A stretch of 64,000 nucleotides of DNA from an uncultured Gammaproteobacteria bacterium (GCA_964568885.1 CAZMSF010000001.1:5217-69216); one strand, 5' to 3'. Shown: positions 1 through 64,000, numbered from the stretch's first letter. Translations and numbers: made by a program. The notes: generated by a model from the sequence alone, not told the origin.

Positions 1-3
1 CAA

Positions 4-696
4 ATGGCTGATGCATATGCTACCTTTGCAAATCTGGGGAAAAGGCCCGAACCTATTATGATTCTTGAGGTAAAAGATAAATTTGATAACGTAAAATTCA
101 CGTACGAACCGGTACTGCATGAGGTAATTTCACCCGAAGCGTCGTACTTGGTCACTTCAATACTTTCCGATGAAAATGCACGCAGAGAAGAATTCGGGAA
201 CTTGCTTTCTACCCCTTTTAAGGCTGCCGTTAAGACAGGGACCACCGAAAATTACAGAGACGCATGGACCATTGGATACACTCCGAAAATCGTAACGGCT
301 GTATGGGTAGGCAACAACGACGCGCGGCCAATTTATAACCTTCCAGGAGCACTGGCAGCAGCACCTATTTGGAGAGCGTTAATGGAAAAATTTGTTTCCA
401 GCTCGTTTAGAGGTTTTATAAAACCGGATGGCATTGTGCAGGCACCTTATTGCGATAGCACGAGCTCCGGCTCGGCGAAGATGGAGGTCTTTATGCAAGG
501 GACTGAGCCTCAAGGTGATTGCAGCAGGTTTACGCGAAGCAAAAATCGTCTCACCGGTTTATTTAAAGAAGACGTGAGACACGAAGGCATAGAGGAGACG
601 CCAACACCCACCCCACAGGAGTCGCCGACTCCCACACCGGGTCAAGAAGCACTTACCCCTACTCCCCCCAAGCCTCATGCTGATGATTCCGATTAG
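4..696 (+). CDS. Penicillin-binding protein 1A, C-terminal transpeptidase fragment (5' end outside window); ends in a P/T-rich linker
   Basis: KTGTT motif and conserved transpeptidase C-terminal region (AYATFANLG...WTIGYTP); ORF is open to the window edge. Confidence 0.8.
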   Translation: MADAYATFANLGKRPEPIMILEVKDKFDNVKFTYEPVLHEVISPEASYLVTSILSDENARREEFGNLLSTPFKAAVKTGTTENYRDAWTIGYTPKIVTAVWVGNNDARPIYNLPGALAAAPIWRALMEKFVSSSFRGFIKPDGIVQAPYCDSTSSGSAKMEVFMQGTEPQGDCSRFTRSKNRLTGLFKEDVRHEGIEETPTPTPQESPTPTPGQEALTPTPPKPHADDSD

Positions 697-710
697 AATC
701 TTTACAAAAA

Positions 711-1304
711 GTGTATACTTTAATTGTGAACACAAAAGAAAAAATCATAAGTTTTGAGAAGAAAGGAAAAGCAAGCTCAATAACGGTAACGCATATTACC
801 GTCAGACAAAGTATTTTTTTCCTCGTCTTAAAGCTCCTTTTTTTAGAAGCGGTAGCGGCGGGTTCAATTATTGCTTTCCACCTGGCTCTTTCAAACTATG
901 CAACGATGTATTCATTGAATATTTCCTTTTTTAATATTCCGATTTTTGTTGTGCTTGTATTATTGAAGACAGTCTTTATGATTTATGTTATTGTCAATTG
1001 GCTTGAGGAATATTACGAAATCACGCCGATGGAGGTTATCCACCGGAAAGGTTTTCTATTCAGGAAGGAAGAGCGTTATATTCTTGACCATGTGGGTTCG
1101 ATAACACTTGAGCAAGGTCTTTTAGGAAGAATTTTTAATTTCGGCTCGCTTAAACTTTTTGATTGGGCACTTGAAGAGAATATCCATATTTATCTTATTC
1201 ATAGCCCTCTCAAATATCATCACATTCTGGAAACGCTCGTCCCCGAAGCTGACCGCGAGAAAAATGTTTTCCGCGAAAGGGTAATAGACGAAGAAGAAAT
1301 TTGA
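711..1304 (+). CDS. Bacterial PH-domain (bPH_2, YdbS/YdbT-like) membrane protein
   Basis: N-terminal TM helices, then EITPMEVIHRKGFLF...LGRIFNFGSLKLF, typical of bPH_2. Confidence 0.6.
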   Translation: MYTLIVNTKEKIISFEKKGKASSITVTHITVRQSIFFLVLKLLFLEAVAAGSIIAFHLALSNYATMYSLNISFFNIPIFVVLVLLKTVFMIYVIVNWLEEYYEITPMEVIHRKGFLFRKEERYILDHVGSITLEQGLLGRIFNFGSLKLFDWALEENIHIYLIHSPLKYHHILETLVPEADREKNVFRERVIDEEEI

Positions 1305-1316
1305 AGCGGATGCTTC

Positions 1317-1922
1317 CTATCTCGCTACAACAGACTCGGTTTTGACGCTCCCAGCGCGTTTATATGCGGCAAAAATTATTCCATTAGGAGATATTTTAGA
1401 GTCAAAAAGAGTGAAAGCAAAAGGCATCGTACCCTCCTCAAACAGCCGCTTTCCAGTACCCAGAGTGATGGGGAATATTTTGAGCCAAAACTCGTCAACC
1501 AAATCGGCCTTCATCAGGCCCTGAACAAGCTTTGCGCTGCCATACACCTGCAAATCGGGCCCGTTTGAATTCTTTAATTCCCTTACTGCATCAATATCTT
1601 TTAGTACCACAGTATTTTCCCACCTGGGTTCTCTCAACGTTGTTGAGACAACGTATTTGGTAATTTCGTTCACTTGCGGCCAACTTTCGGTATGGGTCGG
1701 CCAATAATTCACCCAGATGTCATAGGTTGTGCGTCCAAGCAGCAATCCCTTTGTGTTCTTCATTTGTCTCTCCATCTCTTGGCCGGCTACCTCATCTTTC
1801 CCAAAGTATGGACCCATCCAGCCACCATATTCGAAACCCAAAGCTTCATCCTCCTTTGATTCCCCCGGCGCCTGAATAACTCCATCAAGAGTCATAAATT
1901 CAAGTACAAATATCTTTCTCAT
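1317..1922 (-). CDS. Dihydrofolate reductase family protein (RibD C-terminal-like, YwjB type)
   Basis: MRKIFVLEFMTLDGVIQAPGE...GGW...GRTTY signature of the RibD_C/DHFR-like family. Confidence 0.65.
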   Translation of the reverse strand: MRKIFVLEFMTLDGVIQAPGESKEDEALGFEYGGWMGPYFGKDEVAGQEMERQMKNTKGLLLGRTTYDIWVNYWPTHTESWPQVNEITKYVVSTTLREPRWENTVVLKDIDAVRELKNSNGPDLQVYGSAKLVQGLMKADLVDEFWLKIFPITLGTGKRLFEEGTMPFAFTLFDSKISPNGIIFAAYKRAGSVKTESVVAR

Positions 1923-1979
1923 ACAGTTAACTGCATACCAATCATAGCAGGGCTGCCATAAAAATGTAAATTATAGTTT

Positions 1980-2056
1980 CCGCTGGGACGCTTGGATTCG
2001 AACCAAAATAAACAGATCCAAAGTCTGTTGTCCTACCATTAGACGACATCCCAGCG
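1980..2056 (-). tRNA. tRNA-Gln?: tRNA-like gene with a Gln(TTG) anticodon arm; T-arm/acceptor junction is non-canonical (2-3 extra nt), so possible pseudogene or unusual tRNA
   Basis: Minus-strand GGTTCGAATCC T-loop, 7-bp acceptor CGCTGGG/CCCAGCG, D-loop AATGG, anticodon stem ACAGA/TCTGT with loop CTTTGGA. Confidence 0.4.
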
Positions 2057-2082
2057 CAAACTACAATCTTTTTTTGCCCTAG

Positions 2083-2177
2083 TCTGCGAAGCAGACCAAG
2101 CTTTGCTTACCGTTAGACGAACCGACAATATTTTCTCGATAGGTCTAACGGCGAACTCATTAGACGAACCGACAATA
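2083..2177. repeat. Hairpin-rich region upstream of the tRNA: GTCTGCGAAGCAGAC hairpin, palindromic element CAAGCTTTGCTTAC, and two copies of TTAGACGAACCGACAATA that resemble the tRNA D-arm region
   Basis: Direct repeats at 2113-2130 and 2160-2177; inverted repeat CCGTTAGAC/GTCTAACGG; element core shared with five other loci. Confidence 0.5.
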
Positions 2178-2379
2178 AAGTGTTCCAATTATACCTTAAA
2201 TTAACTCCCAGCTTCAACCGATAGCATTCCTTTTCGGAAAAAAATGTTCTATATTGTAATAAGGGCAGAAGACCTAATCCGTAAGTTTTTTTTGAAAATA
2301 AGCAGAATTTCTGCCTAAATGGTTAAAATCTTGACTTCTCTCTTTCATGATTTTTTTAATTATTTGCCTATAATAGAAT

Positions 2380-3348
2380 ATGAAAAAAGTATATTATTAC
2401 AAAGGGCCAACTCCAAGAAAAAGCAACCATAGACTGGCCGCAATCCCTCTTTTTTTTATAGTTCTTATCCTTCTTCTGACGAGCGCAGGAGTATTCTATT
2501 TTCATTCTTCAAAAAAGGAAGCCGTACTGGCCGTTGAAACACAGGCAAAACCCGAAGCGGTACCGGTACCGACCATTTACAACGATGTTCTCAAGCAGAG
2601 CGTAGATAATGCGCTACGTGGAACAACCGGCAGCTATGGAATTGTAGTTAAAAATCTTGATACCGCCGAGCACTATGAGTTCAATGAACATGTGGTGTAT
2701 GACACTGCAAGCCTCTATAAATTGTGGGTAATGGCGGTCGTCTTTGAACAAGTAAAAAGTGGAAAGCTCAAGGAAGACACGGTACTCAGCCAGGACGTAA
2801 GCGTTCTTAATAAGAAATTCAATATTGCGAGTGATTCTGCCGGTCTTACCGAGGGTTCCGTTACCCTTACGGTGAAAGACGCGCTTTACAAAATGATAAC
2901 GATATCCGACAACTATGCAGCAATGCTTTTGACCCAAAAGGTTGGACTTTCCACCATAACTTCTTACCTTTCAAGGAATGGATTCTATGAAACAAAAATG
3001 GGAGCAACGGTAAATCTTCCGACCACTACTCCTCACGATGTCGCTTTGTTTTTTGAAAAATTGTATGGAAATAAACTGGGAGATAAAACTTCAACAGACA
3101 AAATGTTGGAGCTTTTGAAAGACCAGAAGCTCAACAACAAGATTCCAAGATATCTGCCGGATGACATCGTCATTGCTCATAAAACCGGGGAATTGGACGA
3201 ATATACCCACGACGCTGGGCTTATACTTGATGCACGGGGAAATTATCTCATCGTCATTATGTCAAAGAGTGAAAAACCCGACTTGGCGGCTAACCGCATT
3301 GCAGACATTTCAAAAGCAATCTACTCGCACTACATAGACAAAAAGTAG
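2380..3348 (+). CDS. Serine hydrolase, class A beta-lactamase-like / PBP superfamily, membrane-anchored
   Basis: SxxK (SLYK), SDN and KTG motifs in canonical order; N-terminal TM. Confidence 0.7.
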   Translation: MKKVYYYKGPTPRKSNHRLAAIPLFFIVLILLLTSAGVFYFHSSKKEAVLAVETQAKPEAVPVPTIYNDVLKQSVDNALRGTTGSYGIVVKNLDTAEHYEFNEHVVYDTASLYKLWVMAVVFEQVKSGKLKEDTVLSQDVSVLNKKFNIASDSAGLTEGSVTLTVKDALYKMITISDNYAAMLLTQKVGLSTITSYLSRNGFYETKMGATVNLPTTTPHDVALFFEKLYGNKLGDKTSTDKMLELLKDQKLNNKIPRYLPDDIVIAHKTGELDEYTHDAGLILDARGNYLIVIMSKSEKPDLAANRIADISKAIYSHYIDKK

Positions 3349-3975
3349 TTACTGGAACAGTAATTCGTTAAACCGGAATGTTGTAACCGCATGCTGAAAT
3401 ATTTTGGAGTCATTCACGCTTAATGTCCCGTCTTTTGTGTCAAGGGACAGCTCATATACCCAGTCTTCATGATCGAATGCAACGGTATTTAAGGAAATTA
3501 CTCCTTTGTATTTTCCTAATTGTACGCCCTGCAACTCTTTCGATTTTCCTACGCTTGCAAGTCTTGAGGTAAAGTCTTTGTAATAGTCAGGGTCCGATTT
3601 TTGATTGAAGAGGCGAATTGAATAGAAGCCGTTTCGAAAATAGGTGCATGTTTTACAGGGTAGGTCGGCCGGAGAAAAGGCGATGATAAGCCCTCCATTG
3701 GGTGATGCTTGAGGATATTCCTGTTCGTGCCAGTCTGCGGGCACTTCAAGAGAAAAATTATATATGGCATTGCTATATGTGCGCCACGTATCTACCTGAG
3801 GCTCTTTGAAAGGCCCCGGCTGTTCACTGCCGCCCGGCTTGTTGAGACTGAAAGTCGATTCGGGCTTGATGTTTTCCTGCTGGTGAAGGATAAGAGCACC
3901 AATGAAGATAAGAACGACTCCGATTATGATTGCGGTAAATATCCATGCTCCCGAAATTTTTGGTTCACTATCCAT
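3349..3975 (-). CDS. Hypothetical membrane-anchored extracytoplasmic protein
   Basis: Long ORF with N-terminal TM (WIFTAIIIGVVLIFIGALIL); no recognisable catalytic motif; start chosen at an internal Met. Confidence 0.4.
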   Translation of the reverse strand: MDSEPKISGAWIFTAIIIGVVLIFIGALILHQQENIKPESTFSLNKPGGSEQPGPFKEPQVDTWRTYSNAIYNFSLEVPADWHEQEYPQASPNGGLIIAFSPADLPCKTCTYFRNGFYSIRLFNQKSDPDYYKDFTSRLASVGKSKELQGVQLGKYKGVISLNTVAFDHEDWVYELSLDTKDGTLSVNDSKIFQHAVTTFRFNELLFQ

Positions 3976-4114
3976 AGAGGCGCATTCATTGTACACCAGT
4001 AATGCAAAATTTCTTTACGAGGGGAAAAAATTCGTTCTTTTGCACATTTCTTACACGCAGTGAAGAAACATGTGCTTACACGTTTCTTATAAACATGTGC
4101 TATTATATTTTGGT

Positions 4115-4613
4115 GAAGAAAAATCGGCAGGTTTTTCTGTTTGTTGTTTTGTTTTTAATTCTTGCCCAAAACCAAGCCACAGCTGCAGAAACAACCTCGG
4201 TTAACATTTCAAATAATGGAAACGGCGCGAGCTCAAGCGTTGAAGTGCACAATAATATAAACTCCTATACTTCGACAAGCACAAATTCTACTTCCAAAAC
4301 TAACATCCGAATAGAGACAAATGGAAAAGTTAAGACATATGAATCGGAAAATGGCGGCAGTGTTCATCTGGAGTCTGACGATGGAACCGCAAAAGTCGAC
4401 ATCAACAATAATAATGTTAAAGGCACATCAACAACAAACGGTGTGACCCCGACAGTGACAACAGACTCAAATTCCGCTACTGTGGAGGCAGGGCGCAAAA
4501 TAGAGATTGCAAAGCAGAAAGCAAAAGAGATGAAAGAAAAGCAAAAAGGATTTTTCGCAAGACTGGAGCAGTATTTTAAGGAGTTGTTCTCAAAATTCCC
4601 TTTCAAATTTTAA
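4115..4613 (+). CDS. Secreted S/T/N-rich low-complexity hypothetical protein; probable GTG start with signal peptide
   Basis: VKKNRQVFLFVVLFLILAQNQATA signal-like N-terminus; ORF track extends upstream to 4002 without an RBS. Confidence 0.4.
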
Positions 4614-5788
4614 TCCTTTTTTTGAATGACGTAGACAAACCCTGCCTTATCGTCCGACACGTAAAGGTTACCCCTTTTATCAAAAGTCATATCCACAGGT
4701 CTACCCAAGCTGTCGTCTTTTTGAGTGCCCGGATTAAAGCCCGTCAAAAAATCATCACTTCCAACAATTGTGTTTCCTTTTACTTTTAGGTGGACAATTT
4801 TGTATCCTATTGCTTGTGACCTGTTCCACGACCCATGGTATGAAACGAGCAAATCACCCTGCCAATCAGCGGGAAATTGAGAAGAGTTGATAAATGTAAG
4901 TCCTAATGGAGCCGAATGCGCAGGTATTTCAAAAATGGGTGCTACGGTATCCTTGCAGTCCGCTTTTTTTGTAAACAACAAGTCGGGTGTTTTATTACCG
5001 TAACAATTCGGCCATCCATAGTCCTTGTTGCCTTCCAATATGTTAATTTCATCGGGAGGCGTATTGTCTCCCAGATAGTCTCTCCCCATCTCTGTAGACC
5101 ATATTTGTCCGGTTGAGGGATTGATCGCCAAAAAGGCAGCATTTCGAAGGCCACGGGTCCACAAGTGTGCAGTATCGCCTTTTATATCTGAAATAAAAAC
5201 GGACCCTCCCTTTTCAGCCGGTTCAGTACAGACGTTGCAGGTAGAACCGAGGCTGACATATATGGTGCCGTTCTCGTCAATCACAATGCTTCTATTATTG
5301 TGGTCGGAGTTATTTGGCAAACGGAACAATTGGTTTTTAAATATTGCCTCTTTTCTCTCTTCGTCCCAAAAATATGATGCCACACGGTTAACCTCCGCGA
5401 CAAAAAGACGGCCGTCAAAAAATGCCAAACCATGGACCTTATTTCCCCCAGAGATGATTATCTTATTCTCATCTGCAACTCCGTTACCGTCTTTATCGGG
5501 CAGCGCGGTAACCGTGTTTTCAACAGGATTGGAAACAAGAAGAGTTCCGCCGGGGCTAAATTGTAAATCCCGCGGGTTGCCGAGGCCTTTGGCAAATACA
5601 TGAATTGAATATTCTGAGGGAAGAGCAAAGGGAATTGACGGTATCTCCCCAGCCGATTCTTTTTCTTTTTGAGGAGAATTTGTTTTAGAGGTAAGTTCTT
5701 TTAACGGTTCTTTCTTAAGCAGCCTGCCAAACAGCAAAAGTATTGCTATCAATCCGACCAGCAAAACTGCAATCACAAACCTTTTCAT
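4610..5788 (-). CDS. PQQ-dependent soluble sugar (aldose/sorbosone) dehydrogenase-like beta-propeller protein, N-terminally anchored
   Basis: GSDH-family blocks (GLRNAAFLAINPSTGQIW..., NILEGNKDYGWP). Confidence 0.65.
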   Translation of the reverse strand: MKRFVIAVLLVGLIAILLLFGRLLKKEPLKELTSKTNSPQKEKESAGEIPSIPFALPSEYSIHVFAKGLGNPRDLQFSPGGTLLVSNPVENTVTALPDKDGNGVADENKIIISGGNKVHGLAFFDGRLFVAEVNRVASYFWDEERKEAIFKNQLFRLPNNSDHNNRSIVIDENGTIYVSLGSTCNVCTEPAEKGGSVFISDIKGDTAHLWTRGLRNAAFLAINPSTGQIWSTEMGRDYLGDNTPPDEINILEGNKDYGWPNCYGNKTPDLLFTKKADCKDTVAPIFEIPAHSAPLGLTFINSSQFPADWQGDLLVSYHGSWNRSQAIGYKIVHLKVKGNTIVGSDDFLTGFNPGTQKDDSLGRPVDMTFDKRGNLYVSDDKAGFVYVIQKKD

Positions 5789-5791
5789 TTC

Positions 5792-6175
5792 TTACTCGTG
5801 AAGTACATGCGGCAATTCCTTCTCTATTGGCACAAACCGGATAGATAATGAATTAACACAATGCCTGGTGTTCTTTTCGGTAAGCTGCTCTCCCTCAAAT
5901 ACATGCCCCAAATGAGCACTACAATTTGCGCACTGTATTTCGGTTCTTTCTCCGTCTTCGTCGGGAATTCTTTTTACCGCTCCCGGATAGTTTTCATCAA
6001 ATGAAGGCCACCCACAGCCGGCATCAAACTTGCTTTTTGATGTAAAAAGCGGAGCGTTGCACCTTCTGCATATAAATGTTCCGTCCTTGAAAAAATCATC
6101 ATACTCCCCACTAAAAGCAATTTCGGTTCCCTTATGTGCAATCACATCCTCTTCTTCGGGCGTCAGTGCATTCAT
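5792..6175 (-). CDS. msrB: Peptide-methionine (R)-S-oxide reductase MsrB
   Basis: Two CxxC pairs (CRRC...CANC) and the GHVFEG catalytic region, typical SelR/MsrB. Confidence 0.85.
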   Translation of the reverse strand: MNALTPEEEDVIAHKGTEIAFSGEYDDFFKDGTFICRRCNAPLFTSKSKFDAGCGWPSFDENYPGAVKRIPDEDGERTEIQCANCSAHLGHVFEGEQLTEKNTRHCVNSLSIRFVPIEKELPHVLHE

Positions 6176-6212
6176 TCTTTTATTGTACCCGTATCGTGTT
6201 CCAAAGAAAAGT

Positions 6213-6500
6213 CTAGAGCGATCTTAAGATCTTCTCATCGCTTTTGACGGCCGGTTCTTTTATGTCGTTTGAGATCTGTTGCGACTGTTTCTCCACTTCC
6301 TTTCGCGTCTCTTTCAGCTCCTCTCCCGCCTTTGATAACACATCTGCCGCCTGCTTTTTAAATGTTCTTATTGAGTGAACTACCTTTCGCCTATTATTTC
6401 TGTCGGTAAGCGCCAGGGCTGCTGCCGTCAATCCTGCTCCTAAGAGAGCTCCCGCCAAACCAACTGTTGCAACAACATTTACTCTTTTTTCTTCCTGCAT
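6213..6500 (-). CDS. YtxH-domain (DUF948) general-stress-type protein
   Basis: Gly/Ala-rich TM segment followed by an amphipathic K/E-rich helix, typical YtxH. Confidence 0.55.
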   Translation of the reverse strand: MQEEKRVNVVATVGLAGALLGAGLTAAALALTDRNNRRKVVHSIRTFKKQAADVLSKAGEELKETRKEVEKQSQQISNDIKEPAVKSDEKILRSL

Positions 6501-6591
6501 TTATCTTCACCTCCTTTCATCTAAACATTGTAATGCCAATAGCTATTCATACGCGTGTGAAAAAAGAAAGAATTGTAAAAGACATTGTATA

Positions 6592-7728
6592 ATGTGTACT
6601 GAGATGAAAAAAATTCTGCTTGTGATAGTGGCTCTTTCTATCCTTTTTTTCCATTGCACGGCGGACCTTTTTGCACAACAAAATACGCCGCCTGCAACGG
6701 GCCAAAATTCTGTTGAAGCAGTGGTCACGAACGTAATCGAAAACAGTGAAATTATTGAAAATACCGGCAACAAACACCCCTACCAAAAGCTTGAGCTATT
6801 GGGTTTGAGCGGTAAATATAAAGGAAAGAAGGTGGTAATTGAAAACGGTAAATACGACCAAAGTGGAGTCATTACATATAGTACCGGGGACACTATTGTT
6901 GTGGCTGTCGAGAAAAATGACAAGGGGCAGGACATGCTGACTATCACAGATTACGTAAGGCGCACTCCGCTGCTTCTGCTTTTCTCCATTTTTGCGATTT
7001 TGGCAATTGTAATAGGAGGAAGACGAGGGGCAAGCTCTTTAATTGGTATGGGAGTCACATTCGGTATATTATTTCTTTTCGTTCTTCCGCAGGTATCAAA
7101 AGGGGTAAGTCCCATTTTGGTTGTCGTTGCCGCATCATCCCTTATAATTCCTATAACTTTTTTCCTCTCACATGGCATAAACAAAAAAACGGCATGCGCA
7201 ATAATCGGTACTCTTATTGCGCTTTTTATCACCGGGCTGCTTTCGGCATATTTCGTGAACGCAGCTCACTTGAGCGGTTTTGCGTCAGAGGAAGCATCGT
7301 ACTTGAATATTATCAAAAAGGGCTCAATTGATATAAAAGGGTTACTCTTGGGCGGCATAATTATCGGTCTTCTCGGTGTTCTTCAAGATATTACCGTTTC
7401 TCAGGCTGCTATTGTTTATCAATTAAAAAGCGCGAACCGTTCGATAAAGCTATATGAATTATTCAAAAGAGCAATGGATGTAGGCCGCGACCATATCGCA
7501 TCTATGGTGAACACATTGATTTTAGTCTATGCCGGAGCTTCCCTTCCCCTACTTCTCCTATTCATAAATAATCCCCTCCCATTCTCGTCGGTCGTCAATT
7601 TTGAAATAATTGCCGAAGAGGTGGTCCGAACCCTTGTTTCAAGCATCGGGCTCATTCTTGCGGTGCCCATAACAACCGCTCTTACCGCTCTTTTTGTTGA
7701 GGTAACCTATAAATCTAAAGAAAAGTGA
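6592..7728 (+). CDS. YibE/F-family polytopic membrane protein
   Basis: Signal/TM, roughly 110-aa extracytoplasmic segment, then 7-8 TM helices with Gly-rich GRRGASSLIGMG. Confidence 0.5.
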   Translation: MCTEMKKILLVIVALSILFFHCTADLFAQQNTPPATGQNSVEAVVTNVIENSEIIENTGNKHPYQKLELLGLSGKYKGKKVVIENGKYDQSGVITYSTGDTIVVAVEKNDKGQDMLTITDYVRRTPLLLLFSIFAILAIVIGGRRGASSLIGMGVTFGILFLFVLPQVSKGVSPILVVVAASSLIIPITFFLSHGINKKTACAIIGTLIALFITGLLSAYFVNAAHLSGFASEEASYLNIIKKGSIDIKGLLLGGIIIGLLGVLQDITVSQAAIVYQLKSANRSIKLYELFKRAMDVGRDHIASMVNTLILVYAGASLPLLLLFINNPLPFSSVVNFEIIAEEVVRTLVSSIGLILAVPITTALTALFVEVTYKSKEK

Positions 7729-7993
7729 GAGTAATTTTTTCACCTATTTTGAGTTTGATTTTTTCAATTGTTCCCCCAGGCAACTCTATTACCCGGTAAT
7801 ATTTCGGATTCCATACAAAAACACGGTTAGGCAACAGTGCTCTTTTTAAAAGACAAACGGTATTATGCTCGTCAAGGATAACAATGTCTATCGGAAATCT
7901 GACGAAAAATGTGTGTATTCCCCACCTGGTTGTAAAGAAAACGGCTTGAGGACTCTTTCTTCCCATAAGACCAAGCGATGCCTCCCATGCCAT
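7715..7993 (-). CDS. DUF192 (COG1430) protein
   Basis: GLMGRK...IHTFFVRFPIDIVILD DUF192 signature. Start set at MAWE because it has an SD (GAAGGTGAGG); the longer 7715-8197 ORF overlaps obg and has a Pro-rich N-terminus that looks artefactual. Confidence 0.6.
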   Translation of the reverse strand: MAWEASLGLMGRKSPQAVFFTTRWGIHTFFVRFPIDIVILDEHNTVCLLKRALLPNRVFVWNPKYYRVIELPGGTIEKIKLKIGEKITLTFL

Positions 7994-8054
7994 CAACAAC
8001 CTCACCTTCAATTCCTTCATCCAAAAAGTGTAGCACATAGGGTACAATACGGAT

Positions 8055-9014
8055 ATGAGTCTTATAGATGATGTAAAAATTACCGTTAAAGCCGGTGACG
8101 GAGGGAATGGCGCATCTGCAAAAAAACAAGTTTTCGGAAGCAAAAAAACCGTTCCGGACGGCGGAAACGGCGGGAACGGAGGAAATATATATTTCAAAGG
8201 GTCAGCAAACGTCTCTGATTTATCCGAGTTTCAGTTCAAAAAAACCATAAAGGGAGAAAATGGTGTAAGCGGTCAGCACAAGGATTTGGACGGTGCAAAC
8301 GGGAATGATGTATATGTTTTGGTTCCTTTTGGTACTACAGTTAAAGACGAGGAAACGGGCGAATGGACCGAAATACTAACAGAGGAACCTTTCTGTGTTG
8401 CATATGGAGGTCACGGCGGAATGGGTAATCATGACTATCAGCCGGATTTAAAAAAAATGGTAGCAAGAAAAGCCGATGGAGAGCGGGGAGAGGAAAGAAA
8501 GCTTCACCTCGTTCTCAATCTTATTGCCGACGTCGGACTCGTAGGTCTTCCTAACGCCGGAAAAAGTTCGTTGCTGAAAAAGCTTACCAAAGCAACTCCT
8601 AAAGTTGGAAACTATCCGTTCACCACCTTGGAGCCAAATCTTGGCGCGCTTGACAATATAATTATTGCAGATATACCCGGGCTCATCGCAGGTGCTTCGG
8701 GGGGGAAAGGGCTGGGTCTGACTTTTCTCAAGCATATAAAAAAAACAAAAGTTCTGTTCCATTGTATCTCCTGTGAGGAGAAAGATGTGCTTAAAGCATA
8801 TGAGACAGTAAGAAAGGAATTTGAAGAGTTCGACAAAACACTTCTTACAAAAAAAGAAATAATTCTTCTTACTAAAAAAGACTTGGCTGACGAAAAAATT
8901 CGTCAAGAAAACAAAGAGCTATTTGAGAAAAAAGGATTGAGCGTTTTAGAGGTCTCGGTTTACGATGACAATAGCATAAAAGATCTTAAAGAAAAAATTA
9001 TTTCTTCCCTTTAA
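8055..9014 (+). CDS. obg: GTPase Obg (short form lacking C-terminal domain)
   Basis: Gly-rich Obg fold (GGNGGNGGN) followed by G1 GLPNAGKSSLL and YPFTTLEPNLG. Confidence 0.85.
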   Translation: MSLIDDVKITVKAGDGGNGASAKKQVFGSKKTVPDGGNGGNGGNIYFKGSANVSDLSEFQFKKTIKGENGVSGQHKDLDGANGNDVYVLVPFGTTVKDEETGEWTEILTEEPFCVAYGGHGGMGNHDYQPDLKKMVARKADGERGEERKLHLVLNLIADVGLVGLPNAGKSSLLKKLTKATPKVGNYPFTTLEPNLGALDNIIIADIPGLIAGASGGKGLGLTFLKHIKKTKVLFHCISCEEKDVLKAYETVRKEFEEFDKTLLTKKEIILLTKKDLADEKIRQENKELFEKKGLSVLEVSVYDDNSIKDLKEKIISSL

Positions 9015-9055
9015 CTTTCAGCGATAATTCAGTTTTCATTTGGTACAATACCGCT

Positions 9056-9730
9056 ATGCGCGTGCTACTGGTAGAAGACGAGCACAAAATTGCAAATTCG
9101 ATAAAAAAAGGGCTCGAACAAGAGTCTTTTGCAGTTGATGTTACATACGAGGGGACAAGCGGTTACGACTATGCGGTAAGTGAGGAATACGATGCGATAA
9201 TTCTTGACCGGCTTCTACCGGGCATAGACGGCATAGAAATCTGTAAAAAACTGCGGGAAAACAACATCCATACCCCCATACTAATGCTGACGGCTTTTGG
9301 GGAAGTTCATGACCGCGTTGAAGGGCTCAATAGCGGAGCCGACGACTATCTCCCAAAGCCATTTGCTTTCACAGAACTCCTCGCCCGTCTCCGGGCACTC
9401 ACGAGAAGACCCCATTCATCCTTGACTACTCAGTTAAAAGTTGACGGTCTCACATTGGACAGCGTTACATTTGATGTGAAACGGGATGGAATTACAATTT
9501 CTCTTTCAAACAAGGAATTTTCATTACTTGAGTACCTCATAAGACATAAGGGGACAATCATCAAGAAGGAACAAATCATCAATCATGTGTGGAATTATGA
9601 TTCGGATGTTCTCCCTAACTCTGTCGAGGTATATATTACCCATCTTCGGAACAAAATCGACAAACCTTTTAGAAACAAAAAGGCACTTATTACGACAGTG
9701 AGAGGTTTTGGGTATAAAATATCGGACTAA
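9056..9730 (+). CDS. OmpR-family response regulator
   Basis: REC domain (LLVEDE...D...LP) plus winged-helix C-terminus (RGFGYKI). Confidence 0.85.
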   Translation: MRVLLVEDEHKIANSIKKGLEQESFAVDVTYEGTSGYDYAVSEEYDAIILDRLLPGIDGIEICKKLRENNIHTPILMLTAFGEVHDRVEGLNSGADDYLPKPFAFTELLARLRALTRRPHSSLTTQLKVDGLTLDSVTFDVKRDGITISLSNKEFSLLEYLIRHKGTIIKKEQIINHVWNYDSDVLPNSVEVYITHLRNKIDKPFRNKKALITTVRGFGYKISD

Positions 9731-10733
9731 TATGTTTCACTCTACCCGCCTCAAATTAACAGCCTGGTACCTCCTTCTCATAATGCTCATCAGCTTTATT
9801 TTTAGCGTTGTAATTTTTGTAGACGTCAATCGCGAGCTTGTGAGATTTGAACATTACCAGGAATTGCGCCAGACACGCATAAGGGAACAATTTGGTGAAG
9901 AGCAAGTGCCCGCTGAAACGAACCCTTTTGACGAACAGCTAGTATATGAAGCAAGAAGCAGGCTCATTGCAAGCCTTATCGTTCTTAATATCTGTATTTT
10001 AGCCGGAGCTGGAGTTGCAGGATATTTTCTTGCCGGGCGCACACTGGACCCGATAAAAAGAGCCGTTGAGGATCAAGCACGCTTCATCGGAGATGCTTCG
10101 CACGAATTAAAAACTCCACTCACTACCCTCCGGTCGGAAATCGAAGTGTATCTAATGGGAAAAAAGCGGACGCTTGCCGAGTCGGATGCGATACTTAAAA
10201 GCAATCTCGAAGAAGTAATCCGTCTCCAAGGTTTGACAGACAACCTCATGCGACTTGCCACTCTTGAGAGCCCGGAAATAAGTTTTGAGAAAATTGAACT
10301 GGTGAATGTCCTTAGCAGCGCAATCAAAAGCGTTCAAGCCGTCGCCCGCGAAAAGAACATTACAATACAAAATAAATCGACAAGGTTAAACGTTGTCGGG
10401 AACTCGAAAAGCCTTACTCAACTTTTTACCATTCTTCTTGATAATGCGATTAAATACAGCACAAACAATACCAAAATTACCATCCGTTCGAGTGTTTATG
10501 GAGGGGTTGCGACAATTAAAGTCGTTGACCAGGGCATAGGAATAGCAGAAAGTGAGCTTGAAAAGATTTTTGACCGTTTTTACCGAGTAGACAAAAGCAG
10601 AAACTCTTCCGATGTACCGGGATACGGATTGGGGCTCTCTATCGCAAGGGAAATTGTCGTGATGCATAGCGGAGCAATTTCTTGTGTTTCCTCAAAAAAA
10701 GGTTCAACCTTTATTGTTGAGTTGCCTGTGTAG
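9708..10733 (+). CDS. Sensor histidine kinase (two TM, short extracytoplasmic loop)
   Basis: H-box HELKTPLTTL, N/G boxes (DQGIGI, GYGLGLSI); overlaps the response regulator gene. Confidence 0.8.
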   Translation: MGIKYRTNMFHSTRLKLTAWYLLLIMLISFIFSVVIFVDVNRELVRFEHYQELRQTRIREQFGEEQVPAETNPFDEQLVYEARSRLIASLIVLNICILAGAGVAGYFLAGRTLDPIKRAVEDQARFIGDASHELKTPLTTLRSEIEVYLMGKKRTLAESDAILKSNLEEVIRLQGLTDNLMRLATLESPEISFEKIELVNVLSSAIKSVQAVAREKNITIQNKSTRLNVVGNSKSLTQLFTILLDNAIKYSTNNTKITIRSSVYGGVATIKVVDQGIGIAESELEKIFDRFYRVDKSRNSSDVPGYGLGLSIAREIVVMHSGAISCVSSKKGSTFIVELPV

Positions 10734-10771
10734 TTGTAGTATTCAGTCTATTTTCAGCTGGTGCGAATAGA

Positions 10772-12097
10772 ATGCGTAAAAAAGATAGTATGGGTGTATA
10801 CATTCCAAAATTTATAAAAAAATTGCCATTCAAAGCGAAATTGATAGGTTCAATTGCGATAATTTTATTGGCTCTTTTTGCTGTATCAAATTTGAGCAAA
10901 AAGCAGTCATCCTTTTCGTACCAAACGGTGCAGGTTCTACGGGAAAGCATTATAGAAAGCGTTACCGAGAGCGGTAACGTAACGTCCAATAGTCAAACAA
11001 ATATCGGGTCTCCGACAAATGGTGTCATTTCAGAGGTTTTTGTAAGAAACGGGGACGAAGTTTCGGCAGGTCAACAACTTTTTAGTGTCCGTTCGACAGC
11101 AACTCCTCAAGAGCAGGCACAAGCGTATGCCAATTATTTATCCGCCCAGAATTCGTTGAATTCGGCGACCGCAAAACTCAACTCCCTCCAGTCTGCTCTT
11201 TTTAAAGCAAACCAGGCATTCATCAACGACCGCGGAGTTCAAAATCCTTCAGACCAGCAAAAAACTGACCCTAAGTACATTGAAGAGAATGCCGATTGGC
11301 TGCAAGCTGAGGCCGATTACAAAAATCAGCAAGGGGTTATTGCTGCCGCTCAGGCAAGCCATAACAGCGCTTCCCTTGCATATGCGGCAACACAAGATTC
11401 AACGGTGACTGCTCCGATATCAGGAACGGTCGCAAATTTCTCTCTTGAGGCAGGAAGCAATGTTACTGCAACGGGCACGACCTACAACAACAGCAACTCC
11501 TCGGCAAATTCCACCAGCCAGGGTACTCAGGTACTGGTTTTGGGTAATTTTTCTCAGCTTTCGATTAAAGCACCTATTAACGAAGTTGATATCTCAAAAA
11601 TTAAGACGGGGCAAAAGGCAACTGTGACGTTTGATGCATTTCCCGACCAAACGTTCGTCGGAAAGGTGACAAGCATTGACACTATTGGAGCAAACTCATC
11701 GGGTGTCGTCACATTCAATGCATATATTTCCCTCATTCTTCCCCCTGCCACAATCAGGCCGGGGATGAGTGCTACGGCCGTAATACAAATTGCCAGGCAT
11801 GACAATGTATTGTCCGTTCCAGCAGCTGCAATTCAGACCACAAACGGAACATCGACAGTGCAACGTATGAGGAATGGAAATATTGAGGTTGTTGAAGTTG
11901 AAACCGGTATCTCATCGGATACAAATACCGAAATTCTTTCAGGCATCTCGGAGGGAGATACCATCATAATAGGTTCGCAGTCTACGACGGCCCAAGGAGC
12001 AGCTTCCCCCTTCAGTGGACTCAATAGGGGTTTTGGAGGGTTTGGGGGTGGAGGAAATCTGAGAGTTGTCGGCGGCGGTACAAGGCAAGGACGGTAA
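10772..12097 (+). CDS. HlyD/MacA-type periplasmic adaptor (membrane fusion protein), Gly-rich C-terminus
   Basis: N-terminal TM, coiled-coil region, TAPISGTV lipoyl-like and beta-barrel segments. Confidence 0.7.
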   Translation: MRKKDSMGVYIPKFIKKLPFKAKLIGSIAIILLALFAVSNLSKKQSSFSYQTVQVLRESIIESVTESGNVTSNSQTNIGSPTNGVISEVFVRNGDEVSAGQQLFSVRSTATPQEQAQAYANYLSAQNSLNSATAKLNSLQSALFKANQAFINDRGVQNPSDQQKTDPKYIEENADWLQAEADYKNQQGVIAAAQASHNSASLAYAATQDSTVTAPISGTVANFSLEAGSNVTATGTTYNNSNSSANSTSQGTQVLVLGNFSQLSIKAPINEVDISKIKTGQKATVTFDAFPDQTFVGKVTSIDTIGANSSGVVTFNAYISLILPPATIRPGMSATAVIQIARHDNVLSVPAAAIQTTNGTSTVQRMRNGNIEVVEVETGISSDTNTEILSGISEGDTIIIGSQSTTAQGAASPFSGLNRGFGGFGGGGNLRVVGGGTRQGR

Positions 12098-12803
12098 TAT
12101 GGGCACCTCAACAATTATTAAGGTGAATCACCTCAATAAGCAGTACACTCTTGGAGATATTACAACCCGCGCATTAAGCGATGTCTCATTTGAAATAAAA
12201 AAGGGGGAATTCGTTGCAATTATGGGTCCATCGGGAAGCGGCAAATCTACTCTCATGCATATTCTGGGTGCGCTCGATATTCCCACATCCGGCAGCTATC
12301 TTTTGGACGGAAAGAATGTGGGACAACTCTCCGATGACGAGCTTTCCGAAATAAGGAACAAAAAAATTGGTTTTGTTTTTCAGGCCTTCAATCTTCTTCA
12401 AAGGACAACCGCTATAAAAAATGTCATGTTGCCCATGAGATACGCCGGTGTTCCATTGGAAGAACGGTACGAACGGGCAAAGAAATTCCTCTCAATGGTC
12501 GGACTTGCGGAACGGATGGAACACACCACCAACCAACTTTCGGGGGGGCAACAACAAAGGGTTGCAATTGCAAGAGGAATTTCCATGAACCCTGCTCTCC
12601 TTTTGGCGGACGAGCCGACAGGGAACATCGCATCAAGTCAAGCAGACGAGATAATGTCGATTTTTCGGAAACTCAATCAAAAAGAGGGACATACTATAGT
12701 AATGATTACCCATGAGGGTGATATTGCGGCACACGCGGGCCGAATAATCACGATAAAGGACGGAAAGATAATATCAGATGTAAAGAATAAAAAACCGCGA
12801 TGA
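12066..12803 (+). CDS. ABC transporter ATP-binding protein, MacB/LolD type
   Basis: Walker [23 protein letters not shown] signature, Walker B LLADEPTG. Confidence 0.85.
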
Positions 12804-14035
12804 AAATGACGAATGAAACGTTTGAGCTTTTGTCCGAAAGTTTTTCTACCCTGACAATCAATAAGATGCGCACGGGGCTTGCTATCCTTGGCATTGTAAT
12901 AGGCATAGGAAGTGTAATTGTACTTATCTCTCTGGGACAAGCAACGCAGCAGCAGGTTCAAAATCAAATACAGTCCCTTGGTGCAAATCTTTTGACGGTT
13001 AATCCCGGCTCTCAAAATTCGGGCGGAGTACGCGGGGCAGCGGGGGCAGCAACAACATTGACGAATGAGGACGCAAAAGCCATTCGGACCTCCCCCAATA
13101 TCACTGCAGTACAAACCGTTTCGCCCGAGATACAAAGAAGAGAACAGATTACCGCCGGACGGACCAATTCAAATATCCAAATCATCGGTGTTACCGATTC
13201 TTACACTGCAGTTCACAAATTAAGTATGGATACCGGTACATTTGTTACCGAAAATGACAACGTGTCGTTAGGAAAGGTAATTGTTCTTGGTCCGCAAGTT
13301 GCAACGGACTTATTCGGAGAGACGGCTGGCGCCGTCGGACAAACAGTAAGAATCAATGGGATTCCGTTCCGGGTCATTGGAGTGACAAAAAGCAAAGGCG
13401 GCTCCGGTTTTTTTAACCAGGACGATATCGGATTCATTCCCCTATCAACTGCCCAAAAAATTGTATTCGGGCAAGACAACCTTAGCTCAATTGCTCTCGA
13501 AGCAAAATCGTCTGAGGTTATGACTGATGCCCAAAACCAAGTCGGATATCTTCTTTTGTCCCGGCATAAGCTACAAAGTCCGCAAGATGCCGATTTTTCA
13601 ATTTTTTCCCAAGCAGATATTCTCAGCACTGCTTCTCAGGCAACCGGAACTTTCACAACTTTTCTGGCAGGAATTGCCGCAATTTCGCTTCTTGTCGGAG
13701 GAATTGGAATTATGAACATCATGCTTGTTACAGTTACCGAAAGGACGCGTGAGATTGGACTTCGAAAAGCATTAGGTGCCAAGAAAAAGACAATTGTAAC
13801 TCAGTTTCTCATTGAGTCGATTTTCCTGACATTCACCGGTGGCGTCATTGGAATCGCACTTGGAATTCTTATTTCTTATGGATATTCGGCAGCTACAGCT
13901 TCCTTGTTTGTGATATCACCCTACTCAATTCTTCTCGCATTTGTCGTTTCGGGCGGTATTGGAATCCTATTTGGTTGGTACCCGGCAAGAAAGGCTGCGA
14001 ATTTACAACCTATTGAAGCGCTGAGATATGAATAA
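12800..14035 (+). CDS. ABC transporter permease, MacB/FtsX type
   Basis: N-terminal TM, large periplasmic domain, C-terminal 3-TM FtsX domain; overlaps the ATPase gene. Confidence 0.8.
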   Translation: MKMTNETFELLSESFSTLTINKMRTGLAILGIVIGIGSVIVLISLGQATQQQVQNQIQSLGANLLTVNPGSQNSGGVRGAAGAATTLTNEDAKAIRTSPNITAVQTVSPEIQRREQITAGRTNSNIQIIGVTDSYTAVHKLSMDTGTFVTENDNVSLGKVIVLGPQVATDLFGETAGAVGQTVRINGIPFRVIGVTKSKGGSGFFNQDDIGFIPLSTAQKIVFGQDNLSSIALEAKSSEVMTDAQNQVGYLLLSRHKLQSPQDADFSIFSQADILSTASQATGTFTTFLAGIAAISLLVGGIGIMNIMLVTVTERTREIGLRKALGAKKKTIVTQFLIESIFLTFTGGVIGIALGILISYGYSAATASLFVISPYSILLAFVVSGGIGILFGWYPARKAANLQPIEALRYE

Positions 14036-14097
14036 GTATTGTAAGCTTAATTTAAGGTACCTAAATTATAGTTCCATTCATAAAGGAGGTGAAATTT

Positions 14098-14565
14098 ATG
14101 GCAAATGAAAAAAATAATTCAAACAAGAATTTACTGATTACTATAGTCATTGTAGTGATTGTTGCAGCCGGAGCATTCTACGGTGGTATGCTGTATCAAA
14201 AGACACAAGCAAGGACAACATTTGGACAATTCGCACGGGAGGGAAGGTTCGGACAGAACCAAACCGGCATGATGAGGAATGGTGCGAACCGGGGATTCGG
14301 GGGTGCTGTAGTTGGCGATATCGTTTCAATTGACAATGATAGTCTTACCGTCAAACTTCAGGATGGAAGTAGTAAGATCGTCAATTTATCTCAATCAACA
14401 ACGTATAGCAAGACCGAAACGGGTTCGAAAACCGACCTTAAAAGCGGAACAAAAGTTGCGGCAATTGGAACTTCAAATTCGGACGGTTCAGTAACGGCGC
14501 AGAACATACAAATTAATCCTGCGTTTAGGATGATGGGAAGACCAAGCGTTACTCCGGCCAAGTAG
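14098..14565 (+). CDS. Secreted hypothetical protein (DUF5666-like beta-rich domain)
   Basis: Strong SD AAAGGAGGTGA before ATG at 14098; TM/signal then S/T-rich beta-strand repeats. Confidence 0.4.
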   Translation: MANEKNNSNKNLLITIVIVVIVAAGAFYGGMLYQKTQARTTFGQFAREGRFGQNQTGMMRNGANRGFGGAVVGDIVSIDNDSLTVKLQDGSSKIVNLSQSTTYSKTETGSKTDLKSGTKVAAIGTSNSDGSVTAQNIQINPAFRMMGRPSVTPAK

Positions 14566-14607
14566 AATTTGTTGACGGACGGCCGAGCACTGTGAGAAGC
14601 TTACAGT

Positions 14608-14946
14608 ATGGAGCAATTATACTGCAAAGTATGCAAAGCCATTATTCTTCCTGCGTATAATTACTGTCCGAGCTGTGGAGTGAAACTAAAGGACACCGAA
14701 TTAACCATTACTCTTTCAAAACAGATTGGAGTGTATTTGTTAAGCTTTTTTCTCCCTCCTTTAGGGTTGTGGCCGGGATTCAAATATCTGAGAAAAGGGA
14801 ACGAGCATGCAAAACACGTCGGACTTATCGCAATTTTCTTAACAATTTTAGGAATAATTATCTCTTTATGGGCTTTCTTTGGTATTATTCACTCGGTCAA
14901 TAACACCCTCAATCAACAAATCAACTTAAAACAACTCGGTTATTAG
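14608..14946 (+). CDS. Zinc-ribbon membrane protein (hypothetical)
   Basis: CKVC...CPSC N-terminal ribbon followed by two TM helices. Confidence 0.4.
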   Translation: MEQLYCKVCKAIILPAYNYCPSCGVKLKDTELTITLSKQIGVYLLSFFLPPLGLWPGFKYLRKGNEHAKHVGLIAIFLTILGIIISLWAFFGIIHSVNNTLNQQINLKQLGY

Positions 14947-15202
14947 CAGCAATCAGTTCTTTCTTTTCTTCGCGTGTTAGTTGTTTTAACGAATATTCAC
15001 GTTTTAAGGCTCTAGATGCACCTTTCACTTTTTCAAAATACACAAGAAAAACCGGTCGTCTTGAACGGGTATATTTGGCTCCGCCGTTGATAAGTCCGTT
15101 ATGCGCACTTAACCGCATGGGTATGTTTTTTGTTTTACCGATGTAAAATGTATTGTCCGAGCATTCCAGAATATAGACGTAGAAATGCGAATCATTTACC
15201 AT
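14921..15202 (-). CDS. GIY-YIG nuclease family protein (UPF0213/YhbQ-like)
   Basis: FYVYILECSDNTFYIGKT...R...E...N motif set of the GIY-YIG domain. Confidence 0.75.
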   Translation of the reverse strand: MVNDSHFYVYILECSDNTFYIGKTKNIPMRLSAHNGLINGGAKYTRSRRPVFLVYFEKVKGASRALKREYSLKQLTREEKKELIAANNRVVLS

Positions 15203-15276
15203 TTGCTATTTTTTCCTTACAATACAACTATTATTAAGTCTCTTTTAAGCTATTTCATTTAAACTACATACAGTAT

Positions 15277-15786
15277 ATGAGAAAGTATCTTCAAATAACA
15301 ATTGTCTTGGGAGCCTTTTTTTTGCTTGTTTTTGCCAAAAATTTAAAGGGAAGCGACGATGAGGTAAAAATTGTCGGCAACAAGCAAGTTCTTCCTTCCC
15401 CAACTCAGGAGACATCTCCGCCTGCTACGCCAAATCCGCAAGAAACAGGTGCTCCGATAATAGCAACTGCTACTCCGCTACCCACCGTGAAAGTTGCGGG
15501 AAAATACAAAGACGGAACATACGACGGAACCATCGAGGACGCATTTTACGGAAATCTACAAGTACAGGCCGTCATTAAAGACGGGAAACTAGCCGACGTA
15601 TTGCCTCTTTTATATCCAAATGATAATAGAACCTCAATTTCTATAAATACCCAGGCAATCCCTATGCTACGAGATGAAGCTGTAAAAGCCCAAAGTGCGC
15701 AGGTTGATATTATAAGCGGAGCATCAGACTCAAGCCCCGCTTTTTCGCGTTCTCTAGCGTCTGCCTTAAAGAAGGCTCAAAACTAA
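15277..15786 (+). CDS. Secreted FMN-binding domain protein (flavinylation substrate), P/T-rich linker
   Basis: Signal peptide; C-terminal FMN_bind-like region with DIISGASDSS ([S/T]GA[S/T] flavinylation motif). Confidence 0.6.
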   Translation: MRKYLQITIVLGAFFLLVFAKNLKGSDDEVKIVGNKQVLPSPTQETSPPATPNPQETGAPIIATATPLPTVKVAGKYKDGTYDGTIEDAFYGNLQVQAVIKDGKLADVLPLLYPNDNRTSISINTQAIPMLRDEAVKAQSAQVDIISGASDSSPAFSRSLASALKKAQN

Positions 15787-15790
15787 CACT

Positions 15791-16528
15791 ATGAAGATTA
15801 CCGAAGGAATTATGGGCATGAGTGTCGCAATTGAAGTTCTTGATACAACTGTTAAGAGCACGGACATTGATGAAGTGCTTGACTATTTCCATTCTATCGA
15901 TGAAACCTTCAGTACATATAAAAAAACCAGCGAAATCTCACGCATAAACAAAAAACTTCTAAAGCTCGAAGACGCAAGCCCGGAGGTTAAGAAAGTGTTG
16001 AAATTGTGCGATGAAACAAAACTTATGACGAAGGGGTATTTCGATATTTCAGTTGAGGGGATTATCGACCCTTCCGGGCTTGTAAAGGGGTATGCTATAT
16101 CTGAGGGGTCAAAACTATTGATAAAAAAAGGGTATAAAAATTTTTATGTTGAGATAGGGGGCGATATTGATATCCGTGGCCTTAAAAATGGCATGAAATG
16201 GAAAGTAGGGATAAGAAATCCGCTCAAAACGTTCGAAAACGCGAGGGTTCTTTATCTCAGCGACAGAGGGATTGCAACCTCCGGAACCTACGAACGCGGT
16301 ATGCATATCTACAATCCGATAAAGAAAAAGCTTGCCAACGAGTTATCAAGCGTGACCGTGGTTGCAAATAACGTTTATGAAGCAGATAGGTTCGCAACTG
16401 CAGTGTATGCGATGGGCGAAAAGGGAATTGACTTTTTGGAAGAAAAAGAAGATCTGGAAGGATATGCCATTACAAAAGACGGTAAAGAGCTTGTTACGAG
16501 CGGTTTTACGGCGTATCTTTCTCCCTAA
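15791..16528 (+). CDS. apbE: FAD:protein FMN transferase ApbE
   Basis: ApbE family blocks (GYFDISVEG...GLVKGYA..., GGDIDIRG, SGTYERG). Confidence 0.75.
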   Translation: MKITEGIMGMSVAIEVLDTTVKSTDIDEVLDYFHSIDETFSTYKKTSEISRINKKLLKLEDASPEVKKVLKLCDETKLMTKGYFDISVEGIIDPSGLVKGYAISEGSKLLIKKGYKNFYVEIGGDIDIRGLKNGMKWKVGIRNPLKTFENARVLYLSDRGIATSGTYERGMHIYNPIKKKLANELSSVTVVANNVYEADRFATAVYAMGEKGIDFLEEKEDLEGYAITKDGKELVTSGFTAYLSP

Positions 16529-16531
16529 ATT

Positions 16532-18055
16532 ATGATTATAGACAAACTTCTTAATAAGATTACTATGTACAGGTTGACCCTGTACTACCTGATTGCGCTC
16601 GTAATTTACGCTATGATTACGGGTTTTTTCGGACTTACATTATATGGTTCCGTCGACATTTTACTTTCTTCAGTCATCGTTCTGTCTGTATGCTTCATCT
16701 CGAACTGGATTTTTGCAAAACTTTTTAAGGCGGTAACGAATGTCGAAAGTGTCTTTATTACCGCTCTTATTATCATTCTTATTTTTCCGATGAAGTTCCC
16801 TCACCAAGCCGTCGGTCTTATCGGCGTGTCACTTCTTGCGATGGGGTCAAAGTATCTTCTCACTGTTGAAAAAAGACACCTTTTCAATCCTGCTGCGGTT
16901 GGGGTTGCAATGATGTCGCTTCTCTCGGCCGAGCATTCGGCAACATGGTGGGTTGGAACGCCTCTTCTTATTGTTCCTACCCTCATCGGTGGGTTGCTTA
17001 TAGTACGAAAGGTACAACGGATGCGGATGGCAGTGGTGTTTTTGGTTACTTACTTTGTGTTTGCAGCGGGAGCTGCCCTTCTTCATTCAAACCCCATATT
17101 ATCCCTGTGGCAAAGAGGCGCGTTTTCATCAGCGCTTTTCTTCTTTACTTTCGTGATGCTTACAGAACCGCTTACCTCCCCTTCTACAAAAAAAATGCGA
17201 ACTTGGTATGCAATTATCGTCGCTGCATTATATTCAACCCCAATAGTACGACTCGGTGGTCTCGTTTTTACACCCGAAATGGCGCTTGTGGTCGGGAACA
17301 TATTCTCATACGTAGTCAATCCGAAGTATAGACTCGAACTTCCATTGATAAAGAAAACTCAATTGTCGCCGGATACGTTTCTTTTCGACTTTGGTCTGGT
17401 GAAAGGGTTCAAATTCTTGCCCGGTCAATACATGGAATGGACCTTGCCTCACTCAAATGCCGACAGCAGAGGAAACCGTAGATACTTCAGCCTGGCGAAC
17501 TCTCCCCATGAAGGCATCTCAATCGCGGTCAAATTCTATTCACCTTCAAGCACTTATAAAAGAGCTTTACTTTCTCTTCAGCCGGGACAAAAAATTGTTT
17601 CATCAAGCCTTTCCGGTGATTTTGTAATGCCCACCACAAGAAATACCCCATTGGTCTTTATAGCAGGAGGTGTCGGAATCGCACCATTTCGAAGTATCAT
17701 TGAGGACATCGTTGAAAAGAAAGAACAAGTCAATATCACCGTACTTTTTGCAAACAAAAGGAAAGAAGACATCCTGTTTCTTGACACCTTGGAAAAAGCC
17801 CGAGCATTTGGAGTAAACACTTTCTATATACTTACCGACAAAACTGCAATTCCTGCGGGTTGGCAAGGCATCTCAGGACATGTTACGCCGGAAATAGTAA
17901 AAACTTCTATTCCCGACTACATCAAGCGGAAGTTTTATGTTTCGGGACCTCAATTGATGGTACAAAACTTTGAGAAAATTCTCTTATCAACCGGTGTTTT
18001 AAAGAAAAACATCAAAGTTGATTTCTTTCCCGGTTATCAGGAAACCTCTGCCTAG
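16532..18055 (+). CDS. Membrane oxidoreductase: RnfD/NqrB-like polytopic N-domain fused to an FNR-like FAD/NAD(P)-binding domain
   Basis: HLFNPAAVG (NqrB/RnfD-like) in 8-TM region; C-terminal RYFSLANSP (RxYS FAD site) and GGVGIAPF NAD(P) site. Confidence 0.55.
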   Translation: MIIDKLLNKITMYRLTLYYLIALVIYAMITGFFGLTLYGSVDILLSSVIVLSVCFISNWIFAKLFKAVTNVESVFITALIIILIFPMKFPHQAVGLIGVSLLAMGSKYLLTVEKRHLFNPAAVGVAMMSLLSAEHSATWWVGTPLLIVPTLIGGLLIVRKVQRMRMAVVFLVTYFVFAAGAALLHSNPILSLWQRGAFSSALFFFTFVMLTEPLTSPSTKKMRTWYAIIVAALYSTPIVRLGGLVFTPEMALVVGNIFSYVVNPKYRLELPLIKKTQLSPDTFLFDFGLVKGFKFLPGQYMEWTLPHSNADSRGNRRYFSLANSPHEGISIAVKFYSPSSTYKRALLSLQPGQKIVSSSLSGDFVMPTTRNTPLVFIAGGVGIAPFRSIIEDIVEKKEQVNITVLFANKRKEDILFLDTLEKARAFGVNTFYILTDKTAIPAGWQGISGHVTPEIVKTSIPDYIKRKFYVSGPQLMVQNFEKILLSTGVLKKNIKVDFFPGYQETSA

Positions 18056-18111
18056 GTTGATTTTGTCCTCAAAATGTGCTATAGTATATTCAATATTCCT
18101 ACATTTTCTCC

Positions 18112-18396
18112 ATGGCTACACAGCAAGAACCTAAACATTCAAACCCTTGTACCCGGTGCGGAAAAGAGCGCATTGAGGGCAAAAAATGGAAAGAGGAAAT
18201 AGCTACTTTTTTCGGGACCTCAACTATCATCCATACCGAGACAGTTTGCCCGGACAAGGAATGTCAAAAAATTGTCGAGCAAAAGCTTGAGGCTCTCAAG
18301 CAAAAATCCGATGAATTGAAAGAGGAAAAACAGAAAAAACTTGACGTTCTTGCTAATGCGCGGAAGCTGAAAGCCGCTCAAAACCTCAAAAATTAA
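18112..18396 (+). CDS. Small Cys-containing hypothetical protein (possible zinc ribbon)
   Basis: CTRCGK...CPDKEC spacing; K/E-rich C-terminal helix. Confidence 0.35.
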   Translation: MATQQEPKHSNPCTRCGKERIEGKKWKEEIATFFGTSTIIHTETVCPDKECQKIVEQKLEALKQKSDELKEEKQKKLDVLANARKLKAAQNLKN

Positions 18397-19508
18397 ACTA
18401 CTTTTCTTTTTGTAGAGGCATGTAAATGCACTAAAAGCTCATAAGGTATTACCCCTGCAATTTTTGACGCATTTTCAATAGTGTTACGGTCATTCGTATC
18501 AGATGAATACACGGTGACCACATCGTCTTCACGAAGATTGGAAACGGCAGTGACATCTATTGTGGTTATATTCATGCTCACTCTCCCTACAATCGGGCAT
18601 AATATTCCCTTCACCTTAACAAACCCCTTATTGGAAAGCTTTCTTTCTACACCGTCATTATATCCTGCCGGCAGAATTGCAAGACTAATCTTTTTTTGTG
18701 CTTTGTATGTAAAATTGTAACCAACGCACTCCCCTTTTTTTATGGTTTTAATTTGTGCAATTCGTGTTTTAAATTCAAGCACCGGTTTTAGAAAGGTGTT
18801 TTTGAACGAAGGGTCTATTCCATAAAGAGATATTCCTGCCCTGGCCACATTTCCCAGATTTGAAAGTCCGCCACTTTTCAAAATTCCAGAGGAATTTGCT
18901 ATATGTACATACTCCGGAGAAAAACTTTTTTTTATCACGGCTACCGCTTGCCCAAACCGTTCATTTTGATCTTGCGTCAGTTTTTTTGTAGGATTTTCAG
19001 ATTCGGCAAAGTGAGACATTATACCCTCAAGATATATACCCGATTTTTTTATATCCGAAAGAATATCTCCTAATTCCTCAAACAAAAAACCTTCCCTGTG
19101 CATTCCCGTATCGATAAACAAATGAATTTTGCTTTTCGGCTGATACTCTTTTAGAGCGCGCAGTTGTTTCTTGGTATAGAGCGCGAAAGAAAATGGCAAG
19201 TGCTTTGTATGAAGACTTTCCGGGCTTACGTATCCCATGACAAGAATCGGGGTCGAAATATTTGCCTTGTAAAGCTCGTAGGCCTCATATAGGCTGTCTA
19301 CGCAAAAAAATGGGGGATCAAGTGCGTCCAGAACGGACGCAATTTGAGTAAGCCCGTGTCCGTACCCATTGCTTTTTAAAACCGGGGCAATCTTGAGCCC
19401 AAAGGAATTGAGATAATTGTAGTTTGAAATCAGCCTTTTTTTTGAGATTTCCAGAATGTTTAACGGTTTGTAATTTCTGGTTAAAAGATTTTCGATTTGC
19501 TCTAACAT
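18393..19508 (-). CDS. alr: Alanine racemase
   Basis: PLP-lysine motif APVLKSNGYGHG and conserved C-terminal beta domain. Confidence 0.85.
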   Translation of the reverse strand: MLEQIENLLTRNYKPLNILEISKKRLISNYNYLNSFGLKIAPVLKSNGYGHGLTQIASVLDALDPPFFCVDSLYEAYELYKANISTPILVMGYVSPESLHTKHLPFSFALYTKKQLRALKEYQPKSKIHLFIDTGMHREGFLFEELGDILSDIKKSGIYLEGIMSHFAESENPTKKLTQDQNERFGQAVAVIKKSFSPEYVHIANSSGILKSGGLSNLGNVARAGISLYGIDPSFKNTFLKPVLEFKTRIAQIKTIKKGECVGYNFTYKAQKKISLAILPAGYNDGVERKLSNKGFVKVKGILCPIVGRVSMNITTIDVTAVSNLREDDVVTVYSSDTNDRNTIENASKIAGVIPYELLVHLHASTKRKVV

Positions 19509-19542
19509 AAAGCGTCTTATTATATTCCATTTTACAAATTGT

Positions 19543-20415
19543 TTAAAATCCTAATAATTCACTCACTTTTACAAATTCGAATCCCTCTTTTTTGAGTGTC
19601 TCAACAATACGCGGTACTGCAAGGTAGTCAACCGGCTCATTGGGAAAACCATTCATATGCATAACTATTATTGAACCGTTTTTTACCCTATTAACAACCC
19701 TCCCAACAATACTGTTTTCATTACTGTTAAAACCGTCATCGGCAACAACATCCCATGCTATCGCATTTGCACCTGCCAGTTTGAGAAGCGCCAGGTCCCC
19801 CGGACCAAAGCAACCGCCGGGAAACCGGAATAACCGAGTTTTTTTGTTTGTATACTTTTCAATAATGAGTTGTGACGCGCCTATGTCTTCTATTTTTCTG
19901 TCTTCCGGCAACGCCTCAAGCGCATAGCAGGGGAAAGAATAGGCCCTATGGGAATACGAATGGCTCCCTATTTCAAGAAATGACTTCGAGGAGAGTTCTT
20001 TGGTAATTTCAGGATATTGCTCTACCCAAAGACCGCTTAAAAAAAGAGTCGCAGGAGTCCTGGACCTTACCAGAAAGGAAATGAGCTTGTCATCGTAAAA
20101 GCTTTTTACACTTCCATTTGCAAGCATTTGCCGCATCCCTGTTGTCATATCTGCATCGAAAGTAAGAGCCACTTTTTTTTTGTTCCTTTCTCCATGAAAG
20201 TACACTCCAAAGAACTCCCCTTTTCCGGACACATAATCAATCTGTCGTAATATCACCTGATACATGGCTCCCGGAAGGAGCGGCGAATTCCTGTTAATGG
20301 TTTGCGGGCGAAGGAAGAATGGACTTGAGGGAAGGGGTGAAGAAAAAAAGCCGACTCCAAATCCAAAGAAAAGGATTACCACTATGGACAGCGTGAAGAA
20401 AAAAGAAGAACGCAT
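19543..20415 (-). CDS. Polysaccharide deacetylase (NodB homology domain), membrane-anchored
   Basis: LTFDAD, SHSYSHR and GFPNEP NodB motifs. Confidence 0.75.
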   Translation of the reverse strand: MRSSFFFTLSIVVILFFGFGVGFFSSPLPSSPFFLRPQTINRNSPLLPGAMYQVILRQIDYVSGKGEFFGVYFHGERNKKKVALTFDADMTTGMRQMLANGSVKSFYDDKLISFLVRSRTPATLFLSGLWVEQYPEITKELSSKSFLEIGSHSYSHRAYSFPCYALEALPEDRKIEDIGASQLIIEKYTNKKTRLFRFPGGCFGPGDLALLKLAGANAIAWDVVADDGFNSNENSIVGRVVNRVKNGSIIVMHMNGFPNEPVDYLAVPRIVETLKKEGFEFVKVSELLGF

Positions 20416-20535
20416 TCAGGTCTTTTGTATACATTATTCAGCGTGTGGGGTCAAGGGGGTCATGGAAATTCCCAAAAAAAACAGTTAGAATTAATCGAAT
20501 CAAACTGTCAACTTCAAAAAGACTGTCACTTCCGT

Positions 20536-22323
20536 ATGCAACACAGAATTATTTATTACATCCGTAGTTTTATTACCCCGGTTATTGTACTCGCAGGATT
20601 GCTTCTTTATTTGGCTTTCTCCTATCTGAATATTCACCTGCTTTTGTTCCCCTTGGCCATAGCAACAATTATTATCGGAAGTTATAAATTGGTCGTTGAG
20701 ACGTATGAAGACATACGAAGTGGAAAATTTGGGCTCGATTATATCGCAATTCTTGCTGTTATTGTTTCAGTTGCGACCGGAGAATACATTGTTGGAATAA
20801 TTCTTGCTCTTATGATCGCTTCCGGACGGAATCTTGAAGAATACGGTGCAAAGATGGCAAAAAGGTCCTTGACCGAACTTTCCGAGCGCATTCCTCATGA
20901 CGTCATGGTTGAAAAAGGAGCCACAAGCGAAAAAAAGGCGGTCAAAAATGTCACTGTAGGAGAAGTAATTATCATCAGAAAGGGAGAAGTTGTACCGCTT
21001 GACGGAGAGATAATATCCGAAGAAAGTCTTTTCGATGAACAATCTCTGACCGGAGAGGCTTTCCCTGTTGAAAAACTTCATGGTGATTTTATCCGCTCGG
21101 GTGTAATTAACGTAGGAACAATTGCACGCATTAAGGTTTTGAAAGAACAGAAGGACTCGAGCTATTCAAAGATTATAGAAATCGTTGAGAGAGCTCAAAG
21201 CGCAAAAGCTCCGCTTGTAAGGCTTGCCGATAAGTACAGTGTCTATTTTACAATTGTAACTTTTGTCATCGCATCGTTCTCCTTTATGCTCCATGGGACA
21301 TTAGAATCTATTCTTGCGGTTTTGGTCGTTGCTACCCCCTGCCCGTTAATTTTGGCTACTCCAATAGCTCTTCTTGGCGGAATGAACGCTCAGGCAAGAA
21401 GAAGGATAATTATAAAGCACTTATCAAGCCTTGAGTCTCTTTCCAGAGTCGATACGGTAGTATTTGATAAAACCGGGACCATTACGCTTGGTAAACCCAA
21501 GGTAAGCGAATTCAGACTGCATAATGGGGAACTGGAAAAAGAACGGGCTCTTGCGATTGCCGTTGCAATTGAGAGAAATTCTCTGCATCCTTTGGCAAGC
21601 GCGGTGGTTGAGTATGGAAAATCGGTCGCAAGAATTCCAGTCTTGAAAGTTAAGGAAACGATAGGAAAAGGCATTCAGGGAAGCATTGATGGTAAAGACT
21701 ATGTCCTCAAAAAAACAGAGATGGACACAGAGACTATGGAAATAGGATTGTATCAAAATGAAGTTCTTTTGGCGTCCTTCATATTTGAAGATGAAGTCAA
21801 AACCGAGTCACGAAGTATTATCGAAAAACTGAAGAATATGAAAATGAACCTTTTCATTTTTACGGGAGACAAGCTGCAGACAACCCAAAAATTAGTGGAA
21901 CGGCTTCAAATCGACATGAAAATACGGGCAGAGTTAAAACCGGAAGAAAAGCAAAAAGGAATTGAAGAACTGAAAAAAAGGGGAGCAATAGTTGCGATGG
22001 TCGGCGACGGCATCAACGACGCGCCTGCCTTAGCTTTATCAGACGTTGGGATGGTTTTTGCAAATGAGGAAAAAACTGCAGCCTCGGAAGCCTCGGACAT
22101 CGTACTTTTGGGAGGCAACTTCTCCTCCGTTCTCTATTCCCTTTTGAGCGCACGGCGGACAATATCAATTGCAAAACAAAGTATCGTGGCCGGAATCGGA
22201 ATGAGCGTGGTTTGTATGATACTTGCCTCATTCGGACTTATTTCTCCCATTGTCGGTGCTGTCATTCAGGAAGGAATTGATGTAGCGGTCATTCTCAACG
22301 CCCTTCGTGCAAGTAAGAGCTAG
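20536..22323 (+). CDS. Heavy-metal translocating P1B-type ATPase lacking an N-terminal metal-binding domain
   Basis: TM6 CPx (ATPCPL), DKTGTIT phosphorylation site, GDGINDAPAL hinge. Internal ATG at 20536 preferred over the 20425 start, which almost abuts the upstream opposite-strand gene. Confidence 0.8.
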   Translation: MQHRIIYYIRSFITPVIVLAGLLLYLAFSYLNIHLLLFPLAIATIIIGSYKLVVETYEDIRSGKFGLDYIAILAVIVSVATGEYIVGIILALMIASGRNLEEYGAKMAKRSLTELSERIPHDVMVEKGATSEKKAVKNVTVGEVIIIRKGEVVPLDGEIISEESLFDEQSLTGEAFPVEKLHGDFIRSGVINVGTIARIKVLKEQKDSSYSKIIEIVERAQSAKAPLVRLADKYSVYFTIVTFVIASFSFMLHGTLESILAVLVVATPCPLILATPIALLGGMNAQARRRIIIKHLSSLESLSRVDTVVFDKTGTITLGKPKVSEFRLHNGELEKERALAIAVAIERNSLHPLASAVVEYGKSVARIPVLKVKETIGKGIQGSIDGKDYVLKKTEMDTETMEIGLYQNEVLLASFIFEDEVKTESRSIIEKLKNMKMNLFIFTGDKLQTTQKLVERLQIDMKIRAELKPEEKQKGIEELKKRGAIVAMVGDGINDAPALALSDVGMVFANEEKTAASEASDIVLLGGNFSSVLYSLLSARRTISIAKQSIVAGIGMSVVCMILASFGLISPIVGAVIQEGIDVAVILNALRASKS

Positions 22324-22342
22324 CAGGGTGTAATATAGAAAT

Positions 22343-23803
22343 GTGATTTCTCCCCTTTTCTTTATCCGAAAAAAGCACATTCCTATTCTTTTGGCGGTTT
22401 TCATTTGCCTTGTCTTCTTTGCAGCGTATAGCACTCTCTCCATAGTGCGGCATCTCCATTACGAATCGTATGGGTTTGATTTGGGAATAAATGACCAGAC
22501 GGTATGGCGCTACAGCAGATTTGAGGCCCCCCTTACTACAATTGACCCGTTTCCTGACAGAACAAAGCTTGATACGCATGTTGAGCTAGTGTACGCCATT
22601 ATTTCCCCATCGTATTGGCTGTGGTCAACAAGGAAAATGCTTCTGTTGGTTTCCGCTTTTATTGTTTGTTCGGGCGGAATATCGGCATTTCTCCTTTCAA
22701 GAAGTAGGCTTAAAAACCTCCCCCTTAGTTTTTCAATAATGTTTTCATATCTTATGTTTTATGGGCTGCAAAACGCCGTGTGGTTTGACGTGCACAGTTC
22801 CAATTTCGCGGCCGCTTTTCTTATGTGGTTCATCTATTTTCTCGATGGAAAAAGATCAAAAGCTGCAATTCTCTTCTTTTTTCTTGCAATAACTGCCAAA
22901 GAAAATATAGCATTGTACACTCTGACAATTGCTCTTCTTTACTTAATAAGAAGGAGGTCAAAAATTGTTATTGGTTTTGCAACTGCATCCATTCTTTATC
23001 TTCTTTTCATTTATTTGATTTATTTTCCGCATATAGTTAATCTTCCCTATCTTTACTCAAATAAGTCAGGTTTGCTTTCAAACCTTAATCCCTACTATCT
23101 TATTAATACCAAAGAAAAAATTACAACGATTTTCTATTCATTTGCGTCTTTTGGATTTCTTCCCCTACTAAATCCGCTCACGCTTCCTCTTATTTTTGCT
23201 CACTTCACAACCTTCTTTGTCATAGCTTCCGACTTGCCCGGAGCTCAAGGTCTTTATGGGCACTACCGCGTTACTCTGGCACCTCTTTTTGTATGGTCGA
23301 CGGTGGTAACAGTTGGAACGTTCCGTTTTTTGAATAACAAATATATCGCTTTCTATCTTGTCCTTTGTACTCTTTTTTTACAATACAGCCTTCATCTGCC
23401 GCTTTCCTACCTAACAAAGGAATGGTTTTGGAAAAAACCGGCTTCTGAAACATACATCAACACCCTTATTGAAAGATACTTACCACCGGATGCCTCCGTT
23501 GTCTCCCAAAACAATATAACTCCGCATATTTCCCATAGAGACAAGATATATACGCTCTATTATGACAGCAAGAACTTTCCTAAAAATTCACCCTGCGGGA
23601 GTACAACTTGTGACTGGTTCCGCTGGTTTTCAAACCCTGAGTATCTTATTGTTGACACTTCAGCAAATTGGGACGCTAGGCATTTGCTTATCGATAGACC
23701 TGTTTTTCTAAAAGCGCTTCGCAACATGGAAAAAGCGAAAGTGATACGCCTTTACAAAGAGGTCGGAAGCGCAAAGCTTTACAGAGTAACCGGTTCTCCA
23801 TGA
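22343..23803 (+). CDS. DUF2079-family polytopic membrane protein (putative GT-C-like glycosyltransferase)
   Basis: YGFDLGINDQ motif and about 12 TM helices typical of DUF2079. Confidence 0.6.
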   Translation: MISPLFFIRKKHIPILLAVFICLVFFAAYSTLSIVRHLHYESYGFDLGINDQTVWRYSRFEAPLTTIDPFPDRTKLDTHVELVYAIISPSYWLWSTRKMLLLVSAFIVCSGGISAFLLSRSRLKNLPLSFSIMFSYLMFYGLQNAVWFDVHSSNFAAAFLMWFIYFLDGKRSKAAILFFFLAITAKENIALYTLTIALLYLIRRRSKIVIGFATASILYLLFIYLIYFPHIVNLPYLYSNKSGLLSNLNPYYLINTKEKITTIFYSFASFGFLPLLNPLTLPLIFAHFTTFFVIASDLPGAQGLYGHYRVTLAPLFVWSTVVTVGTFRFLNNKYIAFYLVLCTLFLQYSLHLPLSYLTKEWFWKKPASETYINTLIERYLPPDASVVSQNNITPHISHRDKIYTLYYDSKNFPKNSPCGSTTCDWFRWFSNPEYLIVDTSANWDARHLLIDRPVFLKALRNMEKAKVIRLYKEVGSAKLYRVTGSP

Positions 23804-23826
23804 AAGCCTAATGGTATACTATTTAA

Positions 23827-24099
23827 ATGAAGGCATATTGGTTCCGGGCAAAAAGATACGGCTGGGGATGGTATCCGTCTACCTGGCAGGGATGGACGGT
23901 CATACTGCTCTATGCAATAATTCTTTTTTTTATATTTCTTACTCTTGACTCGGAGCTCCATTCTCCAATTGAGACGATGAAACAGTTTTTTCCAATAGAG
24001 CTTGTTTTAACGGCTATACTTATTGTAGTTTGCTACATTAAAGGAGAAAGGCCTTCCTGGAGGTGGGGAGACAAAAAGAAGAAATCATCAAGAAGATAA
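23827..24099 (+). CDS. Small two-TM membrane protein (hypothetical)
   Basis: ORF with two hydrophobic helices and a basic tail. Confidence 0.3.
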   Translation: MKAYWFRAKRYGWGWYPSTWQGWTVILLYAIILFFIFLTLDSELHSPIETMKQFFPIELVLTAILIVVCYIKGERPSWRWGDKKKKSSRR

Positions 24100-24352
24100 C
24101 CGGAATTTCTTTCCGAATAAATCAAAATTGAACAGTGTCAACTTTCCTCCGATGCTGTCAATTTCAAAAACAGGCACTTTTTTAGGAATTTTCGAAAGCG
24201 AGCTTTTTAACGGTATTTCTACCGTCGGCACTTTGAAATATTTGCTTTTCACCCATGTATCTTATGTTCTATCTGTCAATTGCAGTTATAAAATATGTAA
24301 GAATAATACAATAATATCTTCCCTACTGAAGATTTTCTACAAGAGCGAACAA

Positions 24353-25483
24353 TCAAGCCGCCGCAGGTCTTAAAAGAGGGGTAAAATCGTATATCGTTTT
24401 GTTCGGAGCGAAAGGATTTCCTGCAACAATTGCGCTTTTGCTGTCAATTCCCAGCATATCACGGAACCTCCATTCCATATAGATTGCTTGATTTGTCATA
24501 TCTTGTTGAGCGTCAAACGCCTTCTTCTGAAAAAATAATTCCGATTGCTGACTGCTATTTATCCCAAATCTCGAGAATAAAGTACGAAAATCTGAAGGCG
24601 TCGTGGGCACCAGACGAAGTCCTGAGGCACGGTCTGCTATTATATCCATTGGTGAACTATTGTCCTCAAGACTTAGTCGCTGCACCTGAAGATTGAGGTG
24701 CCAATCTGCGATTTCTCTGGCTACTTCTTGGCGGATTGTAGCTATGTGGTCTTTATTGGCCATCAGTTTGAATATGTCCTTTACATATTTAGCGTTTTGT
24801 AAACTTCTTTCAACCCCTTCGATGTCCATGCCATACTCATCAAGCAGGTTGAATATTTTTTTGGGGCGTGCTTCCGAAACAAGAGCTCTTAAATATTCAC
24901 CGTATGCCTGAACGAGTGGAGAATGGTATAGTGCAACAATTAAAGACGATGTGTCTGTGCCGTTTGCGATATTCCGCTCTACTGTCTCAAGCGCACTTCT
25001 TCCCCTATCAACAGTGTCCTTTCCTCCAACCGCCGGAACCTCAAATATGTCTGAAGACATAATCCCTTCATAAATTCTTTCATTGAACTCATCATCCTCA
25101 AGCTTTCCCGTCTGACCCAGGCGCTGACGCTTTCTTCTTTCCATTTCAAGCAAAAAATCATATTGGCCGGTTTTCTTATCAAACGGTATCCCCAAGCGTG
25201 CGGCGTTTTCCGAAGCGGCCGAAAGCAATTGAAAAAACAAAGCGCTTTTTCCTGTTGCCGGCTCTCCCATGATGATTATCCGTCGCCCATTTAAAAATTG
25301 TTGCACGAGATAACGTCCGACTTCTCGCCCTTCGTCTCGAATTTCCATAATTCCATTAAGAACATTGTGCCTTTCGGGGCTCAGTTCAATCTCGGCAAGA
25401 GGAACAACAACAGAAGTCCCATCTCGTACCAGTTGCGCATCAAAATCCCTGTTCATTTCAAAATGTGTTTCATTTTCATTCAT
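24353..25483 (-). CDS. Uncharacterised P-loop NTPase, translationally coupled to the upstream histidine kinase
   Basis: Walker A IIIMGEPATGKS near residue 70 (RecA/KaiC-like G-x-P-x-x-GKS pattern); start is 2 nt after the HK stop. Confidence 0.5.
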   Translation of the reverse strand: MNENETHFEMNRDFDAQLVRDGTSVVVPLAEIELSPERHNVLNGIMEIRDEGREVGRYLVQQFLNGRRIIIMGEPATGKSALFFQLLSAASENAARLGIPFDKKTGQYDFLLEMERRKRQRLGQTGKLEDDEFNERIYEGIMSSDIFEVPAVGGKDTVDRGRSALETVERNIANGTDTSSLIVALYHSPLVQAYGEYLRALVSEARPKKIFNLLDEYGMDIEGVERSLQNAKYVKDIFKLMANKDHIATIRQEVAREIADWHLNLQVQRLSLEDNSSPMDIIADRASGLRLVPTTPSDFRTLFSRFGINSSQQSELFFQKKAFDAQQDMTNQAIYMEWRFRDMLGIDSKSAIVAGNPFAPNKTIYDFTPLLRPAAA

Positions 25484-25485
25484 TG

Positions 25486-26643
25486 TTACTTGGGAAGACT
25501 TACAGTAATAGTCGTTCCCACATGGAGCTTGGAGGTAAGAGATACTTTACCCTTATGTTTGTCGATGATATTTTTTACCAGAAAGAGACCAAGACCCATG
25601 CCTTCCTTATAATTTCCTTTTGCCTTAAAAAATTCGACGAATACCTTGTCCTGCTCTCTTTTCCGTATTCCTTTCCCATAATCGGTAATCGATATCGAAA
25701 CATACTTTTCATCCTCCCCGACCGTTAAGACTATTGGAGTCACCGAGGAGGAGAATTTTGCCGAATTATTCAGCAGGTTCGTAAATACCTGCTGCAACTT
25801 TTCCTCATCACCGCGGGCAAGGACAATTTTATGATGAACGGGATTTTCAAGCAGTACTTTATAGCCGGGATAATTAAATTTGAAATTTATGACCGCCTTT
25901 TTCAAAACGTTAAGAATGGCGACCTCTTTCCATGCATACCTCAGCTGCCCCGTTTTTACTTGCTCTATCGCCAAGAGCTCATTTACGATATTTTTAAGTC
26001 TTTTTATCTCGGAACGCAGTATTTCAACCGATTTTGGTGGCGGGAATTGCTTGTTGTTCAGTTTTTTTTCGATAAGCCCTGCATAGGCAGATATGGTCGT
26101 CAACGGAGTCCTTAATTCGTGTGAAGCAAGAGATATGAACAAATCCCTCGCCTCAATAGCCCCGATGGACTCTTCATAAAGCTGAGAGTTCCTAATACCA
26201 AGGCTTAAGAGGGCACCAAACAGACGGAGAGCACCTAACATGTCGTTACCAAACTGTTTTGCTTCATGTGCTTGAAGGGACAATACTCCAATGGTTTGTT
26301 TGTTAAAACTTAAGGGAATAAGAATAAGACATTTTATGCCTTTGTTATATAACTTGAGGTGTGCTTTTTTAAGCTCCTCCCCTTGCACTATTTTCAGCTT
26401 CTCTTCCTCGACGGCGCGTCTTGTATTCCCGCTTTTTCTAGGTTGGACTTGAGAACCGGGAGGCACATCCGAATACGCTCTTACAAATTCACCCTGGGGG
26501 TCAAGAAGGAAAATAGAGCCGTTATTTGCTCCGGCGACACGTATCGCCTCCTGGACCGCTATTTTATACCGCTCCTCAAGCGTTAACGGCTGCAGATAAG
26601 AGAGTGAGGAAAGATATACATTTTCAAGTAATTCATTTGTCAT
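25486..26643 (-). CDS. Cytoplasmic sensor histidine kinase with N-terminal GAF-like domain
   Basis: No TM; H-box SHELRTPLTTI, N box NLLNNSAKFS, G boxes DYGKGI/GMGLGL. Confidence 0.75.
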   Translation of the reverse strand: MTNELLENVYLSSLSYLQPLTLEERYKIAVQEAIRVAGANNGSIFLLDPQGEFVRAYSDVPPGSQVQPRKSGNTRRAVEEEKLKIVQGEELKKAHLKLYNKGIKCLILIPLSFNKQTIGVLSLQAHEAKQFGNDMLGALRLFGALLSLGIRNSQLYEESIGAIEARDLFISLASHELRTPLTTISAYAGLIEKKLNNKQFPPPKSVEILRSEIKRLKNIVNELLAIEQVKTGQLRYAWKEVAILNVLKKAVINFKFNYPGYKVLLENPVHHKIVLARGDEEKLQQVFTNLLNNSAKFSSSVTPIVLTVGEDEKYVSISITDYGKGIRKREQDKVFVEFFKAKGNYKEGMGLGLFLVKNIIDKHKGKVSLTSKLHVGTTITVSLPK

Positions 26644-26646
26644 AAT

Positions 26647-27312
26647 TTACTCTCGTATTGTATACCCAAATCCCCGTACACTTTTTATCAGCGGCTGATG
26701 TGAGCCGTTATCAATTTTTTTTCTCAAGTAGCCGATATAAACGTCAACGACGCGGCTCTCGATGTCAGGAGAATACAACCATATGTGATCAAGAATTGTT
26801 TCCCGGGAAAGAACTACCCCCTGGTTTATCATTAAATATTCGAGTAGTTTGAATTCTGTTGAGGTAAGCGGGATAAGCCTGTTATTTCTTTTTACTTCGT
26901 ACGTTGAGGAGTTCAATTCAAGGTCGGCTATTGTTATCACCGGAGACCCTTTTTGCTTCAAGCGTGAGCGTATTCTTGCGAGAAGTTCTTCGGTTTCAAA
27001 TGGCTTCGAGATGTAATCATCGGCTCCCAAGTCGAGACCGTGGACTATATCTCCGGTAGTATTTTTTGCTGTCAGAATTATTATCGGAAGTGTCGGGTGT
27101 TCCTTTTTGACTTCGGCGCACACGGTTTCACCCGCAATACTGTCAATTCCCAAATCAAGAACGATAAGGTCAGGTTTTGCATCACGCACCATTTTCAGCG
27201 CAACTGCTCCGTCGCCGGTTCCCTTCACGGAATATCCTGCTTCTTTTAATGATTCCTCGAGGTACTCTCGTATGTTTTTGTCGTCTTCAACAACTAAAAT
27301 TTTGTATACCAT
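26647..27312 (-). CDS. OmpR-family response regulator
   Basis: REC domain (ILVVEDD...D...LT...K) plus winged helix (RGFGYTI). Confidence 0.85.
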   Translation of the reverse strand: MVYKILVVEDDKNIREYLEESLKEAGYSVKGTGDGAVALKMVRDAKPDLIVLDLGIDSIAGETVCAEVKKEHPTLPIIILTAKNTTGDIVHGLDLGADDYISKPFETEELLARIRSRLKQKGSPVITIADLELNSSTYEVKRNNRLIPLTSTEFKLLEYLMINQGVVLSRETILDHIWLYSPDIESRVVDVYIGYLRKKIDNGSHQPLIKSVRGFGYTIRE

Positions 27313-27693
27313 GAGTAATAAGTAGATAAATACTAAGCAATTGAGGCAGACGATTATATGAAAAAATCGTAAAGATATGGTAAGAACGTTTTTTCACCAT
27401 AACTTATGTGTATATCTTACCACCGGAATGCAAATAGATGTTGTATTGTGAGGTTATGAATTACGTTCTACGGGAGAGGAAAGGACCATCCAGAAGCTTT
27501 TTACCAATTTCTTCAGAGGCCTTTCGATTAGTTCAACTACATGATAAATAGTAGAGTTGCTTTTAGGAAGTGCGTAATAATTTTTTTGTGTTACCGTTAC
27601 TATCATACTTTCATTATGCCTCTCATTATTAAGATATTTTTTAACTTACAGTGAGAAAGTTGTAAGATTTTTAGTCACCGGTGACTTTATCAT

Positions 27694-28296
27694 TTAACTA
27701 GCGTGATGCACGTGACGTGTTTCATGGCCGTGTGCGCGCTTCATCTCGTCTACATTCGCGTCGTCGTCCATCGTATTTGCTACAAAAGTTTTGACGTCCG
27801 TAGCTCTATAGCTGTCAAGTATCTCCTCGACCTCACTGCTTTGACCTATCCGGGCAGGAACGATAAGAAGAATTGCGCCTGCTTTGACTCTTTCTTCATA
27901 CGTCTTTGCTTCATCTGAGGACAGTCCGAATCCGGCTAACGCTCCAATCAGTCCCCCTGCCACCGCGCCGGTTGCTGCTCCTGCTGCTCCACCTGCTGCA
28001 GCTCCCGATAATCCAAGTGCTGTGGCTATAGGTCCACCGATAAGAAAAGGTCCGAAACCCGGGAAAAGAAGTGCGCTTGCAAGACCTGCAACTCCACCAA
28101 TCACTATGCCTGCGACCGCCCCCGATGCCGTATTTCCGGCAATAGTACCCCCCGTCTCATCTGCCATTTGCTTTGCTTTCTTATGGTCCTGCATGACAAT
28201 TGATATATCTTTTGGTTGGTACCCATGAGATTCAAGGTCGGACATAGCCTCTTCGGCATTTTCTTGTGAAGTAAATACTCCCAATACTGTTTTCAT
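27694..28296 (-). CDS. General stress protein 17M/YflT-like domain protein with glycine-zipper membrane segment
   Basis: N-terminal VLGVFTSQENAEEAMSDLESHGY (YflT-like) and long GxxxG Gly/Ala-rich stretch. Confidence 0.5.
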   Translation of the reverse strand: MKTVLGVFTSQENAEEAMSDLESHGYQPKDISIVMQDHKKAKQMADETGGTIAGNTASGAVAGIVIGGVAGLASALLFPGFGPFLIGGPIATALGLSGAAAGGAAGAATGAVAGGLIGALAGFGLSSDEAKTYEERVKAGAILLIVPARIGQSSEVEEILDSYRATDVKTFVANTMDDDANVDEMKRAHGHETRHVHHAS

Positions 28297-28450
28297 TCTC
28301 TTTCACCTCCTTTTGGCATATTCAAATGGTAACTGCCCAACAATACATTCTTGAAGAGAAAAAGGTAAGGTTTTCTAAAGAGAATTTTACATTTCTCTAG
28401 ACAGACTCAGACTTTATCTTCTTATACTATTGCTAAAGGAGGTGAACGGT

Positions 28451-28624
28451 ATGCGAAGAAACGCATTGGGGCAAAAAATTAAAGGAAAGCTGCAAAAAGT
28501 TAAAGGAGAATTTGAAATGAGGACAGGAAATTCTGCACGCGGTATCCTTGACAAAACAAAAGGAACAGTTAATGAAGGGCTGGCCGATTTCAAGACGGCA
28601 ATCATAAATACGTCAAATGAGTAA
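28451..28624 (+). CDS. csbD: CsbD-family stress response protein
   Basis: KGKLQKVKGEFEM...GILDKTKGTVNEGLADFK CsbD repeats; SD AAAGGAGGTGA before ATG at 28451. Confidence 0.7.
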   Translation: MRRNALGQKIKGKLQKVKGEFEMRTGNSARGILDKTKGTVNEGLADFKTAIINTSNE

Positions 28625-28660
28625 GTTTGTTGACAGGAAAGAACTTGAGAATTATTATGA

Positions 28661-29116
28661 ATGAAAGTGGTACTCTTAAATTTGCTAAAGAACATTGGCG
28701 GCAGCAAAAAGACTCCACCAATTGTTGTGCCGAACCCTCAAACAATACCCGCAAAAAAAATCCTGGTTGTTGAAGACGAAGAGGCTTTAAGACAATTGTA
28801 TATTGAAGTACTGTCACAAGAAGGTTTTGAGGTAAAAGGAGCCGAAAACGGCCAGGTTGCATTGTCATTAATACCCCAATTTCAGCCAAATCTTATTTTA
28901 CTTGATCTTATGATGCCTGTAATGGACGGCAAACAATTGCTTCGAAATATGAATGACCAGGAACAGATGAAACTTATACCCGTAATCGTTCTTACCAATG
29001 CCGGAGACGTCGACTCTATGCGCGAGGTAAAGTTTTATGGTAATGCAAAAACATTCTTAATAAAAGCCAACGTTACCCCTCTGGATATCGTGAACAGCGT
29101 CAAAACTCTTGCATAG
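28661..29116 (+). CDS. Stand-alone response-regulator receiver (REC) domain protein
   Basis: KKILVVEDEE...LLDLMMP...K receiver motifs, no output domain. Confidence 0.7.
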   Translation: MKVVLLNLLKNIGGSKKTPPIVVPNPQTIPAKKILVVEDEEALRQLYIEVLSQEGFEVKGAENGQVALSLIPQFQPNLILLDLMMPVMDGKQLLRNMNDQEQMKLIPVIVLTNAGDVDSMREVKFYGNAKTFLIKANVTPLDIVNSVKTLA

Positions 29117-29344
29117 TGATTAATTGACTTGACAATTGTAAAAAAAAGCTCTACGGTAGTATTAGTCCTAATTAGTTACTGATATCGGAGCGAAATTAGG
29201 ATTATATGCCAAGAATAGGGTCTTCATGAGGGCGACTATTTAAGGAATATTTGAAAGTACGGATATTTTGTTGGAAAGAAGCTGAATTTGTAGCCGGGCA
29301 ACTGGCCACAGAGAACGTTTGTATACAAAACAAAATATTCAAAA

Positions 29345-29384
29345 AACAAAAAGGTCTGTTGTAAAAAGCAGACCTTTTTGTTTG
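29345..29384. terminator. Bidirectional intrinsic terminator between convergent REC and yeaQ-like genes
   Basis: AAGGTCTG/CAGACCTT stem with 10-nt loop, A-run upstream and T-run downstream. Confidence 0.6.
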
Positions 29385-29394
29385 TAGTGAGTTT

Positions 29395-29649
29395 CTATAC
29401 CCTACCGGTATTAAAGATCATTCTTCCGAGCCAAATCACGATAACCGCACCCACAATTGAGACAAGAATACTGTAGACATTAAAACCGGTTACGCCACTT
29501 TGACCGAAAAGGTTCATCACAAACCCACCAATAACCGCACCTACTATGCCAAGAAGAATATCTCCTATTATCCCTTGGTTCGACTTCATTATCATCGAAG
29601 CGACCCATCCTGAAAGTGCTCCTAAGACTATCCATAAAAGTATACCCAT
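29395..29649 (-). CDS. GlsB/YeaQ/YmgE-family transglycosylase-associated membrane protein
   Basis: MGILLWIVLGALSGWVAS...GIVGAVIGG signature. Confidence 0.7.
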   Translation of the reverse strand: MGILLWIVLGALSGWVASMIMKSNQGIIGDILLGIVGAVIGGFVMNLFGQSGVTGFNVYSILVSIVGAVIVIWLGRMIFNTGRV

Positions 29650-29752
29650 ACATTTCACCTCCTTTCTTTTGCTACAGTACCAACTTTAGTAGCAATACAA
29701 GAGGCGCCAATGAAAGTTATGCAAGGGTTTGTAAAGAAAGTGAAGATGTGTG

Positions 29753-30313
29753 TTAGCTTACGGGCTTTGCAACGACCACAAACCGCTTAGAGTCAAGAAA
29801 CCCGGTACATGTATAAATGGTAAGTCTTGTGTCATTCGTAGAGTCAATAATATACCGCTGTTGAGGGTCGACCGTTGCCGTATACATTATTTCGAATTCT
29901 TTTTTTATTCCGTTATTCCACGAAACGGTAATATGCTGTCCCGGCTTTGTTTTGGGAAGAGCACCCAGAAGGCTTGACCAATTGTGCCCATACATGACGC
30001 TATTTCCCTTATCGCCAGGAAGTGGAGAACTCGCAAGATAACTTACTCCTTTGCCGGTTGTTTCCCATTGGTTGTTTCTTATGAGTGCCGGATAAATAGC
30101 GACATCAACATGAATTGAGGGGATGATAAGTCTTACAGGTGCTTCACCGCTTACAGGTACTACGACCTCCGTTTTGCCTTCAAATGTGAGCGGATGTGGA
30201 GAGTATCGAAGATACAGAAGATACGCAAAAAATGCAAGAAAGGTTATGCCCAGGAGTATAAGTAATTTTGAGAAAAGCTGTGCCATGGAAATATGGGGAG
30301 ATTTCCACTCCAC
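29753..30313 (-). CDS. Sortase (class E-like) transpeptidase
   Basis: N-terminal TM, catalytic His (VMYGHN), TLxTC (TIYTCTG), conserved Arg. Confidence 0.75.
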   Translation of the reverse strand: MEWKSPHISMAQLFSKLLILLGITFLAFFAYLLYLRYSPHPLTFEGKTEVVVPVSGEAPVRLIIPSIHVDVAIYPALIRNNQWETTGKGVSYLASSPLPGDKGNSVMYGHNWSSLLGALPKTKPGQHITVSWNNGIKKEFEIMYTATVDPQQRYIIDSTNDTRLTIYTCTGFLDSKRFVVVAKPVS

Positions 30314-30321
30314 AGAAAGTG

Positions 30322-30942
30322 TTAGTTAGTGTTTCTTCGAAGCCAGATGCCAAGAATTGTCATGAATATTCCTGCCCCAAAGACAGAAAGAACGAATGTG
30401 ATGTTGCCCGTTGAGGCAAGAGAACCGGCATTTCCTGTAGCGGCCTGAACGGTTGAAGCACCATCAGAACGCCCGTCAGAGCGTCCGTCCGACTTTCCGT
30501 CCGATTTACCGTCCCCGCCTGAATTCTGTGTGGTAGAACTCCCTCCGCCGCACGAATACGAAATGTTTTTTGCAAGATAGCTACCTTCCGAAAGTCCCCA
30601 AGCAGAGCCTGAGGGAACAAATATCCATCCCTGATTTTCATATATCTTAATTTGATCCTGTGACATTTCGCCAACGCTCATCCAGTTGGTTTGCATGCCC
30701 GTACCGTCCGTTGCGCACAAACATTGCATTACATTCCCATTTCCTAAAGAATATACGGTGTCGTGACCGTCTTTTGAGGTACCGCCGACAATTCCATGAG
30801 TTCCATCAGGATAATCAACTACTACATTTCCGCTGGGTGCAAGACATGAAGTGAATGAAGAATCAACGGCAACAGCAGCTACCGGTTTTGCAGTCACCAA
30901 AAGAGCCGTCAAAAGAATAAGAATAACGAATAAATGCTTCAT
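30322..30942 (-). CDS. Sortase-substrate surface protein with LASTG sorting signal and SDG(K/R) repeats
   Basis: Signal peptide; C-terminal LASTG + hydrophobic segment + RRNTN tail; (SDGK/SDGR)x4 repeat. Confidence 0.6.
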   Translation of the reverse strand: MKHLFVILILLTALLVTAKPVAAVAVDSSFTSCLAPSGNVVVDYPDGTHGIVGGTSKDGHDTVYSLGNGNVMQCLCATDGTGMQTNWMSVGEMSQDQIKIYENQGWIFVPSGSAWGLSEGSYLAKNISYSCGGGSSTTQNSGGDGKSDGKSDGRSDGRSDGASTVQAATGNAGSLASTGNITFVLSVFGAGIFMTILGIWLRRNTN

Positions 30943-31004
30943 AAAAAATTTGATACAGTATTATAGTATATAGCTATGAGCTTGTCAAGTATAAATGAGG
31001 CAAA

Positions 31005-32288
31005 TCATTTGCTCACTTCTCTTGCCATGAAAAACTTCAAGAGCTTAAAGAGAGGACTTTCGCTAACGCTTTCCAGGGTTAATGAGCTATTATTAACATC
31101 ACTTATTGATAGGGTTTTGGGTTTATAGTTTGTAGCATTCACCGTTATCTTCTCTGTCTTATCAAAGTATGGCAGTGCTCCCACCCCGTTTTTTGAGGTT
31201 ATAACGAACCGTTCCTCCCCTTTAATAGTCGCATTATGAATTGGTCTTCCCAATTCATTTTTTACGCTCAATTTAAGCTGCTGAGGAGCATAGTAAGAGG
31301 TAATTGCATCAACCGCGAGCCTTTTGGTCCCGTCTTCATTCCATAACTGTGTAGAGCCGCCGGTGTTCACCCAATAATTTACCCCGATAAGCGTATTGGC
31401 CTTTACCAAAAGACTTCCCGTATTTTTTATCCACTCTGCCTGCTCTTTCTCATTCATCGGCCCATTAATATCAGGTATCGGCGCCCCGTATTCACCCAAA
31501 ATTATTTTGCCGCCCGTTGTCTCGGAAAGGGATTTTATGTCTTCAGCAAGTTTTTCACCGCTTGCAACGTAATGGTCTATAGTCACTATTCCGTCAAGAG
31601 CACGGGTGGTGTCCTTGTCCATCACAAGCTCTGCCACGTCTTTATTCATGGAGTCATAATTTGAAGCTACTTTCTTGTTTCTGCCTGAAAAAAAGCTCTT
31701 TGTAAGAGCATATTCCTCTATCAAAAACTGCCGGTGTCCGGCAACGTCACCAGTCAGCCTCGGGTCCCCTGCCCCACCGTTTTCACATTCGGGGCATGCG
31801 GTAAACACATCACCATTGGCAAAAAGATCGGGATGAGCATTCAGAAATTCCTCCGTTTTTTTCATATGCTCTTCTCTTGTTATCTTATTGTAGGAAAACC
31901 ACCCTTCCCAGCCTGAAAAATTCCCGCGGAACCAAACGTTGAGATGCTCACGCCGCGCAGCTCTCACCCAGCGTTGAAGCATAGGATAAAACTCTTCGTC
32001 GTAGGGAGTTGCAATTGCTACATGCGTTGCTCCTGTTGAAGCTATATCTTTCACCTGCTTTGCGATAACCGCGTCAAATGAAGGGTCATTGAGCTTTTCG
32101 CGGGCCAAATCTCTTGAGTATTTCATCGTGTCAATAGACTGGAACGACCAAAAAAGGGCTCTTTCCCCTTGCGCCTCAAGAGGCACAAAAAAGAAGAAGT
32201 AAAAAATCGAAAAAAGGGAAAGCAGCAGCAGAAAAAGACCGCTAAAAAGTGTCGTTTTGTGCCCCAACTGTATTTTTACGGTTTTCAT
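31005..32288 (-). CDS. Putative membrane-anchored glycoside hydrolase (TIM-barrel, GH clan A-like)
   Basis: N-terminal TM; WFRGNFSGWEGWF and ILGEYGAPIP (EYG nucleophile-like) blocks; family not assignable by eye. Confidence 0.35.
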   Translation of the reverse strand: MKTVKIQLGHKTTLFSGLFLLLLSLFSIFYFFFFVPLEAQGERALFWSFQSIDTMKYSRDLAREKLNDPSFDAVIAKQVKDIASTGATHVAIATPYDEEFYPMLQRWVRAARREHLNVWFRGNFSGWEGWFSYNKITREEHMKKTEEFLNAHPDLFANGDVFTACPECENGGAGDPRLTGDVAGHRQFLIEEYALTKSFFSGRNKKVASNYDSMNKDVAELVMDKDTTRALDGIVTIDHYVASGEKLAEDIKSLSETTGGKIILGEYGAPIPDINGPMNEKEQAEWIKNTGSLLVKANTLIGVNYWVNTGGSTQLWNEDGTKRLAVDAITSYYAPQQLKLSVKNELGRPIHNATIKGEERFVITSKNGVGALPYFDKTEKITVNATNYKPKTLSISDVNNSSLTLESVSESPLFKLLKFFMAREVSK

Positions 32289-32290
32289 AG

Positions 32291-33925
32291 TTATTTCTGC
32301 TTTCCTAATGTGGGTTTTGTATTAAGGGTCTTAAGATATTCAGGCTTTAATTCATAAATATCCGCAAAGGGATAATGCCCTACCAGATTGTACTTTTTGT
32401 ATCCCGCAGTTGTATGCACCTCTTTGAAAGTCTGGTCGTTAAGGTCGTTGGTACGCATGATAATCCACCGTGCCCATCTGTCGGGAGCTGATGTGGCCGA
32501 AAGCCAATACGTACCTGTTCCTTCATGGATGAATTTGCTCATCGGTAACCCCGACGAAAAAATGATAGCGTCATGCGAGGCTGCCGAAATCAAGATAAAT
32601 CCGTCTTTTCCTTTTGTGTTCTTACTAAGCCACCCTGAAACCTCGGAAACATTCTTCTGGGAAGAACCAACCCTCGCGTCATCAATTGTGACAGCGTCAT
32701 TATTTGCAAAGGCAAAGAATGTGACAAAAAGCAAAAGTCCGATGAATAACCATCGCAAATTTCTGAACCTATTTACCAAAAAGCCAATAAATATTGCAAT
32801 GGACGGCGCCATCATGACGCCATACCTGACGTTAAACCACGTGTTGCCCGATATTCCTTGCACAAAAAGCACGGAAAAACCCAGGAAAAGCGCTAGAATA
32901 TTAAACACTAAGGGAGCTATAAGTGACGATGTGGCGATTTTTATGTTTCCCTTGACCCGCGTATCGAACCAAAACGCGAAGGCCCCGAATGTCCCGAGAA
33001 TAAGTGGAACCGTATAACTGTTGTAAGCAAGAGCGTACAAATATACTTTTATCGACAACAATAAATTTCGGTTGGTAGCCAAAACTCCTGCTTCTTTCAG
33101 CTGCTGCTGCTGAGCGTGTGCCGAATAGGGACCGAATGCAAAATACAACGGGTCTTTAAAAATAAGAAGGTTCCACAAAAACCAGAGAGCGATGCCAAAT
33201 CCCCCTAACGTAATAAAGAACAAGAATGTGCCTTCTGCTGCCTTGAAGCCTTTTTTCCGAAAAGCAAGAACAATAATTGTTACTGCCGCCCACAAGAAAA
33301 GGAACCACCCGTCATAACGGTTGAGCGTTGCAAGCATTATCCAAAAAGCGGAATAGATAAGATGCAGAAGCTTTCCTTCTTTCTGCCACATGAATAGCTC
33401 GTAGACGCCTGCCGTCATTGTAGCCAAGAGCAGCAGCTCGGTCATCGCGGTCGACTGAAGGTACAAAACATTAATGTTAGCAACAAATGCAAAAACGCCA
33501 ATGAGTCTCCCAAGCATTCCTACACCTAAATTTTTCAGGAAGAGGTAGACAAGAACCCCTGTTGCGACAAATGAAACCATCGATTCTATCGCCCCCGCAA
33601 GACCCGTATGCCACATAAAGTCATTCCAAATGGTTGCAACCATCAGTAAATGAGGCAAAGGAAGCCACACCGACCCCAACTGGGCAAGCCCGGGCTTGAG
33701 ACCCTCAACAACGCGTCTTCCGATGTCCAAATGCGACCGCGCGTCGTTATACGAAAGCCCCAAATGGTTATTGAGGTAATACACAAAATTGGCAACCGAT
33801 ATCGCAGAAAGGACAATGATAAGAATAAGAACCGCGTTTTTTGCGAAAAGTCCTTTTACCTTTTCCAGAAAGGAAGACTGTGTTTTTACAGAAATTGTAA
33901 GCTCTTTTGGCGATATATTAATCAT
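32291..33925 (-). CDS. Polytopic GT-C-like membrane glycosyltransferase (ArnT/PMT-like) candidate
   Basis: 12-13 TM helices, first extracytoplasmic loop with NDARSH..D.GRR, C-terminal soluble domain. Confidence 0.4.
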   Translation of the reverse strand: MINISPKELTISVKTQSSFLEKVKGLFAKNAVLILIIVLSAISVANFVYYLNNHLGLSYNDARSHLDIGRRVVEGLKPGLAQLGSVWLPLPHLLMVATIWNDFMWHTGLAGAIESMVSFVATGVLVYLFLKNLGVGMLGRLIGVFAFVANINVLYLQSTAMTELLLLATMTAGVYELFMWQKEGKLLHLIYSAFWIMLATLNRYDGWFLFLWAAVTIIVLAFRKKGFKAAEGTFLFFITLGGFGIALWFLWNLLIFKDPLYFAFGPYSAHAQQQQLKEAGVLATNRNLLLSIKVYLYALAYNSYTVPLILGTFGAFAFWFDTRVKGNIKIATSSLIAPLVFNILALFLGFSVLFVQGISGNTWFNVRYGVMMAPSIAIFIGFLVNRFRNLRWLFIGLLLFVTFFAFANNDAVTIDDARVGSSQKNVSEVSGWLSKNTKGKDGFILISAASHDAIIFSSGLPMSKFIHEGTGTYWLSATSAPDRWARWIIMRTNDLNDQTFKEVHTTAGYKKYNLVGHYPFADIYELKPEYLKTLNTKPTLGKQK

Positions 33926-35465
33926 GTTTCTTTAAAAGATGTGAAACCATAAGAATATTCAAGGTCGCGGTAAGTGTAATAACTAATAGTACGTAGTATT
34001 GAACCGGAGTAAGTATATTTTTGAATACATTATTGTATGTGAATGATTTAGAACCGGTATTGAGAAGGTAGAAATAATTTCTGTCAAACATATACCTCTC
34101 TTGAACGCCGGAGAGTTTTTCAAGGGCCAAAACTTCTACTTGCGGAGGATTAGCATTGGTAGTAATAGCACCCAAAGTATTTACAGCTATTGAATATACT
34201 CCAACGAGGAAAAATGCGATGTAAAACCAAGCGTTTTTATTGAATTTTTTGAATGCGAATGCAACCAGAATGGACAGAATTGCGTATGATGGAATAAGGT
34301 ACCTTGACCCAAAAGCCCAACCTCCCCATGGATCGCCCCACATTGAGTAAAGGACAACATTGGCGCAAATTATACTTATCAGAAGAACTAATTCTTTCTG
34401 CTTCTTCGACCATAAATAAATTGCTCCAAATATTCCAAAAAGGACAATCGGCGCATAAAATATTACCCCCCTGTCAGGGCTAATTGAATGGATATATAAC
34501 CCGTTAATGATATTTCGTGTTTTGAAAAAGGTCACCGCTTCTTTCTTAGTTATATTGTTCCCTTTTGAATCCAAGAGAAGGGATTTATCCTGCGTGGAAC
34601 TTGTATCCTTTACAACCTGTACGGCTTTCGTCGGAAGAGTTCCTGATAATTGAAACGGATTTCCGTAAGAAGAATTGTTGAACCATAAGAAGAACAACAC
34701 AGGTAAAGCAAATGAAACAATCGAGAGTAAAGAAAGAAACCTGAACTTCACCCGAACAACTGACTTTATTCTTTCAAGCCCAAACATTCTTATCACCGAA
34801 TAAATAAAAACCGGGAAAAAGAAGAATAAATTTGGGTAATCTAATGGTATGGATGCTGCGAAGAGAAATGAAACAACGATTCCTGCAATCCAGCTACGAA
34901 ATCTAAACAAGGCATAGAGCGCTAGAAGTATAAATAAAGTGGACAAATGGTGCTGATACAGACTGACTCCATATGAAAATGCCGGAGTTCCAAATACGAA
35001 TGCAAGTGCTGCAATGCAAGAAGCAATCTTTCCCGCACCAAGTCTTACTGCAATTTTTCCGATGAAAAACGCATTCAAAATTGCAAATACTGAAATAGTA
35101 AAGAACGTCCCCACCTGAGAAAGACCAATCACTTTCCCTAAAACATATCCGGGTATCAAAGTGAATGATAATAATGGAGCAAATAACGAAACGTATTTAC
35201 CCTTCAATACTCCTACATCGGGAGCTGCAAAATTACCAATGCTTTCGGTAAACTTAAAGGATTTATGCTCAACAATTGAGTACAGAAGTGCGTATCTTCC
35301 TCTCTCGGGAGACAATTCAAGCGGACCAGCTTCTTTCCAATTGTTTTTTTGCAAATCAATTTCAGTAGGATTTCCTAATACGCCACGGAATGTCATCACA
35401 TAAATTAGTGAGATAAGTGTAAAAAATAAATAAGGCAAGATTTTTTTAAACATACTAACTACCAA
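33918..35465 (-). CDS. Polytopic GT-C-like membrane glycosyltransferase (PMT_2/ArnT-like) candidate
   Basis: About 12 TM helices; conserved loop SPERGRYALLYSI typical of ArnT/PMT-family proteins. Confidence 0.45.
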   Translation of the reverse strand: MVVSMFKKILPYLFFTLISLIYVMTFRGVLGNPTEIDLQKNNWKEAGPLELSPERGRYALLYSIVEHKSFKFTESIGNFAAPDVGVLKGKYVSLFAPLLSFTLIPGYVLGKVIGLSQVGTFFTISVFAILNAFFIGKIAVRLGAGKIASCIAALAFVFGTPAFSYGVSLYQHHLSTLFILLALYALFRFRSWIAGIVVSFLFAASIPLDYPNLFFFFPVFIYSVIRMFGLERIKSVVRVKFRFLSLLSIVSFALPVLFFLWFNNSSYGNPFQLSGTLPTKAVQVVKDTSSTQDKSLLLDSKGNNITKKEAVTFFKTRNIINGLYIHSISPDRGVIFYAPIVLFGIFGAIYLWSKKQKELVLLISIICANVVLYSMWGDPWGGWAFGSRYLIPSYAILSILVAFAFKKFNKNAWFYIAFFLVGVYSIAVNTLGAITTNANPPQVEVLALEKLSGVQERYMFDRNYFYLLNTGSKSFTYNNVFKNILTPVQYYVLLVITLTATLNILMVSHLLKKHD

Positions 35466-36642
35466 TCAATGTTGAATAAAAGTCATTTATCTTCTCAGAA
35501 ACGCTTTGCCAAGAATTCTTAAGCCCAAACTCTCTGTTTGTTTCCTCCATTTTCTTAATTTTGGGTGTGTTCTTGTTTTTAAGAATATAATTAAGTTTAT
35601 CAGCAACGGACTTATAATTACGAGTCTCAACGCAATAACCGTTTATGTCGTTCTTTATGAGAAGCGGAAGGGCAGTATTGTTAGCAACCACACAAGGCAA
35701 ACCTTGACTTAATCCTTCATGGATGACGTTGCAATAACTTTCCCATAGGGCCATATGAACCATAAGCTGTGCGTGCTTAACTACATAGTACTTATCAATC
35801 CCCTTCAAAACCCCAATAAAGAGTACTCGTTCTTGCAATTTTAATGAGGAAATTAATTCTCGCAAATTCTTTATATAATTACCCTCTTCTTGGATGGGTC
35901 CAGCGATAATATATTTGACATCGGAAGGAAGGAGTGCTAAAGCCTTTATTGTTGTTTCATAGTTTTTGATTTTATAAACACGACCCATCTGAAAGATGTA
36001 TTTTCCGAAACTTTCAACTTTCTTCTTGATTTGACGGCTTGCAAGCCTATCAATATCCACATAAGCTTCGTCCTCAATACCATTGTCGATTACGCGTATT
36101 AAAGACGTTCTTACTCCCTTTTTAATCATTTCGTCCTTTTCCCATTCGGAAACCGCACGCACTCCATCAACAACCAAGTTAATAAGAATAGTCCCTAATG
36201 TGTAGTGATACGTTGACTTCACAATCTTTTCTATGAATGAGAAAATCCTCCATTCCGGATTAAATCCACCATGAGGCGTAATAGCCAATTTATAATTCTT
36301 TTTTCCAAACATCTTCGCAACTAGTGTTCTTCCCAAAATATGAAGATGCGGAAAAATATCGAAATTATGAAGAGTTACTATATCTGTAGTAGAATAATCA
36401 ATTTCAGGAAAAAATCCATACCATTTAAATGGATAACGCTTTACTCTAATTCCATTCATCAGTTCTTCTCTTGGAAGCCAGTTCTTTTTTAAATAGGTAT
36501 TGGTTGATGTATGCAGCGTGACGTCCCAACCCATTTCGACAAGTCGACGATAGGTCTCCATCACATTCACCTCTATTCCTGCCGTTACAGGAAAGAAATA
36601 TTTAACGATAATATCTACTTTTTTTTGTTTTCTTAGTTTCAT
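35455..36642 (-). CDS. Glycosyltransferase family 4 (GT-B, retaining)
   Basis: C-terminal E..G....EG.s.G.P.V motif (EGLSQGLPCVVANN). Confidence 0.75.
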   Translation of the reverse strand: MKLRKQKKVDIIVKYFFPVTAGIEVNVMETYRRLVEMGWDVTLHTSTNTYLKKNWLPREELMNGIRVKRYPFKWYGFFPEIDYSTTDIVTLHNFDIFPHLHILGRTLVAKMFGKKNYKLAITPHGGFNPEWRIFSFIEKIVKSTYHYTLGTILINLVVDGVRAVSEWEKDEMIKKGVRTSLIRVIDNGIEDEAYVDIDRLASRQIKKKVESFGKYIFQMGRVYKIKNYETTIKALALLPSDVKYIIAGPIQEEGNYIKNLRELISSLKLQERVLFIGVLKGIDKYYVVKHAQLMVHMALWESYCNVIHEGLSQGLPCVVANNTALPLLIKNDINGYCVETRNYKSVADKLNYILKNKNTPKIKKMEETNREFGLKNSWQSVSEKINDFYSTLIGS

Positions 36643-37430
36643 ATGGCAAGCGAAGGCAAGTACTTTTTAATAGTCCTTCTAAATATAATCGCATAAAAAC
36701 TTGTTAAGTTCTTGAATTCTGAGAATGCGTGTGTGCCATCAATTCCAATTCTCGGTATTGTAAGTTCTTTGGTTTTTTGAGAAATTAGGTTGTCATCCAT
36801 ACTGAAGGCCATTTTATAACCGGATTTTTTTACAACAGTAAGTATCTCCTTTGTATATCTTCCTTTCGGGTAAGCAAAATAATCAACTGAACATCCCAGC
36901 ACTTTCTCCAAATCTTGTTTTGACCCCGTTACTTCATAAGCAATATCTTCTCTACTGAGCTTATAAAAATCCGAGTGAGTTGCGCCGTGAGAACCAAAAA
37001 ACCACCCATCTCTTTGTAAAATTCGAATATCTTTAATTGACAAAAGTTCTTTGTGGTTATCAAGCTCTTTTCTATTGACGTCTCTGGCGTTTGAAAGCAA
37101 GAAAACCGTAGGCTTAATGTTCTGCCTATTTAGAAACTCTCTCACACTCATAATATCCTTATACCCATCATCGATCGTGAGAAGAACTAATGGTTTTTCT
37201 GCAAAAAAATTGGTTGATAGATACGACTCAAACTCGGGAGCAGATACAAATGTGTGAGTCTTTTTAAGTGCTAGAATTTGTTTTTTGAAACTGGAAGTTG
37301 TAGTGCTAAACTTCCAATTATCATTAGAAAAGCCGTGGTAACACAAAACAAACGCATTAACTTTTCTCAAGGTTAATTTCGATAACAAACCAAGTATTAT
37401 GTAAATTGTTTTTCGAAGTCTATTTTTCAT
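36639..37430 (-). CDS. Polysaccharide deacetylase (NodB domain)
   Basis: LLTIDDGYKD, GSHGATHSDF NodB motifs. Confidence 0.75.
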   Translation of the reverse strand: MKNRLRKTIYIILGLLSKLTLRKVNAFVLCYHGFSNDNWKFSTTTSSFKKQILALKKTHTFVSAPEFESYLSTNFFAEKPLVLLTIDDGYKDIMSVREFLNRQNIKPTVFLLSNARDVNRKELDNHKELLSIKDIRILQRDGWFFGSHGATHSDFYKLSREDIAYEVTGSKQDLEKVLGCSVDYFAYPKGRYTKEILTVVKKSGYKMAFSMDDNLISQKTKELTIPRIGIDGTHAFSEFKNLTSFYAIIFRRTIKKYLPSLAI

Positions 37431-37432
37431 AG

Positions 37433-38146
37433 TTATTTAATAGCTTTTACTGCAATTATGCACGGATAATTCGGGTCATTGAAGTCCAATTCCTTTTTCG
37501 AAAGTTCCTCAACTGCCATTCCAACCCAAAAACACTGTCCCGACAAAACATTTCCATATGACTTTACATCCAGAGTTCCCGATTTAAAGTATTTCGAAAA
37601 GATATATTTACATGATGTAACCGTGAATCTCCACATACTGTAATTAAGATCGAGAACTGGGCTTATTGACGAAACCGTAACCAGCAAAACTCCACCCGGT
37701 TTTAAAATACGATAGCACTCCCTAATTGCACTTTCATAATCATCTATCATTCCGAGTGTTTGAGTAACTATAAGGCAGTCATACGAATTGCTATCAATCG
37801 ACTTCAAGTTTCTCAAGTCATCATGAATATCGGCAAGTTTGTTTTTGGGATTATTGTCAAGAATGTCGCTTTTAGTCACTTTTAACTTTCCAAATTTCAA
37901 CGTGTAACTATTATCAACAATCTCAAGGCATTTCCCTTTAATATATTTCGAGTTTTCGCTTAAAAATTTCTCTATATAATACCTATCAATCGGAGTTCCC
38001 CTATCATACCCAAACTTTCGGCTCAGAGGCTTTGTCGTTCTTGTCCCCAAAAAATACCGAGAATTAGGAAAAATAAATTTCATAATTCTTGCTCTTATTG
38101 GACGAATGATATGTATTACTTGTTGATTCATACTAAATTCTGGCAA
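37433..38146 (-). CDS. Class I SAM-dependent methyltransferase
   Basis: Motif I CLEIVDNSY..G and post-I ILKPGGVLLV. Confidence 0.7.
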   Translation of the reverse strand: MPEFSMNQQVIHIIRPIRARIMKFIFPNSRYFLGTRTTKPLSRKFGYDRGTPIDRYYIEKFLSENSKYIKGKCLEIVDNSYTLKFGKLKVTKSDILDNNPKNKLADIHDDLRNLKSIDSNSYDCLIVTQTLGMIDDYESAIRECYRILKPGGVLLVTVSSISPVLDLNYSMWRFTVTSCKYIFSKYFKSGTLDVKSYGNVLSGQCFWVGMAVEELSKKELDFNDPNYPCIIAVKAIK

Positions 38147-39032
38147 TTGTTTTGGAGCTTGATACTCTCTCCCAATTTTCTTTTTCCCTTACAAAGAATG
38201 ATTGCGCCTTTATAATTAACAAGACAGAAAAGTACATAATTGTAGATATTGGGTCCGAAATTAAATTTTTTAAAATTGATTTAATAAGCACCCCTTTTCC
38301 CAACTTGTAACCCTCCGAGACCAGGTGCTTCCCAAATTCTTTCTTTAATAGTTCTTTTGAATTGTAAAAGCGTATACTTTGCTTCTTGTGATCCATGAAG
38401 TTGGTAGGAAGTCGAAATATCACACTCGTACTTTTTTGGAAATGATATTTAAACCCGTTCACCTTACAGTTGTAATAAGAAAAGGCATCTTCACCAATAC
38501 TTGTTGAAAATCGAAACGAGGAATAAAAACGTTTTGAAAACGCCCTGGCTACACCTCTGCATGTGTAGACATTGTCGCCATCGCGATAATTCTCGTACGC
38601 AACGTTCTTTATTTTTGTGCTAACGAATAATACTTTTTCAAAGAATGTTGACGGCTCTGCCTCGGATACCGAAGGAGAAACCAAATCAACCGAATTTTTT
38701 TGAATTGGCTGTATCATTTTGAAAAGAAAATTTTTATCCAGAATTCTCACGTCGGCGTTGATAAGGATTAATACATCGGAAGTTGCGTGTTCAAGAATAA
38801 GGTTTTGAGTAAACGCAAGTCCGCATCTTTTTTCATTTTTCCTTAAATTAACTCCTTTTTTGAATTCTTTAACTATTTTTTCCGTACTGTCTGTACTTCC
38901 GTCTGAAACAACTAATATCTCCCTAAGCAAGAACTTATCCTTTTTTTGCTTGAGCAAATCATTAAGAAGAAATCGTATATTGTCTTCTTCGTTAAATGCC
39001 GGTATTCCAATTATCAATGTAAGTTTTTTCAT
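38133..39032 (-). CDS. Glycosyltransferase family 2
   Basis: LIIGIPAFNEEDNI...VVSDGSTDST...INADV (DxD) GT-A motifs. Confidence 0.8.
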   Translation of the reverse strand: MKKLTLIIGIPAFNEEDNIRFLLNDLLKQKKDKFLLREILVVSDGSTDSTEKIVKEFKKGVNLRKNEKRCGLAFTQNLILEHATSDVLILINADVRILDKNFLFKMIQPIQKNSVDLVSPSVSEAEPSTFFEKVLFVSTKIKNVAYENYRDGDNVYTCRGVARAFSKRFYSSFRFSTSIGEDAFSYYNCKVNGFKYHFQKSTSVIFRLPTNFMDHKKQSIRFYNSKELLKKEFGKHLVSEGYKLGKGVLIKSILKNLISDPISTIMYFSVLLIIKAQSFFVREKENWERVSSSKTIARI

Positions 39033-39036
39033 AAAT

Positions 39037-41523
39037 TTAAAAAAGTGAGGTAACGCGGCTCATCAGATATCCAACGCGTTCAATTGAGAACATCCTTTGT
39101 CTGTTGGCAGTTTCATAATTTAAAACGTTAAGAAATGCTCCGGATGTCTCGTCCCAGCTGAAATTTTTTGCCCAGACGTAGGCACTTTTCGAATATGAAG
39201 CCCTCAATTTCTCGTTTCTCATAAGCTTTGTGATAGCATTTGCAAAGCCTTTAGTGTCTTTGACAGGCACAAGAAGACCTGTTTTTCCATGAATTATTGA
39301 GTCTTTCAGTCCATTCGTTTTTGATGCTACAACAGGTGTTTTACAGGCATTTGCCTCAAGGACTGTTATTCCCCACCCTTCAACGTCTGAAGGCTGCACG
39401 GCAACCCAGCTTTCCGAGAGGTGTTTTATTTTTTCTTTTTCGCTTACTTTTCCTAAAAAGCTAACATTATTAGTTAGCTCTGATTTGATAACGATGTCCT
39501 GCAAATCTCTTATAATTTCGCCTTCTCCAACAATAAGAAATCTTGCTTTTTTCACTTTTTCCAAAACGAGAGAGAACGCACGTATCGCAACATCAACATT
39601 TTTGTATGCCTTTAACCGTCCTAAATAAATTAGTTGTGGAACTGAAGACTTTTTAACTCTTCCGGTAACAATCTCAATGCCCGGATTAACAATTTGAATA
39701 TTTTCTTCCTTTGCAATTCCTGCTTTAATAATTTCCTTTTTTGAAGACTCAGAAACCGTTATGACGGTTTTATTGCGGTATACAAGTGGCATCAATTTTC
39801 CTTCGATGAATTTTCCTACATAAGATAATGGAAATCTCATATTTGTGACAAAAACCTCCTGGTGAACGTGATGAATAAGAAGAACAACAGGTTTTGTTGA
39901 GAAAAGCGGGCTAAAAAAGGGAATACCATTCTCAGAATCAACAATTACATCAAAGTTCCGTCTGAACCGAAGGATATAATACAGCGCAGCCCAAGGATAT
40001 ACTGTGTAAAATCCTCCGCGCCTTACTATGTTAACCCCGTCAATTATCTCGTTTCTGTTGTTTTGTCGGTCGTTTCCACAAAATATAGTCACAGAATTTC
40101 CTTCAGTTACCCATCTTTTAGCCAGTTCCTGGACATAGACTTCTGCTCCCCCCGCCCATATATGTTTTGTGTCACGCCAATTAAGAATAAGTATGTTGAG
40201 TCCTGCGGTAGCTTTTTTTCGCTCAAACGGCATAAAAGCCTCAAAAAGATCGCGCATATTCAGAGAAATTGTTGTATAGAACGACTCAAGAAAATGAAGG
40301 AGTCCGATAACCCCAAAACTTATAAGTCCCATAACAACCATTACATTTGAGATATGGCTCAAGGAGTCATGAAATACTAAAATCCCGCCAATTTCACAAA
40401 GCGCAAGTATAAAACTCGCAACAGGCAGAACGTGTTTACCCTTTATTTGGTCAAATGACACAATATTCGTCGCAACTGTAAATGCAACCATAGCGAAAGA
40501 ATAAAAAGGTAAGAGCTCAACGATAGCAGACGCTTTTTTGCCAAAAAGAAATGGCATCGTAAAGTGTCCAAAAGCACCTACCGCTAAAAAGGTAAGAAAA
40601 CTCGATACAAAAGAGGCTAATAGCAATTGGTAGAAAACCTTATGAGAATTTTTTCCGGAACCTTCTTTGTGGCTTACAATCGGCAGGATAAATTGTGCAA
40701 ATAGTGACCCCGCAAAAAACACCATTTTGCCTGAAAGTGACAAAAGTGCATACTGCCCCGCAGCATCCGGAGAGAGAAAATGCTTTGCAAGAATCACGTC
40801 CAATGACAAGTACATAACGGTTGAAATACGGGTCATTGCACTGGAAAGGTAGAATTTGAAAGGAAAGGCAAGAGCCTTCTTCCGGATCCGCATTTTAGGC
40901 CGTTTTACCCGGAGCGCAGCAATAACTATTAAAATGAAAGATAAAGCCGAGGAAAAAACTATTGAAAGATATGCATAGTCATCGTATCCACCCTTTACCA
41001 TCAAGAACGCAATGGCAAATTTAGCAATAGACTCAAAAAGGGTAACAAGAGCCAAATATCCGAATTTGAGATTGCCGGTTAAATAACCACCGTCAACAGA
41101 CGAAAGCAATGTTGTAGCCCAAATCGGTGTAATAAGAAGCACCGGCCAGACGCTACTAATATGGAAAAAGTGGGATATACCGACACTGGCAAGAATCCAG
41201 AGAAATGAAACAATAATTGATACTACAATTGCTTTTTTTCGAAGGTACTGCCAAAAAGCAGTTGCAGGCTTATTGTATTTGCCAAAGTGATACGCGCTCT
41301 TATAGACTACTGCTTTCCCCAACGCTCCAACGGGAATATCGGTAATCGAGAGAATTCCACCGATAAGGCTTATGAGTGCAAAATCCTCAAGACTTACTGA
41401 TCTTCCTAAAAATGCGTTGTAGAGGAGATTAAAGACGTTGGATAATGCAGTTGCAAGCAGAATAAGACCTGCCCTTTTCTTCAAAGCATTATCCGTTCCA
41501 TTAATTTTTCTAAATAAATTCAT
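39037..41523 (-). CDS. Fusion protein: Wzx-like polysaccharide flippase (N-terminal roughly 400 aa, about 12 TM) plus GT4 glycosyltransferase (C-terminal)
   Basis: MATE/Wzx-like TM region; C-terminal EGWGITVLEANACKTPVVAS GT4 motif. Confidence 0.65.
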   Translation of the reverse strand: MNLFRKINGTDNALKKRAGLILLATALSNVFNLLYNAFLGRSVSLEDFALISLIGGILSITDIPVGALGKAVVYKSAYHFGKYNKPATAFWQYLRKKAIVVSIIVSFLWILASVGISHFFHISSVWPVLLITPIWATTLLSSVDGGYLTGNLKFGYLALVTLFESIAKFAIAFLMVKGGYDDYAYLSIVFSSALSFILIVIAALRVKRPKMRIRKKALAFPFKFYLSSAMTRISTVMYLSLDVILAKHFLSPDAAGQYALLSLSGKMVFFAGSLFAQFILPIVSHKEGSGKNSHKVFYQLLLASFVSSFLTFLAVGAFGHFTMPFLFGKKASAIVELLPFYSFAMVAFTVATNIVSFDQIKGKHVLPVASFILALCEIGGILVFHDSLSHISNVMVVMGLISFGVIGLLHFLESFYTTISLNMRDLFEAFMPFERKKATAGLNILILNWRDTKHIWAGGAEVYVQELAKRWVTEGNSVTIFCGNDRQNNRNEIIDGVNIVRRGGFYTVYPWAALYYILRFRRNFDVIVDSENGIPFFSPLFSTKPVVLLIHHVHQEVFVTNMRFPLSYVGKFIEGKLMPLVYRNKTVITVSESSKKEIIKAGIAKEENIQIVNPGIEIVTGRVKKSSVPQLIYLGRLKAYKNVDVAIRAFSLVLEKVKKARFLIVGEGEIIRDLQDIVIKSELTNNVSFLGKVSEKEKIKHLSESWVAVQPSDVEGWGITVLEANACKTPVVASKTNGLKDSIIHGKTGLLVPVKDTKGFANAITKLMRNEKLRASYSKSAYVWAKNFSWDETSGAFLNVLNYETANRQRMFSIERVGYLMSRVTSLF

Positions 41524-41537
41524 ATTTTGTGCCTAGA

Positions 41538-43781
41538 TTAGGCGAATAATGACATCCCTAGTCTTACGGGAATAGATATAATTCTTGGCAAACCGAACAC
41601 TGCCCGTTGCTCTTTTTGTTTTTTTATATGGAGTCCATGTGTTGTTTTTTCCCAATAATGAGGCTTGAGAATGAGCTGGTACAAAGCATAGAATCCTGCA
41701 AATGAAATCATGAGCCAATAGAACGGTACAAAGAATATGTATTTAATAAGCGAATATTGTTCGCGTTTCATAAGCCCAATCATGTAGTAATAAAGGTAAA
41801 GAAAATTCCCAAACACCAATGAGAATCCGGCCATATAGAAAACGACAGCAGGATACAGCCTCTCAATTGCTGGCCCGACGTACGCGTAAAGCGCAAAATA
41901 TGAAAAAGTCGCAAGCCACAAGAAAGGATTTATGAGGATAAATGCGATTTTCCCTCCCAAAATCAGGTTGAACAGGAATGCGTGGTGCCTGTTGGTCTTG
42001 ACGAATTGATATGGATTTCTCGTGTGAACCAAATACGTTTGCATGTACCCCTTTATCCACCGGGAGCGTTGTCTAACCCAATTTCCCCACTTTGAATTTG
42101 CCTCCTCAAGCGTGGTCGAGTCGATAATTGCAGTCCTGAATCCTTCTTTAAATAGCCTTACGCCAAGATCTGCATCCTCTGTTACATTAAAAGGATCCCA
42201 TCCGCGAAGAGAAATCAAATCGGCAGTTCTGAAATGGTTTGAGGTTCCACCGAGGGGAATTGACGTATTAATGGATTGGTAGCCTGTAAGCGTTACGTCA
42301 AACCACAAAGAGTATTCCGCCGTAAAAAAGCGGGTCAAAAGATTTTGGTGAGGATTATGGTAATTAAGCTTTGCTTGCAAGCACTTGACCTTGCTACCTG
42401 CCTTTTTGAAGGCAAGATATGCTTTTTTAAGCTGCAGTGGGTCCGGTATGTCCTCAGCGTCATAAATAACCAAATATTCACCTTCCGCATACGACAGACC
42501 GTAATTACACGCTTTCGGCTTGGTTTTGGGCTGTGAATTCGGCACTACAATTGTGCGCACGAATGACGGTAAATCGAGTGCGGACGCGACTTCTTGCGAA
42601 TCTTTATCGTCCTCCTCAAGCAAAAGTAAAACATCAAGCTTGCTCTTTGGCCATGAGATATCCTCTATTGCTTTTACGAATTGAGGAATTATGTGCCCCT
42701 CTTTGTACAACGGGCACAAAATCGTATACATCGGAAGATTGTCTTCATCCAGCTTTTCTATCGCTTCATCGCTGACAGCTATCTCCTGAGGATTATTAAG
42801 ACTTTTTAGAATCAAAAACGCATTGAAGATAACATCTAAAAAGTAGACAGTCGATAGAAAGGCAATAAGAAGCCCTAACGTTGCCATGAAATTTACAATA
42901 AGCCCAACAGCAACAGTAGCAATGAGAAACCCAATGAATAACTTTTGCCTCAAAAGGAATGTCCTTATTGCGCTTTTTCCATGAGGGAGCGTTGTGTGAG
43001 TGTAAAATTGTCGTCTTTTAAATCCGATTCCTGCACCAACCATCCCTCTTTTTGCATTAGCGGGAAGTGCGACCGGATGGATTTTCTTAAATTTGAACTT
43101 CAATGCATTAAGACCGATTTCGAATGATGTTTTTATTGATTCTACCTTTGAACTTCCTTTCTTTCTTTTTGCAAAAGCAATATCATAGGAGCTTGTTTGA
43201 AATCCTGCTTCACGGGTGCGGTGAAGAAACTCCAAGTCAAAAGTCCACTGAGAAGAAGGGGAGAACCGTACGACGTCAATTACCCTTTTTCTGAAAACTT
43301 TCAATCCGGACTGCACATCCTCCGAAATACCAAAAAGCATTTTTCCGAACACTTTTCTAAAAGTCGTGCTCATAAAACGCCTGGAAAACGTGTCTTTGTA
43401 TTTTTTTCTGTTGGCAACAACTATATCGGCATTTCCAAGTTTTTCTGCCATCGGAAGGAGCGCTTCGGGTGGATACTGCAAATCTGCGTCAATGATGGCA
43501 ATGTTGTCGAATTCAGCTTTCAAAAATCCTTCAAGAAGAGAATACGCCTTGCCCTTTTTTCCTATCTTCGTAAAAAACTTTACAGGGTATGCTTCGCAAA
43601 GCGCTTTGATACGAAGCGGCGTGCGGTCGGTGGATTTATCGTCAATGAAAATTATTTCGTATTTATAGCCGGCCGGGAAAAGCGTACTATTGATACGAAC
43701 AACAAGCTCTTCAACATTATCAACCTCATTATATGTTGGAACTATAACTGACAATTCCTTTTTGAATACCTTTTTGTCCAT
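41538..43781 (-). CDS. Dual GT2 fusion: Dpm1-like polyprenyl-phosphate glycosyltransferase domain plus TM region plus processive synthase-like GT2
   Basis: N-domain SVIVPTYNE...FIDDKSTDRT...IDADLQ; C-domain DAEDIPD and QRSRWIKG (QxxRW). Confidence 0.7.
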   Translation of the reverse strand: MDKKVFKKELSVIVPTYNEVDNVEELVVRINSTLFPAGYKYEIIFIDDKSTDRTPLRIKALCEAYPVKFFTKIGKKGKAYSLLEGFLKAEFDNIAIIDADLQYPPEALLPMAEKLGNADIVVANRKKYKDTFSRRFMSTTFRKVFGKMLFGISEDVQSGLKVFRKRVIDVVRFSPSSQWTFDLEFLHRTREAGFQTSSYDIAFAKRKKGSSKVESIKTSFEIGLNALKFKFKKIHPVALPANAKRGMVGAGIGFKRRQFYTHTTLPHGKSAIRTFLLRQKLFIGFLIATVAVGLIVNFMATLGLLIAFLSTVYFLDVIFNAFLILKSLNNPQEIAVSDEAIEKLDEDNLPMYTILCPLYKEGHIIPQFVKAIEDISWPKSKLDVLLLLEEDDKDSQEVASALDLPSFVRTIVVPNSQPKTKPKACNYGLSYAEGEYLVIYDAEDIPDPLQLKKAYLAFKKAGSKVKCLQAKLNYHNPHQNLLTRFFTAEYSLWFDVTLTGYQSINTSIPLGGTSNHFRTADLISLRGWDPFNVTEDADLGVRLFKEGFRTAIIDSTTLEEANSKWGNWVRQRSRWIKGYMQTYLVHTRNPYQFVKTNRHHAFLFNLILGGKIAFILINPFLWLATFSYFALYAYVGPAIERLYPAVVFYMAGFSLVFGNFLYLYYYMIGLMKREQYSLIKYIFFVPFYWLMISFAGFYALYQLILKPHYWEKTTHGLHIKKQKEQRAVFGLPRIISIPVRLGMSLFA

Positions 43782-43990
43782 TATGCGTGCCCTCCTACTT
43801 TGTGAAACTGAATGAAATCGTCAAGAGAAGTATTCGAAACCCGATAATGTCCCCCAAATTCCACAGCCTCAAGCTGTCCCTCTTTTATGTATTTGTAAAT
43901 GGTGAGCACAGACAAACGAAGAAGCTCCGCCACCTCATGGACGGTTAAAAAATCACTTTTCCCTGTTGTTTTTGAAGTTGGATTGCTCAA
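43781..43990 (-). CDS. Helix-turn-helix DNA-binding protein (excisionase/MerR-like HTH_17 family)
   Basis: FLTVHEVAELLRLSVLTIYKYIKEGQLEAVEFGGHYRV pattern. Confidence 0.6.
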   Translation of the reverse strand: MSNPTSKTTGKSDFLTVHEVAELLRLSVLTIYKYIKEGQLEAVEFGGHYRVSNTSLDDFIQFHKVGGHA

Positions 43991-44176
43991 AATTGAATAT
44001 AAACCTATAAGGTTTTAATATAAGCTGTTGATTATAAGCTAGTTTGATATAGTTGTCAACTATAGGATGAGGTTTTCTAATGAATATTTTTATCAACTAT
44101 GGTTGAGTTATTTTTAGTATTGTTAGATTTTTCCCTTTTTGGCAGCCTGATTTTGCACAATGTATAATGCTTCATA

Positions 44177-44380
44177 GTGATAGAAAATAAGTTAGTTAAA
44201 TTCAGAGCCAAAAAAAATATGACCCAAGAGGAACTTGCGGGAGTTTTGGGTATAACACGTCAAACGGTAATTGCAATAGAAAAGGGTAATTACTCTCCCT
44301 CAGTACTACTTGCATTGCGGATTGCAAAATTCTTTAATGTAAAGGTAGAGGATATTTTTAAACTAAAAAATGAAGGATAA
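44177..44380 (+). CDS. XRE-family HTH transcriptional regulator (leaderless, GTG start)
   Basis: MTQEELAGVLGITRQTVIAIEKG HTH_3; TGTATAAT extended -10 ten nt upstream. Confidence 0.8.
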   Translation: MIENKLVKFRAKKNMTQEELAGVLGITRQTVIAIEKGNYSPSVLLALRIAKFFNVKVEDIFKLKNEG

Positions 44381-44738
44381 ATCAGTGCTACTTGAAATTA
44401 TTATAGCCTTATTTCTGATTGGGTTTCTTATCCTTTTTCTTTCTCCTATTGATCTTCTGATGCCTATGACAACCGGCACCATGTCAATACTGTTGGTTGC
44501 TGTTTTATTTATGGTATTTTCCTCGCTGGTATTTCGTGAAAAGTCCCGGGATGAGCGGGAAAATGTTCTTAAAATGAATGCCGGTAGGATTTCATTTCTC
44601 GCAGGAAGCATAATCGCCGTAATTGGCATTCTCTATCAAAGTACAACCCACAACATTGACCCTTGGTTAGTATATACATTGATAGGAATGATTTTAGCCA
44701 AAACCACTACCAGACTGTACTCTTCATACCGTAGTTAA
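44370..44738 (+). CDS. DUF2178-like small membrane protein paired with the XRE regulator
   Basis: Overlaps XRE gene end; four predicted TM helices. Confidence 0.45.
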   Translation: MKDKSVLLEIIIALFLIGFLILFLSPIDLLMPMTTGTMSILLVAVLFMVFSSLVFREKSRDERENVLKMNAGRISFLAGSIIAVIGILYQSTTHNIDPWLVYTLIGMILAKTTTRLYSSYRS

Positions 44739-44792
44739 CCGGATATGTAAAGTTGACTTGACATTTTGCAACTGTAACTGTACTCTTTTACT

Positions 44793-46514
44793 ATGCTTCT
44801 TTTAATTATATTTGCTTTCATAGCGGGTTTTGTAACCGTACTCTCCCCCTGCATCCTGCCTGTTCTACCTATTGTTCTTTCGGGTTCTCTTCAAGGGGGT
44901 CACAGACGGCCAATAGGCATAGTAACGGGTTTTATAGTGAGCTTTTCTCTTTTTACTTTGTTTCTTACAGCTTTAGTTAAGGCGACGGGTATTCCGGCAG
45001 ATTTTTTAAGAACTCTTTCTGTAGTAATTATTGTTTTATTTGGATTCAGCTTGTTACTACCAAATTTTCAGGTTCTTATGGAAAAAATATTTACAAAGCT
45101 ATCAGGTCTTGTTTCAAGGAATTCAACACAAGCAACAGGATTTTGGAGCGGCCTTGTACTCGGAGTTAGCCTGGGGTTAGTGTGGACTCCCTGCGTTGGA
45201 CCAATTATTGCTTCGGTAATAACTTTGGCTGCAACAAGCTCAGTGAACGGAAGCTCAATTTTAATTACTTTTGCTTACAGTCTTGGTACCGCAATACCAA
45301 TGTTTGCCATCACTTACGGAGGGCGTACTCTTTTGCAAAAAGTGCCTTTCTTGCTTAAAAATACCACAAATATCCAAAAGGCATTTGGGATCCTCATGAT
45401 TTTAGTTGCTGTAGGTATTTTCTTTAATTTAGATAGAAAATTTCAAACCCTGGTGCTTGATAAATTTCCACTCTATGGAACCGGTCTAACTAAAATAGAA
45501 GACAATGACCTCGTCAAAAACTCTTTAAAAGCTTTAAATGCACCACAAGTCGACAAAAATATGATAGGCAAACCAATGCCTGATAATAACCAGTATCCGT
45601 CTGCTCCTGAAATAATAACAGGAGGCAAATGGTTTAATTCGCAACCCTTAACGGTCTCAAGCCTCAAGGGAAAGGTGGTTCTTGTCGATTTCTGGACGTA
45701 TACCTGCATAAATTGCATAAGAACTCTACCCTACATAAAAGCGTGGAATGAAAAATATAAAGACAAAGGGCTTGTCATAATTGGGGTTCACACACCCGAA
45801 TTTGAATTCGAAAAGAATGCAAACAACGTAGAGAAAGCTTTGAAAGACTTTAAGATAACTTACCCCGTTGTTCAGGATAATGATTATGCCACATGGAACT
45901 CATACGAAAATCAGTATTGGCCTGCAAAATATCTTATCGATAAGAACGGGAAGATACGGATGACCCATTTTGGCGAAGGAGAATACGATGCGACAGAGAA
46001 AAAAATTCAGGAATTACTGAAAGAAACAGGAGCAACGGTAAATGAAAAAGTCCAAAACAAAGAATACACCGTCGACACACTCTCTCCCGAAACCTATTTG
46101 GGGTATGACAGACTCGGTAATTTCGCCTCAAAAGAGCAGGCACAACTCGACACCGTCTTCACGTATTCTCTTCCCGACAAGCTTTCATTTAATGCTTTTG
46201 CTTACGAGGGGAAATGGAACATCGGACGTACGACTGCTATGCCTTTCTCAAATTCATTACTCGCGTATCATTTTAATGCTAAAGACGTCTACCTTGTCAT
46301 AAACAGCAAAAACGGTAATTCCAAGATAAAAGTGTTGTTAGATGGCATTATGCTACCGGAAAATCAGGCTGGAGATGACGTAAGCGGCGGAGAGGTGACC
46401 GTGAATGAAAACAGACTTTATCACTTACTCCATTTTCAGAAAGCGGAAGAGCACGTTTTGCAGCTTATTTTTCTCGACGACAATTCCATGGTGTTTGCTT
46501 TCACCTTTGGGTAA
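44793..46514 (+). CDS. DipZ-like fusion: CcdA/DsbD-type thiol-disulfide transporter domain plus thioredoxin-like (redoxin) domain plus C-terminal domain
   Basis: LSPCILPVLP CcdA motif, second Cys region (TPCVGP), redoxin WTYTCINC CxxC. Confidence 0.75.
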   Translation: MLLLIIFAFIAGFVTVLSPCILPVLPIVLSGSLQGGHRRPIGIVTGFIVSFSLFTLFLTALVKATGIPADFLRTLSVVIIVLFGFSLLLPNFQVLMEKIFTKLSGLVSRNSTQATGFWSGLVLGVSLGLVWTPCVGPIIASVITLAATSSVNGSSILITFAYSLGTAIPMFAITYGGRTLLQKVPFLLKNTTNIQKAFGILMILVAVGIFFNLDRKFQTLVLDKFPLYGTGLTKIEDNDLVKNSLKALNAPQVDKNMIGKPMPDNNQYPSAPEIITGGKWFNSQPLTVSSLKGKVVLVDFWTYTCINCIRTLPYIKAWNEKYKDKGLVIIGVHTPEFEFEKNANNVEKALKDFKITYPVVQDNDYATWNSYENQYWPAKYLIDKNGKIRMTHFGEGEYDATEKKIQELLKETGATVNEKVQNKEYTVDTLSPETYLGYDRLGNFASKEQAQLDTVFTYSLPDKLSFNAFAYEGKWNIGRTTAMPFSNSLLAYHFNAKDVYLVINSKNGNSKIKVLLDGIMLPENQAGDDVSGGEVTVNENRLYHLLHFQKAEEHVLQLIFLDDNSMVFAFTFG

Positions 46515-46563
46515 CAAAGGCAAGCTCTGCTTACCTTTGGGTAACAAAGGCAAGCTCAGCTTA
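46504..46563. repeat. 30-nt tandem direct repeat (2 units, 29/30 identical) spanning the stop codons of convergent dipZ-like and murF genes; contains the GCAAGCTCTGCTTAC element and CCTTTG/CAAAGG hairpin
   Basis: CCTTTGGGTAACAAAGGCAAGCTCTGCTTA at 46504-46533 and again at 46534-46563. Confidence 0.7.
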
Positions 46564-47932
46564 CAGAGAAGAAATCTTGCTTTGTCTTCATCCAATAATC
46601 TTCTTGCCGGGTCAGCTGCTTCGCATCCAGAGGATTTTCAAGCAAAAATTTGATTGCCTCCTCAAGATACAATGTATTTTGGGAGCCCTTCACAAGCACT
46701 ATCGCATTCTCGGGAAGCTCTTCCTTTATATGAAGCGCTGCTTGCACGGCATTCTTGTAGGCCTCAACCTTCCTTGTTTTCCCTTTCTTACCGACAAATT
46801 CCTTCACACGAGGGACAACGAATTCAGTCGTTAAAGGGCCTACACAGTACAGCTCGTCAACCACCCCAATCAATGCCCCTGCAACCTCCTCATGCTCGGC
46901 TTTAGACTCGTTCCCAAGCTCTCTCATGTCCCCCATTAGAAATACAGCAGGTCTTCCTGTTTTTTCCTTAAGATTTTTTAAAAGCTCAAGAAAGGAAAGC
47001 ACGGTGCTTTTTGAGGAGTTGTACGATGAATCGATGATAAGAGAATTCTTAATCCCGGCAAATAGTGACGAACGTCCTTTGGGAATAGTAAAATTTTTCT
47101 CCAGCGCTTCTTTTATTTGAGAGTAGGACAATCCAAGAGCGTGAGCAGCCAAGAGAACAGATGCAAAACTTTCCCGGGACGCAGGGGGCAGTAACACTCC
47201 GGGAAATGAAAGTTCAAGTGTCCTATTCATTTTTTGGCCCGGAATTATGTAAGTAAATTTTGTTTTCTTGGTTGTGACAGCATAATCTCCATAGTAAATT
47301 GAATTCCTCTTGTCCGTTCCGAACGTTTGAAGAATCAAAGACTCACTTCTGGCCTTTTTTTCAATTTTTTCGACCAACCGCAAATCATCTTTGTTATAAA
47401 TTCCCACTTTTGTGTATCCGTTGGTGATGATTTTGCTATCCTCCTCGGCAATTTTTCCTAATATGAACTCGAGAGAGTCTTTTGTGTGTTTTTTGAGAAG
47501 TTTTTCGAATTGAGCAGTATGTGTTGCTGTTGCATTTAAATCAATACTCATATCGGGCTTTACTATCGTCAGAAGATAGGACATGTTTTTGGGGGGATAC
47601 GGATCATCAATGCCCATTTCTACGATAAGATGAGTTATCCCCTTGAGGTGATGGAGTCTGAATGGCGCCCTTAATAGAGTTTTTAGCCAATTCCTTTTGT
47701 CAAACCCTGCAATATCAATGCCAAGAATGCCAAGAGGAACTCCAGTTTCAGAATTTCCACTTACCACTTCCGTCTTGAAAAAATCCTTCAACGCAGCCTG
47801 GAGTGCATTTCTGGTTGATGATTTGCCTACAGAACCTGCCACACCGATAACATATGGCCTATGAAGCATCAGAGCAAGCCTTGCCCAAAGCCGAAGATAT
47901 GATAATACCACTTTCACGAGAAAATCCCGCAT
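46556..47932 (-). CDS. murF: UDP-N-acetylmuramoyl-tripeptide--D-alanyl-D-alanine ligase
   Basis: Mur ligase P-loop IGVAGSVGKSST and C-terminal FLMGDMRELGNESKAEHEEV block. Confidence 0.7.
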   Translation of the reverse strand: MRDFLVKVVLSYLRLWARLALMLHRPYVIGVAGSVGKSSTRNALQAALKDFFKTEVVSGNSETGVPLGILGIDIAGFDKRNWLKTLLRAPFRLHHLKGITHLIVEMGIDDPYPPKNMSYLLTIVKPDMSIDLNATATHTAQFEKLLKKHTKDSLEFILGKIAEEDSKIITNGYTKVGIYNKDDLRLVEKIEKKARSESLILQTFGTDKRNSIYYGDYAVTTKKTKFTYIIPGQKMNRTLELSFPGVLLPPASRESFASVLLAAHALGLSYSQIKEALEKNFTIPKGRSSLFAGIKNSLIIDSSYNSSKSTVLSFLELLKNLKEKTGRPAVFLMGDMRELGNESKAEHEEVAGALIGVVDELYCVGPLTTEFVVPRVKEFVGKKGKTRKVEAYKNAVQAALHIKEELPENAIVLVKGSQNTLYLEEAIKFLLENPLDAKQLTRQEDYWMKTKQDFFSVS

Positions 47933-48032
47933 GAAGTTATTTTAACACAGGCTTTGCTATCAAGCGTTGATTGGGCAATTTATGTAATCAGGACTTGACG
48001 AGTATTGGTTCTCTCATATATATTAGGTATCT

Positions 48033-48515
48033 ATGGATGACAACTCATTACAGGACGCACCTGTTGTTGATGGAGAGCTTGCGGTAACAACGCAGGAAGA
48101 AGGAGTAGCCTCTACCCAACCACAAAATCAGGCAGAACTTGTCGTTTCCTTGACAAATCTCATCAATTCAAATTTGACAGAAATCGGCAATCTCGAGAAA
48201 GAAATGGCAAAGCATAAAGAGATGATTGATAGTGTTCTTGAAAATGATGCCACATACAAACAGCACGCCGAAGCTTCAAAAGAAGCGGCCCGAGTAAAGG
48301 GCGCGACAAAGAAGGAGATTTTCAAGAGGCCCGACGTAAAACACGTCGTTGAAAAACTCAATGAATTGAAGGAAAATTTGGCAGATACGAGAGACGAATT
48401 GTCAAATTACATCCAAGAATACGCACAAACCTCAGGACAGAATTATTTTGAGGCTGAAGACGGAACCATACAGGAAATAATCTACGTTGCAAAGCTCCGC
48501 AAAAAGGCCGTTTAG
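48033..48515 (+). CDS. Hypothetical acidic coiled-coil protein
   Basis: ORF with heptad-like K/E-rich helices; no motif recognised. Confidence 0.3.
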   Translation: MDDNSLQDAPVVDGELAVTTQEEGVASTQPQNQAELVVSLTNLINSNLTEIGNLEKEMAKHKEMIDSVLENDATYKQHAEASKEAARVKGATKKEIFKRPDVKHVVEKLNELKENLADTRDELSNYIQEYAQTSGQNYFEAEDGTIQEIIYVAKLRKKAV

Positions 48516-48646
48516 CTTCTTTTTTTCCAAAAAAAATACCGCAGATAAAATATCATTCTGAGAATTTCCAGTGCAAGGCACCTCTCTTTCAGAAGCTCTA
48601 TCCTGAATTTCTTCAGGACAACATTTTAATGCTGCGGCATTTTATA

Positions 48647-49012
48647 TTAGTTTCTGTTCCAGTCTCCTCCTCCGCGTCTGTCGTCTCTTCCTCCTCTTCC
48701 TCCGCCTCCGCGTCTGTCAAATCCTCCTCTGTTTCCACCTCCAAAGCCTCCGCCTTGTGGTCTTTCTTCTCGTGGTCGTGCGACTGAAACAAAAATTGTT
48801 CTGTCTCCCAAAGCCGACTTGTCAAGAGCAGTAATTGCTTCCTGAGCTTTTGCGTCGTCTTCAAGTTCTACGAACCCAAATCCTTTGCTTCTGCCGGTAT
48901 CCCGGTCAGTGATAAGGGTAGCTGAAAGAACAGCTCCGTAATCTGCAAATAATGTTTTAAGTTCGTCTTCTGTTGTTTGATAAGGTAAATTTCCAATATA
49001 AAGTTTTGTCAT
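48647..49012 (-). CDS. RRM-type RNA-binding protein with RGG/Gly-Arg-rich tail
   Basis: RNP-2 LYIGNL and RNP-1 KGFGFVEL; SD AAAGGTGGTGA. Confidence 0.85.
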   Translation of the reverse strand: MTKLYIGNLPYQTTEDELKTLFADYGAVLSATLITDRDTGRSKGFGFVELEDDAKAQEAITALDKSALGDRTIFVSVARPREERPQGGGFGGGNRGGFDRRGGGGRGGRDDRRGGGDWNRN

Positions 49013-49256
49013 TAATATTTCACCACCTTTCTATTTGGGATTAAATGTAGATTTGTATCAATAGTTATCTGGGGCTAAATGCGGCTTTCTTCCTCTTAGC
49101 TATTTGTATTATAGCATAAAATCGGTTTTGCAACAGAAAAAGTCTTGTAGGATTTTGCCTGTACATTTTGTACTCAATTTTTTACCTCAAAAAAGTACGT
49201 GAAGCGTCAAAGTTTTCATGATGTAGAAAGACATAGTGTATATAGTTTTTATATAG

Positions 49257-49285
49257 TTGACAGTAAGAAGGGGGGACATTATGAT
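49257..49285 (+). promoter_or_regulatory. Candidate sigma70 promoter TTGACA-17-TATGAT (alternative reading: SD plus ATG of a 20-aa ORF)
   Basis: Exact -35 hexamer and 17-nt spacer to TATGAT; plus-strand terminator lies about 35 nt downstream. Confidence 0.35.
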
Positions 49286-49311
49286 GGGATTAGTTTTGGG
49301 CTGCCTTACTA

Positions 49312-49341
49312 AACAACCCCGTTTATCGGGGTTGTTTTTTT
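49312..49341 (+). terminator. Plus-strand intrinsic terminator overlapping the 3' end of the minus-strand methyltransferase gene
   Basis: AACAACCCCG/CGGGGTTGTT 10-bp stem, 5-nt loop, TTTTT tract on the plus strand only. Confidence 0.6.
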
Positions 49342-49922
49342 GACAACACCAATGACCAGGCAAATGGATGTTTGCTTTTTACGACAGTTAGTCCATTTTT
49401 CTTAAGAAACGCTTCAAATCCCCAAAAGGTCCAGTGATTGATGTGTTCCGGGTGATTACCAAAACTTTTCAGATATTTTCCTCTCAAAAAATTGGCCATG
49501 ATAAAAAAGGGTTCATTCGGGACTGAAAAAATGATATATTTTGAAGTTACTCGCCTCATTTCCGCAACCGCCTTTGCCGGATTTTCCAAGTGTTCCAAAA
49601 CCTCGGTACAAATTACCAGGTCAAAAGAATTATCGGGATACTTAAGATCGTACACGTCACCTTTTGAAAGATTCAATTCGGGATAAATTTTTCTTCCTAT
49701 TTTTATCGCATCCGAAGAGTAGTCTATTCCTTCGTTTTTCTTTCCGATTTTTTTCTCCTCCAGCTTTTTAAGAGTAAATCCTTCTCCGCATCCTACGTCC
49801 AATATAGATACCGCCCGTAATGGCTTCACTATTTTGAAAAATTCCTTATAAAAATTCCCGATTAACGCTTTTTGAATAGGATTGGTATTCGCGTGTTTTT
49901 TATAATTGGTAGTAGTTGCCAC
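49323..49922 (-). CDS. Class I SAM-dependent methyltransferase
   Basis: ILDVGCGEG motif I, post-I acidic residue, FDLVICTEVLEH. Confidence 0.7.
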   Translation of the reverse strand: MATTTNYKKHANTNPIQKALIGNFYKEFFKIVKPLRAVSILDVGCGEGFTLKKLEEKKIGKKNEGIDYSSDAIKIGRKIYPELNLSKGDVYDLKYPDNSFDLVICTEVLEHLENPAKAVAEMRRVTSKYIIFSVPNEPFFIMANFLRGKYLKSFGNHPEHINHWTFWGFEAFLKKNGLTVVKSKHPFAWSLVLSKKQPR

Positions 49923-49987
49923 AGGTCTCTATTATCGTAGACGGCTCATTCCTTTTCAAGACCAATATTGTGTATACTGAAAAATGC

Positions 49988-50962
49988 ATGAAAATCGTCG
50001 GTAAATTCGTCCTGTGGTTTGTAATATTACTTGTTGGAAGCAATTTTGTACTGGCCGCAATTACTTATAGCCATAACGCGCACTTCTCCTCCTTGAGTTC
50101 AATAATCTCTCCACTCCCCCAAATTTTGACAAACGCTTTTGCCCACAAAGCCAATGCGAGCGATTTTTGGCAACCCAGTTTGCACGCTTTTCAAACGAGC
50201 CAAAAAAAGCCGGAATTGACTTCACGAGCAGCCATTTCTTACGATACTTCGACAGACACACTCCTCTATTCGAAGAATATTGACGAAAAACTACCTATTG
50301 CGTCTCTCACTAAAATCATGACTGCAGTGATAGCTCTTGAAAATATGAGTCTCACGGATAAAATAACGGTTTCAAAATCGGCCGCGACAGTAGGAGAGGA
50401 TTCTATGGGGCTCTCGGAAGGCGAAACGCTCACGCTTGAGGACTTGCTGCACGGCCTCATCCTTAATTCGGGAAATGATGCAGCAGAAAGTATAGCTCAA
50501 GGAAGCAAATTCAAGCGGGATGATTTTTTGCATCTTATGAATAAAAAAGCCGAAGACCTGGGACTAACAAACACCCGCTTCTCCAATCCATCAGGCCTTC
50601 AGGGGGACGGGGTGCAGTACAGTACCGTAAAAGAACTTCTTGTTTTGACCCGGTATGCTCTCCAAAAAGAAGAATTTAGAAAAATTGCGGCAACCTATGA
50701 ATACGATATTCCCCAAACTCCCGAGCACAAAGCATTTACTCTTTACAATGAAACAAATCTTCTGACAACCTATCCCGGAGTCAAAGGGGTAAAGACGGGC
50801 TTTACGGATGAGGCCGGAATGTGTCTCGTGACATACCTTGACTATCAAGGGCACAAAATAATTGCGGTGTTGTTAAATAGCGGCAACAGACGGCAGGAGA
50901 TGATGGAACTGTTAGACTATAGCCTCAAAAGTCTCGGTGTGAACCCGCCTTCCCACGGATAG
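49988..50962 (+). CDS. dacA?: D-alanyl-D-alanine carboxypeptidase (peptidase S11, DacA/PBP5-like)
   Basis: Signal peptide from ATG 49988; SxxK (ASLTK), SGN (LNSGND), KTG (KTGFTD). Confidence 0.8.
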   Translation: MKIVGKFVLWFVILLVGSNFVLAAITYSHNAHFSSLSSIISPLPQILTNAFAHKANASDFWQPSLHAFQTSQKKPELTSRAAISYDTSTDTLLYSKNIDEKLPIASLTKIMTAVIALENMSLTDKITVSKSAATVGEDSMGLSEGETLTLEDLLHGLILNSGNDAAESIAQGSKFKRDDFLHLMNKKAEDLGLTNTRFSNPSGLQGDGVQYSTVKELLVLTRYALQKEEFRKIAATYEYDIPQTPEHKAFTLYNETNLLTTYPGVKGVKTGFTDEAGMCLVTYLDYQGHKIIAVLLNSGNRRQEMMELLDYSLKSLGVNPPSHG

Positions 50963-51058
50963 TTTGTGTTTGAGGCGTGTTTGCTTCGCACCATTTTTTC
51001 GCTTCGCTTCAAAATCGAGCGGTCTGCCGTGAAACTGGCAGCGAGGACCGCTTGTTTG

Positions 51059-51139
51059 TGCCTGAGGCGGGACTCGAACCCGCATGACTTGCGCCACACG
51101 CTCTTAAGGCGTGCGTGTATACCATTCCACCACTCAGGC
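51059..51139 (-). tRNA. tRNA-Leu: tRNA-Leu (anticodon TAA)
   Basis: Acceptor GCCTGAG/CTCAGGC, anticodon loop CTTAAGA, long variable arm, T-arm GCGGGTTCGAGTCCCGC. Confidence 0.8.
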
Positions 51140-51182
51140 GTTTTTTTATTTTAATGCACCTCAAGTTCAAACACAAGGTGAC

Positions 51183-51758
51183 TCAGCGGATATTGTGCTT
51201 CAAAAAGTCGATTATTTGTGCATGGTGAGAATAGAAAATCCACATATTAAGAAGAACCAGTCCCGGAAAGACAATACCTTTCTCAATTATTCCCCCGGTA
51301 TGAAACCGCAATACCTTGAGAGGTGGAATTCCGATGTGAAGTGGTATCGGAAATAGCCAGGGAACCCCGTCGTGGGTGAAGGTGTCCGTCACCAAATGAG
51401 AAACAACCCCTATCATAAAGGCCCACCAGACGATATTCATATCAACTATAAGAACACCTGAGATAAGCATCAAAAACAGCTTTGATAAAACCCCAAAAAG
51501 AATTATGCCCAATATTGAGTGGGAAATGAATCTGTGTCCTCCAAAAAGCGGTGAAATAAATTTACCAAATAGAGTCCCGAGCGTCATTCTATGCCACAAC
51601 GCGCCGGTTGGCTGATCGATATCGGGGGTAAGACCGCCTATCATATTCGCAGAAAATGCAACAAAAGCCGTTGCCAAAGACATATGAGAGATAGGCTGGG
51701 TTGCAACTATAAATGACACGGCGGTGAATGCGGCTAAATCATGTGTTCTTCCTGTCAT
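51183..51758 (-). CDS. Membrane-bound metal-dependent hydrolase (DUF457/YdjM-like)
   Basis: MTGRTHDLAAFTAV...H..D pattern and five TM helices. Confidence 0.55.
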   Translation of the reverse strand: MTGRTHDLAAFTAVSFIVATQPISHMSLATAFVAFSANMIGGLTPDIDQPTGALWHRMTLGTLFGKFISPLFGGHRFISHSILGIILFGVLSKLFLMLISGVLIVDMNIVWWAFMIGVVSHLVTDTFTHDGVPWLFPIPLHIGIPPLKVLRFHTGGIIEKGIVFPGLVLLNMWIFYSHHAQIIDFLKHNIR

Positions 51759-52645
51759 TTGAGGTTTTTACTGAAAAAATCACCTACCGTTTGCTTGTAT
51801 AACTCGGGATTCGTCTTGAATGTTTCCACATGTTTTGCGCCGGGAAAAAGAACTCTCTGTCCTTTATCAACAAGGGTAAGCAAATCGGCACTGTTTTGGG
51901 GAGGAATAAGTGTGTCATTCTCTCCGTGCAAAAAAAGCAACGGCGTCTCTTTCAATGGGGATATGTAATCCACCGGCCGCACAACATCTACATCGATTCT
52001 GTATAACGTTTTTGCTGCAAAATAAATACCCGGGTGAAGAAAAAGAGGTACATTATGCTCTTTTAACATAATATCCGACACAATCGGCCGGACAACGGTA
52101 GCAGGACTATCAAGCACAATCCCACCTGCTGCCTTCACGTCGTTTGAGGCCATTATTGTTGCGATTGCACCTAATGAATCACTGATAATTCCGATGCTTT
52201 GCGGCTTATATTCTTGTCCTACAAGATATTCAAAAGCTCCCGCAACGTCATTTCTTTCATATTGTCCAAAACTTATCCGCGAATATTGGGACTCCCCTGT
52301 CCCTCGAAGGTCAAAAAGTAAAATTGTATATCCCAAATCAAGAAAATATTTCGCTATCTCAGGTGTTCCATATACTTCATTTGCACGATTCATGTTCCCC
52401 GCACCGTGTACAAACATGATAGCCTTGCCATTGGTCCCCGGGAAGAACCAGCCTGCAAGCTGCAGGTTGTCTTTTGAGCGGAAAACTACATCGGCTCCCC
52501 GTCCGATATTTGCCTTGTCATAGGTGACGGGACTTTTGCCGGGGACGGTCAAAACAGAGGCTATATAGATACTTACACCAATGTATGCAATAACTGCAAG
52601 AAGTATAAGTCCTGCAATAATTTGAAATAGCCGGATGCCAAACAT
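51755..52645 (-). CDS. Alpha/beta-hydrolase fold protein (membrane-anchored)
   Basis: N-terminal TM, HGAG oxyanion region, nucleophile elbow ISDSLGA. Confidence 0.7.
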   Translation of the reverse strand: MFGIRLFQIIAGLILLAVIAYIGVSIYIASVLTVPGKSPVTYDKANIGRGADVVFRSKDNLQLAGWFFPGTNGKAIMFVHGAGNMNRANEVYGTPEIAKYFLDLGYTILLFDLRGTGESQYSRISFGQYERNDVAGAFEYLVGQEYKPQSIGIISDSLGAIATIMASNDVKAAGGIVLDSPATVVRPIVSDIMLKEHNVPLFLHPGIYFAAKTLYRIDVDVVRPVDYISPLKETPLLFLHGENDTLIPPQNSADLLTLVDKGQRVLFPGAKHVETFKTNPELYKQTVGDFFSKNLK

Positions 52646-52676
52646 TTTTTAAGTGTAGCAGAAAACTGAAAACTAT

Positions 52677-52765
52677 TACCAGTCCTTGCGAGAAGCAGAG
52701 CTTGCAGGCTCGATTGCTACCAATCATTTTTGTAAGCAAAGCTTGCAAAAAACCCTTACCAGTCT
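52677..52765. repeat. Intergenic repeat block: two copies of the palindromic element (GAAGCAGAGCTTGC and GTAAGCAAAGCTTGC) flanked by TTACCAGTC direct repeats
   Basis: TTACCAGTC at 52677-52685 and 52757-52765; element copies at 52692-52705 and 52732-52746. Confidence 0.45.
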
Positions 52766-53955
52766 TTTTTGTAGTACTTTTTTCCTTGAAGTTCTTTGGG
52801 AAGGTATTCCTGGTCTACTTTTTTCCCTTCCTTTTCTTCTTTCCATGCGTACCGCACATGTCCTTCACCGTACCCTAAATTTTTCATTACTTTGTTTGAA
52901 GCATTTCTCAAGTGCATGGGAATCGTAGGCAAATTCTCCATTTCAACGTCAGCCAGAGCCTGGAAAATTCCTGTTGTTGAAGCTATGCTCTTTTTTGCGG
53001 TCGCAAGTAAGGTCGCTGTCTGGGCCAAAATGAGCTGAGCCTCGGGAAGTCCTATCATATGAACCGCTTGCATCGCGCTTGTGGCAACCACCAGCGCCGT
53101 CGGCTGGGCGTTCCCGATATCCTCCGAGGCAAATACCACCATGCGCCGGGCTATAAACATCGGGTCTTCCCCCGCTTTTAACATCCGTGCCAAATAATGA
53201 AGCGTCGCATCCGGGTCATTCCCACGCATGCTTTTGATAAAGGCAGAAATTGTATCGTAATGGTAATCTCCTTTTTTGTCATAATAAACTGCTCTTCGTT
53301 GCATTGCATCCTCGGCTGTTTTTAGATCTAGCTTTTTAGATAAGGAAACCGCAACTTCAATTGCATTTATCGCAAATCTGGCATCCCCATTTGAATATTT
53401 AACTATGTGAGAAATTGCCTCGTCCGTTGCTCTTGCCTTTGGAAAAAGAGACAGTGCCCGCCTTACTACCTTTTCAATGTCAATATCTTCAAGCGGCTTT
53501 AAGACAAAAAGCTGCGAACGGGATAAGAGCGGCGCATTTACCCGAAAACCCGGATTTTCCGTCGTCGCCCCAATAAGAAGTATCGTTCCGTTTTCAACGT
53601 GAGGCAAGAATGCATCCTGTTGAGCCTTATTGAAACGGTGAATTTCGTCCACAAAAAGAACAGTCATTTTCCCTTTTTCTTCCTTTATGGCTTGAGCATG
53701 TTTTATGACGTTTCGAACGTCGGCAACGCCCGATGTTACGGCAGAGAAAAAAATGAACTCTGCATCAATTGAATTTGCAATGACGGTTGCCAGAGTTGTC
53801 TTTCCGCATCCCGGTGGTCCCCAAAATATCATGGAAAAAACTTGCCCACGCTCTATCATCGTGCGGATTGGTTTTCCTTTTCCTACCAAATGCTCTTGTC
53901 CTATGAACTCATCCAACGTTTTGGGGCGCATTCTCTCTGCCAGAGGTATTTGCAT
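52756..53955 (-). CDS. rarA: Replication-associated recombination protein A (AAA+ ATPase)
   Basis: Walker A GPPGCGKTT, Walker B FVDEIHRFN, MgsA/RarA C-terminal tetramerisation region. Confidence 0.85.
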   Translation of the reverse strand: MQIPLAERMRPKTLDEFIGQEHLVGKGKPIRTMIERGQVFSMIFWGPPGCGKTTLATVIANSIDAEFIFFSAVTSGVADVRNVIKHAQAIKEEKGKMTVLFVDEIHRFNKAQQDAFLPHVENGTILLIGATTENPGFRVNAPLLSRSQLFVLKPLEDIDIEKVVRRALSLFPKARATDEAISHIVKYSNGDARFAINAIEVAVSLSKKLDLKTAEDAMQRRAVYYDKKGDYHYDTISAFIKSMRGNDPDATLHYLARMLKAGEDPMFIARRMVVFASEDIGNAQPTALVVATSAMQAVHMIGLPEAQLILAQTATLLATAKKSIASTTGIFQALADVEMENLPTIPMHLRNASNKVMKNLGYGEGHVRYAWKEEKEGKKVDQEYLPKELQGKKYYKKDW

Positions 53956-54014
53956 GAGTCTATTCTAACACTTCAAAACAACCCATTTGTTTTGTAAAAT
54001 AGACAAACATAAAG

Positions 54015-54069
54015 AAGTTAGGGCCCGTAGTTCACCGGTAAGCAAAGCTTGCCGCTGCACTCGGGTCAG
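54015..54069 (+). pseudogene. tRNA-Ala 5'-fragment copy (26 nt identical to the real gene start plus 6-nt flank) fused to palindromic element and a degenerate acceptor 3' strand
   Basis: AAGTTAGGGCCCGTAGTTCACCGGTA at 54015-54040 is identical to 54070-54095; followed by AGCAAAGCTTGCCG hairpin and CTCGGGTCAG. Confidence 0.6.
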
Positions 54070-54075
54070 AAGTTA

Positions 54076-54146
54076 GGGCCCGTAGTTCACCGGTAGAATG
54101 CATCCATGGCATGGATGAGAAAGGAGTTCGATTCTCCTCGGGTCCA
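54076..54146 (+). tRNA. tRNA-Ala: tRNA-Ala (anticodon GGC)
   Basis: Acceptor GGGCCCG/CGGGTCC with G3:U70, anticodon stem CATCC/GGATG with loop ATGGCAT, T-arm AGGAGTTCGATTCTCCT. Confidence 0.8.
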
Positions 54147-54148
54147 CA

Positions 54149-54275
54149 ACAAAGTGAAAAGGTGAGCTTGTTGCGAGCAACCGGCTGCGCCGGAACGAAT
54201 CCCCTAAGGTCCACACCAGGAAAGGCTGTTGTTTGCAGCAACTGACTGCGTCAGAACGATTCTCCTCGGGTCCAC
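54149..54275 (+). repeat. Two tandem degenerate units of about 60 nt, each ending in a copy of the tRNA-Ala 3' end (GGTCCACA)
   Basis: CGGAACGAATCCCCTAAGGTCCACA (54191-54215) and CAGAACGATTCTCCTCGGGTCCACA (54251-54275) versus tRNA end GGAGTTCGATTCTCCTCGGGTCCACA. Confidence 0.6.
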
Positions 54276-54295
54276 AGTACCCTTTTTGATACGTA

Positions 54296-54829
54296 TTGAC
54301 AACGCGGCCTTCCGGTGGCATAGTAAGGAAAATGGAAAACAACGAAACAACTCCCTCAAAGAAAGGCATGTCTCCCATGATGATTGGCGGAATCGTTATT
54401 CTTATTATTGTTGTTATCGGTGCAATTGTCTTTATGACAAAGGGAGGCTCTAAATCGACCTCTGAAACGACCAATACCCCCAGTTCTGCACCGACGCAAG
54501 CGACTCAACAGGCACCTGCCGAGGGAAGCGCAATGGAAGAAAAGAAAGAAGGAGCCGTAAAAACTTTCACCATTGAGGCATCTAGCTTTAAATTCTCACC
54601 AAATACAATGACAGTTAATGAGGGAGATATGGTAAAAATTACTTTCAAAAACACCCAAGGGTTTCATGACTTTGCTCTCGATGAATTCAACGTCAAATCA
54701 AAGACTATTTCTGCCGGTCAGACCGAGGAAATACAATTTGTTGCAAGCAAAAAGGGATCCTTTGAATTCTATTGCTCTGTTGGTAATCACAGAGCCATGG
54801 GGATGACCGGGACACTCACCGTTAACTAA
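54296..54829 (+). CDS. Membrane-anchored cupredoxin (type-1 blue copper protein, plastocyanin/azurin-like); true start probably an internal Met
   Basis: TM anchor, S/T-rich linker, cupredoxin fold with His (GFHDF), Cys-x4-His (YCSVGNH) and Met (AMGM) ligands. Confidence 0.7.
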   Translation: MTTRPSGGIVRKMENNETTPSKKGMSPMMIGGIVILIIVVIGAIVFMTKGGSKSTSETTNTPSSAPTQATQQAPAEGSAMEEKKEGAVKTFTIEASSFKFSPNTMTVNEGDMVKITFKNTQGFHDFALDEFNVKSKTISAGQTEEIQFVASKKGSFEFYCSVGNHRAMGMTGTLTVN

Positions 54830-54894
54830 TGATGACGGCAAGCTTTGCTTACCGCTAGTTGACCATGTGGCAAGCTTTGCTCACCGTTAACTAA
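54815..54894. repeat. 15-nt exact direct repeat CTCACCGTTAACTAA (first copy is the cupredoxin gene end) flanking two copies of GGCAAGCTTTGCT
   Basis: DR at 54815-54829 and 54880-54894; near-perfect hairpin CGGCAAGCTTTGCTTACCG at 54836-54854. Confidence 0.6.
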
Positions 54895-54898
54895 CCTT

Positions 54899-55822
54899 CT
54901 ATTTTGTTTTCATTCTTTCGCTGACTACTTGAGTTAACATTTGCACTTTGTTGTAAACCACTTCAAAAACTGTCCGTTTCTTACAAATTTCGTTAAGAGC
55001 AGCCGTATCTTCGCTGCTTGGTTGTAAAACTGTCGTTGTTTGAGGGTACATTATCGAATTTTCATTATCAATGTGATCAAGACCCAGAGCATGGCCGAAT
55101 TCGTGGGTCAAAGTATGCAAAAATTCATCCTTCGAAATGTCTATATAAATACTGATTTTTCGCTTTGCTCCTTCCTGTTCATAAAGTCCCTCCTCAGGCC
55201 GGAATTGCAGAACCTGCTTGTAATTGTCTATTGTTTGATTCAGTTTCTGAGCGTTTAGGTTGTATTCTTGAGTAGATTGCCCCAAACTTTGTGCCTCCTC
55301 GTTGAGGCTTTTGGCCTCGACCTGCAGCTCTCTTTGAGAGGAGACCAGCTTGTCATATTCCTCTTTTGGAGCCCCTCCGCGGCTATTCCAATACTGAATC
55401 TGCTGATTTAACTGATTTACTTTTACTTCAAAATCTTCTTGCTTTTTCTTGAAAGCGGCAATCTTCGGATCGATATCCCCTTGTTTTTGCTTCAAATCGC
55501 TATTGAGTTGAGTAATTTCGCTTGTGAGAGCTTGCCTTGAGTCATACACCATATTGATAGTAAAGGTGGAATTCGAGTCATAAACGAACAGTTGTTTGTT
55601 TTGGGTCGTATTCCAAATATTGGCCGCAGCTTTTGCATCCGTCAAAAGCTCATCCGAGGTAACATTGAACCGTGAGTCAATTGAACCGATAGAATAGGCT
55701 ATTGATGTATCGCACGGAGAATAATAGACAACTTTTTCCATAAGGGCTTTCCCCTGTGGGGTAAACACTACAAAAAAAGCAATCAAAAACACTAAAGCGG
55801 CAATTATCCAAATTCGCTTCAT
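54899..55822 (-). CDS. Zinc metalloprotease, matrixin-like (peptidase M10), secreted/anchored
   Basis: HEFGHALGLDH zincin HExxHxxGxxH motif plus Met-turn (SIMYP); signal/TM from internal Met. Confidence 0.7.
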   Translation of the reverse strand: MKRIWIIAALVFLIAFFVVFTPQGKALMEKVVYYSPCDTSIAYSIGSIDSRFNVTSDELLTDAKAAANIWNTTQNKQLFVYDSNSTFTINMVYDSRQALTSEITQLNSDLKQKQGDIDPKIAAFKKKQEDFEVKVNQLNQQIQYWNSRGGAPKEEYDKLVSSQRELQVEAKSLNEEAQSLGQSTQEYNLNAQKLNQTIDNYKQVLQFRPEEGLYEQEGAKRKISIYIDISKDEFLHTLTHEFGHALGLDHIDNENSIMYPQTTTVLQPSSEDTAALNEICKKRTVFEVVYNKVQMLTQVVSERMKTK

Positions 55823-55859
55823 AATAGAATTGTAGTAGAGTCTAGACGTGGTTTCAAAT

Positions 55860-56651
55860 TTAAGGATGAATATTGAATATCTTTTCGATAACAAAAAGCG
55901 CAATAAAAATTGTTAAGACGCCCATAAGCAAAGAGAGAGTTTCTCTTATTGCCAATCCTTTTTTGTTCTCGTGGTGAATTTCGGGGATAAGATCTGAAAG
56001 GGATATGTATAAAAAGAAACCCGATGTCAGAGAAAGAAAAATCACAGAAAGGCTTTCAATCCTGCTTCCATAATAGTAGGCAAGTACTGCGCCCAAAAAA
56101 GAAGCCAATGCGCTGACGATATTGACCGTCAACACCTTTTTTCTACTCATTTTATTTTTCAACATTACCCCAAAATCACCAATTTCTTGTGGTATTTCGT
56201 GGGCTCCAACTGCAAATGTCGTAATAATTCCAAGAGGAACATTTGCGATAAAAGTTGCGGCTATGGCGACTCCGTCAATAAAATTGTGTATGGTGTCTCC
56301 AATAATCATAAGAGGAACAATTGGTTTTCCCTTAATCTCGTGCTCCTCAAAACTATGATGATGAAACCAATGAAGAAATCTCTCTAAAATGAAAAAAAAC
56401 AAAGCTCCGGATAAAGTCCAAGAAAACACAAAAGAGTTATCAATATGAAGTTGTCTTGCTAAATCCAAAGATTCGGGAAGCAAATCAAAGAATACTGTCC
56501 CAAGAAGTGTCCCTGCTGCAAACGAAGAAAGTATGTGGGATATTCTATAAGCATAGTCCTGTTTAAAAAGTAAAAACACCCCACCCATCAATGAAATGAC
56601 GCTTCCCAAAAAATTGAATAGTAGAATTAAAAAAAATGTATTCATTGACAA
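55860..56651 (-). CDS. zupT: ZIP-family zinc transporter (ZupT-like)
   Basis: 8 TM helices, His-rich loop (HWFHHHSFEEHE), HEIPQEIGDFG signature. Confidence 0.8.
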   Translation of the reverse strand: MSMNTFFLILLFNFLGSVISLMGGVFLLFKQDYAYRISHILSSFAAGTLLGTVFFDLLPESLDLARQLHIDNSFVFSWTLSGALFFFILERFLHWFHHHSFEEHEIKGKPIVPLMIIGDTIHNFIDGVAIAATFIANVPLGIITTFAVGAHEIPQEIGDFGVMLKNKMSRKKVLTVNIVSALASFLGAVLAYYYGSRIESLSVIFLSLTSGFFLYISLSDLIPEIHHENKKGLAIRETLSLLMGVLTIFIALFVIEKIFNIHP

Positions 56652-57049
56652 TCACGGCACATCCCGTAAAATTCAAGAGAATGGTTTTCTACCCGAAAAC
56701 CTGTACTTTCATTAATTTCTTTTTCAAGCCTTTTTATATTGCACCTTGAAACGTCTTCAATCCTCCCGCAGTTTTTACAAATTGCGTGATGATGTTCCTC
56801 CCGCTTTGCTTCATAAAAGAATTTCTTTTCCTGGAATTGTAACCGTGAAATCAAATCCTTTTGAATAAAGTTCTCAATTATGCGGTAAATTGTTGCCTGA
56901 TCCGCATCGACTCTTCTTTTTGAGATAAGGTCCCAAATGGAAGCGATATCTAAGGGTTTTTGTGCTTCAGTAAGAACATTTAAAACCGCTAACCTGGCCG
57001 GGGTGACCCGAAGCCCTTTATTTCTTATTAAATCTTTCTGAATACTCAT
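56642..57049 (-). CDS. zur: Fur-family metalloregulator (Zur-like), probably leaderless from ATG at 57049
   Basis: N-terminal winged helix, HHHAICKNCG and CRDC metal sites; overlaps zupT by 10 nt. Confidence 0.8.
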   Translation of the reverse strand: MSIQKDLIRNKGLRVTPARLAVLNVLTEAQKPLDIASIWDLISKRRVDADQATIYRIIENFIQKDLISRLQFQEKKFFYEAKREEHHHAICKNCGRIEDVSRCNIKRLEKEINESTGFRVENHSLEFYGMCRDCQ

Positions 57050-57055
57050 GCAACA

Positions 57056-57084
57056 AGTATATGCAAATAGTTCGCATTTGTCAA
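57056..57084 (-). promoter_or_regulatory. Candidate zur promoter TTGACA-17-TATACT abutting the ATG; partially palindromic spacer TGCGAACTATTTGCA as possible Zur box
   Basis: -10 ends 6 nt before the ATG at 57049 and there is no SD, so the mRNA looks leaderless. Confidence 0.4.
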
Positions 57085-57103
57085 ATGTGAGGGTTTTCAC
57101 ACA

Positions 57104-57129
57104 TTAACAGACCATTTCTGGTCTGTTAA
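57104..57129. promoter_or_regulatory. Perfect 11-bp inverted repeat TTAACAGACCA-TTTC-TGGTCTGTTAA upstream of the zur promoter
   Basis: Exact dyad, no flanking U-tract on either strand; operator-like or attenuator hairpin. Confidence 0.45.
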
Positions 57130-57203
57130 TGATATTTGTAGCGTATATATTCATATACGCTGGTTGTTTAAAAACGCTATTAGCGTAGTTCAGGCTCTGC
57201 CTA

Positions 57204-57377
57204 TGCAGAGACTGAATCGTATGCGTCTTTAGAAACAAATCGGGTCAGATTTCTTCCGTCAGAGGTTTTTCCCTTTACAGCGTATTTTGTCTGTCCTTTA
57301 ACTTGGTATGTGGTTTTTTCGGTAACTTCTGCCTCGATTTTGCTTCTTGTTTTTACATCGTAGAATTGCATCTTCAT
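57204..57377 (-). CDS. Unannotated 58-aa basic small protein (MKMQFYDVKTRSKIEAEVTEKTTYQVKGQTKYAVKGKTSDGRNLTRFVSKDAYDSVSA) heading the zur operon
   Basis: Strong SD AAGGAGGTGA 8 nt before ATG; below the 60-aa cutoff of the ORF track; followed by two hairpins. Confidence 0.5.
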
Positions 57378-57732
57378 ATTTTAAGTCACCTCCTTTACGA
57401 GTAAGATAGTTCAATTTAAGAATTTTAAACTGAAATACGTTCAAATAGCAAAAATTTGAACTTAATTAGGTTCAAATTTAATGCTCTTGAGCGTACCTTA
57501 CTAATATGCACGTTCAAAGTCCGTTTGTCAAGTACTATTTGAACCTAATTTGGAATATTGATATATTGTGTACTATTCTGAGATACTGCCGGTTGTGCTT
57601 GTGTTTGAGTTTGGCGGAAGGTAAAATAGATGGACGAAAGTGAACTGCGTTCTCTCTTCGGGGTGTAAGCCTCGCTTTAATAATAATATAAATAAAGCTC
57701 GGCTTGGCTCCCCGAAAAATGTAGTACATTTT

Positions 57733-57807
57733 TCGGGGTGTAGCTCAGTTGGATTAGAGCGCGCGCTTTGGGAGCGTGAGGTCGGAGGTTCAAGTCCTCT
57801 CACCCCG
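57733..57807 (+). tRNA. tRNA-Pro: tRNA-Pro (anticodon TGG)
   Basis: Acceptor CGGGGTG/CACCCCG, D-arm GCTCAGTTGGATTAGAGC, anticodon loop TTTGGGA, T-arm GGAGGTTCAAGTCCTCT. Confidence 0.85.
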
Positions 57808-57884
57808 ACAAAATTCAGAATCTCCGACAGGTCGGATTGTGCAAGCACAGTTTCACTGCCAAGTCCTCTCACCCCGACAAAATT
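57791..57884 (+). repeat. 24-nt exact direct repeat of the tRNA-Pro 3' end (AAGTCCTCTCACCCCGACAAAATT) separated by a 46-nt two-hairpin spacer
   Basis: Copies at 57791-57814 and 57861-57884; spacer has CCGACAGGTCGG and TGTGCAAGCACA hairpins. Confidence 0.7.
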
Positions 57885-57920
57885 TTTCTACCGAGAATTT
57901 TGCCTTTCAAAACTAACCTA

Positions 57921-58418
57921 CTAGAATATTAATAAAAACTTTTTCTCTCCAACAGATAGGGGGTACCCCTCAAATTTAGGGTAGTCTGATCCATCAACAA
58001 CCCCCTGAACTTCAAGACCTAATGCAGCTGCCGAACGCACATACGAACTTACGCTCAAACCGAGGCTATTAGAAGCAGCTTCAACAGCATTATATTCTAC
58101 GAAAGGCAATAGTAAATTGAAGCGAGATCTAGGCTCAGGTTTTCCGAATTTTCCTAATAGACCGGTGGTATCTATAACTACATCGCCGGCTCTTAAAGTG
58201 GTGTCCTTACCGTCTCTGGCCTCCTCTGCCGTCTGTTTATCAACCATTTCTTTCATTTTTAAATATGAACGTAAAAGTGAAATTGTAGTTGAAGAATTTT
58301 GCTGCGCTTTTCCATTCAAGGCATCCAACATTTGAGGACTAAAAACAATATTTACTCTTTTAACATATTGTTCTGCAGCTTGAATATGCCCTTCAGAGTC
58401 ATGTCTCATAGTATGCAT
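57921..58418 (-). CDS. Hypothetical protein with two ribbon-helix-helix-like segments
   Basis: VNIVFSPQMLDALNGKA and GLSVSSYVRSAAALG resemble RHH/CopG-type motifs; weak. Confidence 0.3.
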   Translation of the reverse strand: MHTMRHDSEGHIQAAEQYVKRVNIVFSPQMLDALNGKAQQNSSTTISLLRSYLKMKEMVDKQTAEEARDGKDTTLRAGDVVIDTTGLLGKFGKPEPRSRFNLLLPFVEYNAVEAASNSLGLSVSSYVRSAAALGLEVQGVVDGSDYPKFEGYPLSVGEKKFLLIF

Positions 58419-58529
58419 TATATAAAGAAAAAAATTAATGTCAATTCAGAGCAATTTTGCTACTACTTGACACAGTTTAAAAAAAGTGACTAAACTGATA
58501 GTTGATAGCAACGAAAGGAGGTGATAGAT

Positions 58530-58748
58530 ATGAAGAAACTTCCTATGATTGCATGGTGGCTCGCCATAATCGGCGCCCTGAACTGGCTTTTAGTTGGACT
58601 TGGTTCAGCTATGGGCAATACGAATTGGAACGTAGTAAAACTTATCCTTGGTAGTTGGCCCGGACTTGAGAATTTAGTATATATTCTCGTCGGACTTTCA
58701 GGTCTTTGGCTACTTTGGAATGAGCTTATGGGCTCAAAAAAGAAATAA
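58530..58748 (+). CDS. DUF378-family small membrane protein
   Basis: AIIGALNWLLVGL motif; SD AAAGGAGGTGA before ATG at 58530. Confidence 0.65.
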   Translation: MKKLPMIAWWLAIIGALNWLLVGLGSAMGNTNWNVVKLILGSWPGLENLVYILVGLSGLWLLWNELMGSKKK

Positions 58749-58904
58749 CTACTGCCCGCAGATATTATTGACGCCCTATCCTAGGCCTAAAGTTCATTAT
58801 TTCATTTGTTTCTTTTGGAGGATAAGGCAAGCAATAAATATAGAGGTATTATTCGCCTGAACAGGTTGTTTAGGGTTTTTTGCTTTGATATAATACCTCT
58901 ATTC

Positions 58905-58975
58905 GCGGGATTAGTTTACCGGTAAAACATCAGATTTCCAATCTGAGGTAACGAGTTCGATTCTCGTATCCCGCT
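58905..58975 (+). tRNA. tRNA-Gly: tRNA-Gly (anticodon TCC)
   Basis: Acceptor GCGGGAT/ATCCCGC, anticodon stem TCAGA/TCTGA with loop TTTCCAA, T-arm ACGAGTTCGATTCTCGT; TATAAT 10 nt upstream. Confidence 0.85.
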
Positions 58976-58979
58976 CATA

Positions 58980-59609
58980 ATGAGCAAAGCTAAAGCTCCT
59001 CAGTCCTCCAAAGAAATTGCCAATTTTCTTTTTGAGGTCGGAATATTATCAAAAACCCCGAGAAGTGGATTTTATTTTCTTGGAAGCGGCGAACAGAGCG
59101 TAGCAGAACATATTCACAGGACAGTCTATATAGGATTTGTCTTGGCCTCGATGTCAAAGGGTGTTGACGTACTGAAGGTTCTTAAAATGTGTCTTTTTCA
59201 CGACTTGGCTGAAGCACGGACAAGTGACCTTAATTACGTTCACCAGAAATATGCAGCTTCAGATGAGGAAAGCGCAATTCACGATCTTACTTCAACCCTT
59301 CCCTTCGGAGACGACATGTTAGAAACACTTGAAGAATTTCAAAAAAGGGAAAGTGCGGAGGCTATTCTTGCGAAAGATTCGGACAACATCGAGTGGATAC
59401 TTTCACTTCGGGAAGAGGAAGATACCGGAAATTCACGGGCTGCCTCATGGATACCCTCGGCAGTAAAAAGGCTGAAAACTGACGCCGCGAAAGAATTGGC
59501 TACGCAAATACTGAGCACGAAATCTGACGAATGGTGGTTTTCCGACAAAGACAATGACTGGTGGGTAAACCGTGCCCAAACGAAAAAAATTACAAGCAAA
59601 AGGTACTAA
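58980..59609 (+). CDS. HD-domain phosphohydrolase (YfbR-like 5'-deoxynucleotidase family)
   Basis: H...HD...D metal-binding pattern (AEHIHRT...LFHDLAEARTSD). Confidence 0.7.
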   Translation: MSKAKAPQSSKEIANFLFEVGILSKTPRSGFYFLGSGEQSVAEHIHRTVYIGFVLASMSKGVDVLKVLKMCLFHDLAEARTSDLNYVHQKYAASDEESAIHDLTSTLPFGDDMLETLEEFQKRESAEAILAKDSDNIEWILSLREEEDTGNSRAASWIPSAVKRLKTDAAKELATQILSTKSDEWWFSDKDNDWWVNRAQTKKITSKRY

Positions 59610-59636
59610 CGAAGTCTCTTGTAATGCCATTTTAGT

Positions 59637-61106
59637 TTGCATACAATAGGACACATGGAAGGGTCTTCCCAAACACGCAATATCCCGACAGTATTCATCG
59701 TTTTCGGAGCAACGGGAGACTTGATGGCAAAGAAAATCGCCCCTGCCCTCTTCAGCCTTTATCTTGGCGGCAAATTTCCGAAACTTTTTAAAATAATCGG
59801 AGTCTCCAGACGCCAAATCGATGCGAGGGCGTTTCAAGAACATGTAAAAAACATTCTTTCCAATTCCCTTTCCAAAAAAGCTAAAAGTGAAGACATTGAA
59901 TCGTTCCTTAATTTTTTTATGTACCAACAGGGCGACTTTGAGCAAGTTGATTTATACAATACGCTCGCTTCCGACTTGGGACGCATCGATGGAGAATGGA
60001 AAGCGTGCTCGAATAAACTCTTTTACCTGGCAGTACCACCGAAAAATTACCGCTCAATTTTTGAACATCTCAAAACTTCCGGTCTTACTATTCCTTGCGG
60101 TCCGGACGAAGGCTGGACTCGGGTTATTGTTGAAAAGCCTTTCGGCAAGAACGCACAAAGCGCACAAGATTTGGATATTACTCTTGGAAATTTGTTCCGT
60201 GAAGAACAGATATTCCGGATTGACCACTACCTTGGAAAGGACATACTGCAAAACATTCTTTCTTTCAGATTCAATAACGACCTGTTTGAGGACTCCTGGA
60301 ACCGTGACCAAATAGAGAGGATAGATATTAAGTTCTTGGAAAGCGAAGGAATTGAGGGGAGGTCAACTTTTTACGACGGCGTCGGGGCTTTAAGAGACGT
60401 AGGTCAAAATCATATGCTTCAGATGCTGGCATTTGTGACCATGGAAAAACCCTGGAGCTATACGGCGGAGGATGTAAGAAACCAAAGAGTTGAAATATTA
60501 CAGAAATTAAAACCTTTATCCGAAGAGCAAATAGAAAAAATGACCTTTAGAGGTCAATACGCCGGATATAAAAAGACCGAGGGTGTCGATAATATATCTA
60601 CTACCGAAACCTACTTCAAAGTCGTTGCATATCTTAATGGTGAACGATGGGAAGGGGTACCTATTGTTCTTGAGGCAGGAAAGGCCGTCTCTCAAAAAAA
60701 GGAAATAATCGTCACTTTCAAACACAAAGAGCCATGTTTATGTCCTCCAGGCACTCACTACAAAAATAGAATTCTTTTTACCTTAGAACCCAAAGAAGGT
60801 ATAACAATAGAATTCTGGTCCAAAAAACCCGGTCTAGAGTTCTCAATGGAACGGCAAAAACTTGCATTTCTTTTCCGGGACCAGAGAAAACGGGTTCAGT
60901 ACGTTGAAGAGTACGAAAAGCTGTTGCTTGATTGTATCTCGGGAAACCAGCTTCTTTTTGTCTCAACGGAAGAGGTACAGGCGATGTGGAATTTCATAGA
61001 CCCTATCGTAAGCTCGTGGGAGCATAACCGCGTTCCTCTTATTGAATATCCCAAGAGAAACGCTAAAATATTACAGGAGTCGATGGTTGTAGAAAAATCT
61101 TTATGA
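59637..61106 (+). CDS. zwf: Glucose-6-phosphate 1-dehydrogenase
   Basis: NADP site FGATGDLAKKK-like, active-site RIDHYLGKD, conserved C-terminal domain. Confidence 0.85.
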   Translation: MHTIGHMEGSSQTRNIPTVFIVFGATGDLMAKKIAPALFSLYLGGKFPKLFKIIGVSRRQIDARAFQEHVKNILSNSLSKKAKSEDIESFLNFFMYQQGDFEQVDLYNTLASDLGRIDGEWKACSNKLFYLAVPPKNYRSIFEHLKTSGLTIPCGPDEGWTRVIVEKPFGKNAQSAQDLDITLGNLFREEQIFRIDHYLGKDILQNILSFRFNNDLFEDSWNRDQIERIDIKFLESEGIEGRSTFYDGVGALRDVGQNHMLQMLAFVTMEKPWSYTAEDVRNQRVEILQKLKPLSEEQIEKMTFRGQYAGYKKTEGVDNISTTETYFKVVAYLNGERWEGVPIVLEAGKAVSQKKEIIVTFKHKEPCLCPPGTHYKNRILFTLEPKEGITIEFWSKKPGLEFSMERQKLAFLFRDQRKRVQYVEEYEKLLLDCISGNQLLFVSTEEVQAMWNFIDPIVSSWEHNRVPLIEYPKRNAKILQESMVVEKSL

Positions 61107-62032
61107 GTATGAAAAAAGTCGTAGGAATTATAGGTCTTGGCCGCATGGGCGGCGGGCTCGCACAAAATCTTTTGGACAGCAAATGGAAAGTCGTAGGCTA
61201 CAACCGCACAGAAGCGGTAACCCGCGAACTTGAAAAGGTAGGGCTTATCGGAACATATTCCTATAATGACCTCGTTGCACTCCTCCCACAACCCCGCGTT
61301 GTTGTTCTTATGCTGACGGCAGACGGTGCCAATGACGAGGTCCTTTTCGGAAGAAATGGTCTTTCTGACCTTCTTGAAAAGGGAGACATCGTAATAGATG
61401 GAGGCAATTCATACTACAAACTCGCGGTTGAACGGGGTAAGAAACTAGCCAAAAAGGGCATCAAATTCGTTGACGCAGGAATTTCGGGTGGACCGGGTGG
61501 AGCCCGCAATGGGGCATGCTGCATGGTCGGTGGCGATTCTGAAACTTTTGGGTATATTGAGAATTTATTTAAAGATGTTTCTATTCCTGACGGGTATATG
61601 CATTTTGAGGGTATTGGGGCCGGGCACTTCGTCAAAATGGTACATAATGGCATCGAATACGGCATGATGCAGTCAATTGCAGAAGGATTTGAAATTATGA
61701 AAAAATCCCCGTTCAACCTAAATCTTATTGATGTTGCTGAAATTTACCAGCATGGAAGTGTTGTGACGTCACGTCTTGTGGGATGGCTCCAAGATGCGTT
61801 AAAGGCCTACGGGCAGGATTTGGAAGAGGTTTCAGGCTCTGTGGGGTACACCGGTGAGGGAGAATGGACGGCAAAGACTGCACATGAATTCAAAGTTCCT
61901 GCCGAAATCATAGAAAAAAGCTTTGAATTCAGGGTTAAATCACAAAAAAAACCAAGCTATACGGGCAGACTTTTGACAGGTATGAGAAATATGTTCGGTC
62001 ACCACTCTATCGAAAAGGGTAAAATGACTTAG
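61103..62032 (+). CDS. gnd: 6-phosphogluconate dehydrogenase, short (about 300 aa, YqeC-type) decarboxylating form
   Basis: Rossmann IGLGRMGGGLAQNL, 6PGDH catalytic region (GHFVKMVHNGIEYG); overlaps zwf stop. Confidence 0.8.
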   Translation: MSMKKVVGIIGLGRMGGGLAQNLLDSKWKVVGYNRTEAVTRELEKVGLIGTYSYNDLVALLPQPRVVVLMLTADGANDEVLFGRNGLSDLLEKGDIVIDGGNSYYKLAVERGKKLAKKGIKFVDAGISGGPGGARNGACCMVGGDSETFGYIENLFKDVSIPDGYMHFEGIGAGHFVKMVHNGIEYGMMQSIAEGFEIMKKSPFNLNLIDVAEIYQHGSVVTSRLVGWLQDALKAYGQDLEEVSGSVGYTGEGEWTAKTAHEFKVPAEIIEKSFEFRVKSQKKPSYTGRLLTGMRNMFGHHSIEKGKMT

Positions 62033-62037
62033 AACGA

Positions 62038-62691
62038 TTGCATCACATGACCGCTGTAATTTTTGACATGAACGGCGTCATAATAGACGACGAGCGCATC
62101 CATCAACAATCCTGGAAAGTTTACTGCAAGAATCACGGTTTCCATATAACAGAAGAAGAATTCAAGAAGAAAGTGTTCGGAAGAACAGAGAAGGATACCT
62201 TTGAATATCTCTACAATCGAAAGATTTCAAAAAAAGAGCTGGAAGAATTTTCAAATGAGCGGGTTGATACTGCTATTGAAATATTTAAACCTGTAATGAA
62301 GATGACTCCGGGTTTAAAAAAGCTACTCAAACTGCTTTCGGACAACAATATTCCTATGGCTGTTGCTACTAGCTCACGGCCACGGTATGTCCATTTTATT
62401 ATGGAATCTTTTAATATACGCCCTTTTTTCAAGGTAATTTTAACAGCCGAGGATATAGTTAAAGGAAAGCCTGACCCCGAAATATATCAAAAGTCGGCGG
62501 AAAAGTTGGGAGTTTCTCCTCATGAATGTGTTGTTATCGAAGATACTTTGTCGGGAATTACCTCGGCAAAAGCTGCAGAGATGAAGGTCATCGGCATAGC
62601 CACTACTCACTCCAAAGAAGAGTTAAAGAGTGCTAACAAGGTTGTGGATTCATTTAATGAAATTACGCTGAGCTTTTTGAATTTTCTATAG
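62038..62691 (+). CDS. HAD-superfamily hydrolase (beta-phosphoglucomutase-like)
   Basis: Motif I FDMNGVIID, motif II ATSS, motif III K, motif IV EDTLSG. Confidence 0.75.
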   Translation: MHHMTAVIFDMNGVIIDDERIHQQSWKVYCKNHGFHITEEEFKKKVFGRTEKDTFEYLYNRKISKKELEEFSNERVDTAIEIFKPVMKMTPGLKKLLKLLSDNNIPMAVATSSRPRYVHFIMESFNIRPFFKVILTAEDIVKGKPDPEIYQKSAEKLGVSPHECVVIEDTLSGITSAKAAEMKVIGIATTHSKEELKSANKVVDSFNEITLSFLNFL

Positions 62692-62699
62692 AGAATTCT

Positions 62700-63245
62700 T
62701 TACTGAGTTGGCGAAAGCAGTGCCCAATTATGTGAAACTTCGGGCACACTGCACATATTGCGGTTAAAACAACACGGTCTTCTCATTCCGCGGTTAAGCT
62801 TATCAAGCATAACGTCCAAATGTTTTTTGCGGGTTTCTTCGCTCTTTACTGCTCTCACCCACCGTATCCAGTCCCATCGTGCACTAGGCGTTATATCATC
62901 CCAAATTTCTTTCGCCTTTGAAGATGACTTTAAAGCTTTTTCAACATCCCCGGGAACGTCCGGCTCTACCCATTCTTTGGTCGGTTCGAGCTCTATATTT
63001 ACAATGTCTCCCACTTTAATATTCGCTTGTTCCAGTAATTTATCCGAGGGTCTGAACCAGTGGCTCGGTTTTTTTCCGCTTCCATATACCCCGTCCGGCT
63101 CAAGGAGAGCTTTGAATGGGATATTATTAATCGTTCCTGCGACCATCAACATGCTGCGAGTGGGAAGCTTTGCACTTTCACCGGGAGGAAGATGGAGAAT
63201 TGTCCAATCATTAATTTCAAATAATTTTGTTTTGAAATGTATCAT
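62700..63245 (-). CDS. DUF1905 plus YdeI/OmpD-associated domain protein
   Basis: N-terminal DUF1905-like beta region and C-terminal W-rich (WDWIRWV) YdeI-like segment. Confidence 0.45.
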   Translation of the reverse strand: MIHFKTKLFEINDWTILHLPPGESAKLPTRSMLMVAGTINNIPFKALLEPDGVYGSGKKPSHWFRPSDKLLEQANIKVGDIVNIELEPTKEWVEPDVPGDVEKALKSSSKAKEIWDDITPSARWDWIRWVRAVKSEETRKKHLDVMLDKLNRGMRRPCCFNRNMCSVPEVSHNWALLSPTQ

Positions 63246-63314
63246 GTGTGTCGTACGGACCTATTATAGCAATTTACCCCGAAAAGATAGTGCGCCATCT
63301 TCCACTTTGAAAAA

Positions 63315-63698
63315 CTATTTATTAGAAGAAAATTCAATTATCCATTCTATGCCGTATTTATCTCTAAACATACCCATATATGACCCCATGCCATCGTTCA
63401 TAGGCACTTCTACGCTGCCTCCGGACGATAGGCCGTTAAATATTTTTTCTGCTTCTTCTTTACTCTCCGTACTAACTGCAATTTTACTTCTGTTCTCATT
63501 CTCATTTACTTGTCCCATTCCTTCCGGAACATTATTTGCGATCAGCATATTCTCCTTGCCAATAGGTAACTTAATGAACATCATCTCGCCGTTATCATTT
63601 AGTACTTTTCTGATATCTCCACCGAAAACCGATTGATAAAAATCAAATGCTTCTTCTGCATTCCCGTTAAAGTTAATCCAAGGATTTATTGTAACCAT
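63315..63698 (-). CDS. VOC-family protein (glyoxalase/bleomycin-resistance fold, PhnB-like)
   Basis: MVTINPWINFNGNAEEAFDFYQSVFGG typical PhnB/VOC N-terminus. Confidence 0.65.
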   Translation of the reverse strand: MVTINPWINFNGNAEEAFDFYQSVFGGDIRKVLNDNGEMMFIKLPIGKENMLIANNVPEGMGQVNENENRSKIAVSTESKEEAEKIFNGLSSGGSVEVPMNDGMGSYMGMFRDKYGIEWIIEFSSNK

Positions 63699-63721
63699 AG
63701 TTTAATAATGACAAATTTTAT

Positions 63722-63796
63722 GGGTGGAAGACGGGTGCCGCCCCCGCGACCTCAGGTTCCACAAACCTGCGCTCTACTGTTGAGCTACATCCACCG
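63722..63796 (-). tRNA. tRNA-His?: tRNA-His-like (anticodon GTG, G-1:C73) with atypical D-loop (no GG) and T-loop (GGCGGCA)
   Basis: Extra 5' G pairing with C73, acceptor GTGGATG/CTTCCAC (one mismatch), anticodon stem CAGGT/ACCTG with loop TTGTGGA, encoded CCA-like end. Confidence 0.45.
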
Positions 63797-63867
63797 AAAA
63801 ATGAAATTTTTTGGTGGCATGCAAGACAAATTTTAATTTGGCTTACATCCACCTAATCAATTTCTTG

Positions 63868-63940
63868 CGCCCTCGAAGGGACTCGAACCCCCAACCTAAT
63901 CGTTAGAACCGATGTGCTCTATCCATTGAGCTACGAGGGC
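63868..63940 (-). tRNA. tRNA-Arg: tRNA-Arg (anticodon TCT)
   Basis: Acceptor GCCCTCG/CGAGGGC, D-arm GCTCAATGGATAGAGC, anticodon loop GTTCTAA, T-arm GGGGGTTCGAGTCCCTT. Confidence 0.8.
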
Positions 63941-63953
63941 AACTCTTTTGAAT

Positions 63954-63983
63954 GCCCTTGCAAGCTTTTGCTTACGAGGGCAT
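63954..63983. repeat. Palindromic element copy (GCCCTTGCAAGCTTTTGCTTACGAGGGC) upstream of tRNA-Arg whose 3' arm duplicates the tRNA 5' end (TACGAGGGCA)
   Basis: TACGAGGGCA at 63974-63983 equals 63932-63941 (tRNA 5' end, plus-strand reading). Confidence 0.45.
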
Positions 63984-64000
63984 ACTCGTCCCATCAGTTT

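Follow-up and report, generated by a model that had tools for sequence, protein, structure and literature searches.

A tRNA-Ala gene amid fragments of its own ends in a Levybacteria genome: probable insertion of a dispersed, REP-like mini-palindrome

Results

Organization of the tRNA-Ala locus

The locus described here lies in the window, by which we mean the whole 64-kb stretch of DNA that was analyzed, and is built around a functional tRNA-Ala(GGC) gene at 54076-54147 on the plus strand, which was confirmed with ARAGORN and Rfam (56.2 bits). The gene has a G3:U70 pair, does not encode CCA, and is uninterrupted according to both programs. Its 5' part belongs to an exact 28-nt direct repeat, AGAAGTTAGGGCCCGTAGTTCACCGGTA, hereafter Z, present at 54013-54040 and 54068-54095 (both plus strand). 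Each copy comprises 8 leader nucleotides (AGAAGTTA) and nucleotides 1-20 of tRNA-Ala; the left copy ends in the D-loop GGTA, and the right copy is continuous with the functional gene. The exact upstream copy of the 5' end that the original prediction had described is therefore real, but it is 28 nt long and not 26 nt; the 26-mer itself occurs twice in the window, with no occurrence expected.

The two copies of Z are separated by a 27-nt insert, composed of AGCAAAGCTTGCC and GCTGCACTCGGGTC. The left tRNA-Ala fragment thereby continues as GGTAAGCAAAGCTTGCC (54037-54053, plus strand) and then as GCTGCACTCGGGTC. The first of these is the core palindrome, GGTAAGC-AAA-GCTTGCC, whose GGTA is contributed by the tRNA fragment and which contains a conserved T.G mismatch. 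The sequence at 54054-54067 (plus strand), termed Z', is an imperfect inverted copy of tRNA nucleotides 2-16. Positions 54021-54067 form a single long imperfect hairpin (DNA fold -11.6 kcal/mol, z -2.8), which is also present in the RNA fold, and Z' makes up its right arm, which pairs not only with the acceptor strand but also with the D-arm portion of the fragment. The right arm had been taken for a degenerate acceptor strand; the pairing with the acceptor strand stands, but the arm is complementary to the D-arm, too. For the same reason, and since inverted copies also occur at ORF ends, we rejected the idea that Z' is the acceptor 3' strand of an internally deleted tRNA.

The sole promoter-like site before tRNA-Ala, TTCAAA-17-TAAAAT (53972-54000, plus strand), a putative promoter whose GTAAAAT box is retained in the related contigs L011, L012, and L035, lies upstream of the left fragment, and the hairpin is therefore probably a part of the pre-tRNA leader. 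The core was also considered as a -35 box of the downstream tRNA, but its spacing to -10-like boxes (13-21 nt) was unconvincing. Rfam searches at gathering and permissive thresholds returned tRNAs only, with no family assigned to the hairpin or to the downstream units 2 and 3, and no group I or other Rfam intron matched at the locus.

Downstream units and duplicated tRNA 3' ends

Downstream of the gene lie unit 2 (54149-54215) and unit 3 (54216-54276), both on the plus strand, which are 77% alike over 48 nt (54168-54215 compared with 54229-54276). The sequence CGATTCTCCTCGGGTCCACA occurs exactly at 54129-54148, within the gene and its trailer, and at 54257-54276, in unit 3, with an 80% match at 54196-54215, in unit 2. 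Both units had been interpreted as copies of the tRNA terminus, which holds for unit 3 but not for unit 2, a decayed tRNA-Ala paralog with orthologs in L011 and L012.

Unit 2 corresponds to the 3' half of a second tRNA-Ala gene, of the type GGGCCTT...AAGGTCCA, in which the 5' strand of the T-stem (GGGGTT) has been replaced by about 30 nt with two small stems. It aligns with the 3' half of the second tRNA-Ala gene of L011 and with intact genes of L017 and L022 (GAAAAGGTGAGGGGTTCGAATCCCCTAAGGTCCACA); the relative in L011 is more complete, with an interrupted D-loop, and L012 has the same decayed form as unit 2, with different stem sequences at the same places. On the basis of these alignments and of the shared decayed form, unit 2 is best read as an inherited pseudogene remnant of this second tRNA-Ala and not as a copy of the end of the functional tRNA.

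Unit 3 consists of a filler resembling that of unit 2, followed by the exact 20-nt copy at 54257-54276, which comprises the last 18 nucleotides of tRNA-Ala and 2 trailer nucleotides (original at 54129-54148), and it is absent from L011 and L012. As judged from the sequence, it duplicates the 3' end of the functional tRNA-Ala in this lineage only, and it would have arisen by a separate partial duplication with a breakpoint in the T-loop. Similar 3' repeats are found at tRNA-Pro, where a 25-nt exact copy at 57860-57884 (plus strand; original at 57791-57815) includes 7 trailer nucleotides, and at the tRNA-Ala of L020, where a 20-nt repeat includes 4 trailer nucleotides. The breakpoints of the 3' repeats fall in the T-loop (positions 55-58).

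Neither filler, in unit 2 or in unit 3, contains the dispersed core palindrome, and the downstream 3' duplications may accordingly have a different cause from the core element. The description of the inserts as hairpin-rich is true of the small local stems in both units, but the whole units folded no better than shuffled sequences (z about 0). With no further copy in the window, the hairpins within units 2 and 3 are not another dispersed family. Retro-copying of mature tRNA fragments was rejected for the 3' repeats, in which trailer bases are present and CCA is absent, and is unlikely for the 5' repeats, which include leader bases.

A dispersed palindrome family in the window

The palindrome upstream of tRNA-Ala belongs to a family with the core (T)GGTAAGC-ARA-GCTTGCC(A). 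With up to 3 mismatches, the 16-mer GGTAAGCRRAGCTTGC was found eight times in the window compared with 1.4 expected, a number reached by none of 100 shuffled sequences; when looser copies are included, the 64-kb window contains about 10.

Five of the seven tRNAs in the window have a copy of their own 5' end within 130 nt upstream, fused after (G)GTA to the core. tRNA genes carry GGTA in the D-loop (G18 G19 U20 A21) and GTA at positions 7-9; the copied part ends at position 20 (GGTA) in tRNA-Ala and tRNA-Gln and at position 9 (GTA) in tRNA-Pro, tRNA-Arg, and tRNA-His, and tRNAs that lack the D-loop GGTA have the junction at G7-U8-A9 instead. The copies continue as AGC...GCTTG and then as a partial complement, and the resulting leader hairpins have z values of -2.8 to -4.1. 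Upstream of tRNA-Pro (57659-57714, plus strand; z -4.1), nucleotides 1-9 (CGGGGTGTA) are followed by AGCC...GGCTTG with an expanded loop and by the complement. The structure upstream of tRNA-Arg (63954-63981, minus strand) reads GCCCTCGTA, AGCAAAAGCTTGC, and AAGGGC, and that upstream of tRNA-His (63813-63853, minus strand) reads GGTGGATGTA, AGCC..CTTGC, and ATGCCACC; at tRNA-Gln (2096-2128, minus strand), a decayed copy of nucleotides 1-20 is fused at GGTA to AGCAAAGCTTGG.

The same layout is present at the 3' ends of three ORFs, encoding RarA, a cupredoxin, and a Mur ligase, where local sequence, namely the last codons and the stop, is duplicated. Downstream of RarA (52676-52764, plus strand), there are two family copies with repeated last codons and stop of the gene (TTACCAGTC...), and the end of the cupredoxin ORF (54815-54894, minus strand) carries two copies flanked by a 15-nt duplicate (TTAGTTAACGGTGAG). 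At the 3' end of the Mur-ligase ORF (46503-46565, minus strand), two tandem 30-nt units are found; the present stop codon, TGA, forms the first core's loop, and the right end of the unit is unrelated to the local flank. The original prediction of a miniature element without a recombinase nearby is thus borne out by a repeated family, and its expectation of recurrence at other tRNAs by the five window tRNAs and by at least 12 isotypes in metagenome contigs. Specificity for tRNAs, which it had also proposed, is contradicted by the three ORF ends, the element using (G)GTA there as well.

Across all these sites, (G)GTA is invariably the left neighbor of the element, and a unit extends from AGC... 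to the next ...GGTA; units are single, tandem, or nested. About half of the cases show a direct repeat Z, the 8-28 bases ahead of the left GGTA being found again ahead of the right GGTA, and an inverted repeat Z', a stretch following the core that is partly complementary to Z; the order is then Z - Z' - Z.

No integrase, transposase, or reverse transcriptase was found among the Pfam-annotated genes of the 64-kb window, and a search for an ORF flanked by inverted cores (RAYT-like) found none. tblastn with approximate IS608 and IS200 TnpA queries against 1.4 Mb returned only two unrelated loci (L074 and L049). A scan of viral contigs for a phage origin gave two chance matches, in high-GC coding sequence, and no published account of this sequence or phenomenon was found in the literature searched.

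Variation of the locus among related genomes

The window genome belongs to Levybacteria (CPR). Its RarA gene shares 94% identity with the one in a Candidatus Levyibacteriota MAG, and the other close RarA relatives are from Levybacteria/Microgenomates-type MAGs. The array at tRNA-Ala is unchanged in all nine other contigs that have an identical RarA and reach the array, as well as in L213, and L217 has the same array apart from one SNP, in unit 2. This recurrence excludes an assembly artifact and indicates that the array is real and fixed in the population.

More distant relatives differ, with presence/absence, tandem, and nested states. A plain tRNA-Ala occupies the orthologous place in L013 (RarA 86%), L035, L023, and L018. 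L011 (94%) has a plain tRNA-Ala followed by the second tRNA-Ala-like gene, the D-loop of which is interrupted immediately after GGTA by AGCGAAGCTTGC and a small hairpin. In L012 (91%), tRNA nucleotides 1-20 are followed by AGCAAAGCTTGC and then by a complete tRNA-Ala, quite unlike the old one and enclosed by a 12-nt inverted repeat, and beyond this inner tRNA lie nucleotides 21-29 of the old gene, a filler, and its last 18 nucleotides. L020 (81%) has a different tRNA-Ala sequence with two tandem units upstream, each comprising nucleotides 1-20, AGCAGAGCTTGC, a complement matched to the L020 tRNA sequence, and AGAAGTTG; L018 and L020 are identical over 57 nt upstream but differ in tRNA-Ala type. 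The comparison with sister genomes thus yielded the empty sites that the original prediction had looked to: the site of the upstream element is empty in L013, L035, L011, and L023 and otherwise occupied in L012 and L020. These differences show that the locus is polymorphic and that different tRNA sequences have acquired the same architecture.

The stop codon of RarA is polymorphic in the same manner. The site is empty in L013 and L014 and occupied by a complex cluster in L011; L012 carries two units in the orientation of the gene, and the window has two units in the opposite orientation.

Metagenome survey of the core

Metagenome contigs were scanned with the pattern GGTAAGCARAGCTTGCC, a perfect core with GGTA that biases the sample toward young, GGTA-type copies, and matches were obtained in at least 120 contigs. 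Among the matches listed, those in high-GC contigs lie in coding sequence and appear to be due to chance, and those in low-GC contigs (0.32-0.47) mostly show the fragment-palindrome architecture. There were at least 71 non-redundant low-GC instances compared with at least 35 chance-like high-GC instances. Among the matches listed, a direct repeat Z of at least 8 nt was present in 36 of the 71 low-GC but only 2 of the 35 high-GC instances; a Z of at least 15 nt was seen in 21 and none, and a second GGTA within 16 nt of the core in 28 and none, respectively.

A tRNA start on the same strand lies within 150 nt of the core in 32 of the matches listed, and in every one of these the junction is at tRNA position 9 (6 cases) or 20/21 (26 cases). 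At least 12 isotypes show the layout (Phe, Cys, Asp, Gly, Leu, Lys, Ile, Pro, Gln, Thr, Val, and Met). Among the matches listed, exact identity mostly ends on its left side between tRNA +1 and -5; at GGTA|GAAT sites and ORF ends, the identity of Z reaches 10-15 nt of flank. The ORF of L012 or of L105 does not depend on the duplicate to stay intact, and the duplication is therefore a part of the insertion event itself.

Pairing of Z' reaches 0.62, compared with a permutation mean of 0.52 and a maximum of 0.595, mainly in the proximal 9 nt or so. A Z' that is always full length up to tRNA +1 was rejected, only this proximal part being above the permutation background. G.T (27) and A.C (22) mismatches are about equally frequent, so the decay looks DNA-level, with no sign of selection on RNA.

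Several further forms were encountered. Minimal units of 21-32 nt, consisting of AGC...TGCC, a small second hairpin, and GGTA, with a right end that does not match the local flank, were seen 14 times among the matches listed. Tandem arrays contain 2-5 units and are phased on GGTA, and some units lie within D-loops, in degenerate 5' halves located upstream of an intact tRNA of matching isotype. One surveyed form has outer tRNA-Ile halves flanking an intact inner tRNA-Ile; nested whole-gene insertion as a general rule was rejected, as only 1 of 26 surveyed tRNAs with the 5' structure has a 3' repeat among the matches listed.

Discussion

Insertion of a REP-like palindrome with rebuilding of the target

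The 5' fragment and palindrome upstream of tRNA-Ala are probably the outcome of one insertion of a dispersed, non-autonomous, REP-like mini-palindrome family, accompanied by re-duplication of the upstream target. The hosts of this family are Levybacteria and other low-GC genomes, the latter probably also from CPR.

We propose that the core would be recognized or propagated as a single-strand hairpin, as are REP and IS200-type elements, by a putative enzyme acting in trans, and that insertion 3' of GGTA would be coupled to short-patch DNA synthesis. Such synthesis may snap back on the palindrome, giving Z', and may then re-copy the upstream target, giving the second Z. An insertion into a tRNA gene would survive only if the repeat rebuilt the whole 5' end, which would produce the order fragment, hairpin, and intact tRNA, and selection would retain only those tRNA insertions whose repeat reaches +1; whole units may later move or amplify. 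Some features complicate this scheme. Where the two copies of Z are identical (28 of 28 positions at tRNA-Ala), Z' is already imperfect (about 5 differences in 20), which is not what a simple fold-back copy made at the same moment would give. The border of identity at tRNA +1 to -5 is poorly explained by selection alone or by a random stagger, and the right ends that are unrelated to the flank point to at least two processes, movement of whole units and local duplication.

Alternative explanations

The imperfect Z', the border near +1, and the movement of whole units are the reasons for keeping a REP/IS200-like ssDNA cassette as the main rival, at a rather low probability. Pre-formed, tRNA-specific micro-cassettes (core, guide-like Z', spacer, and tRNA nucleotides 1-20) would be moved as ssDNA by a trans-acting HUH/Y1 enzyme (REP-RAYT or IS200/IS605-like), or by another recombinase cutting after GGTA, and would bring their own 5' patch with no fold-back synthesis. 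This would suit units bounded by GGTA on both sides, tandem arrays phased on GGTA, and right ends that do not match the local flank in the minimal 21-32-nt units and at 46503-46565. It would also suit the combination of an imperfect Z' with a perfect Z, the conserved T.G asymmetry of the core, which defines a strand as in ssDNA-recognized hairpins, and identity that often ends exactly at tRNA +1, as expected if leader and spacer were donor-derived; REPs, moreover, share the (G)GTAG head followed by a short palindrome (PMC2817692). A foreign cassette would, however, not be expected to show identity reaching into unselected flanks (8 leader nucleotides at tRNA-Ala, 10-15 nt at GGTA|GAAT sites and ORF ends), IS200/IS605-type elements make no target duplication (PMC2817692), and neither the search of 1.4 Mb with approximate Y1 transposase queries (two unrelated loci) nor that for an ORF flanked by inverted cores gave a candidate enzyme. 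Alternatively, the tRNA 5' mimic and its complement could be a functional leader RNA, a cis-element maintained by selection in the pre-tRNA for its processing, folding control, or decay, with the conserved apex as a putative protein-binding site. The sole promoter-like site upstream of the left copy, which places the hairpin in the 5' leader, the sense orientation always found at tRNAs, the conservation of the core across diverse contigs, and the stability of the hairpins are compatible with such a role. We nevertheless regard it as improbable, given that the hairpin is present or absent between close sisters, that its copy number varies from 1 to 5, that the cores at ORF ends run either with or against transcription, that G.U is not favored over A.C among the mismatches, and that decayed copies exist (tRNA-Gln, L210).

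Scars of integrase-mediated integration of a phage or island at tRNA-Ala, with att duplicates left after deletion, are in our judgment quite improbable, a shade more so than the leader RNA; the original prediction had called serial duplication of a tRNA terminus the classic footprint of site-specific integration. The 3' repeats do start in the T-loop (54257, tRNA-Pro at 57860, L020, and L180). The T-loop is reportedly a known integrase crossover zone, as described by Williams in 2002. In addition, the 3' halves in L184 and L191 start in the anticodon loop, L012 has a foreign tRNA inside the old gene, and an archaeal 5' tRNA fragment has been parted from its gene by a recombinase-encoding element (PMC3293823). 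The footprint misfits the locus, however, because tRNA-targeting integrases do not produce a 5'-end duplication and the 3' repeats include trailer bases; the inserts are just 27-50 nt long, the same core occurs at non-tRNA sites, no integrase lies within the 64-kb window, the viral scan gave chance matches only, and a 3' repeat accompanies the 5' structure in just 1 of 26 surveyed tRNAs among the matches listed. Least probable, in our view, is a bacterial split or intron-containing tRNA, with fragments joined in trans or D-loop inserts spliced as in archaeal disrupted tRNAs, even though D-loop insert forms exist (the second tRNA of L011, L119, L135, L144, and L191) and the complementary stretch after the 5' fragment superficially resembles split-tRNA leaders. 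An intact gene for the same isotype always lies alongside, the fragments have no anticodon arm, the junctions lack bulge-helix-bulge geometry, no group I intron matched, and the interrupted copies are otherwise degenerate and below Rfam detection.

Comparison with known systems

The insertion with target re-duplication that we favor has partial counterparts among known systems. Elhai and colleagues are said to have described, in 2008, Nostoc and other cyanobacterial SDRs as mobile 21-27-nt hairpin repeats that are nested and tandem and lie inside other conserved sequences. We know of no enzyme for SDRs and of no report that they target the D-loop or rebuild their target by long duplications. 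They resemble the present family in being small, nested or tandem hairpin repeats, but the sequences are unrelated. Template switching at quasi-palindromes and tandem inversion duplications have reportedly been studied in the Ripley, Lovett, and Roth laboratories. Copies in the order Z - Z' - Z (forward, inverted, forward) that meet at a short palindrome bear the signature of snap-back and return; known events, however, use pre-existing palindromes, whereas here the junction palindrome is a conserved, imported one, absent from the empty sites of L013 and L035, and the inverted copy is short and imperfect.

Islands and prophages that target tRNAs likewise regenerate the gene by a copy beyond the insert and leave the displaced fragment as a direct repeat. 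They differ in being kb-sized and integrase-encoding and in duplicating the 3' part, whereas the present element is non-coding, 27-50 nt long (1/100 of the size), duplicates the 5' part (nucleotides 1-9 or 1-20), and uses non-tRNA GGTA too. As for att remnants, the repeat upstream of tRNA-Ala is the 5' part of the tRNA in a window without an integrase, and unit 3 alone has the 3' part that such remnants contain. The family also differs from MITEs derived from DDE transposases, which have inverted repeats at both termini and a target-site duplication of fixed length: the unit ends (AGC... and ...GGTA) are not inverted repeats of each other, and the length of the direct repeats varies from 4 to 28 nt.

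The closest likeness is to REP/BIME (REPIN)-RAYT systems, which consist of about 20-35-nt imperfect palindromes with a GTAG-like head, present in many copies, mostly intergenic, in tandem or inverted clusters, non-coding, trans-mobilized, and with an asymmetry that marks the strand (PMC2817692). REPs have a (G)GTAG head and a short palindrome, and they belong with the IS200/IS605 family, which inserts without target duplication (PMC2817692). The present family is likewise a dispersed imperfect palindrome with a GTAG-type head. It differs in that it occurs in CPR-like genomes, that its core is only 17 nt long, that the GTA head is included in the stem and marks the insertion junction, that insertions lie inside tRNA genes and ORF ends, and that no RAYT gene was found in the sequence examined (64 kb of the host genome). 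A further difference, from IS200/IS605 as well, is the presence of direct and inverted target duplications of 8-28 nt, the direct repeats occurring at about half of the copies.

Archaeal tRNA introns are small structured inserts that have spread among tRNA genes to non-canonical positions, the D-loop included (Fujishima et al., 2010; Sugahara et al., 2012, PMC3293823), and in the Caldiarchaeum case, a 1.8-kb recombinase-encoding element has left a 5' tRNA fragment beside an intact gene (PMC3293823). Archaeal inserts are removed at a bulge-helix-bulge, whereas here the functional tRNA-Ala has no insert, nothing points to splicing, and the interrupted copies elsewhere are degenerate, which fits neither bulge-helix-bulge nor group I introns. 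A survey of tRNA introns in Patescibacteria reported only group I introns, in anticodon loops (PMC13011429).

Implications

A more far-reaching reading, which we offer as a tentative possibility, is that CPR bacteria harbor a class of ultra-small (about 25-75 nt), protein-free, "self-healing" elements outside the known transposase and recombinase families. Such elements would home to the universally conserved GGTA of tRNA D-loops and to other GGTA sites, carry or re-synthesize the sequence that they interrupt and thereby spare essential genes, and ferry whole replacement tRNA genes, as in L012. That the class is mechanistically new is a similarly doubtful, though conceivable, proposition.

The strict GGTA junction and the forward-inverted-forward repeat provide a handle for finding the enzyme or replication error responsible, and annotators should be aware that pseudo-tRNA pieces and D-loop-interrupted copies are common in such genomes. 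If the favored interpretation is true, these structures represent very small bacterial mobile DNA that inserts into the ends of essential genes without killing them, and they would explain why the tRNA genes of Levybacteria and related low-GC genomes lie amid their own fragments. Replacement and nesting of tRNA genes between close relatives would then bring into bacteria the debate on "tRNA genes in pieces," which has so far been archaeal. Should the reading as a novel class be true, such elements would drive the turnover and fragmentation of tRNA genes in bacteria.

Nested and split tRNA genes

The locus orthologous to the tRNA-Ala(GGC) fragment array of the window (54013-54276) lies at about 2700-2925 on the minus strand in the sister genome L012, where the old tRNA-Ala carries in its D-loop a complete, very different tRNA-Ala(GGC), bordered by a 12-nt inverted repeat. 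Nucleotides 1-20, 21-29, and 59-76 of the old gene persist undecayed around the nested one, and the arrangement looks like insertion acting as a route of gene replacement. Upstream of RarA, two close relatives, L018 and L020, are identical over 57 nt of promoter region, yet the tRNA-Ala(GGC) genes that they carry at this one locus belong to different sequence types. In another relative, L019, repeat units roughly 35 nt long (CACTTCGTCTTTACGTTYCTCAG..GCAGG) stand in tandem on either side of tRNA-Ala; these units are a repeat family other than the palindromic element, the dispersed GGTAAGC-ARA-GCTTGCC core inserted 3' of (G)GTA.

At two metagenome loci (L184 and L191), an outer tRNA-Ile is broken in the anticodon loop, and its halves flank an intact inner tRNA-Ile, the acceptor stem of which is unlike that of the outer gene. 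The D-loop of the outer 5' half holds one or five tandem 24-nt units, and the 3' half is present in one or two copies.

Sequences surrounding tRNA genes

Downstream of tRNA-Gly at L152 and L154, a reverse-orientation core, GCCAAGCTTTGCTTACC, is joined to a duplicate of the 3' terminus of this tRNA, TACCCGCTCA. The architecture is the same as at the other tRNAs, a copy of the target terminus running into the core, and is placed on the opposite strand, since TACC is part of the acceptor 3' strand. Downstream of tRNA-Phe or tRNA-Asp at L101, L125, and L162, a terminator-like hairpin is followed by an inverted copy of the 3' end of the same tRNA, which at L125 is broken up by a GTAAGG..CCTTAC palindrome. 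A recurring unit of about 75 nt, composed of the core, CCTGCGTTGG.., a terminator-like hairpin, and ..ACCTTCCTTGTGGTA, was observed at L105, L121, L129, L155, L171, and L203; across several diverged contigs it follows the same ...CCTTGTGGTA, sometimes in tandem.

In the spacers upstream of tRNAs at L094, L098, L115, L131, L180, and other loci, just 3-8 nt separate the ends of -10-like boxes (TAGTAT, TAAAAT, TATATT) from tRNA +1, a spacing which hints that the 5' leaders of some of these tRNAs are very short or absent. The tRNA-His of the window (anticodon GTG, with G-1; 63723-63794, minus strand) was missed by ARAGORN, although it was found by Rfam (48.8 bits); its T-loop is atypical, with GGCGGCA in place of TTCRA.

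The sole nuclease-like gene noticed in the 64-kb window is a small, stand-alone GIY-YIG nuclease-domain ORF of 93 aa at about 14.9 kb (5767-6048 of L211, minus strand), with no evident link to the repeats.

Palindromic elements at the ends of open reading frames

The palindromic element also supplies the final codon and stop of a Mur-ligase-like ORF (...GTA AGC TGA; window 46556-46565, minus strand), and its loop there is TGA, whereas elsewhere it is ARA. The C-terminus of RarA varies between relatives (..KKDW vs. ..RRDW), and pseudo-copies of alternative RarA ends lie between the palindromes 3' of the gene in the window (52676-52764, plus strand) and in the sister genomes L011 and L012, as if RarA 3' ends were swapped among cassettes.

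Follow-up and report, generated by a model that had tools for sequence, protein, structure and literature searches.

Described tRNA-gene fragments and small hairpin repeats

Kilobase-scale integrative elements at tRNA genes carry an integrase, and integrative-element fragments at tRNA genes were reportedly described by Reiter in 1989 and by Williams in 2002. Such integration-derived fragments (attR/attL) have been reviewed, and the documented integration spans are about 9-23 kb, with one of about 121 kb (PMC9897764). The tRNA-Pro locus described here is located in a 64-kb stretch of DNA from an uncultured bacterium (hereafter the window, meaning the whole stretch that was analysed). It shares with the attR/attL fragments a direct repeat of the 3' part of the tRNA, starting in the T or anticodon loop and extending past the 3' end, as well as the intact gene and tandem accretion. 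It differs from them in its spacing of 15-270 nt, in lacking an integrase, in showing 5' fragments just as often, in having further tRNA segments within the 'cargo', and in a distal copy without a paired T-stem arm.

In organelle genomes, pseudo-tRNAs arise by tandem duplication and random loss, and in phage T4 the free-standing GIY-YIG homing endonuclease SegB is found in a tRNA region. Like the organelle pseudo-tRNAs, the units described here are decaying tandem tRNA copies beside a working gene, but their decay is non-random, with hairpin modules at loop positions and remnants that are 100% identical to the gene. As in SegB-type cassettes, GIY-YIG ORFs are located directly beside tRNAs in relatives, whereas the tRNA-Pro, tRNA-Ala, tRNA-Arg and tRNA-His loci of the window have no endonuclease gene.

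The mitochondria of Allomyces contain double-hairpin elements (DHEs), and the cyanobacterial SDRs studied by Elhai in 2008 are said to be very small dispersed hairpin repeats. The SDR work is cited in PMC3116915, mitochondrial double-hairpin and repetitive hairpin elements are treated in PMC2800124, and REPs are likewise very small dispersed hairpin repeats (PMC3733652). SDRs, REPs and DHEs resemble the present units in being 15-50 nt long and non-coding, in having a conserved core with structure-preserving variation, and in occurring at gene ends, where they sometimes supply stop codons. Here, however, copies of the adjoining gene end, 9-40 nt long, flank every unit, and members of the T-arm family are confined to tRNA pseudo-copies; neither 'duplication' nor 'target site' occurs in the text of the REP paper (PMC3733652).

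Fragments of tRNA genes and pseudo-tRNAs are already known; what is new is that they occur at short range, at specific loop positions, with hairpin modules, and so commonly across a whole radiation. A description of hairpin-split tRNA copies was not found in the literature searched, nor was any work on tRNA fragments or pseudogenes found in the searched literature on the Candidate Phyla Radiation, Saccharibacteria and Microgenomates. No known enzyme explains the hairpin-split copies.

The tRNA-Pro locus and its pseudo-copies

Judged from its closest homologous loci, the window belongs to a Patescibacteria (Levybacteria-like) genome. The closest G6PD loci (63-74% identity) come from Patescibacteria MAGs labelled Candidatus Levyibacteriota or mislabelled Gammaproteobacteria, and have in common the gene order tRNA-Ala, tRNA-Pro, tRNA-Gly, G6PD; a DUF378 homologue is named Levybacteria by NCBI. 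An exact-protein search with the G6PD ORF had no match, probably owing to the start codon chosen. A cyanobacterial HIP1/SDR context was rejected, given this host and the absence of GCGATCGC from the window. The setting is ordinary chromosome, and the genes near tRNA-Pro include Fur, ZIP, MgsA, G6PD, 6PGD and an HD hydrolase. The original prediction had raised the question of a tyrosine or serine recombinase; none was found when the 66 window ORFs of at least 90 aa were scanned with Pfam, nor was any integrase, transposase, reverse transcriptase or Cas protein. There is no RAYT gene in the window. Its sole mobile-type gene is a GIY-YIG ORF (14921-15202), 40 kb from tRNA-Pro and without flanking repeats, and no endonuclease ORF is present at 57657-57884 or at the tRNA-Ala, tRNA-Arg and tRNA-His loci of the window.

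The tRNA-Pro(TGG) gene (57734-57808/9 by ARAGORN; Rfam RF00005, 64.2 bits) does not include CCA in its coding sequence. An exact 24-nt duplication of its 3' end had been predicted, and is real: AAGTCCTCTCACCCCGACAAAATT is present in exactly two copies, at 57792-57815 (one base from the position first given) and 57861-57884. No third copy was found at up to three mismatches, and a chance origin was rejected because 100 shuffles gave no matches. The full identity reaches one base further 5' and amounts to 25 nt, CAAGTCCTCTCACCCCGACAAAATT (57791-57815 and 57860-57884), consisting of tRNA nt 56-73 and 7 nt of trailer, which bears out the predicted composition of tRNA 3' end and 7-nt flank. The two copies are 69 nt apart from start to start, and the spacer measures 44 nt (57816-57859) instead of 46 nt. 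The features of the locus are as follows.

57657..57667, plus strand: 5' fragment, TT plus tRNA nt 1-9 (TTCGGGGTGTA), exact 11-nt direct repeat of 57732-57742
57668..57731, plus strand: 64-nt hairpin-rich insert between the 5' fragment and the gene (DNA fold z = -8.07)
57710..57738, plus strand: perfect 14-1-14 palindrome, CCCCGAAAAATGTA-G-TACATTTTTCGGGG, spanning the new leader and tRNA nt 1-5
57734..57808, plus strand: functional tRNA-Pro(TGG), no encoded CCA (ARAGORN; Rfam RF00005)
57791..57815, plus strand: proximal repeat copy, tRNA nt 56-73 and 7-nt trailer
57816..57828, plus strand: native trailer continuation, homologous to the L205 and L203 trailers, and CTCCGAC (comparison of the window, L208, L203 and L205)
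57829..57836, plus strand: AGGTCGGA, in-register copy of tRNA nt 44-51, identical to 57779-57786 in the gene
57837..57859, plus strand: 23-nt module replacing nt 52-55 (GGTT), made of TTGT, a GCAAGC palindrome and a CAG-TTTCA-CTG hairpin
57860..57884, plus strand: distal repeat copy, pseudo-copy nt 56-73 and 7-nt trailer

The interval from tRNA-Pro to DUF378 is identical in 10 loci (L201, L202, L204, L206, L207 and L209-L213, where L202 and L211 are one contig). Because it recurs in separate ENA and Logan samples, an assembly artefact is excluded. Variant forms of the structure are found in L208 and L203. At least 10 independent assemblies contain the structure.

Two hairpins had been predicted in the spacer. 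Both palindromes are indeed present (CCGACAGGTCGG, 57824-57835, and TGTGCAAGCACA, 57838-57849), together with a third one, CAGTTTCACTG (57848-57858), which overlaps the second. However, the folding of spacer plus distal copy is no better than that of shuffled sequences (z = 0.03 as RNA, z = -0.25 as DNA), and the two-hairpin description therefore holds as a symmetry of sequence only. In an Rfam 15 search the tRNA alone scored, all else having E > 0.1, far below the gathering scores. A simple tandem duplication or minisatellite was rejected, in that the array comprises 1.36 units (25 + 44 + 25 nt) and the spacer is not repeated past the distal copy.

The downstream pseudo-copy lies 12 nt past the functional gene, and its first recognisable stretch is AGGTCGGA. 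The order of the unit is nt 44-51, the 23-nt module in place of nt 52-55, nt 56-73 and trailer, so that nt 44-51 and nt 56-73 with the trailer are its only recognisable remnants; the lost nt 52-55 correspond to the T-stem 5' strand and the first two T-loop bases. Because nt 44-51 sit in register in the spacer, the distal unit can be regarded as a partial tandem pseudo-copy: as in a pseudo-tRNA, nt 44-51 and 56-73 are colinear, have the same orientation and adjoin the gene. The distal 25-mer is thus best read as the still-intact 3' end of a broken, partial tandem tRNA-Pro pseudo-copy. Taken alone, the 8-nt in-register match would be weakly significant; stronger cases are found in relatives.

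The original prediction had seen in this arrangement the geometry of an integrative element, with attL and attR around a 46-nt cargo. A related explanation is that the units are integrase scars, i.e. attL/attR sites of a tyrosine recombinase whose cargo was deleted, or CIME-like minis mobilised in trans. The repeat does consist of a tRNA 3' portion (nt 56-73 and 7 nt), and across the loci surveyed such repeats start mostly at nt 54-58 in the T loop, or in the anticodon loop (L005 tRNA-Ala, nt 36), and run past the 3' end; these sublocations of integration are reportedly those described by Williams in 2002. The region downstream of tRNA-Pro is also variable, an RHH/NikA-like ORF being an indel and at least 2 kb of unrelated genes being present in L203, and integration-derived tRNA-gene fragments are documented (PMC9897764). 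On the other hand, the spacer is not foreign, but consists of native trailer and in-register nt 44-51. No inverted-repeat core is present at both junctions, in that 23 unrelated nt replace nt 52-55 distally, and the distal copy therefore does not have, beside its T loop, the T-stem 5' strand needed by the core site of a tyrosine recombinase. In addition, upstream 5' fragments of the same tRNAs, which are equally common, are not produced by 3'-end integration, the same hairpin core also duplicates protein-gene stop-codon ends, with 'cargo' of as little as 15 nt, there is no integrase among the window ORFs scanned, and no kb-scale island bounded by tRNA-end repeats occurs in the fetched loci. 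The duplication is not a classical att pair of an integrase, and integrase scars are quite improbable.

Upstream of the gene, the 5' fragment TTCGGGGTGTA lies 75 nt 5' of tRNA-Pro in the ancestral leader context, and with the 64-nt insert it forms a second, 'hollowed' pseudo-tRNA (57657-57731). The insert shows long imperfect hairpin arms (57667-57679 and 57693-57705) and then carries CTCCCCGAAAAAT (57708-57720), which is 3'-acceptor- and trailer-like. In L205 the homologous leader directly abuts the intact tRNA-Pro, and the 64-nt insert is absent. Because the ancestral leader of the window abuts the upstream fragment, the working tRNA-Pro lies to the right of a 75-nt insertion. An equivalent of the palindrome over the start of the gene, CCCCGAAATCGTA-A-TACGATTTCGGGG, is present in L224 with a different, co-varying leader.

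Hairpin-split copies in the window and in relatives

Flanking copies are found at 5 of the 7 tRNAs of the window (Ala, Pro, Arg, His and a fragment upstream of Gln), and exact local repeats of at least 15 nt in the window belong almost entirely to tRNA or gene-end duplication loci. The loci other than tRNA-Pro are listed below.

2096..2177, minus strand: two tRNA-5'-like fragments (TATTGTCGGTTCGTCTAA) upstream of tRNA-Gln, the second copy ending in GGTAAGCAAAGCTTGG
46503..46564, no strand assigned: DsbD-like gene end (last codons and stop, CTTTGGGTAACAAAG) present twice, each copy followed by GCAAGCTCWGCTTAC
54013..54067, plus strand: upstream pseudo-tRNA-Ala, with 8-nt leader and nt 1-20, hairpin, and acceptor-like end (DNA fold z = -2.71)
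54149..54276, plus strand: two downstream pseudo-3' units of tRNA-Ala (TTGT, hairpin 1, hairpin 2, AA, nt 56-end)
54815..54894, no strand assigned: two hairpin-core copies between two cupredoxin gene ends with stop (CTCACCGTTAACTAA)
63796..63856, minus strand: tRNA-His-like upstream 5' fragment GGTGGATGTA (63844-63853) and hairpin insert
63943..63983, minus strand: upstream pseudo-tRNA-Arg, TGCCCTCGTA + AGCAAAAGCTTG + CAAGGGCA, 12-bp minihelix-like hairpin

The 5' part of pseudo-tRNA-Ala is an exact 28-nt repeat of 54068-54095, and is followed by the hairpin GGTAAGCAAAGCTTGCC (54037-54053) and by the acceptor-3'-like CTCGGGTC. The two 3' units of tRNA-Ala show 80% (54196-54215) and 100% (54257-54276) identity to the gene. 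The Arg, His-like and Gln-upstream 5' fragments all end in GTA and continue into a shared AGC...GCTTG hairpin, and this hairpin (15-17 nt) also separates duplicated stop-codon ends of three protein genes.

The frequency of such structures was surveyed in a pool composed of the window, 80 Patescibacteria loci and strain loci (1.3 Mb), with the criterion of an exact repeat of at least 12 nt that includes a tRNA terminus and recurs within 300 nt. Such a repeat is present in 23 of 108 distinct tRNA contexts (15 of 59 in the Levybacteria-like group and 8 of 49 in other Patescibacteria), compared with 27 of 5000 random 75-nt segments. Both the 5 of 7 tRNAs in the window and the rates of 21% in related contexts and 0.5% in random segments uphold the proposal that the ends of tRNA genes here are repeatedly subject to small-scale duplication and insertion. 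Other tRNAs do show the pattern, and the second copy at tRNA-Pro does not belong to a conserved gene, promoter or terminator, so that neither of the two outcomes named beforehand as refuting the original prediction occurred. Repeat lengths range from 9 to 40 nt and the spacing from 15 to 270 nt, and no kb-scale island bounded by tRNA-end repeats occurs in the loci surveyed. The viral loci contained only 7 tRNAs, too few for a non-Patescibacteria control; a scan of viral contigs with a 15-mer gave chance matches only, and the specific Pro-spacer pattern had no matches in viral and JGI metagenome contigs.

Of 24 3' copies, 11 have their first base at canonical nt 56, and 16 have it somewhere in nt 54-58. 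Of 22 5' copies, 11 stop at nt 9-10 and 4 at nt 20-21. Breakpoints therefore cluster at nt 9/10, 20/21 and 55/56. Arrays of the form n x (A+X) + A are found in L007, L058 and L008, and in relatives always end in an extra A. A CRISPR-like array was rejected, since the spacers are one conserved sequence and not diverse.

Two families of hairpin modules occupy these positions. The GGTAAGC-N3-GCTTGCC core, always with a T.G pair, occurs in the window, L001, L006 and L224/L226, with a variant in L235 and L228, and is found after nt 9 or nt 20/21; for the GTAAGC-N3-GCTTGC core there are 9 near-matches in the window vs 2.1 expected, and 11 strict matches in the window and the loci together. The TTGT two-hairpin family is located just before nt 56, and the design TTGT, hairpin 1, hairpin 2, AA, C56 is that of tRNA-Pro (once) and tRNA-Ala (twice) in the window and of tRNA-Pro in L007 (twice). 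The stems of this T-arm module show compensatory changes (CCGGC/GCCGG vs CTGAC/GTCAG), and a variant ending in TTCGTCAG before CGAGTCC is found at L001 tRNA-Arg and L007 tRNA-Lys. Homologous module families are therefore common to different tRNAs and different genomes, and their recurrence at equivalent positions suggests that the modules may be mobile. A BLAST search of 1.2 Mb found no T-arm module copies away from tRNAs. A MITE was rejected in view of the lack of terminal inverted repeats, of repeats that vary from 9 to 40 nt instead of being fixed, and of the lack of dispersed spacer copies in BLAST. The larger spacers of other Patescibacteria (L046, L058) fold far more stably than shuffled sequences (z about -5) and match no Rfam family; hammerhead and other known ribozymes were rejected for them, as the core motifs do not fit and Rfam was empty.

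In several relatives, more of the pseudo-copy is preserved. The tRNA-Arg pseudo-copy of L001, 12 nt past the gene, contains nt 7-17, 20-49 and 56-end+10, all exact, interrupted by a 26-nt hairpin in the D loop and a 27-nt hairpin in the T arm. L005 tRNA-Ala retains an exact 40-nt 3' part behind a decayed D arm, and the tRNA-Pro spacer of L004 has as its 3' half a decayed version of about nt 37-55. The modules of L007 tRNA-Lys and of tRNA-Ala in the window are preceded by sequence resembling the variable region of their own tRNA, and AGGTCGGA precedes the module in L007 too. The inserts take the place of tRNA bases and the 5' acceptor strand is missing from the pseudo-copies, which is why an archaeal-type tRNA intron was rejected.

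These relatives bear on the possibility that a tiny mobile element inserts at the T loop through staggered nicks about 25 nt apart, producing a long target-site duplication that keeps the gene intact. Such an element would account for a layout that is always n x (A+X) + A and never a plain two-copy tandem, for the sharp breakpoint at nt 55/56, for the single module design at both tRNA-Pro and tRNA-Ala, and for the match of each repeat, trailer included, to the local gene; the minimal case would be the 15-nt hairpin between 15-nt repeats at 46503-46564. Nevertheless, because tRNA-specific sequence sits 5' of the insert (up to 30 + 11 exact nt at L001 tRNA-Arg), a simple target-site duplication cannot explain the units. 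Repeat lengths of 9-40 nt, modules without terminal inverted repeats or dispersed copies, and a window without a transposase also count against it, as does the fact that L205 is not a clean empty site, but carries a different pseudo-copy remnant. This explanation appears unlikely.

The 5' units have a composition of their own. Upstream units are hollowed copies, composed of the 5' strand, a hairpin core and a strand complementary to the 5' strand, and in many of them the target is also present in inverted orientation (A, core, rc(A), then A). The right arm of tRNA-Gly arrays in relatives is plainly the 5' fragment in reverse complement, and the L224 units clearly carry the D-arm region in this orientation; in tRNA-Ala the right arm has the U70 T, and a 3' acceptor copy and a 5'-strand complement are not separable. 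The A-core-rc(A)-A layout points to fold-back or template-switch synthesis, which lies outside the pseudo-copy model. This is relevant to a further explanation, in which the units are left behind when breaks at tRNA genes are repaired in an error-prone way, or when replication switches template there, and the hairpins are templated filler. Conflict between transcription and replication would cause the breaks, or else nicking of the non-template strand in its cloverleaf fold, or GIY-YIG endonucleases encoded next to some tRNAs. The direct-inverted-direct arrangements, the perfect palindromes and the breakpoints in cloverleaf loops (nt 9/10, 17-21, 35 and 55-58) fit this explanation, and GIY-YIG ORFs do adjoin tRNAs in L004/L003 and L001, the one at L004 tRNA-Arg being framed by an upstream 5' fragment and the intact gene. 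However, one and the same hairpin, with its T.G pair always kept, recurs at unrelated sites and in different genomes, which is unlike random filler, and the only GIY-YIG gene of the window is 40 kb away and without flanking repeats. Repair or template switching as the source of the units seems rather unlikely.

The history of the Pro locus can be followed in its relatives. In L007 (63% G6PD identity) there are two tandem copies of a homologous Pro spacer. They agree with the window throughout CAGGTCGGATTGT and GTTTCAC (13/13 and 7/7 blocks), and the CAG/CTG stem is swapped to CTG/CAG, a compensatory change. Each L007 spacer is then followed by L007's own tRNA 3' end (CGAGTCCTCTATCCCCGAC), with three differences from the window. 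The spacers are homologous, yet the repeats follow the gene of their own genome, which implies either concerted evolution, by unequal exchange or conversion, or that the unit was regenerated repeatedly; on this comparison, the pattern points to concerted evolution. The Pro unit is absent from the intermediate relatives L002, L005 and L056. Among closer strains it is polymorphic. L208 has kept the unit, with four spacer substitutions and an unchanged 19-nt repeat. In L203 at least 2 kb of unrelated genes are followed by a decayed copy, trailer, spacer and an intact copy. The tRNA-Pro of L205 is identical but has no upstream insert, spacer or distal copy, and in their place there is a 32-nt pseudo-copy remnant starting with the D-arm-like GTAGCTTAGTTG. 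Strains fetched with MgsA have the same gene spacing as the window and, as far as spacing tells, no empty tRNA-Ala site, and most of the relatives identified through DUF378 homologues have no synteny to tRNA-Pro.

The spacer is conserved from the window to L007, with compensatory stems, and this could alternatively reflect selection for function. The units would then be co-transcribed acceptor-stem minihelix or tRNA-end mimics, or leaders and trailers controlling processing. The co-varying perfect palindromes over the tRNA start in the window and L224 could be taken in the same sense, as could the 12-bp hairpins of the Arg and His pseudo-copies, which equal an acceptor (7 bp) plus a T stem (5 bp), and the strong folding of the larger Patescibacteria spacers. 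Nevertheless, the unit is present or absent among close strains (L205) and missing in L002, L005 and L056, there is no Rfam family match, the Pro spacer has no significant fold, and conversion alone can keep palindrome arms identical. Maintenance of the units by selection is very improbable, and the structure is most likely without a host function.

Possible origin and significance of the units

The explanation that we favour, with moderate confidence, is partial tandem duplication followed by loop-specific colonisation by hairpin modules and by homogenisation with the working gene. Short partial tandem duplications of tRNA genes and of other gene ends would arise often, and small non-coding hairpin modules would then enter the copies at cloverleaf loop positions. 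An insertion of this kind would be lethal if it hit the working gene, so that the modules would persist in the redundant copy alone. Finally, unequal exchange or gene conversion would keep the flanks identical and would expand or contract the arrays. No donor, autonomous element or enzyme was identified for the modules, and no recombinase, transposase or reverse transcriptase was found among the ORFs scanned in the 64 kb.

More tentatively, and with a low probability, an undescribed duplicative process could act on cloverleaf-folded single-stranded tRNA-gene DNA or on pre-tRNA, breaking or joining at nt 9/10, 20/21 and 55/56 and installing family-specific hairpin modules. Its products may be acceptor-stem 'minihelix' genes and 3'-end mimics beside about 1 in 5 tRNAs. 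Such units could represent a new ultra-small class of mobile element targeting tRNA structure or, alternatively, could be expressed tRNA top-half mimics processed by RNase P, RNase Z and the CCA-adding enzyme.

It should be noted that hairpin-split units can mislead tRNA annotation, island finders based on tRNA-end repeats, and short-read assembly. While tRNA-gene fragments are usually taken as the footprints of kb-scale islands, those described here span 15-270 nt and accompany about 20% of the sampled tRNAs, in a large uncultured bacterial radiation with genomes of about 1 Mb. A dedicated mechanism, if there is one, would rank with the smallest known mobile or duplicative systems, and would recognise nucleic-acid structure. 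If there is no dedicated mechanism, the units would be a natural record of breakage and repair at tRNA genes in streamlined genomes.

Duplicated tRNA ends in related Patescibacteria

At the tRNA-Gly genes of five relatives' loci (L224, L226, L229, L230 and L235), the upstream arrays comprise up to three units, each running from a 5' fragment through the hairpin core to an inverted 5' fragment, and the downstream flanks hold several copies of the acceptor 3' strand, which form minihelix-like hairpins. Spacers of 130-170 nt separate tRNA-Ala from a copy of its 3' end in three loci of other Patescibacteria:
L046, about 6185-6351
L058, 161-453
L066, about 1994-2130
All three share a design consisting of the tRNA end copied in inverted orientation, a CUGA...GAAG internal-loop stem and a hairpin with a UGUAA loop, and the two that were folded proved very stable (z about -5). 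The L058 spacer, the only one scanned against Rfam, gave no match. In a further locus, L047 (4515-4586 and 8744-8815), tRNA-Ala and tRNA-Pro(CGG) lie on a 4.2-kb segmental duplication, and both tRNA-Pro(CGG) copies have their own 20-nt 3'-end repeat downstream.

Hairpins at the ends of protein genes

The hairpin GGTAAGC-N3-GCTTGCC is also found in the window between duplicated ends of protein genes:
46503-46564
54815-54894
52676-52764
The three genes concerned encode DsbD-like, cupredoxin and MgsA proteins, and in each the hairpin is flanked by the repeated last codons and stop. One hairpin loop contains the stop codon of the convergent Mur-ligase ORF.

GIY-YIG nuclease ORFs and a tRNA-His-like gene

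Small GIY-YIG nuclease ORFs were located as follows:
window 14921-15202, minus strand
L004, 15845-16075
L001, 8542-8718
Those of the relatives directly adjoin tRNA genes; in L004 and L003 the ORF runs on into tRNA-Arg, and a 5' fragment of this tRNA lies ahead of the ORF. A decayed copy was noted upstream of tRNA-His.
Window 63723-63794, minus strand: tRNA-His(GTG)-like gene (Rfam, 48.8 bits)
This gene was not detected by ARAGORN. Its T loop is GGCGGCA where relatives have TTCGAAY, which may mark it as an unusual tRNA or as a pseudogene.

Surroundings of the tRNA-Pro gene

Three features of the window surround tRNA-Pro:
57470-57545, conserved intergenic block ACCTTACTAATATGCACGTTCAAA...TTTGTCAAGTACTATTTGAAC, also in L002, L005, L056 and L007
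57710-57738, perfect palindrome over the tRNA-Pro leader and first 5 nt (L224, about 1292-1330)
57921-58418, minus strand, 165-aa ORF with a weak NikA-like Pfam match (E = 0.0015)
The ORF, which on reading its sequence would comprise two ribbon-helix-helix-like halves, represents an indel: most strains have it, L208 and L205 lack it, and its insertion point lies about 66 nt 3' of the distal repeat. The intergenic block lies 5' of tRNA-Pro, adjoining the fur gene, and is a putative operator or promoter region. The palindrome is carried by both the window and L224 lineages, whose leader sequences differ; such co-variation of its arms implies that they would be either homogenised arm to arm or maintained by selection for the hairpin.
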